64,000 nt of DNA, taken from the NCBI GenBank assembly GCA_045593005.1, contig JAZNVV010000038.1, forward strand, positions 1,652 through 65,651, in the 5' to 3' direction. The translations under genes and the position numbers were made by a program. The notes beneath the pieces are model-generated. The model was not told where the DNA came from. It saw only the letters and a program-made list of their open reading frames with translations, and made no database searches. Shown here piece by piece: positions 1 to 64,000 of this stretch; the stretch's first letter is position 1; each line of letters starts with the position of its first letter. Source of the stretch: Christensenellaceae bacterium (GTDB lineage: Bacteria; Bacillota; Clostridia; Christensenellales; Borkfalkiaceae).

Positions 1-3000
1 TTTTCAAGTGATTTAAGGTTTTTAAATCCAAAGAAAGCGTCGTCTTTGCCTACGTAAAATGCAGTTGCCCCTATGTCTTTTAACATCTTTTTAATAAGAG
101 CAATCTTGATAAGATTAATCGTCTCTAACGGTGCGTCGCCGTAAGTATCTTCAAGTAGAGCAAGCACTTCGTCAGCCTCTTCTTTTGAAGAAATTTCGGC
201 AATTTCCTTATACGCATCCATTCTTCCGTTAGCATTTTCGATATATTCGTCGGGAATATACGCTGAAACCTTTACGTCAAGGTCTATAAACTGTTCTTCA
301 TTAACCCCGTCAAGTTCTTCTTTTAATAATTTTGAATAAAGCTCGTAACCAACTTTGTCAAGATGACCGTGCTGTTGTGCGCCCAAAACGTTGCCAGCCC
401 CACGAATTTCAAGGTCGCGCATTGCAATTTTAAAGCCACTACCCATTTCAGTAAATTCCATAAGCGACGACAACCTTTTATAAGCGACGTCAGATAAAAC
501 TTTTTCACGCTTGAAAGTAAAATATGCGTGCGCAAGACGATTACTTCTACCCACCCTACCACGTAATTGATATAAAGTAGAAAGCCCCAGCAAATCGGCG
601 TCGATAACTATTATAGTATTTGCCTTTGGTAAGTCAATGCCGTTTTCTATAATTGTTGTGGCAAGCAAAACGTCCGTTTCTCCACGATAAAATTCGCTAA
701 TATTTCTTTCAAGAACTTTTTCGTCCATTTGTCCGTGAGCGATAGTAAGTTTTATTGACGGCAATAAATTTTTTATTTTTTCAGCAAAGTGGTCTATTGT
801 TTCAACACGGTTATAAAGTATAAACACCTGCCCACCACGCATAACTTCACGTCGGACGGCGTCGGTTATTAACGCATCCGTCTGCTCGGTAACGTAAGTT
901 TGAACGGGCAATCTTTCTTTTGGTGGTGTATTTATCGTACTAATATCCCTTATTCCTGACAGCGACATGTGTAGCGTTCTTGGTATAGGTGTAGCCGTCA
1001 AAGTAATAGTATCCACGTTGTTTTTAAGCGTTTTGATTTTTTCCTTATGTTCAACGCCAAAGCGCTGTTCTTCATCAAGAACTAAAAGTCCCAAGTCCTT
1101 AAACTTTACGTCGGAAGAAAGAAGTCTATGCGTGCCTATAATAAAGTCGATTTTTCCTTCGGAAAGTTTTTGTAAAACTTCCGATTGTTGCTTTTTAGTC
1201 TTAAACCGGTCAAGACTTTCAATATTTATGCTAAAATCAGCAAATCTTTTTTTTGCCGTATTAAAATGTTGTTCGGCTAGTATGGTAGTTGGCGCAAGCA
1301 TAACGGCTTGCTTTCCGTTAACGACTGCTCTAAATACAGCCCTAAACGCAACCTCCGTCTTGCCAAAACCCACGTCCCCACAAAGCAACCTATCCATTAC
1401 TTTACGTGAGCACATATCTTCCCTAATATCTTCATTTGCCGAAATTTGGTCGGGCGTATCCTCAAACCCAAACGCTCCGTCAAACGCGTCTTGAAGGTCC
1501 TCTGCCTCCTCAAATTCGTAACCGTTTTTGCGTGAACGTTCTTCGTATAACTTCTTTAAGTCAAACGAAAGTTGTCTTAAACTTTCCCTGACACGTTGCT
1601 TAATTCGGTCAAAGTCCTTGCCACCTATTTTTGACAGCGACGGCTCTTTTTCGCCCCCAACGTATCGGGTAAGTGCGTCCAACTGCTCCACAGGGACGTA
1701 TAAAATATCCCCACCTTTATAGGCTACGGCAACGTAATCTTTCGTACCAAGTCCCGTCGTTAATTTTTTGTTGCCTATTACCTTACCTATACCGTGAATT
1801 TCGTGTACGGCGTAGTCACCGGCAACTGGCGCTGAAAAGAAAACTTTTGTCTTTTGTCTACTTCTTTTTTCCTTCTTTTTAGGCTTTAAGTATATATCGT
1901 CAGAGCCGATTGCAACAGCTTTTAGTCCGTGGCAAATAAACCCTTCCGGCATTGTTGAAGGAGTAACGGTAACCCCTTTGCCTACAGGTATGCCGTCCGT
2001 CCATAAATCTTCAGAAAGTTTTTGCGCTCTTTCAATATCTGCTGTGAAAAGTTCAACCGTGTAGTGATTATCAACCCACGCTCTAACGTCGTTCACAAGG
2101 TCTTTATATTTACCTAAATATTTAGGCGACGGGCTAGATTTAACGTTAATTATCTTCAACGGATTAAAAAATCTAACGTCTGCAGTAAGCGCTTGGAAGG
2201 CTACAAGCCTTTTTTTATTAAACCCTATAATAAGTTCTTCGGGCGAAACTAACTGATATTTATCAGCATCAAATACTTCACCCTCATTATATAACGCATA
2301 AAATCTTTCGTTATGCTCTTTATAAATTGCGTCTAAAACGTCGTGTAAAACTCGTGGCTCACTATAAATAACAGCATCAAAATTTATCGCGTCGTATATA
2401 GGCGCAAAGTTTGAAAGCAACGGAATAATCGACGTCAACTGCGCGTAGTTTTTTTGAAGTAAATTTTCTTTTATTTCTTGACAAAATTCAGAAAATCTTT
2501 CGTTCTTTTTTCCCTTAAAATTAATAATTTCTTCGTCTATTTGCTTGTTTAATTCAGATAAGTCCTCATTTTTATAACTTATCTCCGTCGCAGGAATAAC
2601 GCTAACCGATTGCACTATCGAAACGGTGCTATTATCCTCCACGTTATAAACTTTTATCCTTTCAATCTCGTCACCAAAAAAGTCAATTCTAACCGGATTA
2701 TTTTCACCGACAGGATATATGTCAAAAATATCGCCACGACGGGCAAAAGTACCGTTTGCCTCACATAACGGAACTTTTACGTAGCCCATTAAAACTAACT
2801 CTTTTTCAAGTTCAATAACGTCGTATTCGTTGCCCTTTTGTAATGATAAAACTTTAACGTTTGTAGGATATAAGCCCATAATTGCAGGTAACGTAGCTAC
2901 GATTATTTCGGCATCAGAATTTGCTGAAACAATGCCTTTTATTCGTTTAAATTGAGCGTCTTTTGAAAAAGCCTTCGACGTTAACAGCAATTCTTCTCTT

Positions 3001-3242
3001 TCATATAAAACGGCTACCTTTTTAGTGGTTAGTCCACTCAATTCTTTTGCCGTTTTTTCTGCTTCCAAAAAGTCTTTAACAACGTATAAAATTTTGCCTT
3101 CCATTAAAGTTAGAAGGTAGCATTTGACACCAAACGGTATGCCAAAAGCCGCCAAAGGAACTCCGTGGCGGTATGATTCGACTACTTCGCGTATGTCGTT
3201 TTCAGTATTAAATTTGTTGAATTTAGAAACAATTTCGGACAT
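1..3242 (-). CDS. mfd: Transcription-repair coupling factor Mfd, C-terminal end cut by window edge (about 1080 aa present)
   Basis: Missing from the ORF track because no stop codon lies inside the window. Manual translation from the ATG at 3242 (MSEIVSKFNKFNTEND...) stays open to position 1. Helicase motifs GDVGFGKTEVA, LDEEQRFGV, LTATPIPRT and QLRGRVGRS are present. It lies directly downstream of pth, as in other Bacillota. Confidence 0.9.
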   Translation of the reverse strand, partial: MSEIVSKFNKFNTENDIREVVESYRHGVPLAAFGIPFGVKCYLLTLMEGKILYVVKDFLEAEKTAKELSGLTTKKVAVLYEREELLLTSKAFSKDAQFKRIKGIVSANSDAEIIVATLPAIMGLYPTNVKVLSLQKGNEYDVIELEKELVLMGYVKVPLCEANGTFARRGDIFDIYPVGENNPVRIDFFGDEIERIKVYNVEDNSTVSIVQSVSVIPATEISYKNEDLSELNKQIDEEIINFKGKKNERFSEFCQEIKENLLQKNYAQLTSIIPLLSNFAPIYDAINFDAVIYSEPRVLHDVLDAIYKEHNERFYALYNEGEVFDADKYQLVSPEELIIGFNKKRLVAFQALTADVRFFNPLKIINVKSSPSPKYLGKYKDLVNDVRAWVDNHYTVELFTADIERAQKLSEDLWTDGIPVGKGVTVTPSTMPEGFICHGLKAVAIGSDDIYLKPKKKEKRSRQKTKVFFSAPVAGDYAVHEIHGIGKVIGNKKLTTGLGTKDYVAVAYKGGDILYVPVEQLDALTRYVGGEKEPSLSKIGGKDFDRIKQRVRESLRQLSFDLKKLYEERSRKNGYEFEEAEDLQDAFDGAFGFEDTPDQISANEDIREDMCSRKVMDRLLCGDVGFGKTEVAFRAVFRAVVNGKQAVMLAPTTILAEQHFNTAKKRFADFSINIESLDRFKTKKQQSEVLQKLSEGKIDFIIGTHRLLSSDVKFKDLGLLVLDEEQRFGVEHKEKIKTLKNNVDTITLTATPIPRTLHMSLSGIRDISTINTPPKERLPVQTYVTEQTDALITDAVRREVMRGGQVFILYNRVETIDHFAEKIKNLLPSIKLTIAHGQMDEKVLERNISEFYRGETDVLLATTIIENGIDLPKANTIIVIDADLLGLSTLYQLRGRVGRSNRLAHAYFTFKREKVLSDVAYKRLSSLMEFTEMGSGFKIAMRDLEIRGAGNVLGAQQHGHLDKVGYELYSKLLKEELDGVNEEQFIDLDVKVSAYIPDEYIENANGRMDAYKEIAEISSKEEADEVLALLEDTYGDAPLETINLIKIALIKKMLKDIGATAFYVGKDDAFFGFKNLKSLE

Positions 3243-3248
3243 ATGTAA

Positions 3249-3830
3249 TTATTGAATTTCGATAACGCTACCGTTATACGTCCTCATAATAAAATCGAAA
3301 TCTTTTCCCTCGGCAAAGGCTTTTGCAGCATCAGACGCGCGTTTGATTGATTTTTCAAAAATAGGTTTATCTTCTGCCAAAATCCCCGACAATACATAAT
3401 TTATAAGTTCTATTTTTGGGTTATCAGGCTTAAAGCCTATTCTTATGCGAGCAAAATTTTGCGTGCCAAGCATTTTAACGATATTGCGCATACCGTTGTG
3501 CGTGCCGGCTGAACCACTTTTACGTATTCTGACGTCGCCTTTAGGCAAATCAAAGTCGTCGTAAATGACTATAACGTCCTCTGGGCTGATTTTGTAGTAG
3601 GAACAAAGTTCGTAAACGCTTTCCCCACTCAAATTCATATATGTTTGTGGTTTTGCAAATATAACCTTTTCTTTACCGACGTAAGCGCTACCTATAAGCG
3701 CCCTGCACGAATCTTTATTGACGTACACGCCAAGTTCGTCACATAAAACGTCGATTGCCGAAAACCCTAAATTATGGTAAGTCCCTTTATATTCTTTATC
3801 AGGGTTACCAAGTCCAACAATAAGTTTCAT
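3249..3830 (-). CDS. pth: Peptidyl-tRNA hydrolase
   Basis: 193 aa. N-terminus MKLIVGLGNPDKEY..YHNLGF and the NGMRN motif are typical of Pth. Sits in a prs-pth-mfd context. Confidence 0.95.
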   Translation of the reverse strand: MKLIVGLGNPDKEYKGTYHNLGFSAIDVLCDELGVYVNKDSCRALIGSAYVGKEKVIFAKPQTYMNLSGESVYELCSYYKISPEDVIVIYDDFDLPKGDVRIRKSGSAGTHNGMRNIVKMLGTQNFARIRIGFKPDNPKIELINYVLSGILAEDKPIFEKSIKRASDAAKAFAEGKDFDFIMRTYNGSVIEIQ

Positions 3831-3844
3831 AAAAAGTCCTTTTT

Positions 3845-3876
3845 AGAAAAGAAAAGCCGACGATAAGTCGGCTTTT
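3845..3876 (-). terminator. Intrinsic terminator after prs
   Basis: GC-rich hairpin aaagccgac-ttat-gtcggcttt followed by a T-run on the minus strand. Confidence 0.7.
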
Positions 3877-3882
3877 GTGTGT

Positions 3883-4839
3883 TTAGTAAATTTCCGACAA
3901 TGATTTGTCATGGAAAATTTGATTAATTGCCTTTGCAAAGTAAGGAGCAACCGAAAGTTTTTTGATTTTTTTGCAGTTTAATACTTCTTCTGGGAAATCA
4001 ATGGTATCTAATACTGCAATCTCTTTAATGCAAGAGTTTGTAAGTCTTTCAATAGCAGGACCACTTAATACCCCGTGTGAGCAACAAGCGTAAACTTCTT
4101 TAGCGCCGTTCTTTTTAAGCGCTTCAGCCCCGTTAACGATAGTGCCTGCAGTATCAATCATATCGTCTACCATAAGGCAAATCTTGCCTTCGATATCACC
4201 GATAATATTCATAACTTCCATTACGTTTGCCTTTGGTCTTCTCTTATCAATAATAGCAAACTGTAAGCCAAGGTCTTTTGCAAAGTTTCTCGCTCTTGCA
4301 ACCGAGCCAACGTCTGGCGAAATTACAACGTAGTCGTCAGGGTTGTCCTTGATTAAATCTTTATAATATTTTGAAAGAATAGGCGCTCCGTAAAGGTGGT
4401 TTACTGGAATATCGAAAAAGCCTTGAATTTGTGCTGCGTGAAGGTCAAGAGTAACAATACTGTCTACACCTGCGCCTTGGAGCATATTTGCAACAAGTTT
4501 TGCTGTAATAGGATCTCTTGGTCTTGCCTTTCTATCCTGTCTTGCATAACCGAAGTATGGCATAACTGCCGTTATCTTTGCTGCCGACGCTCTTTTAATT
4601 GCGTCAACCATAATTAAAAGTTCCATAAGGTTACTGTTAACAGGATTAGACGTTGATTGAATAATAAATACGTCTTTACCTCTAACTGTTTCAGGAATAG
4701 AAACGCTAATTTCTCCATCAGAGAAAGTTTTTACTTCTGCATCGCAAAGTTTTGTGTCTAATTCTTTAGCGATTGCTTCTGCTAACGCTTTGTTAGAGTT
4801 ACCTGCATAAAGTGCAATGGCATTACCGTGTAAATTCAT
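3883..4839 (-). CDS. prs: Ribose-phosphate pyrophosphokinase
   Basis: 318 aa. PRPP-binding loop VDDMIDTAGT and the YARQDRK motif. Confidence 0.96.
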   Translation of the reverse strand: MNLHGNAIALYAGNSNKALAEAIAKELDTKLCDAEVKTFSDGEISVSIPETVRGKDVFIIQSTSNPVNSNLMELLIMVDAIKRASAAKITAVMPYFGYARQDRKARPRDPITAKLVANMLQGAGVDSIVTLDLHAAQIQGFFDIPVNHLYGAPILSKYYKDLIKDNPDDYVVISPDVGSVARARNFAKDLGLQFAIIDKRRPKANVMEVMNIIGDIEGKICLMVDDMIDTAGTIVNGAEALKKNGAKEVYACCSHGVLSGPAIERLTNSCIKEIAVLDTIDFPEEVLNCKKIKKLSVAPYFAKAINQIFHDKSLSEIY

Positions 4840-4875
4840 TATAGTCCTCGCTTTTGTATTATTTATAACATATAT

Positions 4876-4904
4876 ATTGTAAAACTTTAAATGAAGTTAG
4901 TCAA
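4876..4904 (-). promoter_or_regulatory. Sigma-70 type promoter for prs
   Basis: Minus strand reads TTGACT, 17 nt spacer, TACAAT, upstream of the prs start. Confidence 0.55.
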
Positions 4905-4921
4905 GTCTTTAAGGCGAATAG

Positions 4922-5362
4922 TTAATTTCTTTTCGCTTTAAAATAATTTTTTAACATATTAGAGCATTCTTCTTCCATAATTCCACCCTCGAATTCGGTA
5001 ACGTGATTAAGTCCACCCTCGCTCAATATATTAAATTTTGAAATTGCCCCACCACTTTTTTGTTCGTACGCACCAAAATACACCTTTTTTATCCTTGCGT
5101 TAACGATTGCGCCAGCACACATAGGACACGGCTCTAACGTTACGTACATTTCAGCCCCGTCAAGTCGCCAACTTTTAAGCTTTTTGCAAGCTTTATTTAT
5201 CGCTAAAATTTCAGCGTGGGCAGTTGCCATTTGTGTGGTTTCGCGCTTGTTATAAGCCGACGCAATAACTTTACCGTTACAAACGATAACGGCGCCTATA
5301 GGCACTTCGTCTAACTCTATCGCCTTTTTTGCCAAAGTAATGGCTTTTTTCATATAATTCAT
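4922..5362 (-). CDS. tadA: tRNA-specific adenosine deaminase
   Basis: 146 aa. CMP/dCMP deaminase zinc motifs HAE and PCPMCAGA. Confidence 0.9.
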   Translation of the reverse strand: MNYMKKAITLAKKAIELDEVPIGAVIVCNGKVIASAYNKRETTQMATAHAEILAINKACKKLKSWRLDGAEMYVTLEPCPMCAGAIVNARIKKVYFGAYEQKSGGAISKFNILSEGGLNHVTEFEGGIMEEECSNMLKNYFKAKRN

Positions 5363-5416
5363 TTCTTCACCTTATATTTTGGTCGTTTTTCACGATACCG
5401 TTGCTCTCAAAACGTT

Positions 5417-6175
5417 TCATTTAAGCATTTTTATTAAGCAAATAGGCACGTCTTTAATTTCTTCAAAAATGCCGTCGCTTTCATCTAAAGATATCGGGTG
5501 CGACAAGTCGTCGCTACCAACTTCAATGGTGAACGACAAAATTCCATATTCTTGCAAAACCCAGTCTTTGTAACCACCAGCCGACTTTAAGCCGGTTTTT
5601 ATTTTATACCCAGTCAGCGCCGAAATTTGTTCGGCATACGGTCGGTGCTTTTCTTTTAAATTTTCGTCGTTAAAGTCATAATAAATTTCCCTGCCCTTAC
5701 TGTGAAAACTTATTGTAGCGTCCGGCATTAAGAACTGCGTAAAGGACGTTAACGCTTGCACTTCTTTAGCGCAGGCAGGCGCACTTCCTATATAATCGGA
5801 ACAGCTACGCTGTAACTTATTACTTGCCCCCGTCCCCCACTTTGCTGGGAAATTAACGTTTAAATCTACGCCTTTGGCGTTTGCCTTATAGTTAGGTATA
5901 GTTTTTACTATTTTAACGCCGTCGACATTAATTAGTGGCGCAATAACAACTCTGCCGTAAGGCAATTTACTTTTTAAATATTCCACTTCCTTAATCAATA
6001 TATCGGCAGTAATATACTCTCTTGCGTGGATAGCGCCCTGAATAAAAATAAGGGGACGGCATGTTTTTCCGACGTCAAAATAATATATAGGTCGGTTTAA
6101 CTCTGTGTAACCTAAAATCCCCTTTTCCCCTTCGTAAAGGGAATAAAAATGTGTGATTTTTTCTATAATTTCCAT
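5417..6175 (-). CDS. M14 family zinc carboxypeptidase (gamma-D-glutamyl-diamino acid peptidase-like)
   Basis: 252 aa. HxxE zinc motif (GAIHAREYIT) and a downstream H in SFHS, typical of the M14 fold. Confidence 0.7.
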   Translation of the reverse strand: MEIIEKITHFYSLYEGEKGILGYTELNRPIYYFDVGKTCRPLIFIQGAIHAREYITADILIKEVEYLKSKLPYGRVVIAPLINVDGVKIVKTIPNYKANAKGVDLNVNFPAKWGTGASNKLQRSCSDYIGSAPACAKEVQALTSFTQFLMPDATISFHSKGREIYYDFNDENLKEKHRPYAEQISALTGYKIKTGLKSAGGYKDWVLQEYGILSFTIEVGSDDLSHPISLDESDGIFEEIKDVPICLIKMLK

Positions 6176-6199
6176 ACTTAAAAATATGAAAACGCATAA

Positions 6200-6667
6200 T
6201 TATTTGTGATATACCGAGCCGGAATTCAACATAAACGCTCTATAAATTTGCTCGGTAAGCATAAGCCTAAATAACGTATGTGGAAAGGTCATTTTTGAAA
6301 AAGAAATAAGTTCAGCACGCTTTTTAATTTCATCACCAAGTCCGTAAGAGCCCCCTATCACAAAAGTTATCTCACTATCCGTCAATGACGACGAAATTAG
6401 TTTTTTAGCAAAATCTTCGCTGGAAAAATTCTTCCCTTCAATAGCCATTGCATAAATTTTGCCTTTTAGGTGAGGAATAATACGTTCTTCTTCCCTTTTC
6501 TTTATAACAAGCACGTCGCCTGCAGACGCTTTTGTATAATTTTCTTCAGCAACTTCAATGATGCGAAAATTGCAAAATCTTAAAAGGCGTTTTGAATATT
6601 CTTCTATACCGTCGGCAAAGTATTTTTCCTTAATCTTGCCAACTGCTACAATATTTACTTTAAGCAT
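6200..6667 (-). CDS. rlmH: 23S rRNA (pseudouridine1915-N3)-methyltransferase RlmH
   Basis: 155 aa SPOUT protein ending GxxYHK. VIGGSYGL motif. Confidence 0.9.
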   Translation of the reverse strand: MLKVNIVAVGKIKEKYFADGIEEYSKRLLRFCNFRIIEVAEENYTKASAGDVLVIKKREEERIIPHLKGKIYAMAIEGKNFSSEDFAKKLISSSLTDSEITFVIGGSYGLGDEIKKRAELISFSKMTFPHTLFRLMLTEQIYRAFMLNSGSVYHK

Positions 6668-7547
6668 ATAAATTAGTTAAAATGGAAATTACCATCATTA
6701 AAACGCTGAATACAACGCCTACCCAAGCGCCCTTGTAAAAGTTTATGCAGGTAAACTTAACGCCTTGATTAAACTTTTTACCAAGCATCACTACTACTAT
6801 TGCGCCGATAAATACCACAAGCCCGATTATTGTCGTAACAATATTAAACGGATTGAAGTTAACGTACATGCACGTGATAATTAAAAAGTTATTTAAAAAA
6901 TGCATCAAAACGGCAGGCAAAATTGAACCCGTTCTTATAGCGATAAGAGTAAGGGCAAAACCCCAAGCAAACTGATAAACAATTTGCGCAGGATTTGCGT
7001 GGAATAACGCAAAAGTAATGCCTATAAAAAAGGAAATTTTAAGGTCAGTCTTGCCATCTGTAACACCAGCCTCTGCTACACAGAAATTAACAAAAGTGTA
7101 TAAAACGACGCCTCTAAACAAAATTTCTTCACCAACAGCAGGGGCTATCGCCGTACCGATTACATACTTAACGTAGTCGCCAAACCCGTCCATAGTAATA
7201 TTTTGAACGGTAATTGCACCAGCTTTAACAAGTTCGTTTCCGATAACGATATTTACGTAGCCAAAGCCAAGCATTAACCCTATTGACATTACTATAGCAA
7301 TAATTAAATACTTAACGCTAAACTTTTTTACCTTTATACCTTCTGTGAAAAATATCTGCTTTTCTTTAAGGTAAAAAGTAGACGCAAGTATAAATACGAT
7401 AGGTTGTATAAGACTTAAAATCATATCAACCGTCGATTGACTTTTAAGGTTTAAGCCAGAATAAATCATTGTGAAAAAAGCGCCTAAAAGTATTACGATT
7501 GAATAAAAAGAACCAAACTTTTTTTGATGATATAACGAAACTTCCAT
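6660..7547 (-). CDS. CPBP family intramembrane glutamic endopeptidase (CAAX protease-like)
   Basis: Multi-TM protein with EEILFRG, FALFH and HFLNN motifs. Start moved to the ATG at 7547, which follows a GGAG SD; the ORF track begins at 7601. Confidence 0.75.
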   Translation of the reverse strand: MEVSLYHQKKFGSFYSIVILLGAFFTMIYSGLNLKSQSTVDMILSLIQPIVFILASTFYLKEKQIFFTEGIKVKKFSVKYLIIAIVMSIGLMLGFGYVNIVIGNELVKAGAITVQNITMDGFGDYVKYVIGTAIAPAVGEEILFRGVVLYTFVNFCVAEAGVTDGKTDLKISFFIGITFALFHANPAQIVYQFAWGFALTLIAIRTGSILPAVLMHFLNNFLIITCMYVNFNPFNIVTTIIGLVVFIGAIVVVMLGKKFNQGVKFTCINFYKGAWVGVVFSVLMMVISILTNLYA

Positions 7548-7626
7548 GTTTACTCCTATTAACATATAAAGTATATCACAAGGTAAAGTAAAAGAAAACA
7601 AAATGCAATATATTTTTAATTTTCAA

Positions 7627-7656
7627 CAAAAAAAAGGCACTTTATAGTGCCTTTTT
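7627..7656 (-). terminator. Intrinsic terminator after guaB (bidirectional shape)
   Basis: Hairpin ggcac-tttata-gtgcc flanked by A and T runs. Confidence 0.7.
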
Positions 7657-7669
7657 ATTAATTATTATA

Positions 7670-9148
<1,479 letters not shown>

Positions 9149-9154
9149 TTATAA

Positions 9155-9721
9155 TTATCTTGATTTTACAAGCGCTAAATCTTGCGCAAGTAAAACAGTT
9201 TGTCCTTCATTTATTAAGTTAAGTTTTTCTTCTACCTGTGTATCGTAATCGCTAGTAAATCTAATAAGGTTATAAATAGGATTATAGCTTGTATAAGAAG
9301 TGTAAAATTTATCGTAAAGATTAAATACTTCATCAGCCGTGTTAATGTTAGAAGTTTCAACAAGCGAGAGAACGTAATTTGTCATAACGTATTCGGCATA
9401 TTTATCATAACCACCGTCCTGTGTGCTTGCGTACGTAGTAAAATCTTCGTGATATAAAAGTTCTTTACTATATTTAGATAAACAATTATAATCTTCTACT
9501 TCGCTTGCTAAATAAACAATTTCACCAAGGTCAGTAATATCTTCCGTCTTTTCATACTGGCGAACGGCAAATGAAAGAGCCGTCTTGTCCATCCCTAACC
9601 TAGACGTAACGTTAAACATAACACCTGGTGCAAACGCAATAAGCATTGCAAACGTAACAATAATTGCAACAAATACGGATATTAGCGTAATCAACGCTGT
9701 TTTTACAACAAGATTTTTCAA
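9155..9721 (-). CDS. Hypothetical membrane-anchored protein
   Basis: 188 aa with one N-terminal TM helix and no recognisable domain. Probably co-transcribed with guaB. Confidence 0.5.
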   Translation of the reverse strand: MKNLVVKTALITLISVFVAIIVTFAMLIAFAPGVMFNVTSRLGMDKTALSFAVRQYEKTEDITDLGEIVYLASEVEDYNCLSKYSKELLYHEDFTTYASTQDGGYDKYAEYVMTNYVLSLVETSNINTADEVFNLYDKFYTSYTSYNPIYNLIRFTSDYDTQVEEKLNLINEGQTVLLAQDLALVKSR

Positions 9722-9866
9722 TCGCTATACAATCCTTTTAAATATTTTTTCTATTCTAACATATTTATAAAGTAAAATCAATTTATTTTTAATAAATTAT
9801 TTGGATAATATTTCCTTTTCTATCATTTTACACCCCTTTTAATAATAAAATAAATGGAGGTGTATT

Positions 9867-10529
9867 ATGAAAAAAAGTCCTTTTTTATTTTTACTTGTTT
9901 TTTGCTTGTCTTTTTTTTGCGTAACCAGTTGCAAAAAAGAGTTTTCCTTAAATGACTACGTGTCCTATTGTCAAACTAACGTTTACGTTGGCGAATATAA
10001 CGGTTTAAAAATAACGGCATATTACGGTCAGGCAGAATTTCCTTATAAATCTGACGGAATAAAGGGCAACCTTTTGCCTTATCTGACTTTTAAGATAAAC
10101 GCTGTAGAACCAAACGCAAACTACCACGTTAGCGTTACGACGGATAAAGAATATCAATCAGATTTTTCGTTTGAACCTGTAAAAAGCCATCTGACAGCAA
10201 CGTTACCCGTTAAAAATCTTGACGCGTACACGTTTGACGCTACCGTTACCGTTAAAAACGAGCCAGTTGCCGTAAAATTCACCAGCATAATACCCGATAA
10301 TGTGATAACCGTCGACAAGGCTTTATCTTCTTTATACACTAATCAAAAAAGTTACGTTGATAGCCTAAAAGACGGAGATAATTTTAACGCAGAAATAATA
10401 ATTAAACTTACCGTCGTGAAAGAAAAACCTTACTACTACGTGGGTATTGCCGATAAAGACAATAACTACAAAGCACTACTTATAGACGGATATACTGCCG
10501 AAATATTAGCGATAAGAAACGTATATTAA
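9867..10529 (+). CDS. Hypothetical lipoprotein
   Basis: 220 aa. Signal peptide with lipobox-like VTSC. GGAGG SD upstream of the start. Confidence 0.6.
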   Translation: MKKSPFLFLLVFCLSFFCVTSCKKEFSLNDYVSYCQTNVYVGEYNGLKITAYYGQAEFPYKSDGIKGNLLPYLTFKINAVEPNANYHVSVTTDKEYQSDFSFEPVKSHLTATLPVKNLDAYTFDATVTVKNEPVAVKFTSIIPDNVITVDKALSSLYTNQKSYVDSLKDGDNFNAEIIIKLTVVKEKPYYYVGIADKDNNYKALLIDGYTAEILAIRNVY

Positions 10530-10601
10530 AATATGAAAAATATAAATAAATTTTATTTACGTCATATTTATCATATTTACTATAAACAATTTTAACAAAA
10601 A

Positions 10602-10625
10602 AAGGAAGGCGCAAAGCCTTCCTTT
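10602..10625 (-). terminator. Intrinsic terminator (bidirectional) between convergent genes
   Basis: Hairpin aaggaaggc-gcaa-gccttcctt with T-runs on both strands. Confidence 0.7.
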
Positions 10626-10633
10626 AATATTTC

Positions 10634-11176
10634 TTAAAACATACCAGCAAAAATAGCGTTAAGTGGATTTATTTCACAAATTTTGCTACCTTCAAGAAAA
10701 CCGTCGATTGCTGGCACGCCAAGGTTACCTAAAAGCGCAAGTATAGCCAAAATAATTGCACCGTAGATGGCAACGCTAAATACAACGCCTAAAACCTTGT
10801 CGATAATTACAACGTATGTAGCAGGCTCACGCTTTGGATCGAACTGATAGCGTAAAAGCCATTTCAAAATTCCAAGAAGAATACCTAATACGATAAATAA
10901 TGCAAGCGCGGCAATCGCGTAGAAGATAACAGTTACGATAGTATCTCCCATTCCCTTAATAATACCGTCGATTGATGCGCCAAGTGGCGTTATCATACTT
11001 GCAATAGCATCAATACCTTTAAGCTCTTTAACAATAATCGGAGCTAAAAGAACAACGCCTGCTAATCTAACGATTGTGAATATGTTGTTAAGTGGTCCTT
11101 TATGGAAACCACCGAAAAAGTTTACAACTGCAACGATGGCTAATAAAGCAATCACTATAATGTCAATAGTAACCAT
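10634..11176 (-). CDS. CvpA-like integral membrane protein
   Basis: 180 aa with 4-5 TM helices. Resembles the CvpA family in size and topology only. Confidence 0.45.
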   Translation of the reverse strand: MVTIDIIVIALLAIVAVVNFFGGFHKGPLNNIFTIVRLAGVVLLAPIIVKELKGIDAIASMITPLGASIDGIIKGMGDTIVTVIFYAIAALALFIVLGILLGILKWLLRYQFDPKREPATYVVIIDKVLGVVFSVAIYGAIILAILALLGNLGVPAIDGFLEGSKICEINPLNAIFAGMF

Positions 11177-11314
11177 AAATTACTCTCCCAAAAGTCTTGA
11201 GTATAATTTAAAACATATAAAAACCCAAGATACTGTATTTATAGTATATTATTTAAATATAAAAATGTCAATGTAATTTTAAAAAACAACCTTGATTTTT
11301 TAATATTTTTTATA

Positions 11315-12961
11315 TTATTTGTTAAAATTGTCCTTCAAAGACACGATTTCTGATAAAACCAAACCGTTTTTCGTATTAAGCTTCTTAAAATAGCCCGTTC
11401 TTAAAAACTGATAAGGTTTATCGTAGTCGCCGTCAAAAATATAAGGCTCAACCTTGCCGTTAAACTTAACGACGCTATCCCTATTCATCCTTTCGCCAAA
11501 ATCTTGACCAGGATATTCTTCGTCATTTAAAAGGTAGCCGTATTTTCTAATTTCGGTATCAACGCAGTTGTTTGCATCAACCCATTGAATAACCCCTTTA
11601 ACCTTAATGCCAGAATTATCGTTACCACTTTTTGACTCTGGAACGTAACTGCAAAGGAGTTCTTTAACGGAGCCGTCGTCATTAAAGAGTACGTCGTCAC
11701 ACTTAATAATATATGCGTTTTTAAGTCTTACGTAGCCATCTTTTTTAAGTCTGAAATATTTAGGTGGTGGACAAAGAGAAAAGTCGTCGGCATCAATGTA
11801 AAGTTCCTTTGAAAAGGTTATCTTGCGCGTACGCTTAATTTCTTCATTAGGGTTAACTTCAAATTCAAGTTCTTCGCCGTCGCCAGCATAATTTGTAATG
11901 GTAACCTTTAACGGTTTTAATACAGCCATAGCCCTTTCTGCGTGAAGATTAAGATATTCTCTAATGCACGCTTCTAAATAACTAATTTGAACTTCGGAAT
12001 TTGCTTTTGAAACACCTATGCGCGCACAAAAATCTTTAAGAGCTTCGGCAGGAACACCACGATTACGTAAGCCCGTAAGCGTAGGCATACGTGGGTCATC
12101 CCAGCCTTCAACAGAGCCGTCGTCAACAAGTTTTTTAAGATAACGCTTGCTCATAACTAGGTTTGTAACGTTAAGACGGGCAAATTCAATTTGTCTTGGT
12201 TTAGGATTAAATCCTAAAGTTAAGCCAACCCAGTCGTAAAGTGGACGGTGATCTTCAAATTCCAGCGTGCAAATAGAGTGCGTTACACCCTGCAAGTAGT
12301 CGCATATAGGGTGAGCAAAATCGTACATAGGATATACGCACCATTTATCGCCCGTACGGTAATGCGTTTCACGCAAGATACGGTAAATAACAGGGTCGCG
12401 CATATTCATATTAGGCGACGCCATATCTATTTTCGCTCTTAAACATTTACTACCGTCAGCATATTTACCCTCTCTCATTTCCTCAAAAAGACGTAAATTT
12501 TCTTCAATAGAACGGTTGCGATATGGACTTTCTTTTCCAGGCTCAACAAGATTACCTCTGTTTGCCGAAATTTCCTCCGGTGTCATATCGCATACAAACG
12601 CGTTGCCAAGTTTAATTTCCTGAACGGCAAAGTCGTAAATTTTATCGTAAAAATCGGATGCGTACGTAACGTTATCGTAAGAAAAACCTAGCCAAGCAAT
12701 ATCTTTTTTAATGGCTTCAACGTATTCTTCCTTTTCCTTCATAGGATTAGTATCGTCTAAAAACAAGTTGCACTTGCCGTTATACTTATCCTTCATACCA
12801 AAGTTAATGCAAAGACTTTTTGCGTGCCCGATATGAAGATATCCGTTAGGTTCAGGTGGAAATCTTGTCATTACAGAAGAAACCTTGCCCACGTCAAGTT
12901 CTTCGTTAATAATTTGTTCAATAAAATTAGTTGCTTCTGGAAGGTTTTTGATTTCGCTCAT
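11315..12961 (-). CDS. glnS: Glutamine--tRNA ligase
   Basis: 548 aa. RFPPEPNGYLHIGHAKS (HIGH), VMSKR (KMSKS) and FEDHRPLYDW are characteristic of GlnRS rather than GluRS. Confidence 0.93.
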   Translation of the reverse strand: MSEIKNLPEATNFIEQIINEELDVGKVSSVMTRFPPEPNGYLHIGHAKSLCINFGMKDKYNGKCNLFLDDTNPMKEKEEYVEAIKKDIAWLGFSYDNVTYASDFYDKIYDFAVQEIKLGNAFVCDMTPEEISANRGNLVEPGKESPYRNRSIEENLRLFEEMREGKYADGSKCLRAKIDMASPNMNMRDPVIYRILRETHYRTGDKWCVYPMYDFAHPICDYLQGVTHSICTLEFEDHRPLYDWVGLTLGFNPKPRQIEFARLNVTNLVMSKRYLKKLVDDGSVEGWDDPRMPTLTGLRNRGVPAEALKDFCARIGVSKANSEVQISYLEACIREYLNLHAERAMAVLKPLKVTITNYAGDGEELEFEVNPNEEIKRTRKITFSKELYIDADDFSLCPPPKYFRLKKDGYVRLKNAYIIKCDDVLFNDDGSVKELLCSYVPESKSGNDNSGIKVKGVIQWVDANNCVDTEIRKYGYLLNDEEYPGQDFGERMNRDSVVKFNGKVEPYIFDGDYDKPYQFLRTGYFKKLNTKNGLVLSEIVSLKDNFNK

Positions 12962-13066
12962 ATATAAATTATCCTGCTTTATTTATAATTTTTTTAATTA
13001 TAACATAAAGTTTATAAAATAAAAAGCAAAAATGTATTAATTTTTAATACAAGTTAAGGAATTTCG

Positions 13067-13095
13067 TTGACTAAAATTTCCTTATAAGTTAAAAT
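13067..13095 (+). promoter_or_regulatory. Sigma-70 type promoter for glyQS
   Basis: TTGACT (13067-13072), 17 nt spacer, TAAAAT (13090-13095). Leaves a leader of about 125 nt. Confidence 0.6.
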
Positions 13096-13223
13096 ATAAA
13101 AGATTAATTGAAGTCAGTTTTATGCGCTTAGTGCGCCATTAATTTGGCAAGACGTCAAACGTAAATATTAAGGCAAAATAAAACTTTCGCCACACGGCTA
13201 AAACAAAATAATGGAGAAATATT

Positions 13224-14603
13224 ATGTCAAACAGCAAGGCAACAATGGACAAACTTGTAAATTTATGTAAATCAAGGGGTATAATCTTCCCTGGTTCTGA
13301 AATTTACGGTGGTATGGGCAATACTTGGGATTACGGCCCTATCGGTGTTGAAATAAAAAATAATATCAAACGCGCTTGGTGGAAGAAGTTCGTTCAAGAA
13401 AGCGAAAATTCTTTCGGCGTTGACGCAGCTATCTTAATGAACGCAAGAGTATGGGACGCATCTGGCCATACGGCAAGCTTTTCCGATCCAAAAATGGATT
13501 GTAAGGAATGTAAATCGCGCCACCGTGCCGACAACCTTATCGAAAATCATTCTAAAGGCGCTATAAACCCTGATACTATGAGCCAAGATGAAATGCAGGC
13601 TTATATTAACGAACACGAAGTTCATTGTCCTATTTGTGGTAAGTTTAACTGGACGCCTATTAGAAACTTTAACCTTATGTTCCAAACTTCAAGGGGCGTA
13701 ACGGAAGATTCTACTAACACAATCTATTTAAGACCTGAAACGGCGCAAGGTGAATTTGTTAACTTTTTAAACGTTCAACGTACGACGAGAGCGAAAGTTC
13801 CTTTTGGTATCGGTCAAATCGGTAAGGCGTTTAGAAACGAAATTACGCCGGGTAACTTTATTTTTAGAACTATTGAATTTGAACAGATGGAACATCAATG
13901 GTTCTGCAAAGAAGGTACGGACGGCGAGTGGTATGACTACTTCAAGAAAGCCGCTTGGGACTTCCTTATTTCTATAGGTTTATCGGCTGACCATTTAAGA
14001 TATAAAGACCACGACAAACTTGCTCACTACGCAAGAGCTGCTTGTGATATTCAGTATTTATTCCCTATCGGCTGGTCGGAACTTAACGGTATCCACAATA
14101 GAACGAACTACGACCTCTCACGCCATCAGGAATATTCTTCTAAATCAATGCTTTACACAGACCCTATTACTAATGAAAAGTTTATTCCGTTTGTCGTTGA
14201 ATATTCTATCGGTGCAGATAGACTTATGCTTGCCGTTTTATCAGAGGCTTATGATGAAGAAACGCTTGAAGGTGGAGAAACGCGTGTCGTAATGCATTTC
14301 CACCCAGCAATTTCTGCTTACAAATGTGCTGTTTTACCACTTCAAAAGAAAGAACTTGGCGCAAAGGCAACTGAACTTTATAGAAAGCTTTCTAAAAAGT
14401 TTATGTGTACTTATGACGAGGCTGGTTCTATCGGTAAACGTTACAGAAGACAAGATGAAATCGGTACGCCGTTCTGTATTACGGTTGACTTCGATACTCT
14501 TAACGATAATACGGTTACCGTTCGTGATAGAGATAGTATGGAACAAATTCGTTTACCTATTGACGAGCTTGAAAGTTACATCTTAAAAGCAATCGAACTT
14601 TAA
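13224..14603 (+). CDS. glyQS: Glycine--tRNA ligase (homodimeric class II, GlyQS type)
   Basis: 459 aa. Motifs [21 protein letters not shown] and GADRL. GGAG SD upstream. Confidence 0.95.
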
Positions 14604-14611
14604 TAAAATAT

Positions 14612-14637
14612 AAAAGCACCCGTTTGGGTGCTTTTTT
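14612..14637 (+). terminator. Intrinsic terminator after glyQS
   Basis: Hairpin aaagcaccc-gttt-gggtgcttt followed by a T-run. Confidence 0.8.
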
Positions 14638-14677
14638 GTTGCTAAAAAATGCAATTAAACTATACCGTTTTTATACA

Positions 14678-14693
14678 TAACGGTAGCGTGAAA
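14678..14693 (+). repeat. Dispersed 16-nt motif copy 1 (TAACGGTAGCGTGAAA) with inverted partner TACCGTT at 14663-14669
   Basis: Matches YAACGGTWGYGYRAAA. Intergenic, 40 nt downstream of the glyQS terminator. Confidence 0.6.
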
Positions 14694-14705
14694 GTTAACC
14701 ATTAT

Positions 14706-15527
14706 TTATATCAATGTTTTTTTACTTTTAGGCTTTTTGCCTGCTCTTAAAAGCAAATAGTCGGCTTTGATCTGTTCCATTTTTGCCATTGCCGATTGAT
14801 AGCCTAGTTCATACATTTCGTTGCGCTTATTGTAGGCAATAGCCTTATACGCTGTTAAATCGGGCGTTAGCATAACGTCTGAATATTCATATCCTTGAAA
14901 AGAAGAATTTTCTGCCGAGCCAGGTCTTTTCTTTTCGATAGGAGTAGGCTCTTTAAATGCAGATAGGTCTATACCCACGATATAGTCAGCGCCAAGTTCA
15001 GCCACTCTGTCGGCAGGTATTGCGTTCATATAAGCGCCGTCGATAAGCCTACGCCCTTCGGTGTCGACAACAGGGCGAAAGAACGGTGCATAACAACTTG
15101 AGCCACAAAGCGCCGTCGCAACGTTACCCTTTGTAAAAACTACTTCCTTCATTTCGTCAGCGTCGGTAGCTACGACAACCATAGGTTTTTTAAGGTCTTC
15201 AATATTTTTGCCACCGATTTGTCTATCAAGAACTTTCTTTATACCCGACATATCCATATTAAAAGGAATACCGTTTAGCATATCTTTAAGGTTTAGCCCT
15301 GAAATTAGACCGTAAATATCGGTTGAACTATATCCGTCTGCATAAAACGCGCCAACTATACTGCCGATACTCGTACCACCTATGACGTCGAATTCTATCC
15401 CGTTTTCTTCAAACGCTTTAAGCGCTCCTAAATGAGCAAAACCTTTTGCCCCACCCGAACCAAGCGCTAATCCGATAACGGCTTTCTTTTTTGTAAATTT
15501 ACTTTTTAAAAAAGCTAAAAACCCCAT
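14706..15527 (-). CDS. Patatin-like phospholipase
   Basis: 273 aa. Oxyanion motif GSGGAKG, nucleophile elbow GTSIGS, and DGA/DGG catalytic Asp. Confidence 0.85.
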   Translation of the reverse strand: MGFLAFLKSKFTKKKAVIGLALGSGGAKGFAHLGALKAFEENGIEFDVIGGTSIGSIVGAFYADGYSSTDIYGLISGLNLKDMLNGIPFNMDMSGIKKVLDRQIGGKNIEDLKKPMVVVATDADEMKEVVFTKGNVATALCGSSCYAPFFRPVVDTEGRRLIDGAYMNAIPADRVAELGADYIVGIDLSAFKEPTPIEKKRPGSAENSSFQGYEYSDVMLTPDLTAYKAIAYNKRNEMYELGYQSAMAKMEQIKADYLLLRAGKKPKSKKTLI

Positions 15528-15529
15528 AT

Positions 15530-16129
15530 CTACACCTTTAATTTTTTTATTCTAATAGCAATTTTACAAATAAATATTATCAATAAAATAACAGCAATAA
15601 ATAAAAGCGCATATAATATCAAATTAACGTACTCTAATAAAAGTTGCGCTAATACGGAAACGATTAAACCTGCTATTAAATTACCTATTGTAACGGCTAT
15701 AAGTGATTTTTTAAAACCTATTTCTAAAAACACAGCAAGTGCCGTACCCATCCACACGCCGGTTAGTGGCAACGGAAGAGCAACAAAAATCAAAACTGTG
15801 GTAAACTTTGACAGATACGTTCCACCACCTTTAGCATCCGTTTTACCTTTTGCTTTGTCGGAAATATATCCTTCAATAGCAAGCGCTAACCGAGTGAAAG
15901 TTTTAGTTTTCTTTAATAAATTTATTATAGGTTTTAGCAACACAAACAGCATTAAAAAGACAATAAAAGAGCCTATTGCCGACAGTATAAACGCCTCAAA
16001 AAAGCCAAGCCCAACCTTTCGGGCAAATAAGATTGACCCTTTGATTTCTATGAGAGGAATTGTTGCGCCTATCACCGTAGTTAGCCGTACACCTAAATAT
16101 TTACATAAAAAAGTAGTAATAAATTCCAT
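15530..16129 (-). CDS. Small multidrug export-like membrane protein (COG2426 / Sm_multidrug_ex type)
   Basis: 199 aa polytopic protein. The PLPLTGVWMGTALA motif is typical of this family. Confidence 0.6.
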   Translation of the reverse strand: MEFITTFLCKYLGVRLTTVIGATIPLIEIKGSILFARKVGLGFFEAFILSAIGSFIVFLMLFVLLKPIINLLKKTKTFTRLALAIEGYISDKAKGKTDAKGGGTYLSKFTTVLIFVALPLPLTGVWMGTALAVFLEIGFKKSLIAVTIGNLIAGLIVSVLAQLLLEYVNLILYALLFIAVILLIIFICKIAIRIKKLKV

Positions 16130-16166
16130 TAATTATTTTATTCGCTTTATTTTTTTATATAAATTA

Positions 16167-16195
16167 AGTATAATAATAATTGATATTATTGTCAA
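16167..16195 (-). promoter_or_regulatory. Sigma-70 type promoter for the 15530-16129 / patatin operon
   Basis: Minus strand reads TTGACA, 17 nt spacer, TATACT. Confidence 0.55.
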
Positions 16196-16224
16196 CCGAT
16201 TTTTCTTTCGGTTAAAGGGGTTTT

Positions 16225-16977
16225 ATGAAACTTGAACGTCTTGTTTCTTCAATGAGAAGGGCTGTTACCGACTATAAAATGATTGCCGACGGGGATAAAA
16301 TTGCAGTAGGTCTTTCTGGTGGAAAAGATAGCGTTTGTCTTTTAGCAATGCTTGCGTCGCTAAAAAGATACTCGCCTGAAAAGTTTGACCTTGTTGCCAT
16401 TACCGTTGACCTATCGTTTACAGGACAAAAAACCGACTATGCCCCACTACAACAATTATGCGACGACTTGGGCGTTCCGTTACATATAGTTAAAACGCAA
16501 ATAGGCGAAATTGTTTTTGACGTTAGAAAGGAAGAAAACCCTTGTGCTCTTTGTTCAAAGATGCGCAAAGGTGCTTTGTATAATAAGACGGTGGAACTTG
16601 GTTTTAATAAAATTGCATTAGGACACCACCGTGATGATATGTTGGACACACTTATGATGTCTATGTTTTATGAAGGCAGGCTTTCAACCTTTGCCCCTAA
16701 AAGTTATCTTGACAGAACTGGTTTAACGCTTATTAGACCTATGATGTACGTTAAAGAATACGACGTTGTTTCTTGCATTAAAAGCAACAATCTACCAGTA
16801 GTTAAAAGTTGCTGTCCTGCCAACAAAATGACCAAGCGTGAGGAAATAAAGGACATTATCAATGATATAAATAAAAAAATCCCTGGAGTTAGGGATATGA
16901 TGTTTACAGCGCTTACCCACCCAGAAAGGTACAACCTTTTTGATAGATACGTTTCGGAAATTGATATTATTAAATAG
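16225..16977 (+). CDS. ttcA: PP-loop ATPase, tRNA 2-thiocytidine synthase TtcA family
   Basis: 250 aa. SGGKDS PP-loop plus Cys motifs CALCSKMRKG and CCP. Confidence 0.8.
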   Translation: MKLERLVSSMRRAVTDYKMIADGDKIAVGLSGGKDSVCLLAMLASLKRYSPEKFDLVAITVDLSFTGQKTDYAPLQQLCDDLGVPLHIVKTQIGEIVFDVRKEENPCALCSKMRKGALYNKTVELGFNKIALGHHRDDMLDTLMMSMFYEGRLSTFAPKSYLDRTGLTLIRPMMYVKEYDVVSCIKSNNLPVVKSCCPANKMTKREEIKDIINDINKKIPGVRDMMFTALTHPERYNLFDRYVSEIDIIK

Positions 16978-16984
16978 GCATATT

Positions 16985-17677
16985 ATGAAGAAAATTTTTA
17001 TATTTATGCTTTGTCTTTTAATCGCTTGTTTGCCACTTTTTGGCTGTAAGGACGAAGACGAAGAATTAAAACAAATGATTGAAGAATATTGTGCTAATAA
17101 AATCGCAACCTATATCTCTGAAAACGCCCAGTACGATGATTATGAAGTAGACGTAGTATTTTTAGGCGATAGCCTAACCGACGGATACGACCTTAAAAAG
17201 CATTACCCACAATACGTCGTATTAAATAGAGGTATTGCTGGCAATAATACTTTTGATTTAGAAAACAGGTTGCAGGTTTCATTATACGATACAAAGCCAA
17301 AAGTAGCCGTAATGCTTATCGGTGCAAACAACTTTAACTCAATGTTTGATAATTACGAAAAAATCTTGCAAGGTTTTAAGACAAACGTTCCAAATACTCA
17401 AATTATATTGCTATCTTTAACTTCTATGAGTGGTAAGTGGGGAAAGAATAACCAAATTGCATCATTTAATAACGTAAAAATTAAAATGCTTGCTGAAAAA
17501 TATTCATTTAGTTTTGTCGATTTATACTCTCCTTTGCTTAATCTTGAAACGGACGAAATTTATGCTGAATACACAACTGACGGTGGACATTTAACCGAGC
17601 TTGGTTACAACGTTTTAACAAGCAAAATAACCCCTGCGATAGAGAATAGTTTAAATATCTGGAATTCTAAAAATTAA
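16985..17677 (+). CDS. SGNH/GDSL hydrolase lipoprotein
   Basis: Start moved to MKKIFIFML... with lipobox LFGC. GDSLTDG block I and a DGGH-like block V. Confidence 0.75.
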   Translation: MKKIFIFMLCLLIACLPLFGCKDEDEELKQMIEEYCANKIATYISENAQYDDYEVDVVFLGDSLTDGYDLKKHYPQYVVLNRGIAGNNTFDLENRLQVSLYDTKPKVAVMLIGANNFNSMFDNYEKILQGFKTNVPNTQIILLSLTSMSGKWGKNNQIASFNNVKIKMLAEKYSFSFVDLYSPLLNLETDEIYAEYTTDGGHLTELGYNVLTSKITPAIENSLNIWNSKN

Positions 17678-17694
17678 TAATTTTAGGCATTAAA

Positions 17695-17726
17695 AAAGAG
17701 CAAACGCTTAATAAGCGCTTGCTCTT
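17695..17726. terminator. Bidirectional intrinsic terminator between convergent genes
   Basis: Imperfect hairpin aagagcaaacgctta/taagcgcttgctctt. Confidence 0.65.
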
Positions 17727-17739
17727 AATTTATTTGTAA

Positions 17740-18756
17740 TTATGCTTTGCAACCGTCAAATGCGTTGCCAAAAATATTTGCGCCAAGGTTAACAGTAGGT
17801 GTAGGTAAATCTTCTGAATTATAGAAAGCCCATTTGCCAACTTCTAAAACGTTTTCATATCCTTCAATTTCGGTAAGTTTACTTTCAGCAAACGCTTGCG
17901 TGCCGATTTTTAATACCTTTTCACTAACCGTAGGGAAAGCAATCTTTATACCCTTAAACTGATAGAAAGCCTTTTCGCCTATAACTTCTAAACCAGCACC
18001 GAAAGTTACCGTTTTAAGCATAGGACAACTTGCAAATGCGTATGCGCCGATTTTAGTTACGTTAGATAAATCGATTGACTGAATAGAACAACCCATAAAC
18101 GCACCGTCAGCAATTTCAGTAACGTTGCCGTTAATAACAACCTTATTTAATGCGCTATCAAAACCACTAAAAGTCTTTTCAGGAAGAACGTAGCCAGCCG
18201 CAGGAGCGTTAATAGTTATTTCCTTTAATGAAACAGGAACGTAGTAGGTTGCCGTCGTTGCATCAGAATTTTCTTCACTACCAGAAACTGTTTGGGTAAT
18301 TGAAACACCTTCGTCATAACTTGTATCACCAAAGAGATAACCCATAAGTCTTGCGTTATCTACAGCGCCGATTTTAGAGCCTGCAAAAGGAATAGTCAAC
18401 TTTTCAAGCTTTGTCATACCAGCAAAAGCGCCTTTACCGATTTCAACGACGTCTGACGTAATTACAATTTCTTTTAAGAAATTATTGCCCTTAAATGCGT
18501 TTGCTGAAATCTTAATTTCTTCACCATCATAATCTTCACCAACAACAGTTTCACCACTGATGGTTAATTTATCAATAACAGCGCCGTTGTCATCAACTTC
18601 TTTTGCATAACTTTTAACAATGTACGCGCCGTTTGCCTTACGAATATCTAAACCTGATTTTGGCAAATCACCGTTGCCACCAGCACATGCCATCATAGGA
18701 ACGCACATTAATACTGCCATTATAATGCAGAATGAGATTTTTAAAAATCTTTTCAT
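17740..18756 (-). CDS. Leucine-rich repeat (BspA-type) surface lipoprotein
   Basis: 338 aa. Signal peptide ending MMAC. Repeated ...I..I...AF..C..L..I.. units typical of the LRR_5/BspA family. Confidence 0.75.
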   Translation of the reverse strand: MKRFLKISFCIIMAVLMCVPMMACAGGNGDLPKSGLDIRKANGAYIVKSYAKEVDDNGAVIDKLTISGETVVGEDYDGEEIKISANAFKGNNFLKEIVITSDVVEIGKGAFAGMTKLEKLTIPFAGSKIGAVDNARLMGYLFGDTSYDEGVSITQTVSGSEENSDATTATYYVPVSLKEITINAPAAGYVLPEKTFSGFDSALNKVVINGNVTEIADGAFMGCSIQSIDLSNVTKIGAYAFASCPMLKTVTFGAGLEVIGEKAFYQFKGIKIAFPTVSEKVLKIGTQAFAESKLTEIEGYENVLEVGKWAFYNSEDLPTPTVNLGANIFGNAFDGCKA

Positions 18757-18880
18757 AAAAACTCCTTATTTAACAAGAAAATATACTTGTTACCAAATGA
18801 TTTTAACATATAAAAAAGTATTTGTCAATATCAGAGTTTTTATTTTATAAAAAATATCGTTTTTTTACGTGTTTTATTAA

Positions 18881-20356
18881 TTAAATTACCACTTCGCCAT
18901 TAAACCAACTTTTAAAGAACCCATTAGTGTTAGCGCCTACCTTTTCAAACGCTCCGACAAGGCTGTCAGGTGTTGCAATTTTGTATGAATTATCGGCTAA
19001 ATAAGTTTTTAATCCATTATAAAAAACTTCGTCTCCAACGCCCATTCGCAAGTAGTCGAACATTAGCGCACCTTTGACGTAAGCAATATTTACGTATTCG
19101 TACGACGTCGTAAAATCTGCAAGACTTCTCGTCATTATCGTGTTTTTATTCCCAAACAATTTGTCGTACACCGTACAATAAGTCGTATACGTCTTGTGAG
19201 AAATGTCAATTAAATTTTCCCTTGTTAGACCGTATTCGGGGTTGTTTTCATAGAACAATACAACAGAATATTCCGTCAATCCTTCGTCTAAAAAGCCACT
19301 TTCAATTTCATTATTACCGACTAATCCGTACCACCATTGATGCGCAATTTCGTGAATTATAACTTCTTCAAACGTCCTATGCTCTGTTATATCGTCGCTA
19401 ATCATTACTAAACAAGGGTATTCCATACCACCTTCGTTAAAGCCCGTTTCGCAAATCGAAAGTGTTTTATAAGGATATTTCCCAAATAGATTGTTAAACG
19501 TTTTTAACGCTTTTTCTGCCGTTGCAAGCGACGCTCTTGCATCTACGTCTGAATGATAATAATAATTGATTTCCGTCCCGTCGACGTTAGAAGACACGCT
19601 CTCATACTTATCCGACAGCACAAGCGCAAAATCACGTGCATTTGAAAGGCTGTATACGTTTGTTATTTGATTGCCTTCTGAATTGCTTTTTACTAAACTT
19701 CCCGACGACGCAACGTTAAAATTATTAGGCGTAGTAATGGTAACTTTATAATCTGCAACGTCTGAAACAAACGGATCGCCAAACGAGTAATATAGGCATT
19801 CTGTAAAACCACTTTCGCTATGAGTGCATAGTATAGGATAAAAATTTCCAAGGTTTACAGTATTGTCGTTATAACCAGTTCTTGCAAGCACGTTGGCAAG
19901 TTTAAGAGAGTAATAAATTTCGACAAAGGTACGTTCTTCGGGGTAAACGGTATCGTCAAGTTCGACCAAAAGCACGTTTTCGTCGTCGCCTACGATTGAA
20001 TAAGCAAGTTCGTCATCACCGTCAAAAACGGCAGATACACTCATATTTCCGTAACTTAAACCATTTGGATAAGCCTTTTTTTGTTGTGAAAGCGCAATCG
20101 GTTTATACACGGCGTCTTCCCTAAAAGCGTTGCCAAAAAGATTGAACTTTAAAACGTTTACTGCGATATCAAAATTATTATAAAAATCAATTTTAACAGC
20201 ACCGGTAATTAGCATGTTTTCTTCGTCAAAATTTACGTTTATATCGTAAAAGGTCCTGTCCGTTTTTTTGTCGCAAGAAGAACACCCGTTACACGAACAG
20301 GCAGGAAACAATAACGCCGAAATTATAACGACTAAAAATAATGAAATTTTTCTCAT
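18881..20356 (-). CDS. M1 family metallopeptidase, lipoprotein
   Basis: 491 aa. Lipobox FPAC. HEIAHQWW followed 18 residues later by E (HExxH-E18) and a GMEYP-type motif. Confidence 0.85.
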   Translation of the reverse strand: MRKISLFLVVIISALLFPACSCNGCSSCDKKTDRTFYDINVNFDEENMLITGAVKIDFYNNFDIAVNVLKFNLFGNAFREDAVYKPIALSQQKKAYPNGLSYGNMSVSAVFDGDDELAYSIVGDDENVLLVELDDTVYPEERTFVEIYYSLKLANVLARTGYNDNTVNLGNFYPILCTHSESGFTECLYYSFGDPFVSDVADYKVTITTPNNFNVASSGSLVKSNSEGNQITNVYSLSNARDFALVLSDKYESVSSNVDGTEINYYYHSDVDARASLATAEKALKTFNNLFGKYPYKTLSICETGFNEGGMEYPCLVMISDDITEHRTFEEVIIHEIAHQWWYGLVGNNEIESGFLDEGLTEYSVVLFYENNPEYGLTRENLIDISHKTYTTYCTVYDKLFGNKNTIMTRSLADFTTSYEYVNIAYVKGALMFDYLRMGVGDEVFYNGLKTYLADNSYKIATPDSLVGAFEKVGANTNGFFKSWFNGEVVI

Positions 20357-20358
20357 AT

Positions 20359-20402
20359 AAAAAACTCCCGTATATATTATTTGATAATAATATATGCGAG
20401 AG
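20359..20402 (-). terminator. Long AT-rich hairpin plus T-run between the M23 and M1 peptidase genes; its 3' arm contains the M1 SD
   Basis: Minus strand reads ctctcgcatatattatt-atca-aataatatatacgggag then tttttt, with the ATG 2 nt later. Confidence 0.6.
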
Positions 20403-20425
20403 ATTTTTTCGTTATGACGTAAAAA

Positions 20426-21088
20426 CTATTTTTCACTTAAGTTAAGGTATTTTTCAGGGTCAATATATTTACCACTTTCAATAACTTCAAAGTGTAAGTG
20501 TGGTCCGTCGGATAATTCCTGCTTGTTAGTTGTTGAAACGTATCCGATAACGTCGCCTTGGTTTACAACTTCACCGATTTGAACGTCCTCTATATCTTCA
20601 AGTGAATTATAAACGGTAAACAGGTCGTTGCCGTGGTCAATCGTAACCGTTACACCCTTGGTAATGCTATTCGTGACGTTTGAAACCGTACCTGCGTACA
20701 CGGCGTATACTGGCGAGCCTTCCTTTGCTGAAAAGTCTATTGCCATATGTGACGAATATCTATTGAGCGTTGCGCTAAACACAGGCGTATCACTAAAATC
20801 GTTTAAAATTTCACCGTCAACTGGCATAATAAAAGTAATTCTACTAATAGTCGGTTCATTAGGAACTAAATCACCGTCGTTAATGTCGCCTGAATTTGAC
20901 TGGTCGCCACTACCTAAATTATCAGAAACTCCACCGTTTTGCGTTTGATTTGTAGAATTATCAACTGTATTTGAATTATCCCCTACAATTAAAAATACTA
21001 CTACCGAAATTGCCATAGCGACTACGCAAATTGCAAGCGCTACGTAAAACCATACTGTTTTAACGTTAATATTTTTTTGTGAACTCAT
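20426..21088 (-). CDS. M23 family metallopeptidase, membrane anchored
   Basis: 220 aa with an N-terminal TM helix. LytM motifs H..D and HLHFEV. Confidence 0.85.
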   Translation of the reverse strand: MSSQKNINVKTVWFYVALAICVVAMAISVVVFLIVGDNSNTVDNSTNQTQNGGVSDNLGSGDQSNSGDINDGDLVPNEPTISRITFIMPVDGEILNDFSDTPVFSATLNRYSSHMAIDFSAKEGSPVYAVYAGTVSNVTNSITKGVTVTIDHGNDLFTVYNSLEDIEDVQIGEVVNQGDVIGYVSTTNKQELSDGPHLHFEVIESGKYIDPEKYLNLSEK

Positions 21089-21163
21089 TTTATAACCTCC
21101 GTCTTATCGTTCGGTAAGGTTATTGACACAAAAATATTTTTTTATACATTAAAAATAAAATTA

Positions 21164-21574
21164 TTAAAAACTACCGTAAATAATCGGCGTGCCAAAGGTT
21201 ACCCTATCCCCTTCAACAGCGACGTGCACGTTGACAGTTTTTCCATATATTTCTTTTTTATAAGGAAAAGTTTTTGAGTATCCGTAATAACAGGTAACGT
21301 TTTCAGCAACTTCACTAAATAAAACTTCAACGTCAAATTTATCAAAAATTTCCTGCACGGAAAGATTTAGTGTGCAACTTTCTCCAAAAATTTTGTCAAA
21401 TGAAAAATAGCTCTCGTCCACTCTTTTAATAACGGCTGTTGAAGAATTATTGCCAGTATAAATAATTACGTCATCAGCGTAATTTAAAAGCCTTGGACGT
21501 GAATAAACACTAAAAGACAGTATAAAAACTATTAATGAAAAAATTACGCATACGTGTTTAATAAAAGTATTCAC
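21164..21574 (-). CDS. Hypothetical secreted/membrane protein (possibly YwmB/DUF1779-like)
   Basis: 136 aa with an N-terminal TM helix. The C-terminal ...VTFGTPIIYGSF resembles YwmB-type ends. Weak call. Confidence 0.35.
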   Translation of the reverse strand: MNTFIKHVCVIFSLIVFILSFSVYSRPRLLNYADDVIIYTGNNSSTAVIKRVDESYFSFDKIFGESCTLNLSVQEIFDKFDVEVLFSEVAENVTCYYGYSKTFPYKKEIYGKTVNVHVAVEGDRVTFGTPIIYGSF

Positions 21575-21670
21575 GCCGTAATTATTGCCAAATTTATCAC
21601 AAATTAATCAAAATATGGTAAAAATTAGGTATTTTTTTATAAAAACTGTGTAAAAAAATCAACTTTCCTA

Positions 21671-21698
21671 TTGAATTATTTTATTTTAATGGTATAAT
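21671..21698 (+). promoter_or_regulatory. Extended -10 promoter for hup
   Basis: TTGAAT, 16 nt spacer, TGgTATAAT. Confidence 0.6.
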
Positions 21699-21729
21699 AA
21701 TAGTATATAACCTTAGGAGGAAAGGGAAA

Positions 21730-22005
21730 ATGAATAAAAGTGATTTGATCAGGGATATTGCTAATAACGCAGGGATTACACTTAAAGACGCTACCGTTGC
21801 ATTCGATGCAGTTATCGACGCTATTACTGAAAACTTAAAGAAAGGGGAAAAAGTTCAAATCTCCGGTTTTGGTACGTTCGAAACTAAATCTAAACCTGCT
21901 AGAGAAGGCGCAAATCCAAAAACAGGCGAAAAAATCCAACTTGCTCCTACTGTAACACCTGTTTTCAAATTCGGTAAAGCATATAAAGATAGTTTTAACG
22001 ATTAA
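21730..22005 (+). CDS. hup: DNA-binding protein HU
   Basis: 91 aa. MNKSDLI...GFGTFE...R.GRNP-like arm (AREGANPKTGEKI). Confidence 0.95.
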   Translation: MNKSDLIRDIANNAGITLKDATVAFDAVIDAITENLKKGEKVQISGFGTFETKSKPAREGANPKTGEKIQLAPTVTPVFKFGKAYKDSFND

Positions 22006-22014
22006 TCACAAAAA

Positions 22015-22040
22015 AGAGTGCAAAAAAGCACTCTTTTTTA
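22015..22040. terminator. Bidirectional intrinsic terminator (hup / zupT)
   Basis: Hairpin agagtgc-aaaaaa-gcactct flanked by A and T runs. Confidence 0.8.
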
Positions 22041-22054
22041 TTTTAAATATTTAT

Positions 22055-22804
22055 TTATCCTAAAAATACGTCGGGTAAAAGCATTAAACAAAAGCCTAAT
22101 AACAACGAATACGTAGCACCTTTTTGCGCCCCGTGTGAATGCGTTTCAGGTATCATTTCGTGGCTAATAACGTAAATCATTGTACCACCTGCAAATGCAA
22201 GCGCAAACGGCAAAATAAACGACGCAACAGTCACGGCAAAGTATCCGATTAAAGTTCCAACAACTTCAACAAGTCCGGTTAAAAGGGCAATTAAAAGCGT
22301 CTTTTTAGGTTTTACGCCGACAGAAAGCATCGGTCCGATAATTACCATGCCTTCAGGAATATTTTGCAAGGCAATTCCTCCTGCAATAATTAACGCCTGC
22401 ACCGTGTTGCCCGAACCAAAACCTACGCCCGCCGCTATGCCTTCAGGCAAATTATGTATAGCGATTGCCGTAACGAATAAAACAACCTTGTTAATTTTAC
22501 TACTTTTATCATTGCTATTTTCGGAAAGTAGACCGTGTGTGTGTGGAATAAATCTATCTATAATTCCAAGAGTAAACGCCCCAACGAAAATACCTGCAAT
22601 AGTTATAAATACGCCCCATTTACCACCGTATTCAACTGACGGTAGAATAAGCCCGATAACAGCCGCCGAAAGCATAACGCCAGCAGCAAACGCTAGAACA
22701 ATATCTGAAAACTTATGTGAAAATTTTTTAAAAGTAAAACCTATTATAGCGCCGATTGCCGTTGCCCCACCAACACCAAGCGCCGTTAGCAATACTATTA
22801 ACAT
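22055..22804 (-). CDS. zupT: ZIP family zinc transporter
   Basis: 249 aa with 8 TM helices. HNLPEG and HEMIPE motifs. Confidence 0.85.
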   Translation of the reverse strand: MLIVLLTALGVGGATAIGAIIGFTFKKFSHKFSDIVLAFAAGVMLSAAVIGLILPSVEYGGKWGVFITIAGIFVGAFTLGIIDRFIPHTHGLLSENSNDKSSKINKVVLFVTAIAIHNLPEGIAAGVGFGSGNTVQALIIAGGIALQNIPEGMVIIGPMLSVGVKPKKTLLIALLTGLVEVVGTLIGYFAVTVASFILPFALAFAGGTMIYVISHEMIPETHSHGAQKGATYSLLLGFCLMLLPDVFLG

Positions 22805-22840
22805 ATTATACCTTTATTATATAACGATTATTATAGGTTG

Positions 22841-22869
22841 ATTATATCACTATTCTAAAATTATGTCAA
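22841..22869 (-). promoter_or_regulatory. Consensus sigma-70 promoter for zupT
   Basis: Minus strand reads TTGACA, 17 nt spacer, TATAAT. Confidence 0.65.
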
Positions 22870-22897
22870 TAACTTCTTTTTGGCGCATTTTTGACGC

Positions 22898-22913
22898 CAA
22901 CGGTAGTGTGAAA
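22898..22913 (+). repeat. Dispersed 16-nt motif copy 2 (CAACGGTAGTGTGAAA)
   Basis: Intergenic, between the rplQ terminator and the zupT promoter. Preceded by hairpin tggcg/cgcca (22881-22899). Confidence 0.6.
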
Positions 22914-22955
22914 GTTGTTCATTTCAATTTGTAACACGAATAATATTTAAAATAA

Positions 22956-22986
22956 AAACGCCTTGCTCAAAAGCAAAGCGTTTTTT
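22956..22986 (-). terminator. Intrinsic terminator ending the alpha operon (after rplQ)
   Basis: Hairpin acgctttgc-ttttga-gcaaggcgt followed by a T-run on the minus strand. Confidence 0.75.
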
Positions 22987-22991
22987 ATTTA

Positions 22992-23498
22992 TTAGATAAG
23001 TTCAATAATAGCTACTTCAGCAGCGTCGCCCTTTCTTGGACCACACTTCATAATTCTTGTGTAGCCACCACCTTGACCGAGTTCTTCTTTTCTTGCTGCA
23101 TATTTAGGAGCAATTTCGTTGAAGATTTTTTCGATAAGTGGGTGGTTGATGCCCTTCGTTCTTGCCTTGAAGTCAACCTTTGATTCCTTAAATGCTCTTA
23201 CTTCTTGTAAGTCGAATAAAGATTCCATAAGCTTTCTTCTTGCTGCAAGTTTCTTTGGACCGTCTTTAACGATAGTAATATTAACTTCCTTACCCTTTTC
23301 GTTAGTTTCAGTCTTTTTGATTTCTACGTTATCTGTATACGTATTGATTGCAAGCGTAATAAGTTTTTCTGTATAAGAACGTGTTTCCTTTGCTCTGGCT
23401 TCGGTTGTTTCAATTTTACCGTACCAAAGTAAGTCGGACGCAAGGTTTCTGAGCATAGCCTTTCTTTGAGCCGTTGTAACACCTAATTTTCTTGGCAT
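22992..23498 (-). CDS. rplQ: 50S ribosomal protein L17 (expanded, 168 aa)
   Basis: N-terminal [15 protein letters not shown] and C-terminal GGYTRI.K.G.R.GD motifs. Last gene after rpoA. Confidence 0.95.
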
Positions 23499-23502
23499 TG
23501 TA

Positions 23503-24456
23503 TTAGTCCTCCTTTTCCTTTAAACTTAAGCCTAAACTTTCAAGTTTAGCAATAACTTCGAGTAATGATTTCTTACCGAGGTTACGAACCTTAAGCATAT
23601 CGTGTTCTGTCTTTTTAATCAAATCATCAACGGTGTGAATATTTGCTCTCTTTAAGCAATGGTATGATCTAACCGTAAGGTCAAGATCTTCTATTGCCAT
23701 TTCGAGAATTTTAGTCTTTTTGTCTTCTTCTGGTGGTACTAAAATACCGCCTAAACTACCAACTTCACTTAAATCAACGAACATTCTAATATGTTCTTCC
23801 AAGATTTTAGCAGCTAGACTTACTATATCTCTACCACTAAATGCACCGTTTGTCCAAACTTCTAAAACAAGTTTATCGTAGTCAACGCTTTCACCTACAC
23901 GTGATGCTTCAACGTTGTAGCTAACCTTTTTAACAGGCGTATAAATGCTGTCGATTGCAATACTGTCTACTACGTCCGTCTTGTTAAATTTAGCGTCCGT
24001 GTAGCCCCTGCCTCTGCCGATTACAAGTTCCATATCGAGTACAAAACCTTCACCGATTGTACAAATGTACTGATCTGGGTTAAGAACTTCGATTTCAGCA
24101 TCCATTTCGATATCTTTTGCAGTAACTACTGCAGGACCTTCTTTATAAAGTCTAACAGTCTTTTTAAAGCCGATATCTAATGAAACAGTTTTAATGTTTA
24201 CAGTTTTAAGGTTTAAGATAATGTCTGCAACGTCTTCCTTAATGCCAGGAACTGACTGGAATTCGTGCTTAACAATACCACCTTCAAACTTAATGTTTTG
24301 GATTGCAGCACCAGGAAGTGCTGATAATAAAATTCTTCTTAATGCATTACCGATAGTAAGACCAAAGCCTTTTTCTAATGGTTCAACCGTTATTTTTGCA
24401 TAACTCTTTTCTGCATTTTCATCCACTGCTATTTTTGGCATTTCAATTTCCATCAT
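23503..24456 (-). CDS. rpoA: DNA-directed RNA polymerase subunit alpha
   Basis: 317 aa. [10 protein letters not shown] motif and a C-terminal domain with VRSYNCLKRA-like sequence. Confidence 0.97.
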
Positions 24457-24629
24457 AATGAAAATTCCTCCTTTATAAATAGTTTCCGATATAGGTTGTT
24501 ATAGGCATTCTCGTATGCGACGTGGAATTTCGCATAACTCCCCCTATAACCACCCATCAGATTTGCTTTTTTGAGTAACTTATGCAAAGCGAAATTTGAT
24601 AAATTGTCGCAAAGCATTAATTTATCAAA

Positions 24630-25253
24630 TTACTTCGAATATAATTCGACGATTAAGTGTTCCTTAATTTGTGCGTCGATATCTGCTCTTTCAGGAAGAG
24701 CGATTACTTTACCTGATAACGTTTCTGGGTTGAATTCAAGCCATTTTGGCATATTAGCAACCTTCATTTGCTTAACTTCAGCAAAGAATGCGTTATCTCT
24801 CTTGCTTTCTTTAACTTCAATTACGTCGCCTGCTTTTAACATGTAAGATGCAATGTTGCACTTCTTACCGTTTACCATGAAGTGACCGTGTGTAACAAGT
24901 TGTCTTGCTTGGTTTCTTGATGCGCCGATACCCATTCTATAGATAACGTTGTCAAGTCTTCTTTCCAAGAGAGAAAGCATGTTTTCACCGGTGATACCCT
25001 TCATTTTATCAGCCTTTTCGTAATACTTTCTGAATGGTCCTTCAAGAACGCCGTAAATTCTCTTACATTTCTGCTTTTCACGTAACTGTAAACCGTATTC
25101 AGAAACCTTCTTTCTTGCTGCGCCGTGTTGACCAGGAGCAACTGGTCTTCTTTCAAATGCGCAAGTGCCTTTAAAACATCTTTCGCCCTTTAAGAATAAC
25201 TTAGCGCCTTCACGTCTACATAAACGACATTTAGAATCTGTATATTTAGCCAT
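24630..25253 (-). CDS. rpsD: 30S ribosomal protein S4 (Cys4 N-terminus)
   Basis: 207 aa. [14 protein letters not shown]... Confidence 0.97.
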
Positions 25254-25267
25254 TTGTTAGTCCTCCA

Positions 25268-25660
25268 TTATACTCTACGCTTTTTAGGTGGTCTGCAACC
25301 GTTGTGTGGAATAGGTGAAACGTCTTCAATGAGCGTTACTTCATAACCACAGTTAGCGAGAGCTCTGATAGCAGATTCTCTACCTGCACCTGGTCCTTTA
25401 ACGTAAACTTCTACGCTACGAAGACCATATTCTTTTGCCGCATTAGCAGCAGTTTCAGCAGCCTGTTGTGCTGCGAATGGTGTGCTCTTTCTTGAGCCTT
25501 TGAAACCTAAACTGCCTGCGCTTGACCATGCAAGAGCATTACCCTGCATATCGGTAATTGTTACTAATGTGTTATTGAAAGAAGACTGAATGTGTACTTG
25601 ACCTTTATCAACCTTCTTTATATCTCTACGTTTTTTGACAATTTTCTTCTTAACAGCCAT
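25268..25660 (-). CDS. rpsK: 30S ribosomal protein S11
   Basis: 130 aa. Conserved S11 sequence in operon context. Confidence 0.97.
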
Positions 25661-25673
25661 AACTTACCTCCGA

Positions 25674-26051
25674 TTATTTAGACGCAGTCTTTTTCTTTGC
25701 GACTGTACGACGAGGACCTTTACGGGTTCTTGCGTTTCTCTTAGAAGATTGACCACGAACAGGTAAACCCTTTCTGTGTCTTACGCCTCTAAAGCAACCG
25801 ATTTCCATTAATCTCTTAATGTTAAGGTTAACTTCACTTCTTAAATCACCTTCTACGCGAAGGTTGTGTTCAATATATTCTCTCAATTTTGAAATATCGG
25901 TTTCAGTCAAATCTTTACATCTAACATCAGGATCAACACCTGTTTCAGAAAGAATCTTCTTTGACGTTGCTAAACCGATACCGTAAATGTAAGTAATACC
26001 GATTTCAACTCTTTTGTTGTTAGGTAAATCTACACCGGCTATACGTGCCAT
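25674..26051 (-). CDS. rpsM: 30S ribosomal protein S13
   Basis: 125 aa. [10 protein letters not shown]... Confidence 0.97.
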
Positions 26052-26182
26052 TAATAGTTCCTCCGTTAAATTTTTGTTTATTTTATGGTAACTGCCGTCT
26101 CAACTTGTTCGCTTGGAATGATGCTACTGCGTTGATAAGCAGAGTGTTTTTAAGTTTATTGAAAACTTAAAGCATTAGTTAA

Positions 26183-26299
26183 TTAACCTTGTCTTTGTTT
26201 GTGGTTCTTGTTTTTAGAACAAATTACCATAATTCTGCCGTTTCTTTTGATAACTTTGCACTTGTCGCACATAGGTTTAACTGATGGTCTGACTTTCAT
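26183..26299 (-). CDS. rpmJ: 50S ribosomal protein L36 (zinc-binding form)
   Basis: Too short for the ORF track. Manual translation gives [38 protein letters not shown] (38 aa), between infA and rpsM. Confidence 0.93.
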
Positions 26300-26331
26300 T
26301 TTGGTTTCTCCTTATAATTAAAGTTTATGCG

Positions 26332-26553
26332 TTAGTTTTTACTACGCCATATTATTCTGCCTTTGGTTAAATCGTACGGACTCATTTCGAGTTTGACGCT
26401 ATCGCCCGGAATAATTTTAATGTAATTCATGCGTAGTTTTCCGGATATATAAGCCTTTATGACGTAACCGTTTGAGAGCCTTACTTTGAACTCTGCGTTC
26501 GGAAGGGCTTCTTCGATAATGCCTTCGGCTTCTATAACATCATCCTTTGACAT
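26332..26553 (-). CDS. infA: Translation initiation factor IF-1
   Basis: 73 aa S1-like fold. ...G.V.E.LPNA.F.V.L.NG... Confidence 0.96.
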
Positions 26554-26662
26554 AAACTATCCTCCATTTTTTTTGTGAAAACCATTTTATTTCTAAAACG
26601 ATTTCGTTTGGTTACGCAGGAAAAACTGCGCCACCCGTTATATGCTTTACTTTTTCTAACGC

Positions 26663-27409
26663 TTATAGGGTTAGGATTTCTACGCCGTCATCCGTAATTG
26701 CTACGGTATTTTCGTAATGCGCAGATGGTCTACCGTCCCTTGTTACCACGCTCCAGCCGTCGTTTAAGAAGTCAACTTGAAACGTACCTGCATTTATCAT
26801 AGGTTCGATACAAATTACCATTCCCTTCTTTAACCTTACGCCTGTTCCCTTCACACCGAAGTTAGGAACGTTTGGGTCTTCGTGCATTTCTCTACCGATA
26901 CCGTGACCAACAAGTTTCCTTACGACAGAAAACCCGTTTGCTTCAGCATGTGATTGAACTGCATGACCTATCGAACCTATCGGCACGCCTTCGCCTACAA
27001 CTTCCAAGGCTTTAAAGAAACATTCTTTTGTTACCCTAACAAGTTTTTCCTTTTCGGGAGATACCTTGCCTACCATGAACGTTCTTGCCGCGTCACCGTG
27101 GAATCCGTTGTAATACGCCGTTATATCGACGCTGACGATTTGCCCTTCTTTTATAACTATTTTGTCCGACGGAATGCCGTGTACTACCATATTATCTACC
27201 GAAATACACGTGGATGCCGGATATCCACAATAGCCTAAACTTGAAGGATATGCGCCCGATTTCGTTATGAAGTCGTGTGCGATAATATCTAACTCCTTCG
27301 TAGTCATGCCAATCGCTATCTTTGTTTCTAACAAGTCAAGCGTATCTCTGACTATACGAGAAGCATCTCTCATGGCGTTAATTTCAGCCATTGTTTTAAT
27401 TTTTATCAT
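26663..27409 (-). CDS. map: Methionine aminopeptidase type I
   Basis: 248 aa. Metal ligands in the D..D, H, E, E pattern (VGHGIG, ICIEPM). Confidence 0.95.
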   Translation of the reverse strand: MIKIKTMAEINAMRDASRIVRDTLDLLETKIAIGMTTKELDIIAHDFITKSGAYPSSLGYCGYPASTCISVDNMVVHGIPSDKIVIKEGQIVSVDITAYYNGFHGDAARTFMVGKVSPEKEKLVRVTKECFFKALEVVGEGVPIGSIGHAVQSHAEANGFSVVRKLVGHGIGREMHEDPNVPNFGVKGTGVRLKKGMVICIEPMINAGTFQVDFLNDGWSVVTRDGRPSAHYENTVAITDDGVEILTL

Positions 27410-28029
27410 TACCCGATAACCTTTACAATGTCAGCAAATACGTCATCTATTGTCTGATTGCCATTAACTTTAATAAGCACGCCCCTTTCATTATAAAAAT
27501 CTACGAGAGGTTTTGTCTGCTTATCGTAAACGTTAATTCTTTCAGTAACCGTTGCTTCGTTGTCATCATCTCTTTGATAAAGAGCGTTGCCACAAGTTGG
27601 ACACTTTGTAGCGTCGCTTAAACTTTTTGCATTGAAAGTTCCACCACATGATAAACAACTACGTCTATTAACTATTCTGTCAATAATTAAATTGTAATCA
27701 ACGTCAATATCAATAGCTTTGTCTATTGTAGCAAATTTTTCAAGCGCCTCTGCTTGAGCAACCGTTCTTGGAAAACCGTCTAAAAGAACACCGTTTTTGC
27801 AATCATCTCTTGAAAGTCTTTCTTTAACCATAGAAATTGTAACTTCATCAGGAACAAGATGACCTTGGTCAATATATGATTTTGCCGTTTTGCCTAATTC
27901 GGTTTGATTTTTTATATTTTCTCTAAATATATCACCTGTGGAGATATGTACGAGAGAATACTTTTCTGAAATACGCGCCGCCTGGGTTCCTTTGCCGGAA
28001 CCCGGAGCACCTAATAAAATTATATTCAT
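27409..28029 (-). CDS. adk: Adenylate kinase (Cys4 zinc lid)
   Basis: 206 aa. GAPGSGKGTQ P-loop. Lid has CLSCG...CPTCG. Confidence 0.96.
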   Translation of the reverse strand: MNIILLGAPGSGKGTQAARISEKYSLVHISTGDIFRENIKNQTELGKTAKSYIDQGHLVPDEVTISMVKERLSRDDCKNGVLLDGFPRTVAQAEALEKFATIDKAIDIDVDYNLIIDRIVNRRSCLSCGGTFNAKSLSDATKCPTCGNALYQRDDDNEATVTERINVYDKQTKPLVDFYNERGVLIKVNGNQTIDDVFADIVKVIG

Positions 28030-28030
28030 G

Positions 28031-29323
28031 TTATTTTAAGAAACCCTTATGATTTTTCATAATAATCTGCGATTCGATAGCTTGGTTAAATTCAAGCGCT
28101 ACTGATACCGTAATAAGTAAACCGGTAGCACCAAATGCACCTGCTAAGCCCGGGCTGATAAAACTAAATATTATAGACGGGATAAGCGCAACGAGCGCAA
28201 GATAAATAGCACCGAAAAGCGTGATTCTATTAGAAATCTTTTTAAGATGTTCTGCCGTTGGTTTACCCGGTCTAATACCTGGGATAAATCCACCGTTACC
28301 CTGAATTGTTTTACTAATATCTTCTGGATTGAACTGCATCTGTTGATAGAAGTAAGCGAAGAACAAGATAAGAGCGCACATTATAACTTTGTATAATATA
28401 CTTTCTGTACCAACTATTCTTGTGTACGTTTCGTACCAAGGATGTGTTACTGCGTTTACACCTAAAAGGTTCATGATGAGTTCTGGGAAACTTAAGATAG
28501 AGAATGCGAAGATAAGTGGCATAACACCCGACGAATTTACCTTAATAGGAATATTCGTTGAACTACCACCGTACATTTTTCTACCCTTAACCTGTTTAGA
28601 ATATTGAACAGGAATTTTTCTTTCAGCATTGTCTACCGTTACGATTGCCGCAAAAATTAAGATTGCAACGATAACGAAACCGATAATTACCCAAATGTTA
28701 GTAAGATTGAAACCTACTGAAATTTGACTAGTAATTGCGTTACCTGCCGTAGCGATAATACCAGCGAAGATAAGCATTGAAATACCGTTTGATACGCCGT
28801 AGTCGGTAATTCTTTCACCAAGCCACATTGTTAATGCTGCACCTGCCGTATATACAACGACAAGGAAGATGTAACTCATAACTCTGCCAAAACCTTCTGC
28901 ACCGAAAATTTCAGCCGTGTTAACGTAGCCTACGAAACCTAAAATAATACCGATAGACTGTGCAATTGCAAGACCTAACGTAACGTATCTTGTGATATTA
29001 GCAAGTTTCTTCCTGCCTTCTTCACCTTGTTTTGAAAGTCTTTCAAGAGCAGGGATACCAACTGATAAAAGTTGAACGATAATCGAGGCGTTAATGTACG
29101 GTCCGATACCCATAGCAAGTAAACTACCGTATTGTAATGCGCCACCGGTTACTGCGCTCATAATTTGTAAATAGTTGTAACCAGACATTGCATCTTCCAT
29201 GATGGATACACCAGGAACAGGAATGTAACAACCTACTCTATAAATAAACAATAAGGCAACTGTAATCAAAATCTTCTTTCTAATTTCAGGGATTTTGAAT
29301 GCCTTTACTAATGTTTGAAACAT
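28031..29323 (-). CDS. secY: Preprotein translocase subunit SecY
   Basis: 430 aa with 10 TM helices, in the spc operon position. Confidence 0.97.
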   Translation of the reverse strand: MFQTLVKAFKIPEIRKKILITVALLFIYRVGCYIPVPGVSIMEDAMSGYNYLQIMSAVTGGALQYGSLLAMGIGPYINASIIVQLLSVGIPALERLSKQGEEGRKKLANITRYVTLGLAIAQSIGIILGFVGYVNTAEIFGAEGFGRVMSYIFLVVVYTAGAALTMWLGERITDYGVSNGISMLIFAGIIATAGNAITSQISVGFNLTNIWVIIGFVIVAILIFAAIVTVDNAERKIPVQYSKQVKGRKMYGGSSTNIPIKVNSSGVMPLIFAFSILSFPELIMNLLGVNAVTHPWYETYTRIVGTESILYKVIMCALILFFAYFYQQMQFNPEDISKTIQGNGGFIPGIRPGKPTAEHLKKISNRITLFGAIYLALVALIPSIIFSFISPGLAGAFGATGLLITVSVALEFNQAIESQIIMKNHKGFLK

Positions 29324-29345
29324 TTTCGCCCTCCGAATTTAGGGA

Positions 29346-29792
29346 TTATTCTACTTCCACCTTTCCACCAGCTTTTTCGATAGCTTCTTTAGCTGTAGAT
29401 GAGAATTTTGCAGCCTTAACCGTTAAAGCAACCGTGAGTTCACCATTACCTAAAACTTTAAGACCTGCATCGTTCTTAATGTCCTTAATAAGTCCCTTTT
29501 CAAGAAGGAACGCTTTATCTACTATAGAACCAGCTTCTAACGAATTGAGAACGGAAAGATTAACGATAGAATAAACCTTTCTGAAATTGTTGTTAAAGCC
29601 ACGTTTTGGGATACGTCTTGTTAAAGGCATTTGACCACCTTCAAAACCAGGACGAACACCACCGCCGCTTCTTGCCCACTGACCTTTATGGCCTTTACCG
29701 GAGGTTTTACCTAAGCCGGAGCCGATACCTCTACCAAGTCTTTTGCTTGATGTAGTTGCACCGATTGCAGGCTGTATAGTATCTATTCTCAT
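29346..29792 (-). CDS. rplO: 50S ribosomal protein L15
   Basis: 148 aa. G-rich N-terminus ([19 protein letters not shown]). Confidence 0.97.
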
Positions 29793-29815
29793 AATATTTA
29801 CTCCTTTAACCCTAA

Positions 29816-30019
29816 TTACTTAACTTCTTCAATACTAACAAGGTGGCTTACCTTTGCAACCATGCCACGTACGCATGCATTGTCAGGAAGTTCATTGTAT
29901 TGACGAATCTTTTTAAGACCTAAACTTTCTACTACTTTCTTTTGATTAGGTGTACAAGCAATAGTGCTCTTAACTAAAGTAACCTTTACTTTCTTTGCAA
30001 CTTCTTTTTTCTTTGCCAT
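29816..30019 (-). CDS. rpmD: 50S ribosomal protein L30
   Basis: 67 aa. Assigned by operon position and sequence. Confidence 0.93.
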
Positions 30020-30032
30020 TTTAAGTTACCTC

Positions 30033-30551
30033 CTAACCATTGATTTCTTCTACGGTCTTACCGCGAACTGCAGCGACTTCTTCAATCGTTCTGAGTTCTT
30101 TAAGTCCTTCAACAGCAGCCTTAACCATGTTGATAGGGTTGTTTGAGCCGTGAGACTTCGTTCTAATATCCTTAATACCTACTGCTTCCATTACTGCACG
30201 TACTGGACCACCTGCGATAACACCAGTACCTTCTGATGCAGGCATCATAAGGATTGAGCCTCTGTTGAATTTGCCGATTACTTCGTGTGGGATTGAAGTA
30301 TTTACGAGAGCAATCTTTGTCATGCTTCTCTTTGCTCTTTGAGTAGCCTTTTCAATTGCTTCTGGAACTTCGTTTGCTTTACCCATTGCATAGCCGATTT
30401 TGCCTGCGCCGTCGCCGATAACAACGAGAGCAGCAAATCTCATATTTCTACCACCTTTTACAACCTTTGTAACACGATTAACACAAATAAGTTTTTTAAT
30501 CATGCCATCGTCTTCAGGTCTACGAGGTGCTCTATTATTTTCTCTTGCCAT
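30033..30551 (-). CDS. rpsE: 30S ribosomal protein S5
   Basis: 172 aa. VVKGGR..RF.ALVV.GD motif. Confidence 0.97.
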
Positions 30552-30580
30552 AATTTAATCCTCTCTAATGTTTTTGGTGC

Positions 30581-30949
30581 TTAGAACTTTAAGCCGCCTT
30601 CTCTAGCGCCGTCAGCTAATGCTGCTACTCTGCCGATATAAAGGTAACCTGCTCTGTCAAATACAACTGTTTCAATGCCTTTTTCAAGAGCCTTTTTAGC
30701 GATAAGTTCGCCTACTGCTTTTGCGCATTCTTCTTTTGTTTTGCCTTCGAGCGTACCTTTAAGTGCCTTGTCAAGTGTCGATGCTGTAACTAAAGTGTTA
30801 CCTGCTACGTCGTCAATTAACTGTGCGTAAATGTTATTTAAACTTCTATATACGCAAAGTCTTGGAGCGTTTGCAGTACCTTTAACTTTACCACGAACTC
30901 TGACGTGTCTTTGTTTTCTGTCTGCGTTTTTATCGATTTTAGAAATCAT
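30581..30949 (-). CDS. rplR: 50S ribosomal protein L18
   Basis: Start moved to [15 protein letters not shown]..., preceded by a GGAGA SD. The ORF track extends to 30979. Confidence 0.95.
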
Positions 30950-31041
30950 CGTGATTCTCCTATTTAATACTTTTCGCATTTCTGCACTCAGCAGAATACT
31001 GACGGTCGTTTCCGTCGTATTCCACCAAAAGTAACTAAATG

Positions 31042-31584
31042 TTACTTACCTGCCGTCTTGCCTTCCTTTCTTTCGATTACTTCATCACTGTAGTGGATGC
31101 CGTAGCCGTGATATGGTTCAGGCTTTCTGATGTTTCTAACCGTTGCTGCGAATTGACCAACTTTCGTTTTGTCAATACCACTTACGGTTACTTCTGTAAT
31201 TGACGGACAGTCGAGTTTTACGTCTTCTGTTTCGAAGATTTCAACTGGGTGTGAGTAGCCTACGTTTAATACTACTTTATTGCCCTGTTTTTGAGCCTTA
31301 TAACCTACGCCTGCGATAACTAAAGTCTTTTTAAAGCCTTCTGTTACGCCGATAACCATATTGTTAAGTAATGCTCTATATAAACCGTGTTTTGCTCTAA
31401 CTTCTTTATCGTCGTTAGCACGTGTTAACGTTGCTACTGAACCATCAATAGTAATTGTAATGTTTTCAGCATCATAATCTTGTACAAGTGTGCCTTTTGG
31501 ACCTTTTACTGTGATTACGCTGTTCTTAACGTCAATGCTAACGCCTGCTGGTACGTTTACTGGTAACTTACCTATTCTTGACAT
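31042..31584 (-). CDS. rplF: 50S ribosomal protein L6
   Basis: 180 aa. MSRIGK.P... Confidence 0.97.
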
Positions 31585-31598
31585 ATTCCGTTACCTCC

Positions 31599-31988
31599 TT
31601 ACCAGATGTAAGCAAGAACTTCACCGCCCTGATGAGCCTTTCTTGCTTCCTTATCAGTTAAAATACCCTTTGACGTAGAAAGGATTGCAATACCTAAACC
31701 GCCAAGAACGCTTGGAATTTCATCACAACCAACGTATACTCTTAAACCAGGTTTAGAAACTCTCTTTAAACCAGAGATTACCTTTGCGCCGTTAGCGCCG
31801 TATTTAAGAGTAATTACAAGTGTGCCTTGAACACCATCTTCAATCTTAACGTCTGCAACGTAACCTTCCTTTAAAAGGATATCTGCAATTGCCTTTTTTG
31901 TGTTGGATGCCGGTACGGTAACCGTTTCGTGTTTTGCAAGTAATCCGTTACGAATTCTTGTAAGCATATCTGCTATTACGTCTGTCAT
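31599..31988 (-). CDS. rpsH: 30S ribosomal protein S8
   Basis: 129 aa. DMLTRIRN motif. Confidence 0.97.
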
Positions 31989-32000
31989 TTTAGTACCTCC

Positions 32001-32186
32001 TTACCAACTTGCCTTTTTAACGCCTGGGATTTCACCCTTGTACGCTAAATTTCTGAAACAAATACGACAAATACCGTATTTTCTTAAAACTGCGTGCGGT
32101 CTGCCACAAATGCTGCATCTTGTATATGCTCTTGTGGAGAACTTAGCAGGTCTTTGCTGCTTATTAATCATTGCTTTTTTTGCCAT
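32001..32186 (-). CDS. rpsZ: 30S ribosomal protein S14 type Z (zinc-binding, 61 aa)
   Basis: [20 protein letters not shown], a CxxC...CxxC motif. Confidence 0.96.
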
Positions 32187-32205
32187 AATCTTTACTCCTT
32201 AAGCC

Positions 32206-32763
32206 TTACTTCGCTGCAAAAGGCATACCGAGTGCCTTTAACAATTCGTATGCTTCTTCGTCAGTCTTTGCTGTCGTTGTGAAGCAAACGTCGTAACCTC
32301 TAACCTTTTCTACTTGATCGTAAGAAATTTCAGGGAAGATTAATTGTTCCTTAATGCCGAGAGCATAGTTTCCTCTGCCATCAAAAGATTTCGTAGGAAC
32401 GCCTCTAAAGTCTCTTACTCTTGGAAGTGCGATTGATACGAGTTTATCAAAGAATTCGTACATTCTGTCATTTCTTAAAGTAACTTTAGCGCCTACTATC
32501 ATACCTTCTCTTACTTTGAAGTTAGCGATAGACTTTCTTGCCTTTGTTTGTAACGGCTTTTGACCAGAAATCGTCTTGAGTTCTTCAACTGCTTGTTGAA
32601 TGCTCTTTGCGTTTTCCTTAACGTCGCCAAGACCAGTATTGACTGTGATCTTAACGAGCTTTGGAATTTCGTTTACGTTCTTGTAGCCGAATTTTTCTTT
32701 TAAGTAAGTTGTAACCTCGTTTGTATAACGAGCCTTTACTCTATTAACAGTTTTTTCTGCCAT
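32206..32763 (-). CDS. rplE: 50S ribosomal protein L5
   Basis: 185 aa. Assigned by operon position and sequence. Confidence 0.97.
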
Positions 32764-32783
32764 AATATTATATCCTCCCGTTA

Positions 32784-33239
32784 TTACGCATTGGTTTCTT
32801 CAGCAACTTCTGCTTTTACAGTCTTCTTTCTTGTAGAAGGCTTTTTAGCAGGTGCTTCTTCACCTTCAGCTTTTGGAGCAGCCTTTTTTGTGCTCTTTCT
32901 TGCTGTCTTCTTTACTTCTTTTGCTTCAGCAACGTCGAGACAAGCAGCACACTTTTTGCATACTCTTACCTTCTTGTTGCCTTCAACTTTATAACCTACT
33001 CTGGTTGCTTTGCCACATGCTGGGCAAACTACCATTACGTTAGATGCATCAATAGGACCTGACTGTTGCTTAATTTCGCTCGTCTGGTTTGTATTTCTTG
33101 CCTTGGTGTGTCTCTTCTGAACGTTAATGCCGTCGACTACTACCTTGTTTGCTTTTGGCATAGCAACTAAAACCTTTGCGGTCTTGCCTGCATCTTTGCC
33201 TGCAATTACTAAAACTGTATCGTTCTTTTTAATCTTCAT
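32784..33239 (-). CDS. rplX: 50S ribosomal protein L24, atypical (151 aa, Cys4 plus K/A/E-rich tail)
   Basis: N-terminal KOW motif [19 protein letters not shown]. Then CPACG...CKKCAAC and a C-terminal tail of about 45 aa. Confidence 0.93.
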
Positions 33240-33250
33240 AGTCGTACTCC

Positions 33251-33619
33251 TTATAAAACTTCTGGTGCAAGGGAAATAATTTTCATATAATCCTTGTCAC
33301 GAAGTTCTCTAGCGATAGGTCCAAAGATACGTGTTCCGATAGGCTGTTTTTGACCGTCAATAATAACTGCAGCGTTTTCATCAAACTTAATATGCGTGCC
33401 GTCTGGACGTCTGATACCGCTCTTGCTTCTAACGATAACCGCTCTATAAACCTTACCTTTCTTTGCTGCGCCACCAGGTGTAGCTGTTTTAACGCTACAT
33501 ACGATAACGTCGCCGATGTTACCCGTTCTTCTGAATGAGCCACCGAGAACTCTGATGCACATCAATTCTTTTGCGCCGGAATTGTCAGCCGCTTTTAATA
33601 TTGTCTGTGGTTGTATCAT
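33251..33619 (-). CDS. rplN: 50S ribosomal protein L14
   Basis: 122 aa. MIQ..T.L.VADNSGA-like N-terminus. Confidence 0.97.
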
Positions 33620-33632
33620 TACTCGGTCCTCC

Positions 33633-33887
33633 TTATTTAGCCTTTTCGATGATTTCAGCTACTCTCCAGTTCTTATCCTTGGAAAGCTTTCTGGTTTCAA
33701 CAATTAAAACCTTGTCGCCAACGCCACATGCGTTAAGTTCATCGTGTGCTTTGAATTTATGAGTCTTTTTAACCGTCTTTTTGTATAAAGGATGCTTGAA
33801 TCTTTCTTCGATAGCAACTACTACCGTTTTATCCATTTTATCCGATACTACAATACCGATTCTTTCTTTTCTTAAATTTCTTTCCAT
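33633..33887 (-). CDS. rpsQ: 30S ribosomal protein S17
   Basis: 84 aa. Assigned by operon position and sequence. Confidence 0.96.
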
Positions 33888-33899
33888 ATTACACCTACC

Positions 33900-34103
33900 T
33901 TACGCCTTTAATTCTTTCTGACGGATAACCGTTTGAACACGTGCGATATCCTTCTTGCAATTTCTTAAAGACACTGGATTTTCTAACTGTCCAGTAGCAT
34001 GACGGAAACGGAGATTGAATAATTCTTCTTTGAGTTCCGAAAGTTTGGTGTTAAGTTCAGCAACTGATAAGTTCTGAAGTTCTTTAATTTCATTAACCTT
34101 CAT
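33900..34103 (-). CDS. rpmC: 50S ribosomal protein L29
   Basis: 67 aa. EL..LRF motif. Confidence 0.95.
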
Positions 34104-34546
34104 TATTCTGCATCTCCTTCTGTTACGATTTCTTCAAGGTCGCTCTTTTTAACGAACTTTGTCTTAATTGGGAGCTTGTGCGCTGCAAGTCTCATAGCTT
34201 CTTTTGCTACTTCTTCAGATACACCAGCCATTTCGAACATTACTCTACCTGGCTTTACAACTGCTACCCAGTATTCTACAGAACCTTTACCACTACCCAT
34301 ACGGCTATCGGCAGGTTTCTTTGTGATAGGCTTGTGAGGGAAGATATCAATCCATACCTGACCGCCTCTCTTAATAAATCTTGTCATAGCGATACGTGCT
34401 GCTTCAATCTGTCTGGAAGTAATCCAAGCAGGTTCTTGTGCAACAAGACCGTATTCGCCGTAAGCAATCGTATTGCCCTTCGTGCACTTACCGGTCATTC
34501 TACCGCGATGAACTCTTCTTCTTTTAACTCTCTTTGGCATTAACAT
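34103..34546 (-). CDS. rplP: 50S ribosomal protein L16
   Basis: 147 aa. MLMPKRVK.R... Confidence 0.97.
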
Positions 34547-34548
34547 AA

Positions 34549-35217
34549 TTATGCTTGGCCTCCTTCAACACCTTTTTTAGTGCGTCCGCCGATAACTTCA
34601 CCCTTATAAACCCAGGCTTTGATACCGATTACACCGAAAGTTGTATGCGCTTCAGCAAAACCGTAATCAATGTCTGCTCTTAAGGTTTGAAGTGGGATCG
34701 AACCTTCGTGGTGGCTTTCTGAACGTGCAATTTCTGCACCGTCAAGTCTGCCACTTACCATAACTTTAATACCTTTGATACCACATCTCATTGAGCGTGA
34801 AATTGACTGCTTCATAGCACGACGGAATGAAATTCTCTTTTCAAGTTGTGCTGCAATACCTTCTGCAACAAGTTGTGCATCAGCATCAGGTCTCTTAACT
34901 TCAACGATATTGATTGAAATTTGTTTGCTACCCGTAAGTTTTGCAACTGTTGCTTTAATAATTTCAATTTCAGCACCCTGCTTGCCGATAAGCACGCCTG
35001 GTCTGCCTGTATGAATTGTTATGATAAGTCTTTGTGCGGCACGTTCGATAACGATTTTACTAATTGCCGCTTGATAATACTTTTTCTTTAACGCCGTACG
35101 GATGACGTAGTCTTCTTTAAGATACTTTGCAATGTCCTTTTTAGGAGCAAACCATTGCGTATCCCAATCTTTTATGACACCAACTCTTAAACCGTGTGGA
35201 TTAACTTTCTGTCCCAT
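34549..35217 (-). CDS. rpsC: 30S ribosomal protein S3
   Basis: 222 aa. MGQKVNP.G.R... Confidence 0.97.
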
Positions 35218-35229
35218 AATGTCCTCCTA

Positions 35230-35616
35230 CTATGCTCTTGCGTCTAAAATCACGGTAATGTGACTTGTACGCTTTAAGATTCTGTATGCTCTGCCCTTTG
35301 ATACAGGATTTACTCTCTTAAGAGTAGGGCCCTGATCTGCGAAACATTCAGCTACAAAAAGGTTGTCCTTGCTCATGCCGAGGTTGTGTTCAGCATTTGC
35401 TGCTGCAGACATAAGAACCTTTTTAATAGGGTCAGACGCCGATTTAGGTGTGTTGGTCAATATAGCAACTGCTTCAACGTAACTTTTTCCTCTGATAAGA
35501 TTGAGAACGATTCTTACCTTGTATGGAGAAATTCTAACGTGTTTAGCGATAGCCATAGGTCTTTTATCTTTATTTTCTGCGATTTTAAGAGCTTTTTCTC
35601 TTTGATTTGTAGCCAT
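35230..35616 (-). CDS. rplV: 50S ribosomal protein L22
   Basis: Start moved to MATNQRE..., preceded by a GGAGG SD. The longer track ORF (to 35691) would overlap rpsS. Confidence 0.94.
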
Positions 35617-35626
35617 TATTGACCTC

Positions 35627-35905
35627 CTATCTTGCCGAAGTCGTTTTAGCGCCAGCGTGTCCCTTAAACGTTCTCGTAGGGGCAAATTCACCGAGCTTGC
35701 AACCGACCATATCTTCTGTTACGTATACTGGAACGTGCTTTCTGCCGTCGTATACTGCAATGGTGTGACCAACCATTTCTGGGAAAATAGTAGATGATCT
35801 TGACCATGTTTTTAATACTTTCTTTTCATTTTTTTCGTTGAGTTCAACAATTCTCTTTAAAAGTCTGGCTTCCACGTATGGGCCTTTTTTAACACTTCTT
35901 GACAC
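35627..35905 (-). CDS. rpsS: 30S ribosomal protein S19
   Basis: 92 aa. MSRSVKKGP... Confidence 0.97.
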
Positions 35906-35918
35906 AGTACTATCCTCC

Positions 35919-36746
35919 TTAATTTATTCTTGAAATAATCATCTTTGAAGATGCTTTCTTACGCTTTCTTGTCTTGTAACCAAGAGCAGGTTTACCCCAA
36001 GGTGTGAGTGGGCCTGGATGACCGATAGGTGATTTACCTTCACCACCACCGTGTGGGTGATCGCATGGGTTCATAACTACACCACGAACGGTAGGACGTA
36101 CGCCCATATGACGTGTCTTACCAGCTTTACCTATTCTGATAATTTCGTGTTCTAAGTTACCAACTTGACCGATTGTTGCCTTACATGCTAAAAGAATATA
36201 TCTCATTTCGCCTGATGGCATTTTAATCGTTGCATACTTGCCTTCTTTAGCCATAAGCTGTGCAGCCATACCTGCTGAACGAGCGATTTGACCACCTTTG
36301 CCAGGTTGCATTTCAATATTGTGAACCATTGTACCTACAGGGATATTTGCAAGTGGAAGTGCGTTACCAACCTTGATATCTGCTTCAGTACTTGAAATGA
36401 TTTTGTCGCCAACGTTTAAGCCTACAGGTGCTAAAATGTATCTTTTAGCGCCGTCTGCATAACAAACGAGTGCGATATTTGCGCTTCTGTTTGGATCGTA
36501 TTCGATCGTCTTAACAGTAGCAGGAATATCTACCTTATCTCTCTTGAAGTCGATAATACGGTATTTACGCTTGTTACCACCACCGATATGTCTTACGGTA
36601 ATACGGCCTGATGCGTTTCTACCACCACTCTTTCTCTGATCTTCGAGAAGAGATCTTTCTGGTTTTGTAGCCGTGATTTCGTCATAAGCGTGTACAGTCA
36701 TAAAACGACGCGCTGCCGAAGTCGGCTTATATCTCTTAACTGCCAT
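35919..36746 (-). CDS. rplB: 50S ribosomal protein L2
   Basis: 275 aa. GGG.G motifs and [12 protein letters not shown]. Confidence 0.97.
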
Positions 36747-36764
36747 TGTATGTTCCTCCGTTGA

Positions 36765-37055
36765 TTAAGATAAGGAATCGAAGAATTCGATTGATTTGCT
36801 ATCTTTTTTAAGTTGAACGATAGCCTTCTTGTAAGATGGTGTAAGACCTTGGTGCATACCCATTCTCTTCCACTTGCCATCTACGTTAGCGGTGTTTACG
36901 CTTTCTACCTTTACACCGAAAATCTGTTCGATTGCGAGTTTGATTTCCGTTTTGTTAGCAGATTTAGCAACCTCGAAAGTGTATTTCTTGTCAGCAATAC
37001 CTGCATAGCTCTTTTCTGAAAGGATAGGTCTGATAATAATGTCATGTGTTTTCAT
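36765..37055 (-). CDS. rplW: 50S ribosomal protein L23
   Basis: 96 aa. Assigned by operon position and sequence. Confidence 0.96.
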   Translation of the reverse strand: MKTHDIIIRPILSEKSYAGIADKKYTFEVAKSANKTEIKLAIEQIFGVKVESVNTANVDGKWKRMGMHQGLTPSYKKAIVQLKKDSKSIEFFDSLS

Positions 37056-37678
37056 TATACTTCGTAAGCCTCCTCAATCTTCTTAACGGCTTCAGCTGTG
37101 ATAACTACTTTCGCATTTTTAACGATATCGTAAGTGTTGATCTGTTCTACTGGAATAGTGCTGATTGCCTGTACGTTTGCGCTTGCTCTTAATACGTTTA
37201 CGTCTGCGTTATCCATTACGAATAATACAGTCTTTTCTAAACCAAACGCTTTAAGGAATGAAACCATTTCCTTTGTTTTGCCGTTTTCTGCTTTAAGAGC
37301 GTCTACGAAAATAACTTCGTTATCTCTAATCTTTTGTGAAAGAGCAGAGAACATAGCAACTCTTTTTGCAGTAAGATTCATCTTTTTAGAGAAATCTCTT
37401 GATTTTGGTGCGAATACCACGCCACCGTGAATCCATTGTGGAGAACGGATTGAACCTTGACGAGCACGGCCCGTACCCTTTTGTCTCCAAGGCTTAATGC
37501 CACCACCTCTTACTTCGCTTCTTGTAAGAGTGCTCTTTGTGCCTTGTCTTTCATTAGCAAGTCTAGTTACGATTGCTTGATGAATAACTGCTTCGTTGTA
37601 TTCGATATCGAACAACTGGTCGTTTAAGGTTAATTCGCCAACTTCTTTGGCGCTCATATCAAATAATTTTACCTGCAT
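37055..37678 (-). CDS. rplD: 50S ribosomal protein L4
   Basis: 207 aa. KPWRQKGTGRAR motif. Confidence 0.97.
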   Translation of the reverse strand: MQVKLFDMSAKEVGELTLNDQLFDIEYNEAVIHQAIVTRLANERQGTKSTLTRSEVRGGGIKPWRQKGTGRARQGSIRSPQWIHGGVVFAPKSRDFSKKMNLTAKRVAMFSALSQKIRDNEVIFVDALKAENGKTKEMVSFLKAFGLEKTVLFVMDNADVNVLRASANVQAISTIPVEQINTYDIVKNAKVVITAEAVKKIEEAYEV

Positions 37679-37689
37679 AGTCGTTCTCC

Positions 37690-38319
37690 TTATTTAACTG
37701 TTGCTCTTACCGTAACAATGCCTTTTACAGGACCTGGTATAGCGCCCTTGATTAAAAGTGCATTTCTTTCTACGTCGACTTTTACAATTTCAAGGTTTTG
37801 AACTGTTACTTGTTCATGACCGTATTGACCAGCCATCTTCTTACCCTTGAATACTCTTGATGGGCTTGAGTTAGCGCCCATAGAACCTACGGATCTGTGT
37901 ACAGGGCCTACACCGTGAGTTTCTTTAAGACGGTGGTTGTTCCATCTCTTAATTACACCCGTGTAACCGTGACCTTTTGTGATACCCGTTACGTCTACCT
38001 TGTCACCGTCTGCGAAAACTGATACGGTAACGTCTTTGCCTACTTCATAATCAGCAACGTCGGAAACTCTAAATTCCTTTAATTGCTTTTGTGGTTTAAC
38101 ACCAGCCTTTTTAAACTGACCGAGTTGTGGCTTTGATAAGTTCTTTTCAGCCGTTTCGTCAAAACCAAGTTTAACTGCTGTGTAACCGTCTTTTTCTGCC
38201 GTCTTAATTTGAACGACAGGACACGGACCTGCTTCTACAACGGTTACTGGAATAACCTTACCGTCTGCAGAGAAGAGTTGTGTCATACCTAATTTTTTAC
38301 CAATGATTGCTTTATTCAT
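37690..38319 (-). CDS. rplC: 50S ribosomal protein L3
   Basis: 209 aa. GKKLGMTQ and TKGHGY.G motifs. Confidence 0.97.
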   Translation of the reverse strand: MNKAIIGKKLGMTQLFSADGKVIPVTVVEAGPCPVVQIKTAEKDGYTAVKLGFDETAEKNLSKPQLGQFKKAGVKPQKQLKEFRVSDVADYEVGKDVTVSVFADGDKVDVTGITKGHGYTGVIKRWNNHRLKETHGVGPVHRSVGSMGANSSPSRVFKGKKMAGQYGHEQVTVQNLEIVKVDVERNALLIKGAIPGPVKGIVTVRATVK

Positions 38320-38492
38320 AGATAAAGTTCACCCTCCTGAATATTGATATTCTTTTCTTTTTTGTTTGCGCTTATTAAGGTAAGCGCTTGCCTTCTAACC
38401 GAAGTTTGCTGTGTGTCGGTTATATATTATATAATAATGTTTATGCGGCTAACCGCCTATCGGTACGGGTTTTGTACCGTTTTTGCCTTAAA

Positions 38493-38792
38493 TTAAAGCT
38501 TGATTTTGATATCTACGCCTGCTGGTAAGTGAATGCTGTCTAATAACTTCACGTTTGGCGAATAGATGTCGATAAGTCTCTTGTGTGTTCTGATTTCGAA
38601 CTGTTCACGACTGTCTTTATATTTGTGTGGTGATCTTAAAATTGTCACTACTTCCTTTTCCGTAGGAAGTGGAATAGGACCTGAAATTTTTGCGCCTGCT
38701 TTCTTCATTGTTTCAACAATTCTTGCTGCAGCTTGGTCTACCATGTCGTGGTCGTAAGAAACGAGTTTAATTCTGATTTTCTGACTTGCCAT
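38493..38792 (-). CDS. rpsJ: 30S ribosomal protein S10
   Basis: 99 aa. KIRIKL..YD....D motif. First gene of the superoperon. GGAGAG SD upstream. Confidence 0.97.
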
Positions 38793-39041
38793 TTGTTCTC
38801 TCCTTTTTTATACTAACGTTTTTTGTGTAAACTGTGCCGTGTGTGTCGCAAGGGTTACAATAAAAAAATCATCCGCCGATACTTAAACTTTTTTAAGTCG
38901 CTGCGAATGACCGCTACCCTTTATACGAAGTTAGTCGCAGTGGTCAAGCCACCACAATTGTCGCCCAAAATTATCTACCACCCTATTTTTTGGCAGTTTA
39001 AAGTAACTTTTGGGGTCAAACCCATTTCACACAGCCTACAC

Positions 39042-39070
39042 ATTATACATAATTAAAATTCATAAGTCAA
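39042..39070 (-). promoter_or_regulatory. Consensus sigma-70 promoter of the S10 operon (leader of about 240 nt)
   Basis: Minus strand reads TTGACT (39070-39065), 17 nt spacer, TATAAT (39047-39042). Confidence 0.65.
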
Positions 39071-39182
39071 ATGTTTTTCACCTATTTTTAAAACTTTTTT
39101 AAAATATTTTTTTGTGTCAAAAATCGCAAGTTTTATCTGCTGATTTTTACGATTTTTAGTATATGTGTTTACAAAAAATAAA

Positions 39183-39221
39183 GACGGGCAAAAACCTCTA
39201 TATATAGGGTTATTGCCCGTC
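39183..39221 (-). terminator. Intrinsic terminator after the zinc-ribbon gene
   Basis: Hairpin gacgggcaa...ttgcccgtc followed by tttatttttt on the minus strand. Confidence 0.75.
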
Positions 39222-39261
39222 AAAAAAACTAAATGTTGCGTTAAAAAAAAATTAAAAAATT

Positions 39262-40353
39262 TTACAAATAAATTATTAACATTGCTATTCCAACTAGCAA
39301 AGCCGTTAAAAACGTAGCAAAGCCACCGACTCTTATCGGGGACAACGGATATTTACCCGTAGAAACGCCATTTACACCATTAGAAACAAAATTGTAAACC
39401 TTTTTTCCGTATTTATAGTTGCCTACGTATACAGGCACTAGAGTATATTTATACGTAACACCCGAGTGAGAAGTATTTACGTTAAGATATGCAACTACGT
39501 CGTGGTGATATTGCGATAAAATTTCCCTTCTTAAAACGTCGTCAACGTTCTGCCTTGCCTCTTGCCAACATTCATCAATAGTCCTTTCGTTTCTGTAAGC
39601 CATAAAACCAAAAAGATAGCTATCGTCGTAAACTCTGTTGTTATCGGCTGAATATCCACCTAACTTATTAAGCGATTTTTGATCTAATTTGCTTGCCGCC
39701 GTTATAGTAACGTCGTCGAAGAACCTATTAAAAGTTCCACTTATGTAACGCCATTCCGTCCAAGTTTCCGTGCGCCTATTCTTTCCCGAACCGACCGTCC
39801 TTGTCCTCCTAATACCTATCTTGCCGTCGTAAACGGAAGACGTATCGGTATCAAAAGTAAAACAAGGCATATACACGCCCGAAAGTTTTTCAGGCGAAAA
39901 TGTCTTTTTGAACTTTCTTGGCGCAAAAAACTTTTTCTTTGCCCACTTTTTTAAGTTAATAGTGGCAGATTCCCTATCTACACAAAACGGAACTACTACG
40001 TTTGGCTTTAATCCGACGTGTTCTTCCGTAGGTAAAACGTGGGGCGTCCCACAAAACGGGCAACTTGATGCCGTTTCCGTCTTTTCAAGAACAACTTGCG
40101 CCCCACAATTTGAGCATGCAAAAACTTTGGCACTATCGTCCCAACTGTTCATTTCCGTCACAAACGCAGTCCTAATGTCAAGTTCCCTATAATTTGTGTT
40201 TTGCGTAAAACCAACTTCCGTATCACAATATTCACAATAAAGTTTTTGCGTATTTGGATTGAATTTAAGGTTATTACCACAATTAGGACATTTTTCGTGT
40301 TCGGCTTTAATTTCTTTTTTCACCTGGTCGTCAAAAAAATTCATTTCACTCAT
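39262..40353 (-). CDS. Zinc-ribbon protein with C-terminal TM anchor (YdjG-like by recollection)
   Basis: 363 aa. Two CxxC...CxxC ribbons (CPNCGN..CEYCD; CSNCGA..CPFCG) and a C-terminal hydrophobic helix GGFATFLTALLVGIAMLIIYL. Confidence 0.55.
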   Translation of the reverse strand: MSEMNFFDDQVKKEIKAEHEKCPNCGNNLKFNPNTQKLYCEYCDTEVGFTQNTNYRELDIRTAFVTEMNSWDDSAKVFACSNCGAQVVLEKTETASSCPFCGTPHVLPTEEHVGLKPNVVVPFCVDRESATINLKKWAKKKFFAPRKFKKTFSPEKLSGVYMPCFTFDTDTSSVYDGKIGIRRTRTVGSGKNRRTETWTEWRYISGTFNRFFDDVTITAASKLDQKSLNKLGGYSADNNRVYDDSYLFGFMAYRNERTIDECWQEARQNVDDVLRREILSQYHHDVVAYLNVNTSHSGVTYKYTLVPVYVGNYKYGKKVYNFVSNGVNGVSTGKYPLSPIRVGGFATFLTALLVGIAMLIIYL

Positions 40354-40361
40354 GATGAATA

Positions 40362-40559
40362 TTATTCAATATTATTAAGATCTTCAAGCATTTTTTCAAG
40401 GTCAGCCCCGTGAACGTTCGCTGCTTCGCCAACTGTTTCGCCGTGGGCAAGCGCACAACCTAAACAATGCATGCCGTAAGACATAAGAATTTCCCCTGCG
40501 TTTGGGTTAATTTCGAGTGCGTCGAAGATTTTTGTGTCTGCTGTAATTTTCTTTTCCAT
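40362..40559 (-). CDS. DUF1858 / hybrid-cluster-protein-associated redox disulfide domain protein
   Basis: 65 aa. The ...M.CLGCA.A..ETVGEAA..HG.D... motif is typical of this small family. Confidence 0.7.
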   Translation of the reverse strand: MEKKITADTKIFDALEINPNAGEILMSYGMHCLGCALAHGETVGEAANVHGADLEKMLEDLNNIE

Positions 40560-40641
40560 AATTTCTCTCCTAATTTATAGTTTTTCTATTATTTTATAAA
40601 CTATTCCACGCTATCGCGCTTATAATATTTATTATTGTTTA

Positions 40642-41682
40642 TTAAAGTTTTGTACCACATTCTGGACAGAATTTAGCGCCCGAAGATATTTCTGCACCAC
40701 ATTCTGGGCAAAATCTTTTAACGTTTAACTTTTGCCCACATTCTGGACAGAATTTAGCATCTGACGGAACGGTTGCCCCACAAGCGCATTTTCCACCTGA
40801 AATTTTAGCCTGTTTAGACGTGTCTTTTGCATCTTTCATAGCGTCGGCAAAAATTTGTCCCATGCCTGCGCCCATGCCCATGCCTACGCCTGCGCCCATA
40901 AAGCCACCCCCGACACCTGGGTTTTTAGCGGCATTTTTCATTGCGTCGGCTGCGGCAACCTTCATCATTGTACCAGTAGCGTCGGATAAAATACCGTAAC
41001 CACTTCTTTCATCAATTCTCTTTTCAACCTCTGCTGGAAGAGAAAGATTTTCAATCATAAGATTGACAAGTTTTAAGCCAAGTTCTTTGAATTTTGTTTG
41101 AACGTTCGCCTGAATTATCTGATTAAATTCAAGCGTATTAGCAGCCATATCAAGTACGGAAATACGACTTTCGCCGATAGCGTCGGTAATATAAGATACA
41201 AGCATAGATTTAAGCCAGCCTACAATATCTTCCGTTACAAACGACGAGTTCGTGCCAAAAAGTTCTTTTAAGAAAATTTCAACGTCGTCAACTTTAAACG
41301 AATATGAACCAAAACCCTTTACCCTAACCATACCAAATTCTGGATCGCGAATAATTATAGGATTAGACGTCCCCCACTTCATATTAGTGAACTGCTTAAC
41401 GTTTACGTAATAGATATCACAAGTAATAGGCGTTTGGAAACCATATCTCCAACCGGCTAATTTTGATAGGATAGGAAAAATATCCGTACCTAAATCGTAC
41501 GTGCCTGCAGGGAAAATATCACAAATTTGCCCCTTATGTACAAAAACAGCTTCTTGCGATTCTCTAACCACAAGTTTACTCTTATTATTAAGTTCTCTAC
41601 CACCTTTATCAAGTGGATATTTATAAACTAATGTATTTTTACTATTGTCAGACCATTCGATTATCCTTGAAAATAATGCCAT
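40642..41682 (-). CDS. SPFH-like (COG4260-type) protein with Gly/Met linker and triple C-terminal zinc ribbons
   Basis: Start moved to MALFSRIIEW..., preceded by an AGGGGGA SD. C-terminus reads CACG..CPECG..CPECG..CPECG. Confidence 0.7.
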   Translation of the reverse strand: MALFSRIIEWSDNSKNTLVYKYPLDKGGRELNNKSKLVVRESQEAVFVHKGQICDIFPAGTYDLGTDIFPILSKLAGWRYGFQTPITCDIYYVNVKQFTNMKWGTSNPIIIRDPEFGMVRVKGFGSYSFKVDDVEIFLKELFGTNSSFVTEDIVGWLKSMLVSYITDAIGESRISVLDMAANTLEFNQIIQANVQTKFKELGLKLVNLMIENLSLPAEVEKRIDERSGYGILSDATGTMMKVAAADAMKNAAKNPGVGGGFMGAGVGMGMGAGMGQIFADAMKDAKDTSKQAKISGGKCACGATVPSDAKFCPECGQKLNVKRFCPECGAEISSGAKFCPECGTKL

Positions 41683-41857
41683 AGTGTCCCCCTTCGTATT
41701 GCAAATCAACGCAATTTAACGTTATTTATGCAAATTTATATTTTTATTTTATAATTATACAATATAATTGTTTTTTTTGCAATATTTAAAATAAATTTTT
41801 TGCTCATTCCATTTACTTTTATCTTTTTTATTGTTATACTGTTAGGGATTTTAATAT

Positions 41858-41931
41858 GCAGGTGTAATTTAATGGTAAAATGGCTGCTTCCCAAGCAGCA
41901 TTCGAGGGTTCGATTCCCTTCACCTGCTCCA
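41858..41931 (+). tRNA. tRNA-Gly (anticodon CCC), CCA encoded
   Basis: Hand-folded cloverleaf. Acceptor GCAGGTG/CACCTGC, anticodon loop TTCCCAA, T-loop TTCGATT. 74 nt. Confidence 0.9.
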
Positions 41932-41932
41932 C

Positions 41933-42015
41933 GTGGATATGGCGAAATTGGCAGACGCGTAGGTCTCAGACTCCTATGGGCAACCTTGCAGGTTCAAGTC
42001 CTGTTATCCACACCA
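41933..42015 (+). tRNA. tRNA-Leu (anticodon CAG), type II with long variable arm, CCA encoded
   Basis: Acceptor GTGGATA/TATCCAC, D-loop AAATTGGCAGA, anticodon loop CTCAGAC (one U-U at the base of the stem), T-loop TTCAAGT. 83 nt. Confidence 0.8.
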
Positions 42016-42019
42016 AAAA

Positions 42020-42048
42020 TCAACAAGTCGTTACTTGTCGATTTTTTT
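42020..42048 (+). terminator. Intrinsic terminator after the tRNA pair
   Basis: Hairpin tcaacaagt-cgtt-acttgtcga followed by ttttttt. Confidence 0.8.
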
Positions 42049-42102
42049 ATTTGCAATCTAAATAAACTCATTGCGTTTTTCTTTACAAGGAATTGTTAAC
42101 TT

Positions 42103-42780
42103 ATGAAAAATCCATTAAAATACTTAAATAAAATTGACGTTACAATTTGGACATGCTCGCTGTTAGCGATACTTGTAACCTATTTTATTTTCGGTGGAAA
42201 CGCTCTATCTCTCGGCTCTTCCTTAATAGGCGTAACAACTTTAATATTTATGGCAAAAGGCGTCGTATTTGCACAGGTGCTTACGATAATTTTTTCCTTT
42301 TGCTATGGCGTTGTTTCATTAACGTTTAGATATTATGGTGAAATGATTACTTACGTCTTTATGGCTATGCCGATGGCTATACTTTCGCTTATAAGTTGGC
42401 TTAAACACCCTTATAAAGATACCAAAATCGTAGAAGTTCAAACGCCGTCTAAAAAAACAATCTTATCGCTTTTTTTATTAAGCATAATAGTTACGGCAAT
42501 TTTTTATTTTTTATTAAAACTTTTAAATACCCCCAACTTGATTGTTAGCACCGTGTCTATAACGACAAGTTTTTTAGCGGCAGGGTTTTCATATTTAAGA
42601 AGTCCCTACTACGCAATAGCCTACTGTTTCAACGACGTAATTTTAATAATTCTATGGATATTTGCATCATTTAGCGATATATCCTACGTTCCGTTAGTAA
42701 CTTGTTTTACCGTATTTTTATTCAACGACTTATACGGATTTTTTAGTTGGAATAAGATTAAAAATAGTCAGGCTGCATAA
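42103..42780 (+). CDS. pnuC: PnuC-like nicotinamide riboside transporter
   Basis: 225 aa with 7-8 TM helices. W-rich motifs (SWLK, FNDVILIILW, NDLYGFFSW) typical of PnuC. Confidence 0.6.
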   Translation: MKNPLKYLNKIDVTIWTCSLLAILVTYFIFGGNALSLGSSLIGVTTLIFMAKGVVFAQVLTIIFSFCYGVVSLTFRYYGEMITYVFMAMPMAILSLISWLKHPYKDTKIVEVQTPSKKTILSLFLLSIIVTAIFYFLLKLLNTPNLIVSTVSITTSFLAAGFSYLRSPYYAIAYCFNDVILIILWIFASFSDISYVPLVTCFTVFLFNDLYGFFSWNKIKNSQAA

Positions 42781-42836
42781 TATATACAGGGTTTTTTAAT
42801 TTAATTACACACGTAAAATATAATAAATGGTACATT

Positions 42837-42850
42837 TTGACAATACCGTT
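42837..42850 (-). repeat. 14-mer AACGGTATTGTCAA (read on the minus strand), identical to 55702-55715
   Basis: Exact 14-nt identity between two intergenic sites. Embedded in hairpin ggtaca(42829-34)/tgtacc(42863-68). Confidence 0.55.
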
Positions 42851-43035
42851 CTTATGCAAAAGTGTACCAACTAGACTTTTTAACTGATAAAGTTTAAGTT
42901 ATATGCTATAGTAATATTTTTTTGGATTAAATTATTTATTTTGGAAAAAACTAGAAAAATCTATCTAATAAATGATAAAATTGTTAAAAATTGCAGGGTA
43001 AAACGAAATTTTTAGTGATAAAATTCATTTTTTTA

Positions 43036-43064
43036 TTGACAAGTTGTATTAATAAGTATATAAT
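43036..43064 (+). promoter_or_regulatory. Consensus sigma-70 promoter
   Basis: TTGACA (43036-41), 17 nt spacer, TATAAT (43059-64), 33 nt upstream of the ATG at 43098. Confidence 0.7.
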
Positions 43065-43097
43065 ATAAACGGACTAAAGTTCATAAGGAGATTTATT

Positions 43098-43586
43098 ATG
43101 CCTAATTACGTAGTTAAAATGAGCGTTTGGAAAGTGCTCAAATTTTGGAAACTTATTCTTATTGCCGGTCTTATCGTTGCTGGTCTTGTTCTTCCAACAG
43201 CACTTAATTTAACTGGCACAGCTGCTACGCTTGCAATGGTTCTTCCTATTGCGATAGGCAGTCTTTGGTTTTTAAAACTTATATGCAAAATTATTTCTAA
43301 CGCTTGCATTTCTATTGAATTTTATGACGATAAAATTGTTCAAAAGAGAGGCGTTTTTGCTAGATATGAAAGACAAATGGCTTTCTTTGGCGTTAAAACA
43401 GTAAGCATCTATAAAACTTTCCGTGCAAGAATTTTTGGCTACGGTGACATTATTATGGATAACTTTGGTGGTGACGACCTTGACGTTGATACCGTAGGTA
43501 TTAGAAGACCAGAAAAGTTAAAACAATATCTTGAAAGCGTTATGGAAGACGACTTAAATAAAGTTAGCCACGTATTTGGTTCTTAA
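43098..43586 (+). CDS. Membrane protein with bacterial PH (bPH_2/YdbT-like) domain
   Basis: 162 aa. Two TM helices followed by ...GVFARYERQMAFFGVKTVSIYKTFRARIFGYGDIIMD. Confidence 0.55.
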   Translation: MPNYVVKMSVWKVLKFWKLILIAGLIVAGLVLPTALNLTGTAATLAMVLPIAIGSLWFLKLICKIISNACISIEFYDDKIVQKRGVFARYERQMAFFGVKTVSIYKTFRARIFGYGDIIMDNFGGDDLDVDTVGIRRPEKLKQYLESVMEDDLNKVSHVFGS

Positions 43587-43607
43587 TCATATAAATATGT
43601 ATGTATT

Positions 43608-43638
43608 ATCCCACTCTTTTTGAGTGGGATTTTTTTTA
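43608..43638 (+). terminator. Intrinsic terminator
   Basis: Hairpin atcccactc-tttttg-agtgggat followed by tttttttt. Confidence 0.8.
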
Positions 43639-43713
43639 TTTTAATCAATTATAATATTTTAAAATACGTCAATACGCCTTGAAATTATTCCTTTATAGTG
43701 TTAAAATATTTAT

Positions 43714-44193
43714 ATGAGCAAACTTGTAAAAACTAACGCAATGCGTGCGCTTGACGTTGCTAAAATTGAATACGACACTTCCTCTTACGACGTTGATGAG
43801 AGTGACCTTTCAGGCGTTCACGCCGCAAAGGAACTTGGTATTGAGCCGGAAGTTATGTTCAAAACTCTTGTTACTAAAAACGACAAGGGCGAGCCTAAAG
43901 TTTTTCTTATTTCCGTTGCAGAAGAATTAGACCTTAAAAAGTGCGCTGTTGCATCAAACGATAAACGTGTTGAACTTATACCTGTAAAGGAACTTTTGCC
44001 ACTCACAGGCTACGTTAGAGGTGGTTGCTCCCCTATCGGAATGAAGAAAAAATTCCCTACTTTTATAGACGAAACGGCAATTCTTTTTGATAAAATTTAC
44101 GTTAGCGCAGGTATGCGTGGCGTTCAAATTATTATTAACCCTAACGAACTTAAAGACTTTGTAAAAGCCAAATATTGTGATATTACTAAATAA
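43714..44193 (+). CDS. ybaK: Cys-tRNA(Pro)/Cys-tRNA(Cys) deacylase YbaK
   Basis: 159 aa. KTL..K motif and GY.RGGCSP.G motif. Confidence 0.85.
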   Translation: MSKLVKTNAMRALDVAKIEYDTSSYDVDESDLSGVHAAKELGIEPEVMFKTLVTKNDKGEPKVFLISVAEELDLKKCAVASNDKRVELIPVKELLPLTGYVRGGCSPIGMKKKFPTFIDETAILFDKIYVSAGMRGVQIIINPNELKDFVKAKYCDITK

Positions 44194-44202
44194 GGAGATA
44201 TT

Positions 44203-44739
44203 ATGCAAAATTTTTTAATTGTTGTAGATATGCAAAACGATTTTATTGACGGAGCGCTAGGTAGTGTCGAGGCTGTAAAAATTGTGGAAAACGTTAAAAA
44301 GAGAATTGAATATGCTTTTTCTATCGGGGAAATTGTTATCTTTACAAGAGATACTCATACAAACGATTATCTTACCACGCAAGAAGGTGTAAAATTACCA
44401 GTTAAACATTGTATTTTTGGCACGGAAGGCTGGCAAATTTGCAATCAGCTTAAACCGTTTGCATCAAAAAGTATGATTATTGATAAACCGACTTTTGGTA
44501 GCGTTAAACTTGCCGAAATAATTAAAAACGCTAACGACATCGAGCCTATCGGTAAGGTTACGCTTTTAGGTTTATGCACGGATATTTGCGTAATTTCTAA
44601 CGCAATGCTTATAAAAAATACTTTACCGGAAATTGCCGTTTGTGTTGACGCAAGTTGTTCGGCAGGCGTTACGGTGGAAAGCCACTTAAACGCTTTATCT
44701 GCTATGAAAATGTGTCAAATTGAAATTGAAAACGAATAA
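44203..44739 (+). CDS. Isochorismatase-family cysteine hydrolase (nicotinamidase PncA-like)
   Basis: 178 aa. VVDMQNDF, K, and the catalytic Cys in GLCTDICV. Confidence 0.75.
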   Translation: MQNFLIVVDMQNDFIDGALGSVEAVKIVENVKKRIEYAFSIGEIVIFTRDTHTNDYLTTQEGVKLPVKHCIFGTEGWQICNQLKPFASKSMIIDKPTFGSVKLAEIIKNANDIEPIGKVTLLGLCTDICVISNAMLIKNTLPEIAVCVDASCSAGVTVESHLNALSAMKMCQIEIENE

Positions 44740-44755
44740 GAACAAAGGTTAAAAT

Positions 44756-45541
44756 ATGAACAATGTCAATAAAACTTTATATATTCCTTTATTCGGCAAA
44801 GCGTACGTAAGCAAAAAAGGGCTATTTTTAAGCGACACGAAGGCAGAGGAAATTTGGGAAACGGCAAAATTCCCCTTAAAAGGAAAATCCAAATCTAAAT
44901 GGCTTGCCTATTATATGGGCATTCGCGCTGCCGTTTTCGACGAATGGTTAAAAGATAAAATCGCCAAAAACGAGAACGCCGTGATAATTCATATCGGTTG
45001 TGGATTAGATAGTCGCAACCTACGGGTTGGGACGAAAGGTTGTAAATGGTACGATATAGATTTTTTTGACGTTATAAAAGAAAGAAAACGTTATTATAAT
45101 GAAGATATAAACTATAAAATGATTGCAGGCGACGCAAGAGATTGCGAATGGCTGTCGAGTATTAACGAAAATTCTAACGCCATAGTCGTTATGGAAGGCG
45201 TAAGTATGTATTTGACTAATGAAGAACTTAAAAAACTAACGGAAAATTTAAGTTCACGGTTCTCAAAGCTTTCGCTATTAGTTGACTGTTATAGTTTATT
45301 TGCAGCAAAGATGTCTAAACGTAAAAACCCTATAAACGACGTGAGTGTTACGAAAGTTTACGGTTTAGATAATCCACTTATACTTCAAAACGAAAATTTT
45401 TCGTTCGTAACCGAACGCGCTATGACACCTGAAAAATATATAAATGAGTTAAAAAATTTTGAAAAGTTTGTTTTTAGCAAGCTTTACGCAGGTGGTATTT
45501 CTAAAAAATTATATCGACTATTTGAATACGAAAAGTCGTAA
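44756..45541 (+). CDS. Class I SAM-dependent methyltransferase (LCMT/TcmP-like)
   Basis: 261 aa. The IIHIGCGLDSR motif is typical of leucine carboxyl / O-methyltransferase family proteins. Confidence 0.65.
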   Translation: MNNVNKTLYIPLFGKAYVSKKGLFLSDTKAEEIWETAKFPLKGKSKSKWLAYYMGIRAAVFDEWLKDKIAKNENAVIIHIGCGLDSRNLRVGTKGCKWYDIDFFDVIKERKRYYNEDINYKMIAGDARDCEWLSSINENSNAIVVMEGVSMYLTNEELKKLTENLSSRFSKLSLLVDCYSLFAAKMSKRKNPINDVSVTKVYGLDNPLILQNENFSFVTERAMTPEKYINELKNFEKFVFSKLYAGGISKKLYRLFEYEKS

Positions 45542-45561
45542 AATAAAATTTTGTAACAAAA

Positions 45562-45587
45562 AAGAGCGTAAAAACACGCTCTTTTTT
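45562..45587. terminator. Bidirectional intrinsic terminator (methyltransferase / gdhA)
   Basis: Hairpin aagagcgt-aaaaac-acgctctt flanked by A and T runs. Confidence 0.8.
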
Positions 45588-45600
45588 AATTTTTAATTTA

Positions 45601-46971
<1,371 letters not shown>

Positions 46972-47056
46972 TTACTAATTAATTATATCACTATTTTTTT
47001 TCTATGAAAAGAATTTGAAAATACTTTTTTAAATTTTTTTAAATTAAATTAAAAAT

Positions 47057-47079
47057 GGACGGCAATCCGTCCGTTTTTT
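47057..47079. terminator. GC-rich hairpin with T-runs on both strands, at the gdhA-proximal edge of the repeat array
   Basis: ggacgg-caat-ccgtcc. The plus strand continues gtttttt and the minus strand continues attttt. Confidence 0.65.
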
Positions 47080-47082
47080 ATA

Positions 47083-47463
47083 AAGTTTATATCATAACGT
47101 TAAACGATTTAGAAACGAGCAGAACAAGGCTCGTGAGTTAAAACAGATGAGATAGAACGTCTATTCATCAAAGTTGTTTTAACGAAACAGCGAACGCCGT
47201 TATGCGAAGTTTATATCATAACGTTAAACGATTTAGAAACGAGTGTGAGTAGGCTCGACAAGTTGTGGGATGAGTTAGACCGTCTGGTCAACGAAGTTGT
47301 TTTAACGAAACAGCAAACGCCGTTATGCGAAGTTTATATCACAACGTTAAACGATTTAGAAACGAGCAAAACAAGGCTCGTGAGTTAAAACAGATGAGAT
47401 AGAACGTCTGTTCATCGAAGTTGTTTTAACGAAACAGCAAACGCCGTTATGCGAAGTTTATAA
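47083..47463. repeat. Tandem array of 3 full copies (47083-47206, 47207-47329, 47330-47453) plus a decayed fourth start of a 123-124 nt non-coding unit
   Basis: By direct alignment, copies 1 and 3 differ at 5 positions. Copy 2 shares the first 37 nt and last 36 nt but has a diverged central 50 nt. Each unit carries inverted repeats. Confidence 0.9.
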
Positions 47464-47468
47464 ATCGT

Positions 47469-48557
47469 TTAAAAACAGTGTTGTAAATCAACCAGTATAG
47501 CAAACCCTATTAGTAAAATAAAACCAACGGTGTGAATAATAGCTTCTATCTTTCTGTTAACTGGTTTGCCACGAACCCACTCTATGGTAGTAAAAATGAC
47601 TTTTGAGCCATCTAGCGCAGGAATAGGCAATAGATTGAATACGGCAAGATTGACACCGATAAGTGCCGTTATTTGCAATAGGTATGAAAGCCCATACATT
47701 TGAACGCCTTGCGCCGTTGTTGTGATTGTCGTAACAGTTCCACCCATTGCAGTTAACCCTAACTTACCCGTTAGTAATTGACATAAAACGGTGAATATAG
47801 TTCCACCTAATTTAAATGTATATTCGAAAGTTCTACCGACTGACTCAAAAAAGCCAAACCTTACCGTTACGCCTTGCATAGCAGGTACGCCAAGCTTGCG
47901 TAAAGTCTGTTTTGTAGACTCAATACTTTCTATTTTGTCATCATTTAACGATACCGTTAATGCCTTTTTTTGACCATCACGCATTACAACTACTTCCACG
48001 GTGTCGCCTGCATCCTTGTCGTCAATAACAGCCATAACGTCGGTCAATAGGTAAATATTTCTACCGTCAATGGACACTAAAACGTCGTTTTCTTCAAACG
48101 GGGCAGACAGTTGCATTAATTCGCCACCATCTGGCTGGTAGGACATAACTTTATAAGTAGGGCTACCGTAAAAGCCTATAAACATAGCGGCAAAAACTAT
48201 AGCCGTTAAAAAATTCATAGTAGCGCCGGCAATTAAAACTAATATGCGTTGCCACGGTTTTTTTGAATTGAAATCACCTTCGGAAACAGCATCAGTTTCT
48301 TCACCGGCAAAAGCGCAATAACCACCGAGTGGAATAAGCCTTACTGCGAAAAGTTCACCGTCTTTTTTTTGACGTTTATATATAGCAGGGCCAAATCCTA
48401 TCGAAAATTCGTTTATTTTAAATTTGAAAATTTTGCCGACGATATAGTGGCCAAATTCGTGCACCGTAATCATTATAAGCAAAACAAGTAATGCTATTAA
48501 AATATACAGCACGTACGACATAACACCTTTAACGCCGTTTAATAATAAAAAGTTCAT
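47469..48557 (-). CDS. rseP: RIP metalloprotease RseP (site-2 protease, M50)
   Basis: 362 aa. HEFGHY zinc motif, PDZ region and LPIPALDGS motif. Confidence 0.93.
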   Translation of the reverse strand: MNFLLLNGVKGVMSYVLYILIALLVLLIMITVHEFGHYIVGKIFKFKINEFSIGFGPAIYKRQKKDGELFAVRLIPLGGYCAFAGEETDAVSEGDFNSKKPWQRILVLIAGATMNFLTAIVFAAMFIGFYGSPTYKVMSYQPDGGELMQLSAPFEENDVLVSIDGRNIYLLTDVMAVIDDKDAGDTVEVVVMRDGQKKALTVSLNDDKIESIESTKQTLRKLGVPAMQGVTVRFGFFESVGRTFEYTFKLGGTIFTVLCQLLTGKLGLTAMGGTVTTITTTAQGVQMYGLSYLLQITALIGVNLAVFNLLPIPALDGSKVIFTTIEWVRGKPVNRKIEAIIHTVGFILLIGFAILVDLQHCF

Positions 48558-48568
48558 TTTACTCCGTA

Positions 48569-49699
48569 CTAATCAATTTTACTCTGGGCAAATTCTCTCG
48601 CCCAAGCGTCAGCATCTTCTATCGCCGACAGAGAATAATCCACTCTATTAGTATATGCGTTTAACGCCCCGTCTATGAGTGAATAAAAATCTTTATATAC
48701 TATCTTCCCTTTCAAGAAAGCGTCAACGGCAACCTCATTAACGGCATTTACAACGGCAGGATATAACCCACCTTTTTTACCAGCCGTAACAACAGCGTCA
48801 AAACAAGGAAATTTGTTCTTGTCAATTTCTTCAAAATGCAAAGAGGATAGTTTAGCAAAATCAAGCGAAGGCACGTTTGAAGACAGTCTTAAACTCTTAT
48901 CGAGCGCCAACGCAATAGGAATTTCCATCGTTGGATAAGACATTTGCGCTATCACAGAATTATCATCAAATTCAACCATTGAGTGAATAATACTTTCACG
49001 GTGAATTATAGCGTCAATTTTAGAATAATCAACGTCGTAAAGCCAGCGAGCCTCTATAACTTCAAACGCTTTGTTTACAAGCGTTGCACAGTCAATAGTT
49101 ATTTTATCGCCCATATTCCAGTTGGGGTGTTTAAGAGCCTGTTTTGCTGTTGCAGTTTCAATCTCACCAACGCTAAAATCTCTAAAAGCCCCACCACTTG
49201 CCGTTAAAATAAGTCTTTTGAAAGGTTTATTATAATCAAAATTTAACGCCTGCCAAATAGCGCTGTGTTCGCTGTCTATCGGATAAATATTTACCCCTGC
49301 TTTTTTAGCAAGCGACGTAACAAGTTCCCCACCAACGACAAGGCTTTCTTTATTAGCTAAAGCAACGTCTTTTTTAAGTTCAATCGCTTTTAGTACTGCT
49401 TTTAGCCCGGCGTATCCAACAACTGAAACGACAACGATATCAGCATCAGATATTACGGCGTTTAAATAGGCGTCTTTGCCGGTAAAAAATTCTGCTTTAT
49501 ACGGAACAACAAACCCGTCCGGCGCATAGTCAAGCGCGCAGACGGCTGGTTTAAACTCTATTATTTGATTTAAAAAACTACGGGCGTTTTTATGCGCAGA
49601 CATTGAAACAATCGAAAACTTTTCAGGGTTTCTTCTAACAACGTTGAGCACCTGCGTCCCTATTGAGCCCGTACTTCCTATAAGTGCTATTTTTTTCAT
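48569..49699 (-). CDS. dxr: 1-deoxy-D-xylulose 5-phosphate reductoisomerase
   Basis: 376 aa. GSTGSIG NADPH motif, and DSEHSA and NKG-type motifs. Confidence 0.96.
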   Translation of the reverse strand: MKKIALIGSTGSIGTQVLNVVRRNPEKFSIVSMSAHKNARSFLNQIIEFKPAVCALDYAPDGFVVPYKAEFFTGKDAYLNAVISDADIVVVSVVGYAGLKAVLKAIELKKDVALANKESLVVGGELVTSLAKKAGVNIYPIDSEHSAIWQALNFDYNKPFKRLILTASGGAFRDFSVGEIETATAKQALKHPNWNMGDKITIDCATLVNKAFEVIEARWLYDVDYSKIDAIIHRESIIHSMVEFDDNSVIAQMSYPTMEIPIALALDKSLRLSSNVPSLDFAKLSSLHFEEIDKNKFPCFDAVVTAGKKGGLYPAVVNAVNEVAVDAFLKGKIVYKDFYSLIDGALNAYTNRVDYSLSAIEDADAWAREFAQSKID

Positions 49700-49710
49700 T
49701 TACAGTTCGA

Positions 49711-49735
49711 TTTCGCGCTTAACGGTAGCGCGAAA
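49711..49735 (+). repeat. Dispersed 16-nt motif copy 3 inside a perfect 8-bp hairpin (tttcgcgc-ttaacggta-gcgcgaaa)
   Basis: Motif TAACGGTAGCGCGAAA at 49720-49735. Lies in the 46-nt cdsA-dxr spacer. Confidence 0.65.
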
Positions 49736-49745
49736 CACTTCCTTT

Positions 49746-50600
49746 TTAAAATAATGCTATTGTAATTGCAATCAACATAGAGGCAAAAATCAGACCGTCA
49801 ACTCTGTCCAAAACACCACCATGTCCAGGCATAATATTACCCATATCTTTAACTCCTAAACGACGTTTTATGTAACTTTCGATAAGGTCGCCGATTTGAG
49901 TTAAAATTGAGCCTACTACGCCAAGCAATACAAATATTGTGATTACCCAACCTTTTGCAATAGCCGTGTGTGGTGGAATTATAAAATACATTGCAACAGC
50001 AATCGCTATGCCACCTATTAACCCACCGATAGAGCCGGAAATTGTCTTGTTTGGGCTGACTTTTGGGATAAGTTTAGGGCCTTTAAGCGTAGAGCCAACA
50101 AGGTACGCAAAAGTGTCCGTTACAGGCGAAATTGTGAAAATTAACACAAGCGCTAAAAGAGAATTTGCGCCAAGTCTATTTGCAAGTAATAACGCAAGCA
50201 TTAGCGTTTTAGGGTAAAAAGCCGACAAGAGTGTTTTCAAAAAAACGCCCTTCCCCTTTTTTGAAACAAGCACGATAATGCCGTTTACAACGATTTCGGC
50301 AAGAACAACGCTGTCCACCATAACTGCGCCGAAGAAATAATAAGCAGGCGTAATAAGCGCTGAAGAGAGCATTGTTATTATAAACAACAATCTATCTGCA
50401 GTATCGTTTTCCCACTTTAAGCCGTCATCTGACTTCTTTTTTAAGAAAAGTTTTGAAGATAATTCATACGTGCCCATAATCATTAAAAAAGCAGTATAAA
50501 TATCAAAAAGCGCGATACTTACTAAACGCAAGAAGAAAAATCCTACCGTTATTGCAACAAAAATCGCGCCTGAAATTACTCTAACTAAAAATTTATTCAT
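49746..50600 (-). CDS. cdsA: Phosphatidate cytidylyltransferase
   Basis: Polytopic protein with the C-terminal signature S..KR..G.KD.G...PGHGG.LDR.D. Start placed at the ATG overlapping the uppS stop (ATGAATAA); the alternative upstream start is at 50615. Confidence 0.92.
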
Positions 50601-51339
50601 TCGTAACACCCCCAAAACGTCTATCGCGTTTTGAATAATCTTCTAAAGCCTTGTCAAACTGTTCTTCATCAAAATCGGGCCATAATACGTCTGTAAAATA
50701 CAATTCCGAATAAGCCGATTGAAACATCATAAAATTAGAAAGGCGTTTTTCGCCACTTGTTCTAATAATCAATTCAGGGTCGCCTAGTCCTGCAGTGTAA
50801 AGGTTGTTTAAAATCCCTTCTTCCGTAACCTTTTCGCCTTTATCAATAAGCGCGTTGACAGCGTGAACTATCTCCTGCCTGCCACCGTAATTTATCATAA
50901 GGTTAAGGTTGAACTTATCACAATCTTTTGTGGCGTCAAGTGCCTTATTTATAACTTCTTTAGTATCAGAAGGAAGATTTTCTTTATCCCCTGAAATATA
51001 AAAACGCACGCCGTTATCGATAAGTTTATGAATATACCTATCGTAATATTCGACAAGCAGGGAGAAAAGTTTATCAACTTCATCTTTAGGGCGATTCCAG
51101 TTTTCAGAAGAAAAAACGTATAGAGAAACGGTTTTAACACCCGACTTAAAAGCGTGTGAAACGACTCTACCGACGTTTTTTGCCCCGACTTTATGACCGT
51201 ATTCCCTTGCCTTACCACGCAAGGTCGCCCACCTGCCGTTGCCGTCCATTATTATACCGACGTGCTTTGGTATTTTTTGCGCCGAAACCGACTGTTTGGC
51301 GCTATCTTTTGTACCTGATTTTGTTTTCATAAAAAACAT
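50593..51339 (-). CDS. uppS: Undecaprenyl diphosphate synthase
   Basis: 248 aa. [10 protein letters not shown] and RTSGE.RLSNF motifs. Confidence 0.96.
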
Positions 51340-51914
51340 TAAACTGTTAATACGTCCTTTTCCTTATCAGCAGCAACCTGTTCAACAGTTTCGATTGCTT
51401 TTGAAATTACTTTTTCTACTTCCTTTTCAGCAAGAGCGTGTTCGTCTTCGGAAAGTTCTTTATTAACCTTCATTTTCTTTAATGAATCCATTGCGTCACG
51501 GCGAATGTTTCTAACGGCAACTTTACTGTCTTCACAAAGTTTTTTAACTTGCTTAACAAGTTCCCTTCTTCTTTCTTCCGTTAAAATAGGGAAAACAAGA
51601 CGGATAACCTTACCATTGTTAGCAGGCGTAATACCGATATTATCTGCAAGTAATTGTTTTTCGATAACTTTAAGCATAGATGCATCCCAAGGTGAAATAA
51701 CCAAAGTTCTTGCATCTTCAACGCTGATATTGCCTACTTGATTGATAGGTGAAGGCGTGCCATAATAGTCAACGAGAACTCTGTCTAAAATATGTGGGTT
51801 TGCTCTGCCTGCTCTAATATTAGCATATTCGCTTTTTAATACGGAAATAGTCTTTTCAGTCTTTTCTTCCATATCCATCATAATAATTTCATATTGTTCG
51901 TTTTCAATAGCCAT
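51339..51914 (-). CDS. frr: Ribosome recycling factor
   Basis: 191 aa. RAGRANP..LD.V.V.YYG motif. Confidence 0.96.
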   Translation of the reverse strand: MAIENEQYEIIMMDMEEKTEKTISVLKSEYANIRAGRANPHILDRVLVDYYGTPSPINQVGNISVEDARTLVISPWDASMLKVIEKQLLADNIGITPANNGKVIRLVFPILTEERRRELVKQVKKLCEDSKVAVRNIRRDAMDSLKKMKVNKELSEDEHALAEKEVEKVISKAIETVEQVAADKEKDVLTV

Positions 51915-52043
51915 AACTATTCTCCTTAAAAGTAACTCCCAAAATCAATAGTGGGTACACACGTATATTATTCACGTATATAATTATTGTAATATTTTAT
52001 TTAAAATAAGTCAATAGGCAAAATATTTTATGCCTAACTTGAT

Positions 52044-52754
52044 TTATTTCGTAATAAGCGTACCTATCTTTTCTCCCGAAACAGCACGCAACAACGCATC
52101 ATCTTCATCAAGTCCAAACGCAAGTACAGGTATATTATTTTCCATACACATTGTAATTGCCGTCGTATCCATAGCCTTTAATCCCTTTGAAATAAACTCG
52201 ATATAAGTAAGTTTATCGTATTTTTTAGCATTAGGGTTAGTTTTAGGATCACTATCGTAAATACCATCAACGTTTTTAGCGAGAAGTAACACGTCGGCAC
52301 CGATTTCAGCAGCACGGAGCGCAGCGCCAGTATCCGTTGAAAAGTATGGGTTACCCGTTCCACAAGCAAAAATAACTACCCTACCACGTTCAAGGTGTTT
52401 AAGTGCCTTTCTTAAAATATATGGTTCAGCAACTCTCGTTATAGTGAGCGCCGTTTGAACTCTCGTTTCAATGCCGTTTCTTTCCAAAGCGTCCTGCATA
52501 GCAAGAGAATTCATTACGGTTGCAAGCATACCCATATGGTCGGCAGCCGTTCTATCCATTTCAACACCTTGTCTACCACGCCAGAAATTGCCACCACCGA
52601 TAATAATGCCTATTTCAACACCAAGGTCTTTGACCTTTTTAATCTGTTCGACAACGCCGTTAATAACTGCTTCGTTAATGCCCATACCACCTGCACCGGC
52701 AAGCGCTTCGCCTGAAAGTTTAATAATAACTCTTTTATACTTCGTATTATACAT
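52044..52754 (-). CDS. pyrH: UMP kinase
   Basis: Start moved to [18 protein letters not shown], preceded by a GGAG SD. The track ORF extends to 52772. Confidence 0.95.
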
Positions 52755-52831
52755 AAATTCTCCTAAAAGCAAGTAAACCTATAAAAAAGGGGCGCTAATT
52801 AAATTTTGCGTCCCTTCATTGTTTTTATTTA

Positions 52832-53695
52832 TTATTTCTTCATTTGTGCAGCAACTTCTGCAGCAAAGTCGTTGCTCTTCTTTTCTAAACCTTCACCCAT
52901 TTCAAAACGTGTGAAACGAATAACTGTAGAACCTTCTTTTGCTAAAAGTTGAGCAACCGTTAAAGAAGGGTCTTTGATGAACGCTTGATTTAATACACAG
53001 TTTTCATCATAGTACTTCTTAACTTTACCTTCAACCATCTTTTCTTTAACCATTTCAGGCTTGCTAGCAAGTTTTTCGTCGTTAGCAATTTGCGCTCTTA
53101 AAATTTCCTTTTCCTTTTCAATTACTTCTGCAGGAACTTCTTCAGGTTTAACGTAAGAAGGTTTTGCAGCAGCAATTTGAAGCGCTACGTCGTGGATTGT
53201 ATCGTCGCTAACGCCGTTTTTACATTCAACGATAACGCCAATCTTGCCACCCATATGAATATAACTATTAACTGCTTCGTCAGTTACGTATTTAACAAAT
53301 CTTCTGATTTTAATGTTTTCGCCAATCTTTTGAATTGCTTCCGTAGTTCTTGCTTCGAATGCAGAAATAACTTCTTCAACTTCTTTAACGTCGTTTTCAA
53401 AAATATAGCCTGCAACTTCAGCAGCAAATGCACGGAAAAGGTCGCCCTTTGATACGAAGTCTGATTCGCAGTTAACTTCTACCATAACAGCCGTGTTGCC
53501 TTTAACTTCTGCATAGCAGATACCTTCAGATGCAATTCTACCAGCCTTTTTAGCAGCAGTTGCAATACCCTTTTCTCTTAAATAGTCAATAGCCTTTTCC
53601 ATATCGCCGTCGTTAAGTTTTAACGCCTTTGAGCAGTCGGAAATGCCTGCGCCCGTTCTTTCTCTTAATACTTTAACGTCTTCCATTGTATACAT
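52832..53695 (-). CDS. tsf: Elongation factor Ts
   Basis: 287 aa. VK.LRE.TGAG..DCK.AL motif. Confidence 0.96.
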   Translation of the reverse strand: MYTMEDVKVLRERTGAGISDCSKALKLNDGDMEKAIDYLREKGIATAAKKAGRIASEGICYAEVKGNTAVMVEVNCESDFVSKGDLFRAFAAEVAGYIFENDVKEVEEVISAFEARTTEAIQKIGENIKIRRFVKYVTDEAVNSYIHMGGKIGVIVECKNGVSDDTIHDVALQIAAAKPSYVKPEEVPAEVIEKEKEILRAQIANDEKLASKPEMVKEKMVEGKVKKYYDENCVLNQAFIKDPSLTVAQLLAKEGSTVIRFTRFEMGEGLEKKSNDFAAEVAAQMKK

Positions 53696-53731
53696 GGGTA
53701 AATTCCTCCAAACAAATATTATTTTGCTTAA

Positions 53732-54481
53732 TTATTCAGCGTCTGCGATTTCTTCAACAGGTGCTTCTTCCTCACTAGCAACTTCTTCCATAGCAACGCC
53801 ACCCTTTGCTTCGATAACTGCGTCGGCAATTACGCTTGCAATAAGTTTAACTGCTCTAATAGCGTCATCATTACCAGGGATAACGTGGTCTACGTCGTCT
53901 GGGTTGCAGTTCGTATCCGTGATTGCTACGATAGGAATATTAAGCTTCTTTGCTTCTTTTACAGCGATATCTTCGTTTTCAGGGTCTACTATAAACATAA
54001 CGCCAGGAAGACCTCTCATATCCTTAATACCACCAAGGTTGAGTTGAAGCTTATCTCTTTCTTCCTTTAATAAAGCAACTTCTTTTTTAGGAAGAAGATC
54101 AAATTCGCCACTCTTTTCCATAGCGTTTAATTTGTTGAGTCTGTCGATTCTTGTCTTGATTGTTTTGTAGTTTGTAAGCGTACCACCAAGCCATCTTGAG
54201 TTGATATAGAACATGCCACATCTTTCAGCTTCAGACTTGATTGCTTCTTGAGCCTGTTTCTTCGTACCAACGAAAAGTACTGACTTACCTTCCTTAACTG
54301 CGTCTACTACGAAAGGATATGCGTCCTTTTCAATAAGTTCAACAGTTTGTTCAAGGTTGATAATGTGAATACCGTTTCTTTCACCATAGATGTATCTCTT
54401 CATCTTTGGGTTCCATCTTCTGGTCTGGTGACCAAAATGCACGCCTGCTTCGAGTAATTGCTTCATAGAAATTACTGACAT
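53732..54481 (-). CDS. rpsB: 30S ribosomal protein S2
   Basis: Start moved to [25 protein letters not shown], preceded by a GGAGG SD. The track ORF extends to 54529. Confidence 0.96.
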
Positions 54482-54598
54482 AATAATACCTCCGTTAATC
54501 CTCCCCGAGTTCCGTTTGTCGGCAACCACGGTAATTAGAATAGATTTTTACCGCACGATAGGCCGTGGAATTATTCGAGTGTGAATTTTTGCTTTCCT

Positions 54599-54627
54599 AT
54601 AATATCATAAACGAAGTTTAAAATCAA
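54599..54627 (-). promoter_or_regulatory. Sigma-70 type promoter for rpsB-tsf (leader of about 110 nt)
   Basis: Minus strand reads TTGATT, 17 nt spacer, TATTAT. Confidence 0.55.
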
Positions 54628-54743
54628 CTTTTTTTACACCTTTTTTCACTTTGCACTACATTTTTTGTAAATTTTTTATTTTTTAAAATTTTTAGTTTGA
54701 GTAACGTAAAAAAAGATGTATAATCAGGTTAAGGAGATTTTGC

Positions 54744-55682
54744 ATGATTTTACGTATCGTTTTAATAGCATTTTTAGCCGTTTTAGCGCTAGCAATAGCC
54801 GTCTTTACATATTTTTTCTATTTTGCTTTTATAAGGAGCAAAAAACCGTATGACATTGAAAAATCTTTATCAAAAGAAAATTCTCTTTTGCCATATAAGG
54901 AGTTGATAAACGAGGGGGTACGGTATTGCGAAAGTCAACCATACGAGCATTTTTACACATATAGTTACGACGGCAAAAAATTGCACGCAAGACTATATAG
55001 AGCAACTAATTCGAAAGGAACTATAATACTTTTCCACGGATATAGGTCAATAGGTGCAAGAGATTTTTCGGTAGTGGTTAAAGAGTATCAAGGATTAAAC
55101 TTCAACGTATTAATGACCGATATGCGTGCTCACGGGCAAAGTGAAGGCAAAATTATTACCTACGGCGTAAAAGATAGATACGACGTGCTAACTTGGATAA
55201 ACTTTGTAAAGGAAAATTTTAATAAGAACGAAAAAATTATTATCGACGGACTTTCAATGGGCGCGTCAACCGTGCTTATGGCGTCAGCGCTAGACTTACC
55301 TGAAAACGTTAAAGGCATTATCGCCGATTGTGGGTTTACTTCCCCACGTGAAATCATAAATAAAGTAGGCAAAAGCAAATATAAAATTAACTGCAACTTT
55401 GCAACGGCAATATTAAACGTCTACTGTAAAATTTTTGGGAAGTTTTCACTAAACGTTTCCACCGTAGACGCTGTAAAAAAATGTAAAATTCCTATATTAT
55501 TTATACACGGCAAAAGCGATAATTTTGTCCCGTATGAAATGACGGTAAAAGCATACGAGAGCGCCACTTGTGAAAAAAGGATAGTCCTTGTTGACAACGC
55601 TGGACACGGCATTTCTTTTTTAATTGAAAGGGATAAAATTATTGCTGAACTTGAAAATTTTTTACTGCCTAAAATTGACTAG
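54744..55682 (+). CDS. Alpha/beta hydrolase with N-terminal TM anchor
   Basis: 312 aa. Nucleophile elbow GLSMGAS, HG oxyanion motif, and a C-terminal D...H (GHG). Confidence 0.75.
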   Translation: MILRIVLIAFLAVLALAIAVFTYFFYFAFIRSKKPYDIEKSLSKENSLLPYKELINEGVRYCESQPYEHFYTYSYDGKKLHARLYRATNSKGTIILFHGYRSIGARDFSVVVKEYQGLNFNVLMTDMRAHGQSEGKIITYGVKDRYDVLTWINFVKENFNKNEKIIIDGLSMGASTVLMASALDLPENVKGIIADCGFTSPREIINKVGKSKYKINCNFATAILNVYCKIFGKFSLNVSTVDAVKKCKIPILFIHGKSDNFVPYEMTVKAYESATCEKRIVLVDNAGHGISFLIERDKIIAELENFLLPKID

Positions 55683-55701
55683 TTGTTTATTTTTGCTATG
55701 C

Positions 55702-55715
55702 AACGGTATTGTCAA
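55702..55715 (+). repeat. 14-mer AACGGTATTGTCAA, identical to the minus strand of 42837-42850
   Basis: Exact identity. Intergenic, just upstream of the terminator at 55732-55756. Confidence 0.55.
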
Positions 55716-55731
55716 TACTAACCAAAAACAA

Positions 55732-55756
55732 AAAGCGCACCTTTTCGGTGCGCTTT
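55732..55756. terminator. Bidirectional intrinsic terminator
   Basis: Hairpin aaagcgcacc-tttt-cggtgcgcttt. Confidence 0.8.
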
Positions 55757-55768
55757 TATTATTTATTA

Positions 55769-56152
55769 TTAATTATGGTCGTGACAATGGCAATTTTCGT
55801 GGTCGCATTCACCGTCACAATCGCAATCGTCGTCGCCTTCCATTGCTTCAACAAAAGCGTTGTAAACTTCTTCTAAAAGTTTTTCGTCCGTGATAGGTAA
55901 AAGTTCTGAATCTTCTTCGTCCTCGCCAACAAGTTCGAATATAACAAGGCTTTCCATTTCAACACCGTCGATTTCTTCAGCAGGTTCGAAAGCAGCGTAA
56001 AGTTTATCGTTATAGTCAAGCGTGCCGATAAAGTAGAACTTTAACTTTCTGCCATCGTCGGCAATAAGTTCAACAATATCCTCCATTTCTTCAGATTCGC
56101 AAGAGCAGTTTTCTTCACCACAATCGCATACCTTTTTCTTTTCTTCCATCAT
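55769..56152 (-). CDS. DUF1292 (YrzB-like) protein with Cys/His-rich termini
   Basis: 127 aa. Core IVELIADDGRKLKFYFIGTLDYNDKLYAAF... is typical of DUF1292. Sits downstream of ruvX, as in other Bacillota. Confidence 0.75.
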   Translation of the reverse strand: MMEEKKKVCDCGEENCSCESEEMEDIVELIADDGRKLKFYFIGTLDYNDKLYAAFEPAEEIDGVEMESLVIFELVGEDEEDSELLPITDEKLLEEVYNAFVEAMEGDDDCDCDGECDHENCHCHDHN

Positions 56153-56179
56153 AATTCTCCTTTTATATGAATTTATTTT

Positions 56180-56602
56180 TTATTTATTTTGATTTTTGCC
56201 CCGCAAAAAACCTTCTAAAATATATGTTGCAGCAAGCGCATCAACGTATTTTTTACGCTTTTCTCTTGAATAATCCTCTTCAATAAGGGTACGGTGCGCT
56301 TCAATCGTCGTACAGCGCTCATCTGCAGTATATACCGGCATAGGCGTGGTTTCTTTTAACCTATCTATAAAATATTGCGCGCGCTGGGTTTGTATACTTT
56401 CGCTCCCGTCAAAGTTTACGGGAAGTCCACATACGATTGCCGTTATTCCCTTTTGTTTTGCGATATCCAACACGTATTGAAGGTCGGTTTTTAAATTTTT
56501 ACGTTGATAGGTGTGAAGTGGCAAAGCATAACTGTTGAACGGATCGGAAACGGCTATGCCTATCCTTTTATCACCTAAATCAAGGGACATATATCTTTCC
56601 AT
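56180..56602 (-). CDS. ruvX: Putative pre-16S rRNA nuclease / Holliday junction resolvase-like YqgF
   Basis: 140 aa. LDLGDKRIGIAVSD and DER.TT motifs. Confidence 0.92.
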   Translation of the reverse strand: MERYMSLDLGDKRIGIAVSDPFNSYALPLHTYQRKNLKTDLQYVLDIAKQKGITAIVCGLPVNFDGSESIQTQRAQYFIDRLKETTPMPVYTADERCTTIEAHRTLIEEDYSREKRKKYVDALAATYILEGFLRGKNQNK

Positions 56603-56694
56603 TATTAAAAGTATAACATATTAAAAATGATTTTTCAATAAAGTAGGGGGCGAAAATCAAAATTCGCCCCCAAATGGTCAAAAATTTTTATTCA

Positions 56695-56877
56695 TTAACC
56701 TTTTTTGTTTGCAGATTGCGTTTTAGTTTTCGGTTTACCGTCCTTAAACTCTTCAATCTTTTCCATTACCTGTTCTTGACCGTTAACAATGGCTTTGCGT
56801 GCTTTAAGTGAGTTTGCAACTACCATAGCGCCACCTAACGCGCCAAGTAACATTCCAAGATAAAATTTATCGTTCAT
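56695..56877 (-). CDS. Small membrane protein (YtxH-like)
   Basis: 60 aa. Gly-rich TM helix LGMLLGALGGAMVV followed by a charged helix. Confidence 0.4.
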   Translation of the reverse strand: MNDKFYLGMLLGALGGAMVVANSLKARKAIVNGQEQVMEKIEEFKDGKPKTKTQSANKKG

Positions 56878-56933
56878 ACTATCCCCCCTTGCAGGTAACC
56901 CTGCCGTTATAGTATGCGCAAAAAATCATAAAT

Positions 56934-58103
56934 TTACCCTCTATTTCGTTGTAATTTTAAGACGCAATCACAAACGACTTTAATGGCATAATCGACGTCG
57001 CTTTCCGTATTATTTTTACCAAACGTAAAACGAACGGTTGATAAAGCGTCGTCTTTTGAAAGACCTATGCTTATAAGTGCGCGACTTGGCTCTATACTGC
57101 CTGCCGAACACGCTGAACCGTTCGACGCGCAAACGCCGTTTAGGTCAAGGTTGAATAAAAGTGCCTCCCCCGATATGCCGTTAAAAGTTACGTTACTGTT
57201 TGCATACAGCCTATTTTCTAAATTTCCATTAAATTTAATATCGGTTAGATTTTCCTTTAATCCGTTTTCAAAACGGTCTTTAAGATTTTTTACGTACAAG
57301 TTATTTTTATCTGAATTTTTTAACGCTATATCAAGAGCTGTAGCCATTCCGACTATTCCTGCAACGTTTGTCGTTCCACCACGTTTAGCCCTTTCCTGAT
57401 GCCCACCTGCAATATACGGCAGAAGTTTTACGCCGTTTTTTACGTAAAGAGCGCCTACGCCTTTCGGACCGTAAAATTTATGCGCGCTCATAGACAACAT
57501 ATCTACTTCCAAATCTTTAACGTCATAATTTATTACACCCGTCGTTTGAACGGCGTCGGTAAAACATATTGCACCGACAGAGTGTGCGATTTTTGCAATC
57601 TCTTTGATAGGCTGAATAGTCCCAAATTCATTATTAGCCATCATACAGCCGACAAATATAGTGTCTTGTCTTACAATAGATTTTAAGTGAGCAAGGTCAA
57701 CCGTGCCAAATTTGTCAACCTTCATATATTCGACTTCATATCCACCCTCTTTAAGTATAAGAGCGCTTTCATTTAAAGCAGGGTGTTCAATAGGGCTTAT
57801 AATGATATGTTTACCCTTTTGCTCATACCCCTTCGCCACGCTATATATTGCCCAGTTATCGCCTTCCGTCCCACCTGAAGTAAAATAGATTTCATTAGGT
57901 TTTGCACCGATTAGACGGGCAACGGTATCGCGAGAATCGTCCACAGCCATAACTGCACGTCTGCCAAAAGTATGCAAACTATTTGCGTTTCCAAAGTTGT
58001 CAGACAAAAATGGAATCATCTTTTCTATAACGTTTTTATCAATCGGAGTCGTCGCAGCGTGATCCAAATACACAATTTTTTCCATAGTTAAATTGTATAT
58101 CAT
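56934..58103 (-). CDS. Cysteine desulfurase (NifS/IscS class V aminotransferase)
   Basis: 389 aa. PLP lysine motif SAHKFYGPKG and active-site loop SNGSACSAGS. A start at M7 (58085) is also possible. Confidence 0.9.
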   Translation of the reverse strand: MIYNLTMEKIVYLDHAATTPIDKNVIEKMIPFLSDNFGNANSLHTFGRRAVMAVDDSRDTVARLIGAKPNEIYFTSGGTEGDNWAIYSVAKGYEQKGKHIIISPIEHPALNESALILKEGGYEVEYMKVDKFGTVDLAHLKSIVRQDTIFVGCMMANNEFGTIQPIKEIAKIAHSVGAICFTDAVQTTGVINYDVKDLEVDMLSMSAHKFYGPKGVGALYVKNGVKLLPYIAGGHQERAKRGGTTNVAGIVGMATALDIALKNSDKNNLYVKNLKDRFENGLKENLTDIKFNGNLENRLYANSNVTFNGISGEALLFNLDLNGVCASNGSACSAGSIEPSRALISIGLSKDDALSTVRFTFGKNNTESDVDYAIKVVCDCVLKLQRNRG

Positions 58104-58136
58104 TTTAATTGATTAGTCAATATATTTAGACATCTT

Positions 58137-58802
58137 TTAATTTTCAGTAATAGCCTTAATGTAATTTATTCCATCACCACTTGAAAGCAAGTTAAGTCGT
58201 TCTATTTCCTCTTTAAGACGGGCGTTTTCAATTTTAAGCATTTCGTTTTCACGACGGGTGCGATACGCTATTTTTTCAACAAGCGTGTTTATTTCACCCT
58301 TTAATTTATTGATATTAAATTCGGTAACAGAACTGACGGCATTAGGCATATAAACAGCCCCTTCCGTTTCGCTGGAAAGTTCCATCGCTATCTCGTTTAT
58401 AAGTGGAAGATTGTTCTTCATAGCCGTGCGAAACTTGTTTTGATATCTTAAAGCAAGTTTTCCATCGCCGTTTGCAAGATTATACACGGCGCTACGGGTG
58501 GAACGTGTTTTTAACTTTTCACTCATTATTTTTTTCAATAGTTCACGTTCGCTGTCTTTAGAAAATCTCTCGATTTTTGCTGGCGCAAAATCAATACCAG
58601 AAAGATATTTTTCCTTAAAATCACTATCGCTTTCTGCCTTTTTGCATAATGCGTAATACAAATTTCTTACCGTCCCTGCAGACTTGCCCGTAACCGTAGC
58701 AAATTCAGCAAATACCGACGTTAATTTTTCCCCCTTTTTGTTTTTAATAAAGTCGATTAATTTAAATGTTAATTTATCGTCAAAACCGTAAATTTTATTC
58801 AT
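58137..58802 (-). CDS. Hypothetical protein with two Myb/RsfA-like helix-turn-helix repeats and a C-terminal coiled coil
   Basis: 221 aa. Repeats ...FAEFATVTGKSAGTVRNLYYAL... and ...AVYNLANGDGKLALRYQNKFRTAM.... Heptad-like ENEMLKIENARLKEEIERL. Confidence 0.4.
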   Translation of the reverse strand: MNKIYGFDDKLTFKLIDFIKNKKGEKLTSVFAEFATVTGKSAGTVRNLYYALCKKAESDSDFKEKYLSGIDFAPAKIERFSKDSERELLKKIMSEKLKTRSTRSAVYNLANGDGKLALRYQNKFRTAMKNNLPLINEIAMELSSETEGAVYMPNAVSSVTEFNINKLKGEINTLVEKIAYRTRRENEMLKIENARLKEEIERLNLLSSGDGINYIKAITEN

Positions 58803-58888
58803 ACGTCCCTCCTTTTAATAGTTTTATTGACATTACAAAAGGAATTTATACATATATTTAACAAAAGAATAATTTTAAGGATTAAAAT

Positions 58889-59785
58889 ATGTTTATTTCG
58901 TGCGAAAAAAACGCCATCATTACGACGGATAATCAGACGATTGTCAGCGACGGCAACTTGCTTACTTTTGAAAATAAAAAATTTTTTTCCGTTTCCTACG
59001 TTGATGGAAATCAACAAACGGCTGTCATTACCGATAAAATAATTAAAAGCGAAGGGGTGTATTCCGTATACCGTCCCGACGGAATTATGCTTTGCTTTGT
59101 CAAAAGAAAACAATATAATAATTTTATTTTGATTGCCCAAGATTTTTCCTGCAAGGTAAGGACCACCGTTTACGGCGACAATACTCTTAAAATTACGCTT
59201 GAAAGCGACGGCGCAACCGAAATAGTCAGCCTTGATTTTTTTAGTTTAAACGCAAAAATTTATACGGCGTATTATTCATATGGAACGATAATCGCAATAC
59301 ATTTTACCGACGCAAAAAAGATTGTTGTATATCTTTACCGATCAAACAGTTTTAAGCAGGTATTATTTTGCGATTGCGACACCCTTTCGCTTGATAGATA
59401 TTTAACGGTTGAATATGTCAAAAAAGATATGTTTCAGCATCTTATAACAACCGAATATGAGGCTGGAGAAACGTTGAACGTACTAAATAAAAAAGTTACT
59501 AGAAAATTTAGCAATACATACACCTTAAGCAAGGATCTATTGCCTTTTGCTTTTGCTGAAGAGGTGCTTGTAGGTGGAGATTTTACCGATCTATTAAACG
59601 ATAACCTTTTAGATAAAGCTACTGCAATAGAAGAATATTTTGGTAACTTTATTAAAGTAGTTGTTTTGCCCGATAATTTACCAGGATTAGTGTACAAAAG
59701 CGACGGCGTGTACGATTACACTATAAAAAAATTAACCTGTAATTTTAATGGAAATAAAATAGAAAATTTTACGTTAAAAGATTAA
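58889..59785 (+). CDS. Hypothetical protein
   Basis: 298 aa with no recognisable motifs. AAGGA SD-like sequence upstream. Divergent from the 58137-58802 gene. Confidence 0.5.
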   Translation: MFISCEKNAIITTDNQTIVSDGNLLTFENKKFFSVSYVDGNQQTAVITDKIIKSEGVYSVYRPDGIMLCFVKRKQYNNFILIAQDFSCKVRTTVYGDNTLKITLESDGATEIVSLDFFSLNAKIYTAYYSYGTIIAIHFTDAKKIVVYLYRSNSFKQVLFCDCDTLSLDRYLTVEYVKKDMFQHLITTEYEAGETLNVLNKKVTRKFSNTYTLSKDLLPFAFAEEVLVGGDFTDLLNDNLLDKATAIEEYFGNFIKVVVLPDNLPGLVYKSDGVYDYTIKKLTCNFNGNKIENFTLKD

Positions 59786-59794
59786 TTTAACGCT

Positions 59795-59810
59795 TAACGG
59801 TAGCGTAAAA
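59795..59810 (+). repeat. Dispersed 16-nt motif copy 4 (TAACGGTAGCGTAAAA) in imperfect hairpin tttaacgc/gcgtaaaa
   Basis: Intergenic between convergent genes, 15 nt from the terminator hairpin. Confidence 0.6.
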
Positions 59811-59825
59811 CGTTACCAAAAAAAT

Positions 59826-59849
59826 AAGCCCCGACAAAAGTCGGGGCTT
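59826..59849. terminator. Bidirectional intrinsic terminator
   Basis: Hairpin aagccccgac-aaaa-gtcggggctt. Confidence 0.8.
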
Positions 59850-59854
59850 TAATT

Positions 59855-60556
59855 TTAAGCTTTTATTTTATATCTTAAGTGAGTTGAACCAGAAATTGTA
59901 GGCGACGTAGACAAAAGCTCAAGTTCGCTATATTCCCCGTTATGAAATAAGGGCAAACTATCTTTATCCCCTAATACGGGTACGACAATAAGACTTAATT
60001 CATCTATAACACCTGCACGCAAAAACGCACCGTTTATAATACTTCCACCTTCAAGCAATAGTAGTTTTATTTTGAAGTATTTATACAGTTTTTCAACTGC
60101 AACCTTAATATCAACGTCTTCTTTCCCAGCAAAAATATACGACACGCCAACATCTTTTAAATACGCTAAATATTCGTCACGGACGTTTTCCGACAACACT
60201 TCGATAATATGTGCATTATCGTAACCGACGTCTTCGTCGTGAATTTTACTATCTACCCAACCTACTACGCCCTTCCTATCAAACGAAACAGCAAAAAATT
60301 TCGCATTCTTGTCGGCAACATAGTCAGTTCTAACAACTTTTTTGCCTTTATACGGTGTTAAATCAGGTCTGTAACTACCTGTAAAACTACTTTCCATAGT
60401 AATTCTTCCACAAGCGTACGCATCTGGTTTTAAATTTCTATTAATTTCATAATAACGGTCACACGCAGTAGCGCAAGGGGTTTTGCTTAAAAAATCTCCT
60501 GTAACTTTGCCATCGATTGAAATTAACATATGACATATTATATACGGCCTATTCAT
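59855..60556 (-). CDS. RibD C-terminal domain / dihydrofolate reductase-like family protein
   Basis: MNRPYIICHMLISIDGKVTG... and ...LLLEGGSIINGAFL. Start chosen at the ATG overlapping the upstream stop (ATGAATAG); the track ORF extends to 60583. Confidence 0.7.
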   Translation of the reverse strand: MNRPYIICHMLISIDGKVTGDFLSKTPCATACDRYYEINRNLKPDAYACGRITMESSFTGSYRPDLTPYKGKKVVRTDYVADKNAKFFAVSFDRKGVVGWVDSKIHDEDVGYDNAHIIEVLSENVRDEYLAYLKDVGVSYIFAGKEDVDIKVAVEKLYKYFKIKLLLLEGGSIINGAFLRAGVIDELSLIVVPVLGDKDSLPLFHNGEYSELELLSTSPTISGSTHLRYKIKA

Positions 60557-60767
60557 TTTTATTACCATCTTTCTTTTTCTCATCAGATTGCTTTACACAG
60601 TCTGGAATATATCTTCCGTTCTTCTTGTGTTGCTTTACACACTCGGTCAATAAATATTCAATTTGACCATTTACTGAACGAAAGTCTGCTTCTGCCCAAG
60701 ATAAAATATCAGCATAAAGCTTTTCGGATAAGCGTAAAGGAATTTGCTTTTTAACGTTCGTAGCCAT
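60549..60767 (-). CDS. Arc/MetJ-type ribbon-helix-helix DNA-binding protein
   Basis: 72 aa. KKQIPLRLSEKLYADILSWAEADFRSVNGQIEYLL fits the beta-strand, helix, helix pattern of RHH. The start overlaps the SPFH stop (TAATG). Confidence 0.6.
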   Translation of the reverse strand: MATNVKKQIPLRLSEKLYADILSWAEADFRSVNGQIEYLLTECVKQHKKNGRYIPDCVKQSDEKKKDGNKNE

Positions 60768-61789
60768 TAATATATGTTACCTGAATTTACTACTGGTTGA
60801 GCATCACGATTGCCACAAAGAACAACTAAAAGATTTGATACCATTTGTGCTTTTCTTTCTTCGTCAAGTTCAACAACTTGATTTTGAGAAAGTCTATCAA
60901 GAGCCATTTCAACCATACCAACTGCACCGTCGACAATCATTTTTCTCGCGTCGATTATTGCAGATGCTTGCTGACGTTGTAACATTACTGCAGCAATTTC
61001 AGGCGCATAAGCAAGATACGTAATACGTGCTTCTACTATTTCAATACCAGCTTCTTCTACGCGTGACTGAATTTCTTCCTTAATTCTTTGCGCAACGATT
61101 TCAGACGAACCCCTTAAAGAACCTTCGTCAGCGATACCGTCGCCAGTAGTATCAACGCCAGGAGCAACGTCGTAAGGATATACCCTAACGATATTCCTTA
61201 ACGCGCTATCGCATTGTAAAGATAAATATTCCTTAAAATTATCTACGTTAAACACAGCTTTTGCTGTATCAATAACCTTCCACATAACTGCAATACCGAT
61301 TTCAACTGGGTTTCCAAGACAGTCGTTTACCTTTTGTCTATTATTGTTAAGTGTCATAATTTTAAGTGAAATTTTATTGCTCGCCATTGAAATGTCCAAT
61401 TTTTCATCACTTGATAAAGCCGACGCTAAAAGCCCTGCCGGTTTAGTATTTACGTCGCCACTTTGTTTAAGTTTAGTTTTTGACGCTGGGTTGAAACTTA
61501 CAGCAAAAGGATTTACCCAGTAAAAGCCTTCGCCTTTAAGAGTACCCAAATACTTACCAAATAAAGTCAAAACGAGCGCTTCACGTGGTTTTAAAACCTT
61601 TAACCCAGGCAATATAATTATAGATATTGCAAGGACGGCAATCCCTACGAAAAGTAAATAAGGGATTTCGCCGTCTTCTGCGTTAATACCACCGATAATA
61701 CAAAGAGCAATAGAAAGCACAATGCCAACGATTGATAATAATAAAACTATCATACCGTTCTTTTTATTTGTTAAAATTTTTTCTTCCAT
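60767..61789 (-). CDS. SPFH/Band 7 (stomatin-like) membrane protein
   Basis: 340 aa. Two N-terminal TM helices, then ...PREALVLTLFGKY.GT....GF.W.NPF... and the C-terminal coiled region AAVMLQRQQASAIIDAR. Confidence 0.75.
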   Translation of the reverse strand: MEEKILTNKKNGMIVLLLSIVGIVLSIALCIIGGINAEDGEIPYLLFVGIAVLAISIIILPGLKVLKPREALVLTLFGKYLGTLKGEGFYWVNPFAVSFNPASKTKLKQSGDVNTKPAGLLASALSSDEKLDISMASNKISLKIMTLNNNRQKVNDCLGNPVEIGIAVMWKVIDTAKAVFNVDNFKEYLSLQCDSALRNIVRVYPYDVAPGVDTTGDGIADEGSLRGSSEIVAQRIKEEIQSRVEEAGIEIVEARITYLAYAPEIAAVMLQRQQASAIIDARKMIVDGAVGMVEMALDRLSQNQVVELDEERKAQMVSNLLVVLCGNRDAQPVVNSGNIY

Positions 61790-61881
61790 AATAATCTCCT
61801 TTATAATTAATTATTTTGATATTAAAATGATATCATATATAATTTTATATGTCAATGTAACATTTAACTTTTTTGCAAAAA

Positions 61882-61904
61882 AAAGCACCTATTTTAGGTG
61901 CTTT
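61882..61904 (-). terminator. Intrinsic terminator after the cyclophilin-like gene
   Basis: Hairpin aaagcacct-aaaat-aggtgcttt followed by a T-run on the minus strand. Confidence 0.75.
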
Positions 61905-61909
61905 TGGTT

Positions 61910-62779
61910 TTAGTCAATATTGATACTTGTTAAAACAATACGGTTTTCAGCTTTAGGAACTGTAATTTTTGTAGCCTTATATTTGATTGATTTATAAACG
62001 CTACCATTATCTTCGTTTTCTGGATTAATAACGTCATATCGTGTTGACACAACGTCTCCACTAACAGTTTCTTCTATCGTATAAACGCCGTCTTCGACCA
62101 TATCGTCATAATCGGCTTTAGTTAAAATAACTTGTTCAACTGCATTGCCGTTTTTGATATAGAACACGTAATATTCTTCAGCATCAGACCAAATTTCATC
62201 ATTAGAATCGATAAGGTCAAAAAGGTCGTTCTTTGAATCTTCATCAAACACGCCAAATACGGCAACTGTCGTGCCATCTGATTGAGCATCACTAAATTTG
62301 CCACTTGTTGTAGGAATTACGATATTGCCACAAGAACCGGTGTTAAAACCACTATAATCAAGTGAAGAACCAGCATCCCACCAACGCCATACGCACATGT
62401 TGCCCTTGTTTGCTTTAAGGTTAGAACCTACTACGCCGCCTTTTGGGAATTCACCTTTGATAGTAGGGACTTCAGCATTTGAAATGATTTTGCCGCTTTG
62501 GTCAAACTTATATTGTCCAAACATTACGACACCACCTTCAAGTTCTGACATATACATAAACACGTTGTTGAAATAACCGTCTTCAGTAAGGTCTACAAAC
62601 TGGTCGACGCTTTCTTCTGCCAAATGTCTGTAAAGCGTATATTTTACAGTAACCGTTTTGTCGTTACCGACCTTAAAATTAAGCTTAACGTCTACTAAAT
62701 CTTCACCACAAGCAGTGAACGATAAGCAAGATACGATAAGCATTATTGCCATTAATATTGTTGAAAGTATCTTCTTCAT
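61910..62779 (-). CDS. Lipoprotein, divergent cyclophilin-type peptidyl-prolyl isomerase-like
   Basis: 289 aa. Lipobox SFTAC. ...ESVDQFVDLTEDGYFNNVF... resembles the cyclophilin N-terminal strand-helix. Weak call. Confidence 0.4.
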   Translation of the reverse strand: MKKILSTILMAIMLIVSCLSFTACGEDLVDVKLNFKVGNDKTVTVKYTLYRHLAEESVDQFVDLTEDGYFNNVFMYMSELEGGVVMFGQYKFDQSGKIISNAEVPTIKGEFPKGGVVGSNLKANKGNMCVWRWWDAGSSLDYSGFNTGSCGNIVIPTTSGKFSDAQSDGTTVAVFGVFDEDSKNDLFDLIDSNDEIWSDAEEYYVFYIKNGNAVEQVILTKADYDDMVEDGVYTIEETVSGDVVSTRYDVINPENEDNGSVYKSIKYKATKITVPKAENRIVLTSINID

Positions 62780-62977
62780 ATTTACTCCATTATAAATATT
62801 TAAATTTTGCTATTATATTTTACTAAAAAAAGGAAGTATTGTCAATGTATATTTTAACATTTTTACATATGCAAAACTTGTTTTAACTGTTTTTAGACGT
62901 AAAAATTTATTTTTTGACAATATTTTTTTATCTGCAACAACATAATACTACTAACTTGCAAACTTTTTGTGGACTGA

Positions 62978-62993
62978 TTTCACACAACCGTTG
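62978..62993 (-). repeat. Dispersed 16-nt motif copy 5 (CAACGGTTGTGTGAAA on the minus strand)
   Basis: Intergenic, 30 nt beyond the rplL terminator. Matches copy 2 at 15 of 16 positions. Confidence 0.55.
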
Positions 62994-63023
62994 ATGTAAA
63001 AGTCAACCATATTAAACAAAAAA

Positions 63024-63047
63024 AAGAGAGTGGATAACCACTCTCTT
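63024..63047 (-). terminator. Intrinsic terminator after rplL
   Basis: Hairpin aagagagtgg-ttat-ccactctctt followed by a T-run on the minus strand. Confidence 0.85.
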
Positions 63048-63071
63048 TTTAATCGATTAATTATATAAAAA

Positions 63072-63437
63072 TTAGTCGATAGCAGCTTCAGCGCCAACAG
63101 CCTTTAATGCTTCAGCAATCTTGTCTGCTTCTTCTTTAGTAGCGCTTTCTTTGATTACGCCCTTTTCTTCAACAAGCTTCTTAGCTTCAACAAGACCTAA
63201 ACCTGTGAATTCACGAACTGCTTTGATAACTGCGATCTTGTTTGCGCCAGCATCCTTTAATGATACCTTGAATTCTGTCTTTTCTTCTGCTGCAGGAGCG
63301 TCAGCTGCTACTGCTGCTACAGCTACAGGAGCTGCTGCACTTACACCGAATTCTTCTTCAATTGCTTTTACTAAGTCGTTGAGTTCAACAACTGTCATAC
63401 CTTTGATTTCTTCAATCATCTTTGCGATATCTGCCAT
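63072..63437 (-). CDS. rplL: 50S ribosomal protein L7/L12
   Basis: 121 aa. Ala-rich hinge and the C-terminal domain [18 protein letters not shown]. Confidence 0.97.
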
Positions 63438-63486
63438 TTTAATTTCCTCCGATTAATTACTAAATAAATTTTGTAGCTCTATTTTA

Positions 63487-63987
63487 TTAAGCCTGAGCTT
63501 CAGCCATTTTGTCTGCAACAGCTTTAATAGCAACTGCAAGACCTCTCGTAAAGTTGGATAACGTACCTGCGAGCATAGAGTAAAGTTCTGGTTTGCTTGG
63601 AATAGCAGCGTACTTTTTAACGCCCTTTTCATCTGCATACTTGCCATCAATGTAACCACTCTTAACAGCTACTTTATCAGCGTATTTTTTTGCAGCCTCT
63701 GCCACGAGTTTAGGTGCATCCGTTTCTTCCTTACCGAATGCTACGGCAGTAGGTCCGTTTAAGTCGTTATCAAGATCACTTACACCGATTGAATTGAAAG
63801 CCTTTCTTACTAAAGTGTTTTTATAAACCTTGTATTCAATGTCATTCTTTCTGAATTCGTTTCTGATAGCAGTATCTTCTGCAACGGTTAAACCAGCGAA
63901 TGATACGAGTACAACAGACTTTGAATTCTGAATCTTTTCAGTAATATCTGCAACAACTTGTTTTTTGAGTTCAATGTTTGCTGACAC
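63487..63987 (-). CDS. rplJ: 50S ribosomal protein L10 (GTG start)
   Basis: 166 aa. GGAGG SD 8 nt upstream of the GTG start. Upstream of rplL. Confidence 0.95.
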   Translation of the reverse strand: MSANIELKKQVVADITEKIQNSKSVVLVSFAGLTVAEDTAIRNEFRKNDIEYKVYKNTLVRKAFNSIGVSDLDNDLNGPTAVAFGKEETDAPKLVAEAAKKYADKVAVKSGYIDGKYADEKGVKKYAAIPSKPELYSMLAGTLSNFTRGLAVAIKAVADKMAEAQA

Positions 63988-64000
63988 TTGTTTTACCTCC

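Follow-up and report, generated by a model that had tools for sequence, protein, structure and literature searches.

The tandem array that follows rseP in the window (the whole 64,000-nt stretch of DNA analyzed here) is probably a local triplication of a dispersed repeat, an imperfect palindrome of ~125 to 130 nt whose family is of the MITE/REPIN/ERIC/BOX kind and occurs in uncultured low-GC Clostridia. Our best reading of the element is that it represents a previously uncatalogued family of palindromic interspersed repeats. Two features in combination make it distinctive, namely, a fixed orientation and a host stop codon embedded in the outer helix, and it has none of the sequences or defining signatures of the known repeats compared below. 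The units are not independent small-RNA genes.

The whole array occupies 47083 to 47472 of the minus strand, as defined by Tandem Repeats Finder and by covariance-model matches, and in the rseP-sense reading it is made up of three head-to-tail elements and an 18-nt leftover. Tandem Repeats Finder placed it at 47083 to 47462, with a period of 124, 3.1 copies, 83% matches, and a score of 590, which reproduced the head-to-tail units of 124, 123, and 124 nt described in the initial annotation. The unit comparisons made there were exact as well: units 1 and 3 have 5 differences, and unit 2 matches unit 1 throughout its first 37 nt, has 1 difference in the last 36, and is diverged in a 50-nt core. 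Two 22- to 24-mers taken from the unit each occurred three times in the window, in the array only (0.00 expected from shuffles), and covariance model R1, described below, found no further element copies in the remaining ~63 kb.

Since the genes around the array (cdsA, dxr, rseP, and gdhA) are all on the minus strand in the ORF list, the array lies between the rseP stop and the operon terminator. The upstream gene is rseP (site-2 protease; 47469 to 48557, minus strand; ORF list and homologue search), and on the transcribed strand the rseP stop is followed by the array, then by a terminator, and finally by gdhA with its promoter. This terminator, which is intrinsic and ends the rseP operon (47047 to 47079, minus strand), directly follows the array, with its stem at 47072 to 47057 and the tail ATTTTTAATT. 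Downstream of it, gdhA (45601 to 46947, minus strand; ORF list) has a promoter-like site of its own at 47010 to 46982. The minus-strand terminator-like hairpin noted at first was thus recovered, and the placement of the array in the rseP 3' UTR ahead of it was correct.

To place the array among its relatives, rseP homologues were located and their contigs fetched. In L007, whose rseP is 93% identical to that of the window, the contig stops 72 nt into the first unit; the outer P3 arm is already different there, and the flanks are conserved. Three loci with rseP at 79 to 80% (L008, L009, and L010) have one unit and a 32-nt internal fragment, then the terminator. One unit directly after the stop codon and then a terminator were found in L013 (68%), where the downstream gene is pfkB and not gdhA, and in L015 (65%). 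L011 and L012 (78%) lack the element and have a 40-nt spacer. A metagenome scan with the family-conserved motif gave ten more real loci, mostly from one metagenome and in other gene contexts. Covariance model R1, built from 17 units, additionally found a second L015 copy after gdhA, two tandem L032 copies after gdhA, and one L028 copy. It found no copies in 21 kb each of L030, L035, and L037, and 45 kb of ribosomal-protein operons around secY, from the L015 genome and an NCBI MAG, held no further ones. In relatives, the element is ~125 to 130 nt long and is single or tandem; arrays of n units plus a fraction also occur in L008 and L032.

Contrary to what had been supposed, the element has no special tie to rseP. 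It follows rseP in L007, L008 to L010, L013, L015, and L020, gdhA in L015 and L032, era in L021 and L026, purH in L023, a glnA-like gene in L028, and a 44-codon ORF in L025, amounting to at least eight contexts and at least six different upstream genes by ORF and Pfam analysis. In L023, purD is next, and the element lies inside the pur operon; the downstream neighbors of element sites also include rpsP and a DAHP synthase. These host genes share no common function. A link to nitrogen metabolism, raised by the gdhA and glnA neighbors, was dropped in light of the other hosts (era, purH, rseP, and others). Sites are also not constant between relatives: no element is present at the rseP site of L011, L032, or L030, and the gdhA site lacks one in the window and in L008.

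What is constant is the placement relative to the upstream gene. The orientation is the same as that of the upstream gene in 8/8 determinable contexts, and in seven of these eight the element starts 0 to 4 nt from the stop codon, ahead of an intrinsic terminator, with the stop codon inside the outer helix in most of the seven. The exception is the second L015 copy (L015b), set 45 nt from the stop codon of gdhA, beyond a terminator copy. It is flanked by a direct duplication, ~34 to 40 nt long, of the gdhA terminator, which is single at the orthologous L008 and window sites.

Across 19 copies, a single strand of the element forms one long rod with three helices, P1, P2, and P3. Sequences were read on the rseP-sense strand and aligned with MAFFT (A3) or on the basis of the model (A4). 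In A4, 85.6% of cells were standard pairs, and 30/37 pairs showed changes on both sides. The covariation score was 0.451, versus 0.146 in shuffles, with 0/500 shuffles reaching the observed value; slid controls were 26 to 49% paired, and the outcome with A3 was alike. When copies were folded singly by minimum free energy, the rod was again obtained, with z values of -3 to -8. The covariation suggested as a check in the initial annotation was therefore seen by shuffle test for P1, P2, and P3, but not for the cgagc/gctcg hairpin that had been put forward there. That hairpin is invariant, with 0/5 pairs compensatory (RNAalifold, A3), and overlaps P2; its loop and 3' arm are the 3' strand of the strongly covarying P2 helix. 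The helices supported by the family differ for the most part from the hairpins first drawn.

Each of the three helices varies in its own manner. P1, ~11 bp and usually bounded by TTAA, closes the element and covaries, reading TAAACGATTTA/TAAATCGTTTA in the window, TTAAAGGCTTA/TAAGCCTTTAA in L020, and TGAGCGATTA/TAATCGCTCA in L028; in the last of these, the stop codon inside P1 is TGA, in place of the TAA found elsewhere, and its partner has changed to match. P2 has 7 bp and varies freely with full compensation, as seen in the versions GCATAAC/GTtTTGC, GCACACC/GGTGTGC, GCTAGCC/GGCTAGC, GCGTGGC/GCCACGC, and GCAATAC/GTcTTGC, and the two L015 copies have the same P2 helix with the arms exchanged. 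As P2 varies freely with base pairing kept, the constraint is on nucleic acid rather than protein. P3 is a long hairpin whose outer part covaries (GTTAAAACA/TGTTTTAAC, GATAAAATC/GATTTTATC, CTTACG/CGTAAG, and CCC..AAA/TTT..GGG) and whose inner hairpin keeps a bulged T. The asymmetric internal loops between the helices are conserved in sequence (CGTTWACTGTTTCG and TCACGAGCC), and they are kept even in relatives with an rseP only 65% identical.

In the window, the best-formed copy is unit 3, which adjoins rseP (47342 to 47471, minus strand). It is intact, with P1, P2, and P3 formed, scores 138.4 bits (E = 4e-30), and has the rod as its minimum-free-energy fold (z = -5.83). The 5' strand of its P1, TAAACGATTTA, lies at 47461 to 47471 (minus strand), and the first 3 bases are the rseP stop codon at 47469 to 47471. 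The partner strand TAAATCGTTTA of unit 3 is at 47348 to 47358 (minus strand) and recurs at 47225 to 47235 and 47101 to 47111. The 5' arm of P2, GCATAAC, is found at 47446 to 47452 (minus strand), as well as at 47322 to 47328 and 47199 to 47205, and its partners are GTTTTGC in unit 3 (47366 to 47372) and GTTCTGC in unit 1 (47119 to 47125). P3 of unit 3 spans 47384 to 47430 (minus strand), with outer arms GTTAAAACA at 47422 to 47430 and TGTTTTAAC at 47384 to 47392 and the inner hairpin GATGAAC-AGAC-GTTCtATC carrying the conserved bulged T. This is the register supported by the family; unit 1 can also adopt the register first drawn for the second hairpin. On the 5' side, the internal loop contains the conserved and mostly unpaired block CTGTTTCG (47430 to 47437, minus strand; also 47306 to 47313 and 47183 to 47190), all in invariant columns. 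The conserved block of the 3' internal loop, TCACGAGCC, is at 47375 to 47383 (minus strand) and 47128 to 47136, and unit 2 has GTCGAGCC instead (47252 to 47259).

Units 1 and 2 are less regular. Unit 1, which adjoins the terminator (47095 to 47220, minus strand; 108.4 bits; fold z = -4.37), has intact P2 and P3, and junction sequence stands in the place of its P1 5' strand. Unit 2 (47219 to 47350, minus strand; 79.8 bits) has many nonstandard pairs in P2 and P3a, and its fold is no better than that of shuffled sequence (z = -0.67). The 5' part of unit 2 is identical to that of the neighboring units, and its inner hairpin, GTTGACC-AGAC-GGTCtAAC, is the L015 variant. Its 3' arms, CCCACAAC and the nonmatching CTCACAC at the P2 3' position (47243 to 47249), have no matching partners within unit 2, leaving P2 and outer P3 mismatched. 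On the evidence of its arms, unit 2 is thus a chimera, a recombinant of two element variants, which accounts for its identical flanks and diverged core.

At the far end of the array, an 18-nt leftover start of a fourth unit (47083 to 47100, minus strand; ACGTTATGA plus TATAAACTT) repeats the junction and ends in TATAAACTT, a short direct repeat that is also present inside each unit. The remnant of a fourth unit had originally been placed on the rseP side; the decayed start assigned to 47454 to 47463 is actually the true 5' end of the rseP-proximal element, which runs on to 47471. A junction hairpin, CGTTATG/CATAACG, is present as described and is peculiar to the window array.

Several observations support the reading of the array as copies of a dispersed repeat. 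In the manner of MITEs, the element is 125 to 130 nt (<300 bp) and noncoding, has terminal inverted repeats (P1), and is dispersed in copies whose presence differs between relatives. Copies are more alike within a genome than at orthologous positions, as seen for the L015 pair and the L020-type set: the two L015 copies have one P3 in common, and the L020-type copies share another, with P2 differing but fully compensated. In L023, a variant of 273 nt combines the family termini with a different interior, and the GGTGGAGCGTCACGCTCC module is common to L023 and L028. A TTAA borders most copies on either side, L028a and L015b being without it; because this sequence is itself palindromic, it may represent either a target-site duplication or a lengthening of P1. 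Against the repeat reading, copy density is modest. No transposase or other mobilizing enzyme was found in the sequence examined, and no ORF lay between unpaired element termini as an autonomous partner in the examined loci or the window; the ends by which a mobilizing ORF would be recognized are TTAAAGGCTTATA...TCTAAGCCTTTAA. Covariation of P1 between copies is also not predicted by transposase recognition alone. Taken together, the compensated helices, the conserved asymmetric loops, and the strict orientation go beyond the needs of an inverted repeat recognized by a transposase and point to selection on folded RNA or single-stranded DNA (ssDNA).

We therefore envisage, as a working scheme for the favored reading, a nonautonomous mobile or recombining palindromic repeat that would persist in the small "safe" gap separating the stop codon from the terminator. 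As expected of such a repeat, sites are gained and lost between relatives, and segments are exchanged among copies. At rseP, a copy may have grown to three units by unequal recombination at the short direct repeat TATAAACTT, which would explain the period of exactly 124 nt, and one of the units has since become the mismatched recombinant. Because the element is at the 3' end of a gene and co-oriented with it, it is carried and transcribed passively in the 3' UTR of its host gene, here on the minus strand. The most likely cellular effect, if any, would be that of a stable 3'-UTR hairpin that protects the mRNA 3' end or serves as a nuclease target, so that the upstream message may incidentally be stabilized or marked for processing.

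A more specialized role, which we consider doubtful, is that of an orientation-locked device that embeds the host stop codon in its outer helix, either as a 3'-UTR RNA module that reads termination or as a bottom-strand recombination site that moves to gene ends. If this were true, the compensated P2 (including the arm swap in L015), the conserved loops, and the duplicated terminator would be functional features and not drift.

The RNA form of the idea, which we think unlikely though worth weighing, is that the element acts in cis on the sense strand as a 3'-UTR RNA. The rod containing the stop codon would be melted by terminating ribosomes and would couple termination to decay, processing, or rescue, or else it would bind a protein via CGTTWACTGTTTCG and TCACGAGCC. 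The orientation, which is always that of the upstream gene, the position at the stop codon and ahead of the terminator in all determinable contexts but L015b, the covariation of P1 with the stop codon in L028, the conservation of the loops at 65% rseP identity, and the strength of the covariation all argue for this. On the other hand, a structured RNA would not usually be as poor in G as the sense strand (17% G, 25% C) or have such pyrimidine-rich loops, and G-U pairs are rare on that strand, making up about 2% of cells and being outnumbered by A-C mismatches. A cis-acting RNA also sits poorly with functionally unrelated host genes, with empty orthologous sites in close relatives, and with the greater similarity of copies within a genome than between orthologous sites.

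The strand question was approached through pair statistics, which, set against transcription, confirm that the strand signals conflict, as had been noted at the outset. The sense strand is certainly transcribed, as the element lies between stop codon and terminator everywhere except in L015b and, in L023, within the pur operon. In being poor in G, this strand runs counter to the leading-strand skew of the genome around it. G-U cells numbered 9 to 14 on the sense strand versus 41 to 49 on the antisense strand, where they correspond to A-C on the sense strand, and they occupied 8 versus 14 positions with the degenerate copy excluded. At one position the antisense strand gains A-U (11), G-U (4), and G-C (1) pairs, and at another G-U (14) and G-C (2). 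The RNAalifold consensus was -25.8 kcal/mol with 35 pairs for sense and -35.2 kcal/mol with 41 pairs for antisense. Fold z-scores, which correct for composition, were better on the antisense strand for L020 (-8.0 versus -6.3 for sense), L013 (-6.2 versus -3.2), and L015a (-5.9 versus -4.7); in the window's own copies, it was the sense strand that had the slightly better fold, with -5.8 for sense versus -4.8 for antisense in unit 3 and -4.4 versus -3.5 in unit 1. In the initial annotation, U-G pairs within the array had been taken to favor the plus strand. Most of those pairs are a consequence of the recombinant nature of unit 2, where A-rich arms lie opposite arms that differ by transitions, so that what is A-C on one strand reads as G-U on its complement; the family statistics still lean weakly to plus. 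On balance, these pair counts and modeled folds may weakly favor selection beyond mRNA-sense RNA alone. No promoter for antisense transcription was apparent.

It is conceivable, if quite unlikely, that the folded molecule under selection is ssDNA, with the element as a substrate for recombination or transposition and the window plus strand, which is the bottom strand with respect to the upstream gene, as the active folded strand. Such a substrate would be analogous to integron attC sites or to the hairpin ends used by HUH enzymes (IS200/IS605 and RAYT). The better antisense folds in L020, L013, L015, and the consensus, the antisense pair series at the two positions given above, and the conserved bulged base of the inner hairpin are consistent with this, and, as with attC sites, the element comes immediately behind ORFs and keeps a fixed orientation. 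By inspection, however, the attC signature RYYYAAC...GTTRRRY is not at the element ends, no integrase or HUH gene was seen in the sequence examined, and the hosts are core housekeeping genes rather than cassettes. GC skew on the plus strand stays between -0.04 and -0.14 over the entire window, and the minus strand encodes the ribosomal operon; the window plus strand is thus the leading-strand template, not the strand expected to be exposed in replication. The sense-strand advantage of the window's own copies also counts against an ssDNA substrate.

The proposal that each unit is a small-RNA gene on the minus strand, with a promoter TGATATAAA at each junction and weak terminators, now looks highly improbable. 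The extended -10-like motif does occur at two internal junctions, and U-rich tracts follow the cgagc hairpin. However, the motif is absent from the first unit and from single-copy relatives, which have GGCTTATAWAC at that position as part of helix P1/P1b, and a promoter scan found no promoter-like sites within the array. Because the motif lies inside P1/P1b, a transcript that started after it could not form the covarying outer helix P1, and the putative terminator hairpin cgagc/gctcg, besides not covarying, clashes with P2.

There is almost no chance that the units are a protein-coding repeat remnant or a set of small ORFs, since, although unit 2 is 123 nt (41 codons) and open on the plus strand, with a 47-aa ORF at 47245 to 47388, and a 41-codon frame is open on the sense strand through L020-type copies, no frame is open family-wide, start codons are missing, and units 1 and 3 have stops and differ in length by 1 nt. 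When the window and 17 family members were translated in six frames, no conserved frame emerged on either strand, and the family has stop codons in all of them. The units themselves are not spanned by any open frame; the sole ORF is the 47-aa one inside unit 2, which we take to be accidental because no frame is conserved across the family. Protein coding by the element is excluded on these sequence grounds, in agreement with the original description of the array as noncoding and hairpin rich.

Catalogue searches likewise agreed with the early statement that the unit belongs to no known RNA family. Rfam 15 had no match on the element on either strand, for window-type or L020-type copies (array region at E ≤ 10, window at gathering thresholds, and eight related loci at E ≤ 1). 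The only Rfam matches in the window at gathering thresholds were two tRNAs at 41858 to 42012, and weak, chance-level matches fell on terminators and flanks. Phage, plasmid, and viral collections had no match to the element, an exact 19-mer of the hairpin region gave 5 single chance matches from unrelated phyla among species-representative genomes, and nothing relevant to a described family matching the element was found in the literature. Cores resembling hammerhead or hairpin ribozymes, noticed by eye in the loops, were set aside because the consensus does not accommodate them and Rfam lends them no support. A CRISPR array was considered and rejected: units 1 and 3 hardly differ in their cores, where unique spacers would be expected, and the whole unit also occurs singly elsewhere.

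Among the described repeats, enterobacterial ERIC/IRU elements offer a close likeness in general behavior. They are 127-bp imperfect palindromes that lie in either orientation and are not known to abut or include a stop codon in any systematic way. The element shares with them a similar length, one long imperfect hairpin, transcribed intergenic sites, compensatory changes that keep the fold, and variation in copy number and occupied sites among relatives, but it has no sequence similarity to them, comes from another phylum, and is found in a single orientation, as a rule at the stop codon. In REPIN/REP-BIME systems, the hairpin is regarded as the unit that replicates and is recognized as ssDNA. 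Dispersed extragenic hairpin units, mosaic composition, and within-genome homogeneity recall those systems; in contrast to them, the element lacks a 5' GTAG-type REP pair, no RAYT gene was seen in the sequence examined, and the element has asymmetric conserved loops rather than two inverted REPs, its arms not being palindromic REP units. The MIRU of mycobacteria also form tandem copies in operon intergenic regions, in a fixed orientation to transcription and with ends overlapping the flanking stop codon. They are 40 to 100 bp and contain small ORFs, not long covarying hairpins, whereas the element here has no conserved frame.

BOX, RUP, and SPRITE of Streptococcus pneumoniae are small noncoding interspersed Firmicute repeats that are cotranscribed with their neighbors and have stable predicted folds, BOX being modular, and in these respects they resemble the element, to which they are unrelated in sequence. 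RUP has TA duplications and a known IS630 partner, and none of the three is known to be locked to stop codons. The Correia elements of Neisseria (CREE), found in either orientation, and bcr1 of the Bacillus cereus group have defined duplications (TA and TTTAT). They resemble the element as MITE-like units of 100 to 155 bp with terminal inverted repeats, and they are transcribed into hairpin RNAs able to affect mRNA processing; there is no sequence relation. Integron attC sites are imperfect palindromes of 57 to 141 nt with extrahelical bases, and it is the strand opposite the ORF that folds. They too lie directly after an ORF in a fixed orientation and conserve structure over sequence. The element differs in its ends (TTAAAGGCTTA...TAAGCCTTTAA, with a TCTAAC-like motif at the 3' side only, by inspection) and in flanking housekeeping genes in normal operons.

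Once the family is recognized, what stands out as a "structured RNA array" is seen to be a repeat element, which guards against its annotation as small-RNA genes. The family also offers a clean case for asking whether bacterial interspersed palindromes are selected as RNA, selected as ssDNA, or tolerated. The very strong covariation, the fixed orientation, and the contact with the stop codon can be tested with existing genomes and metatranscriptomes of this gut or rumen-type clade, and covariance model R1 can be used to annotate elements in MAGs. As the array is a repeat element, assemblies break at this locus, and both the L006 and L007 contigs terminate at the array.

The three head-to-tail units that follow rseP in the window are set apart by a 9-nt junction insert, ACGTTRTGA, which occurs at positions 47092-47100, 47216-47224, and 47339-47347 and was found only in this array. 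Within the insert, CGTTATG complements the following unit's P2 5' arm (CATAACG) without a mismatch, a better fit to that arm than the P2 3' arm of the unit itself provides. The junction sequence could compete with P2, the 7-bp helix inside the outer helix, in the internal units of the array.

On its plus strand the array as a whole (47083-47472) is rich in G, a bias that runs against the plus-strand GC skew, which is negative over the entire 64-kb window. The only Rfam matches at gathering level in the window were two adjacent tRNA genes on the plus strand (41858-42012). In contigs from two other samples, L006 (the whole contig) and L007 (1640-1712), the contig ends coincide with the two array edges. 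In these contigs gdhA is identical and rseP 93% identical, and the ends lie where they would be expected to fall if short-read assemblies broke at the repeat.

Two copies of the element in a single genome, L015, have the same P2 helix, but its arms are swapped between the copy after rseP (5083-5213) and the copy after gdhA (6757-6887), reading GCAATAC/GTCTTGC in one and GTCTTGC/GCAATAC in the other, with an internal mismatch common to both. The remainder of the element is in unchanged orientation. At the gdhA site, the intrinsic terminator (ATAAAAATGCAAGGTGAAAGCCTTGCATTTTTTT) is present twice (6728-6757 and 6981-7010) as a direct duplication of ~34 to 40 nt that brackets the inserted element and a partial second element, while the orthologous gdhA sites of L008 and the window have a single terminator and no element. 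Target-site duplications of the ordinary kind are not known to reach this length.

A 273-nt variant (L023:1815-2087) matches the 125-nt element at its termini, with a longer and different interior. Because its hairpin module (GGTGGAGCGTCACGCTCC) recurs at L028:283-300, sequence comparison suggests that the elements are modular, or mosaic. Partial units were seen as well. A 32-nt internal fragment (CATAACTTCGTTACTGTTTCGCCTTACGACTT), which begins inside the element and not at its end, lies downstream of a complete element in L008 (7216-7250) and L010 (2038-2072), and the same order of complete and then partial unit is found in L025, L029, and L032. A distinct tandem repeat (AAAGATAATGAAATAGTGTATACTTACGCTCATT; period 34, 3.0 copies) occupies L019:204-305, directly 3' of an element and 5' of a DAHP synthase gene.
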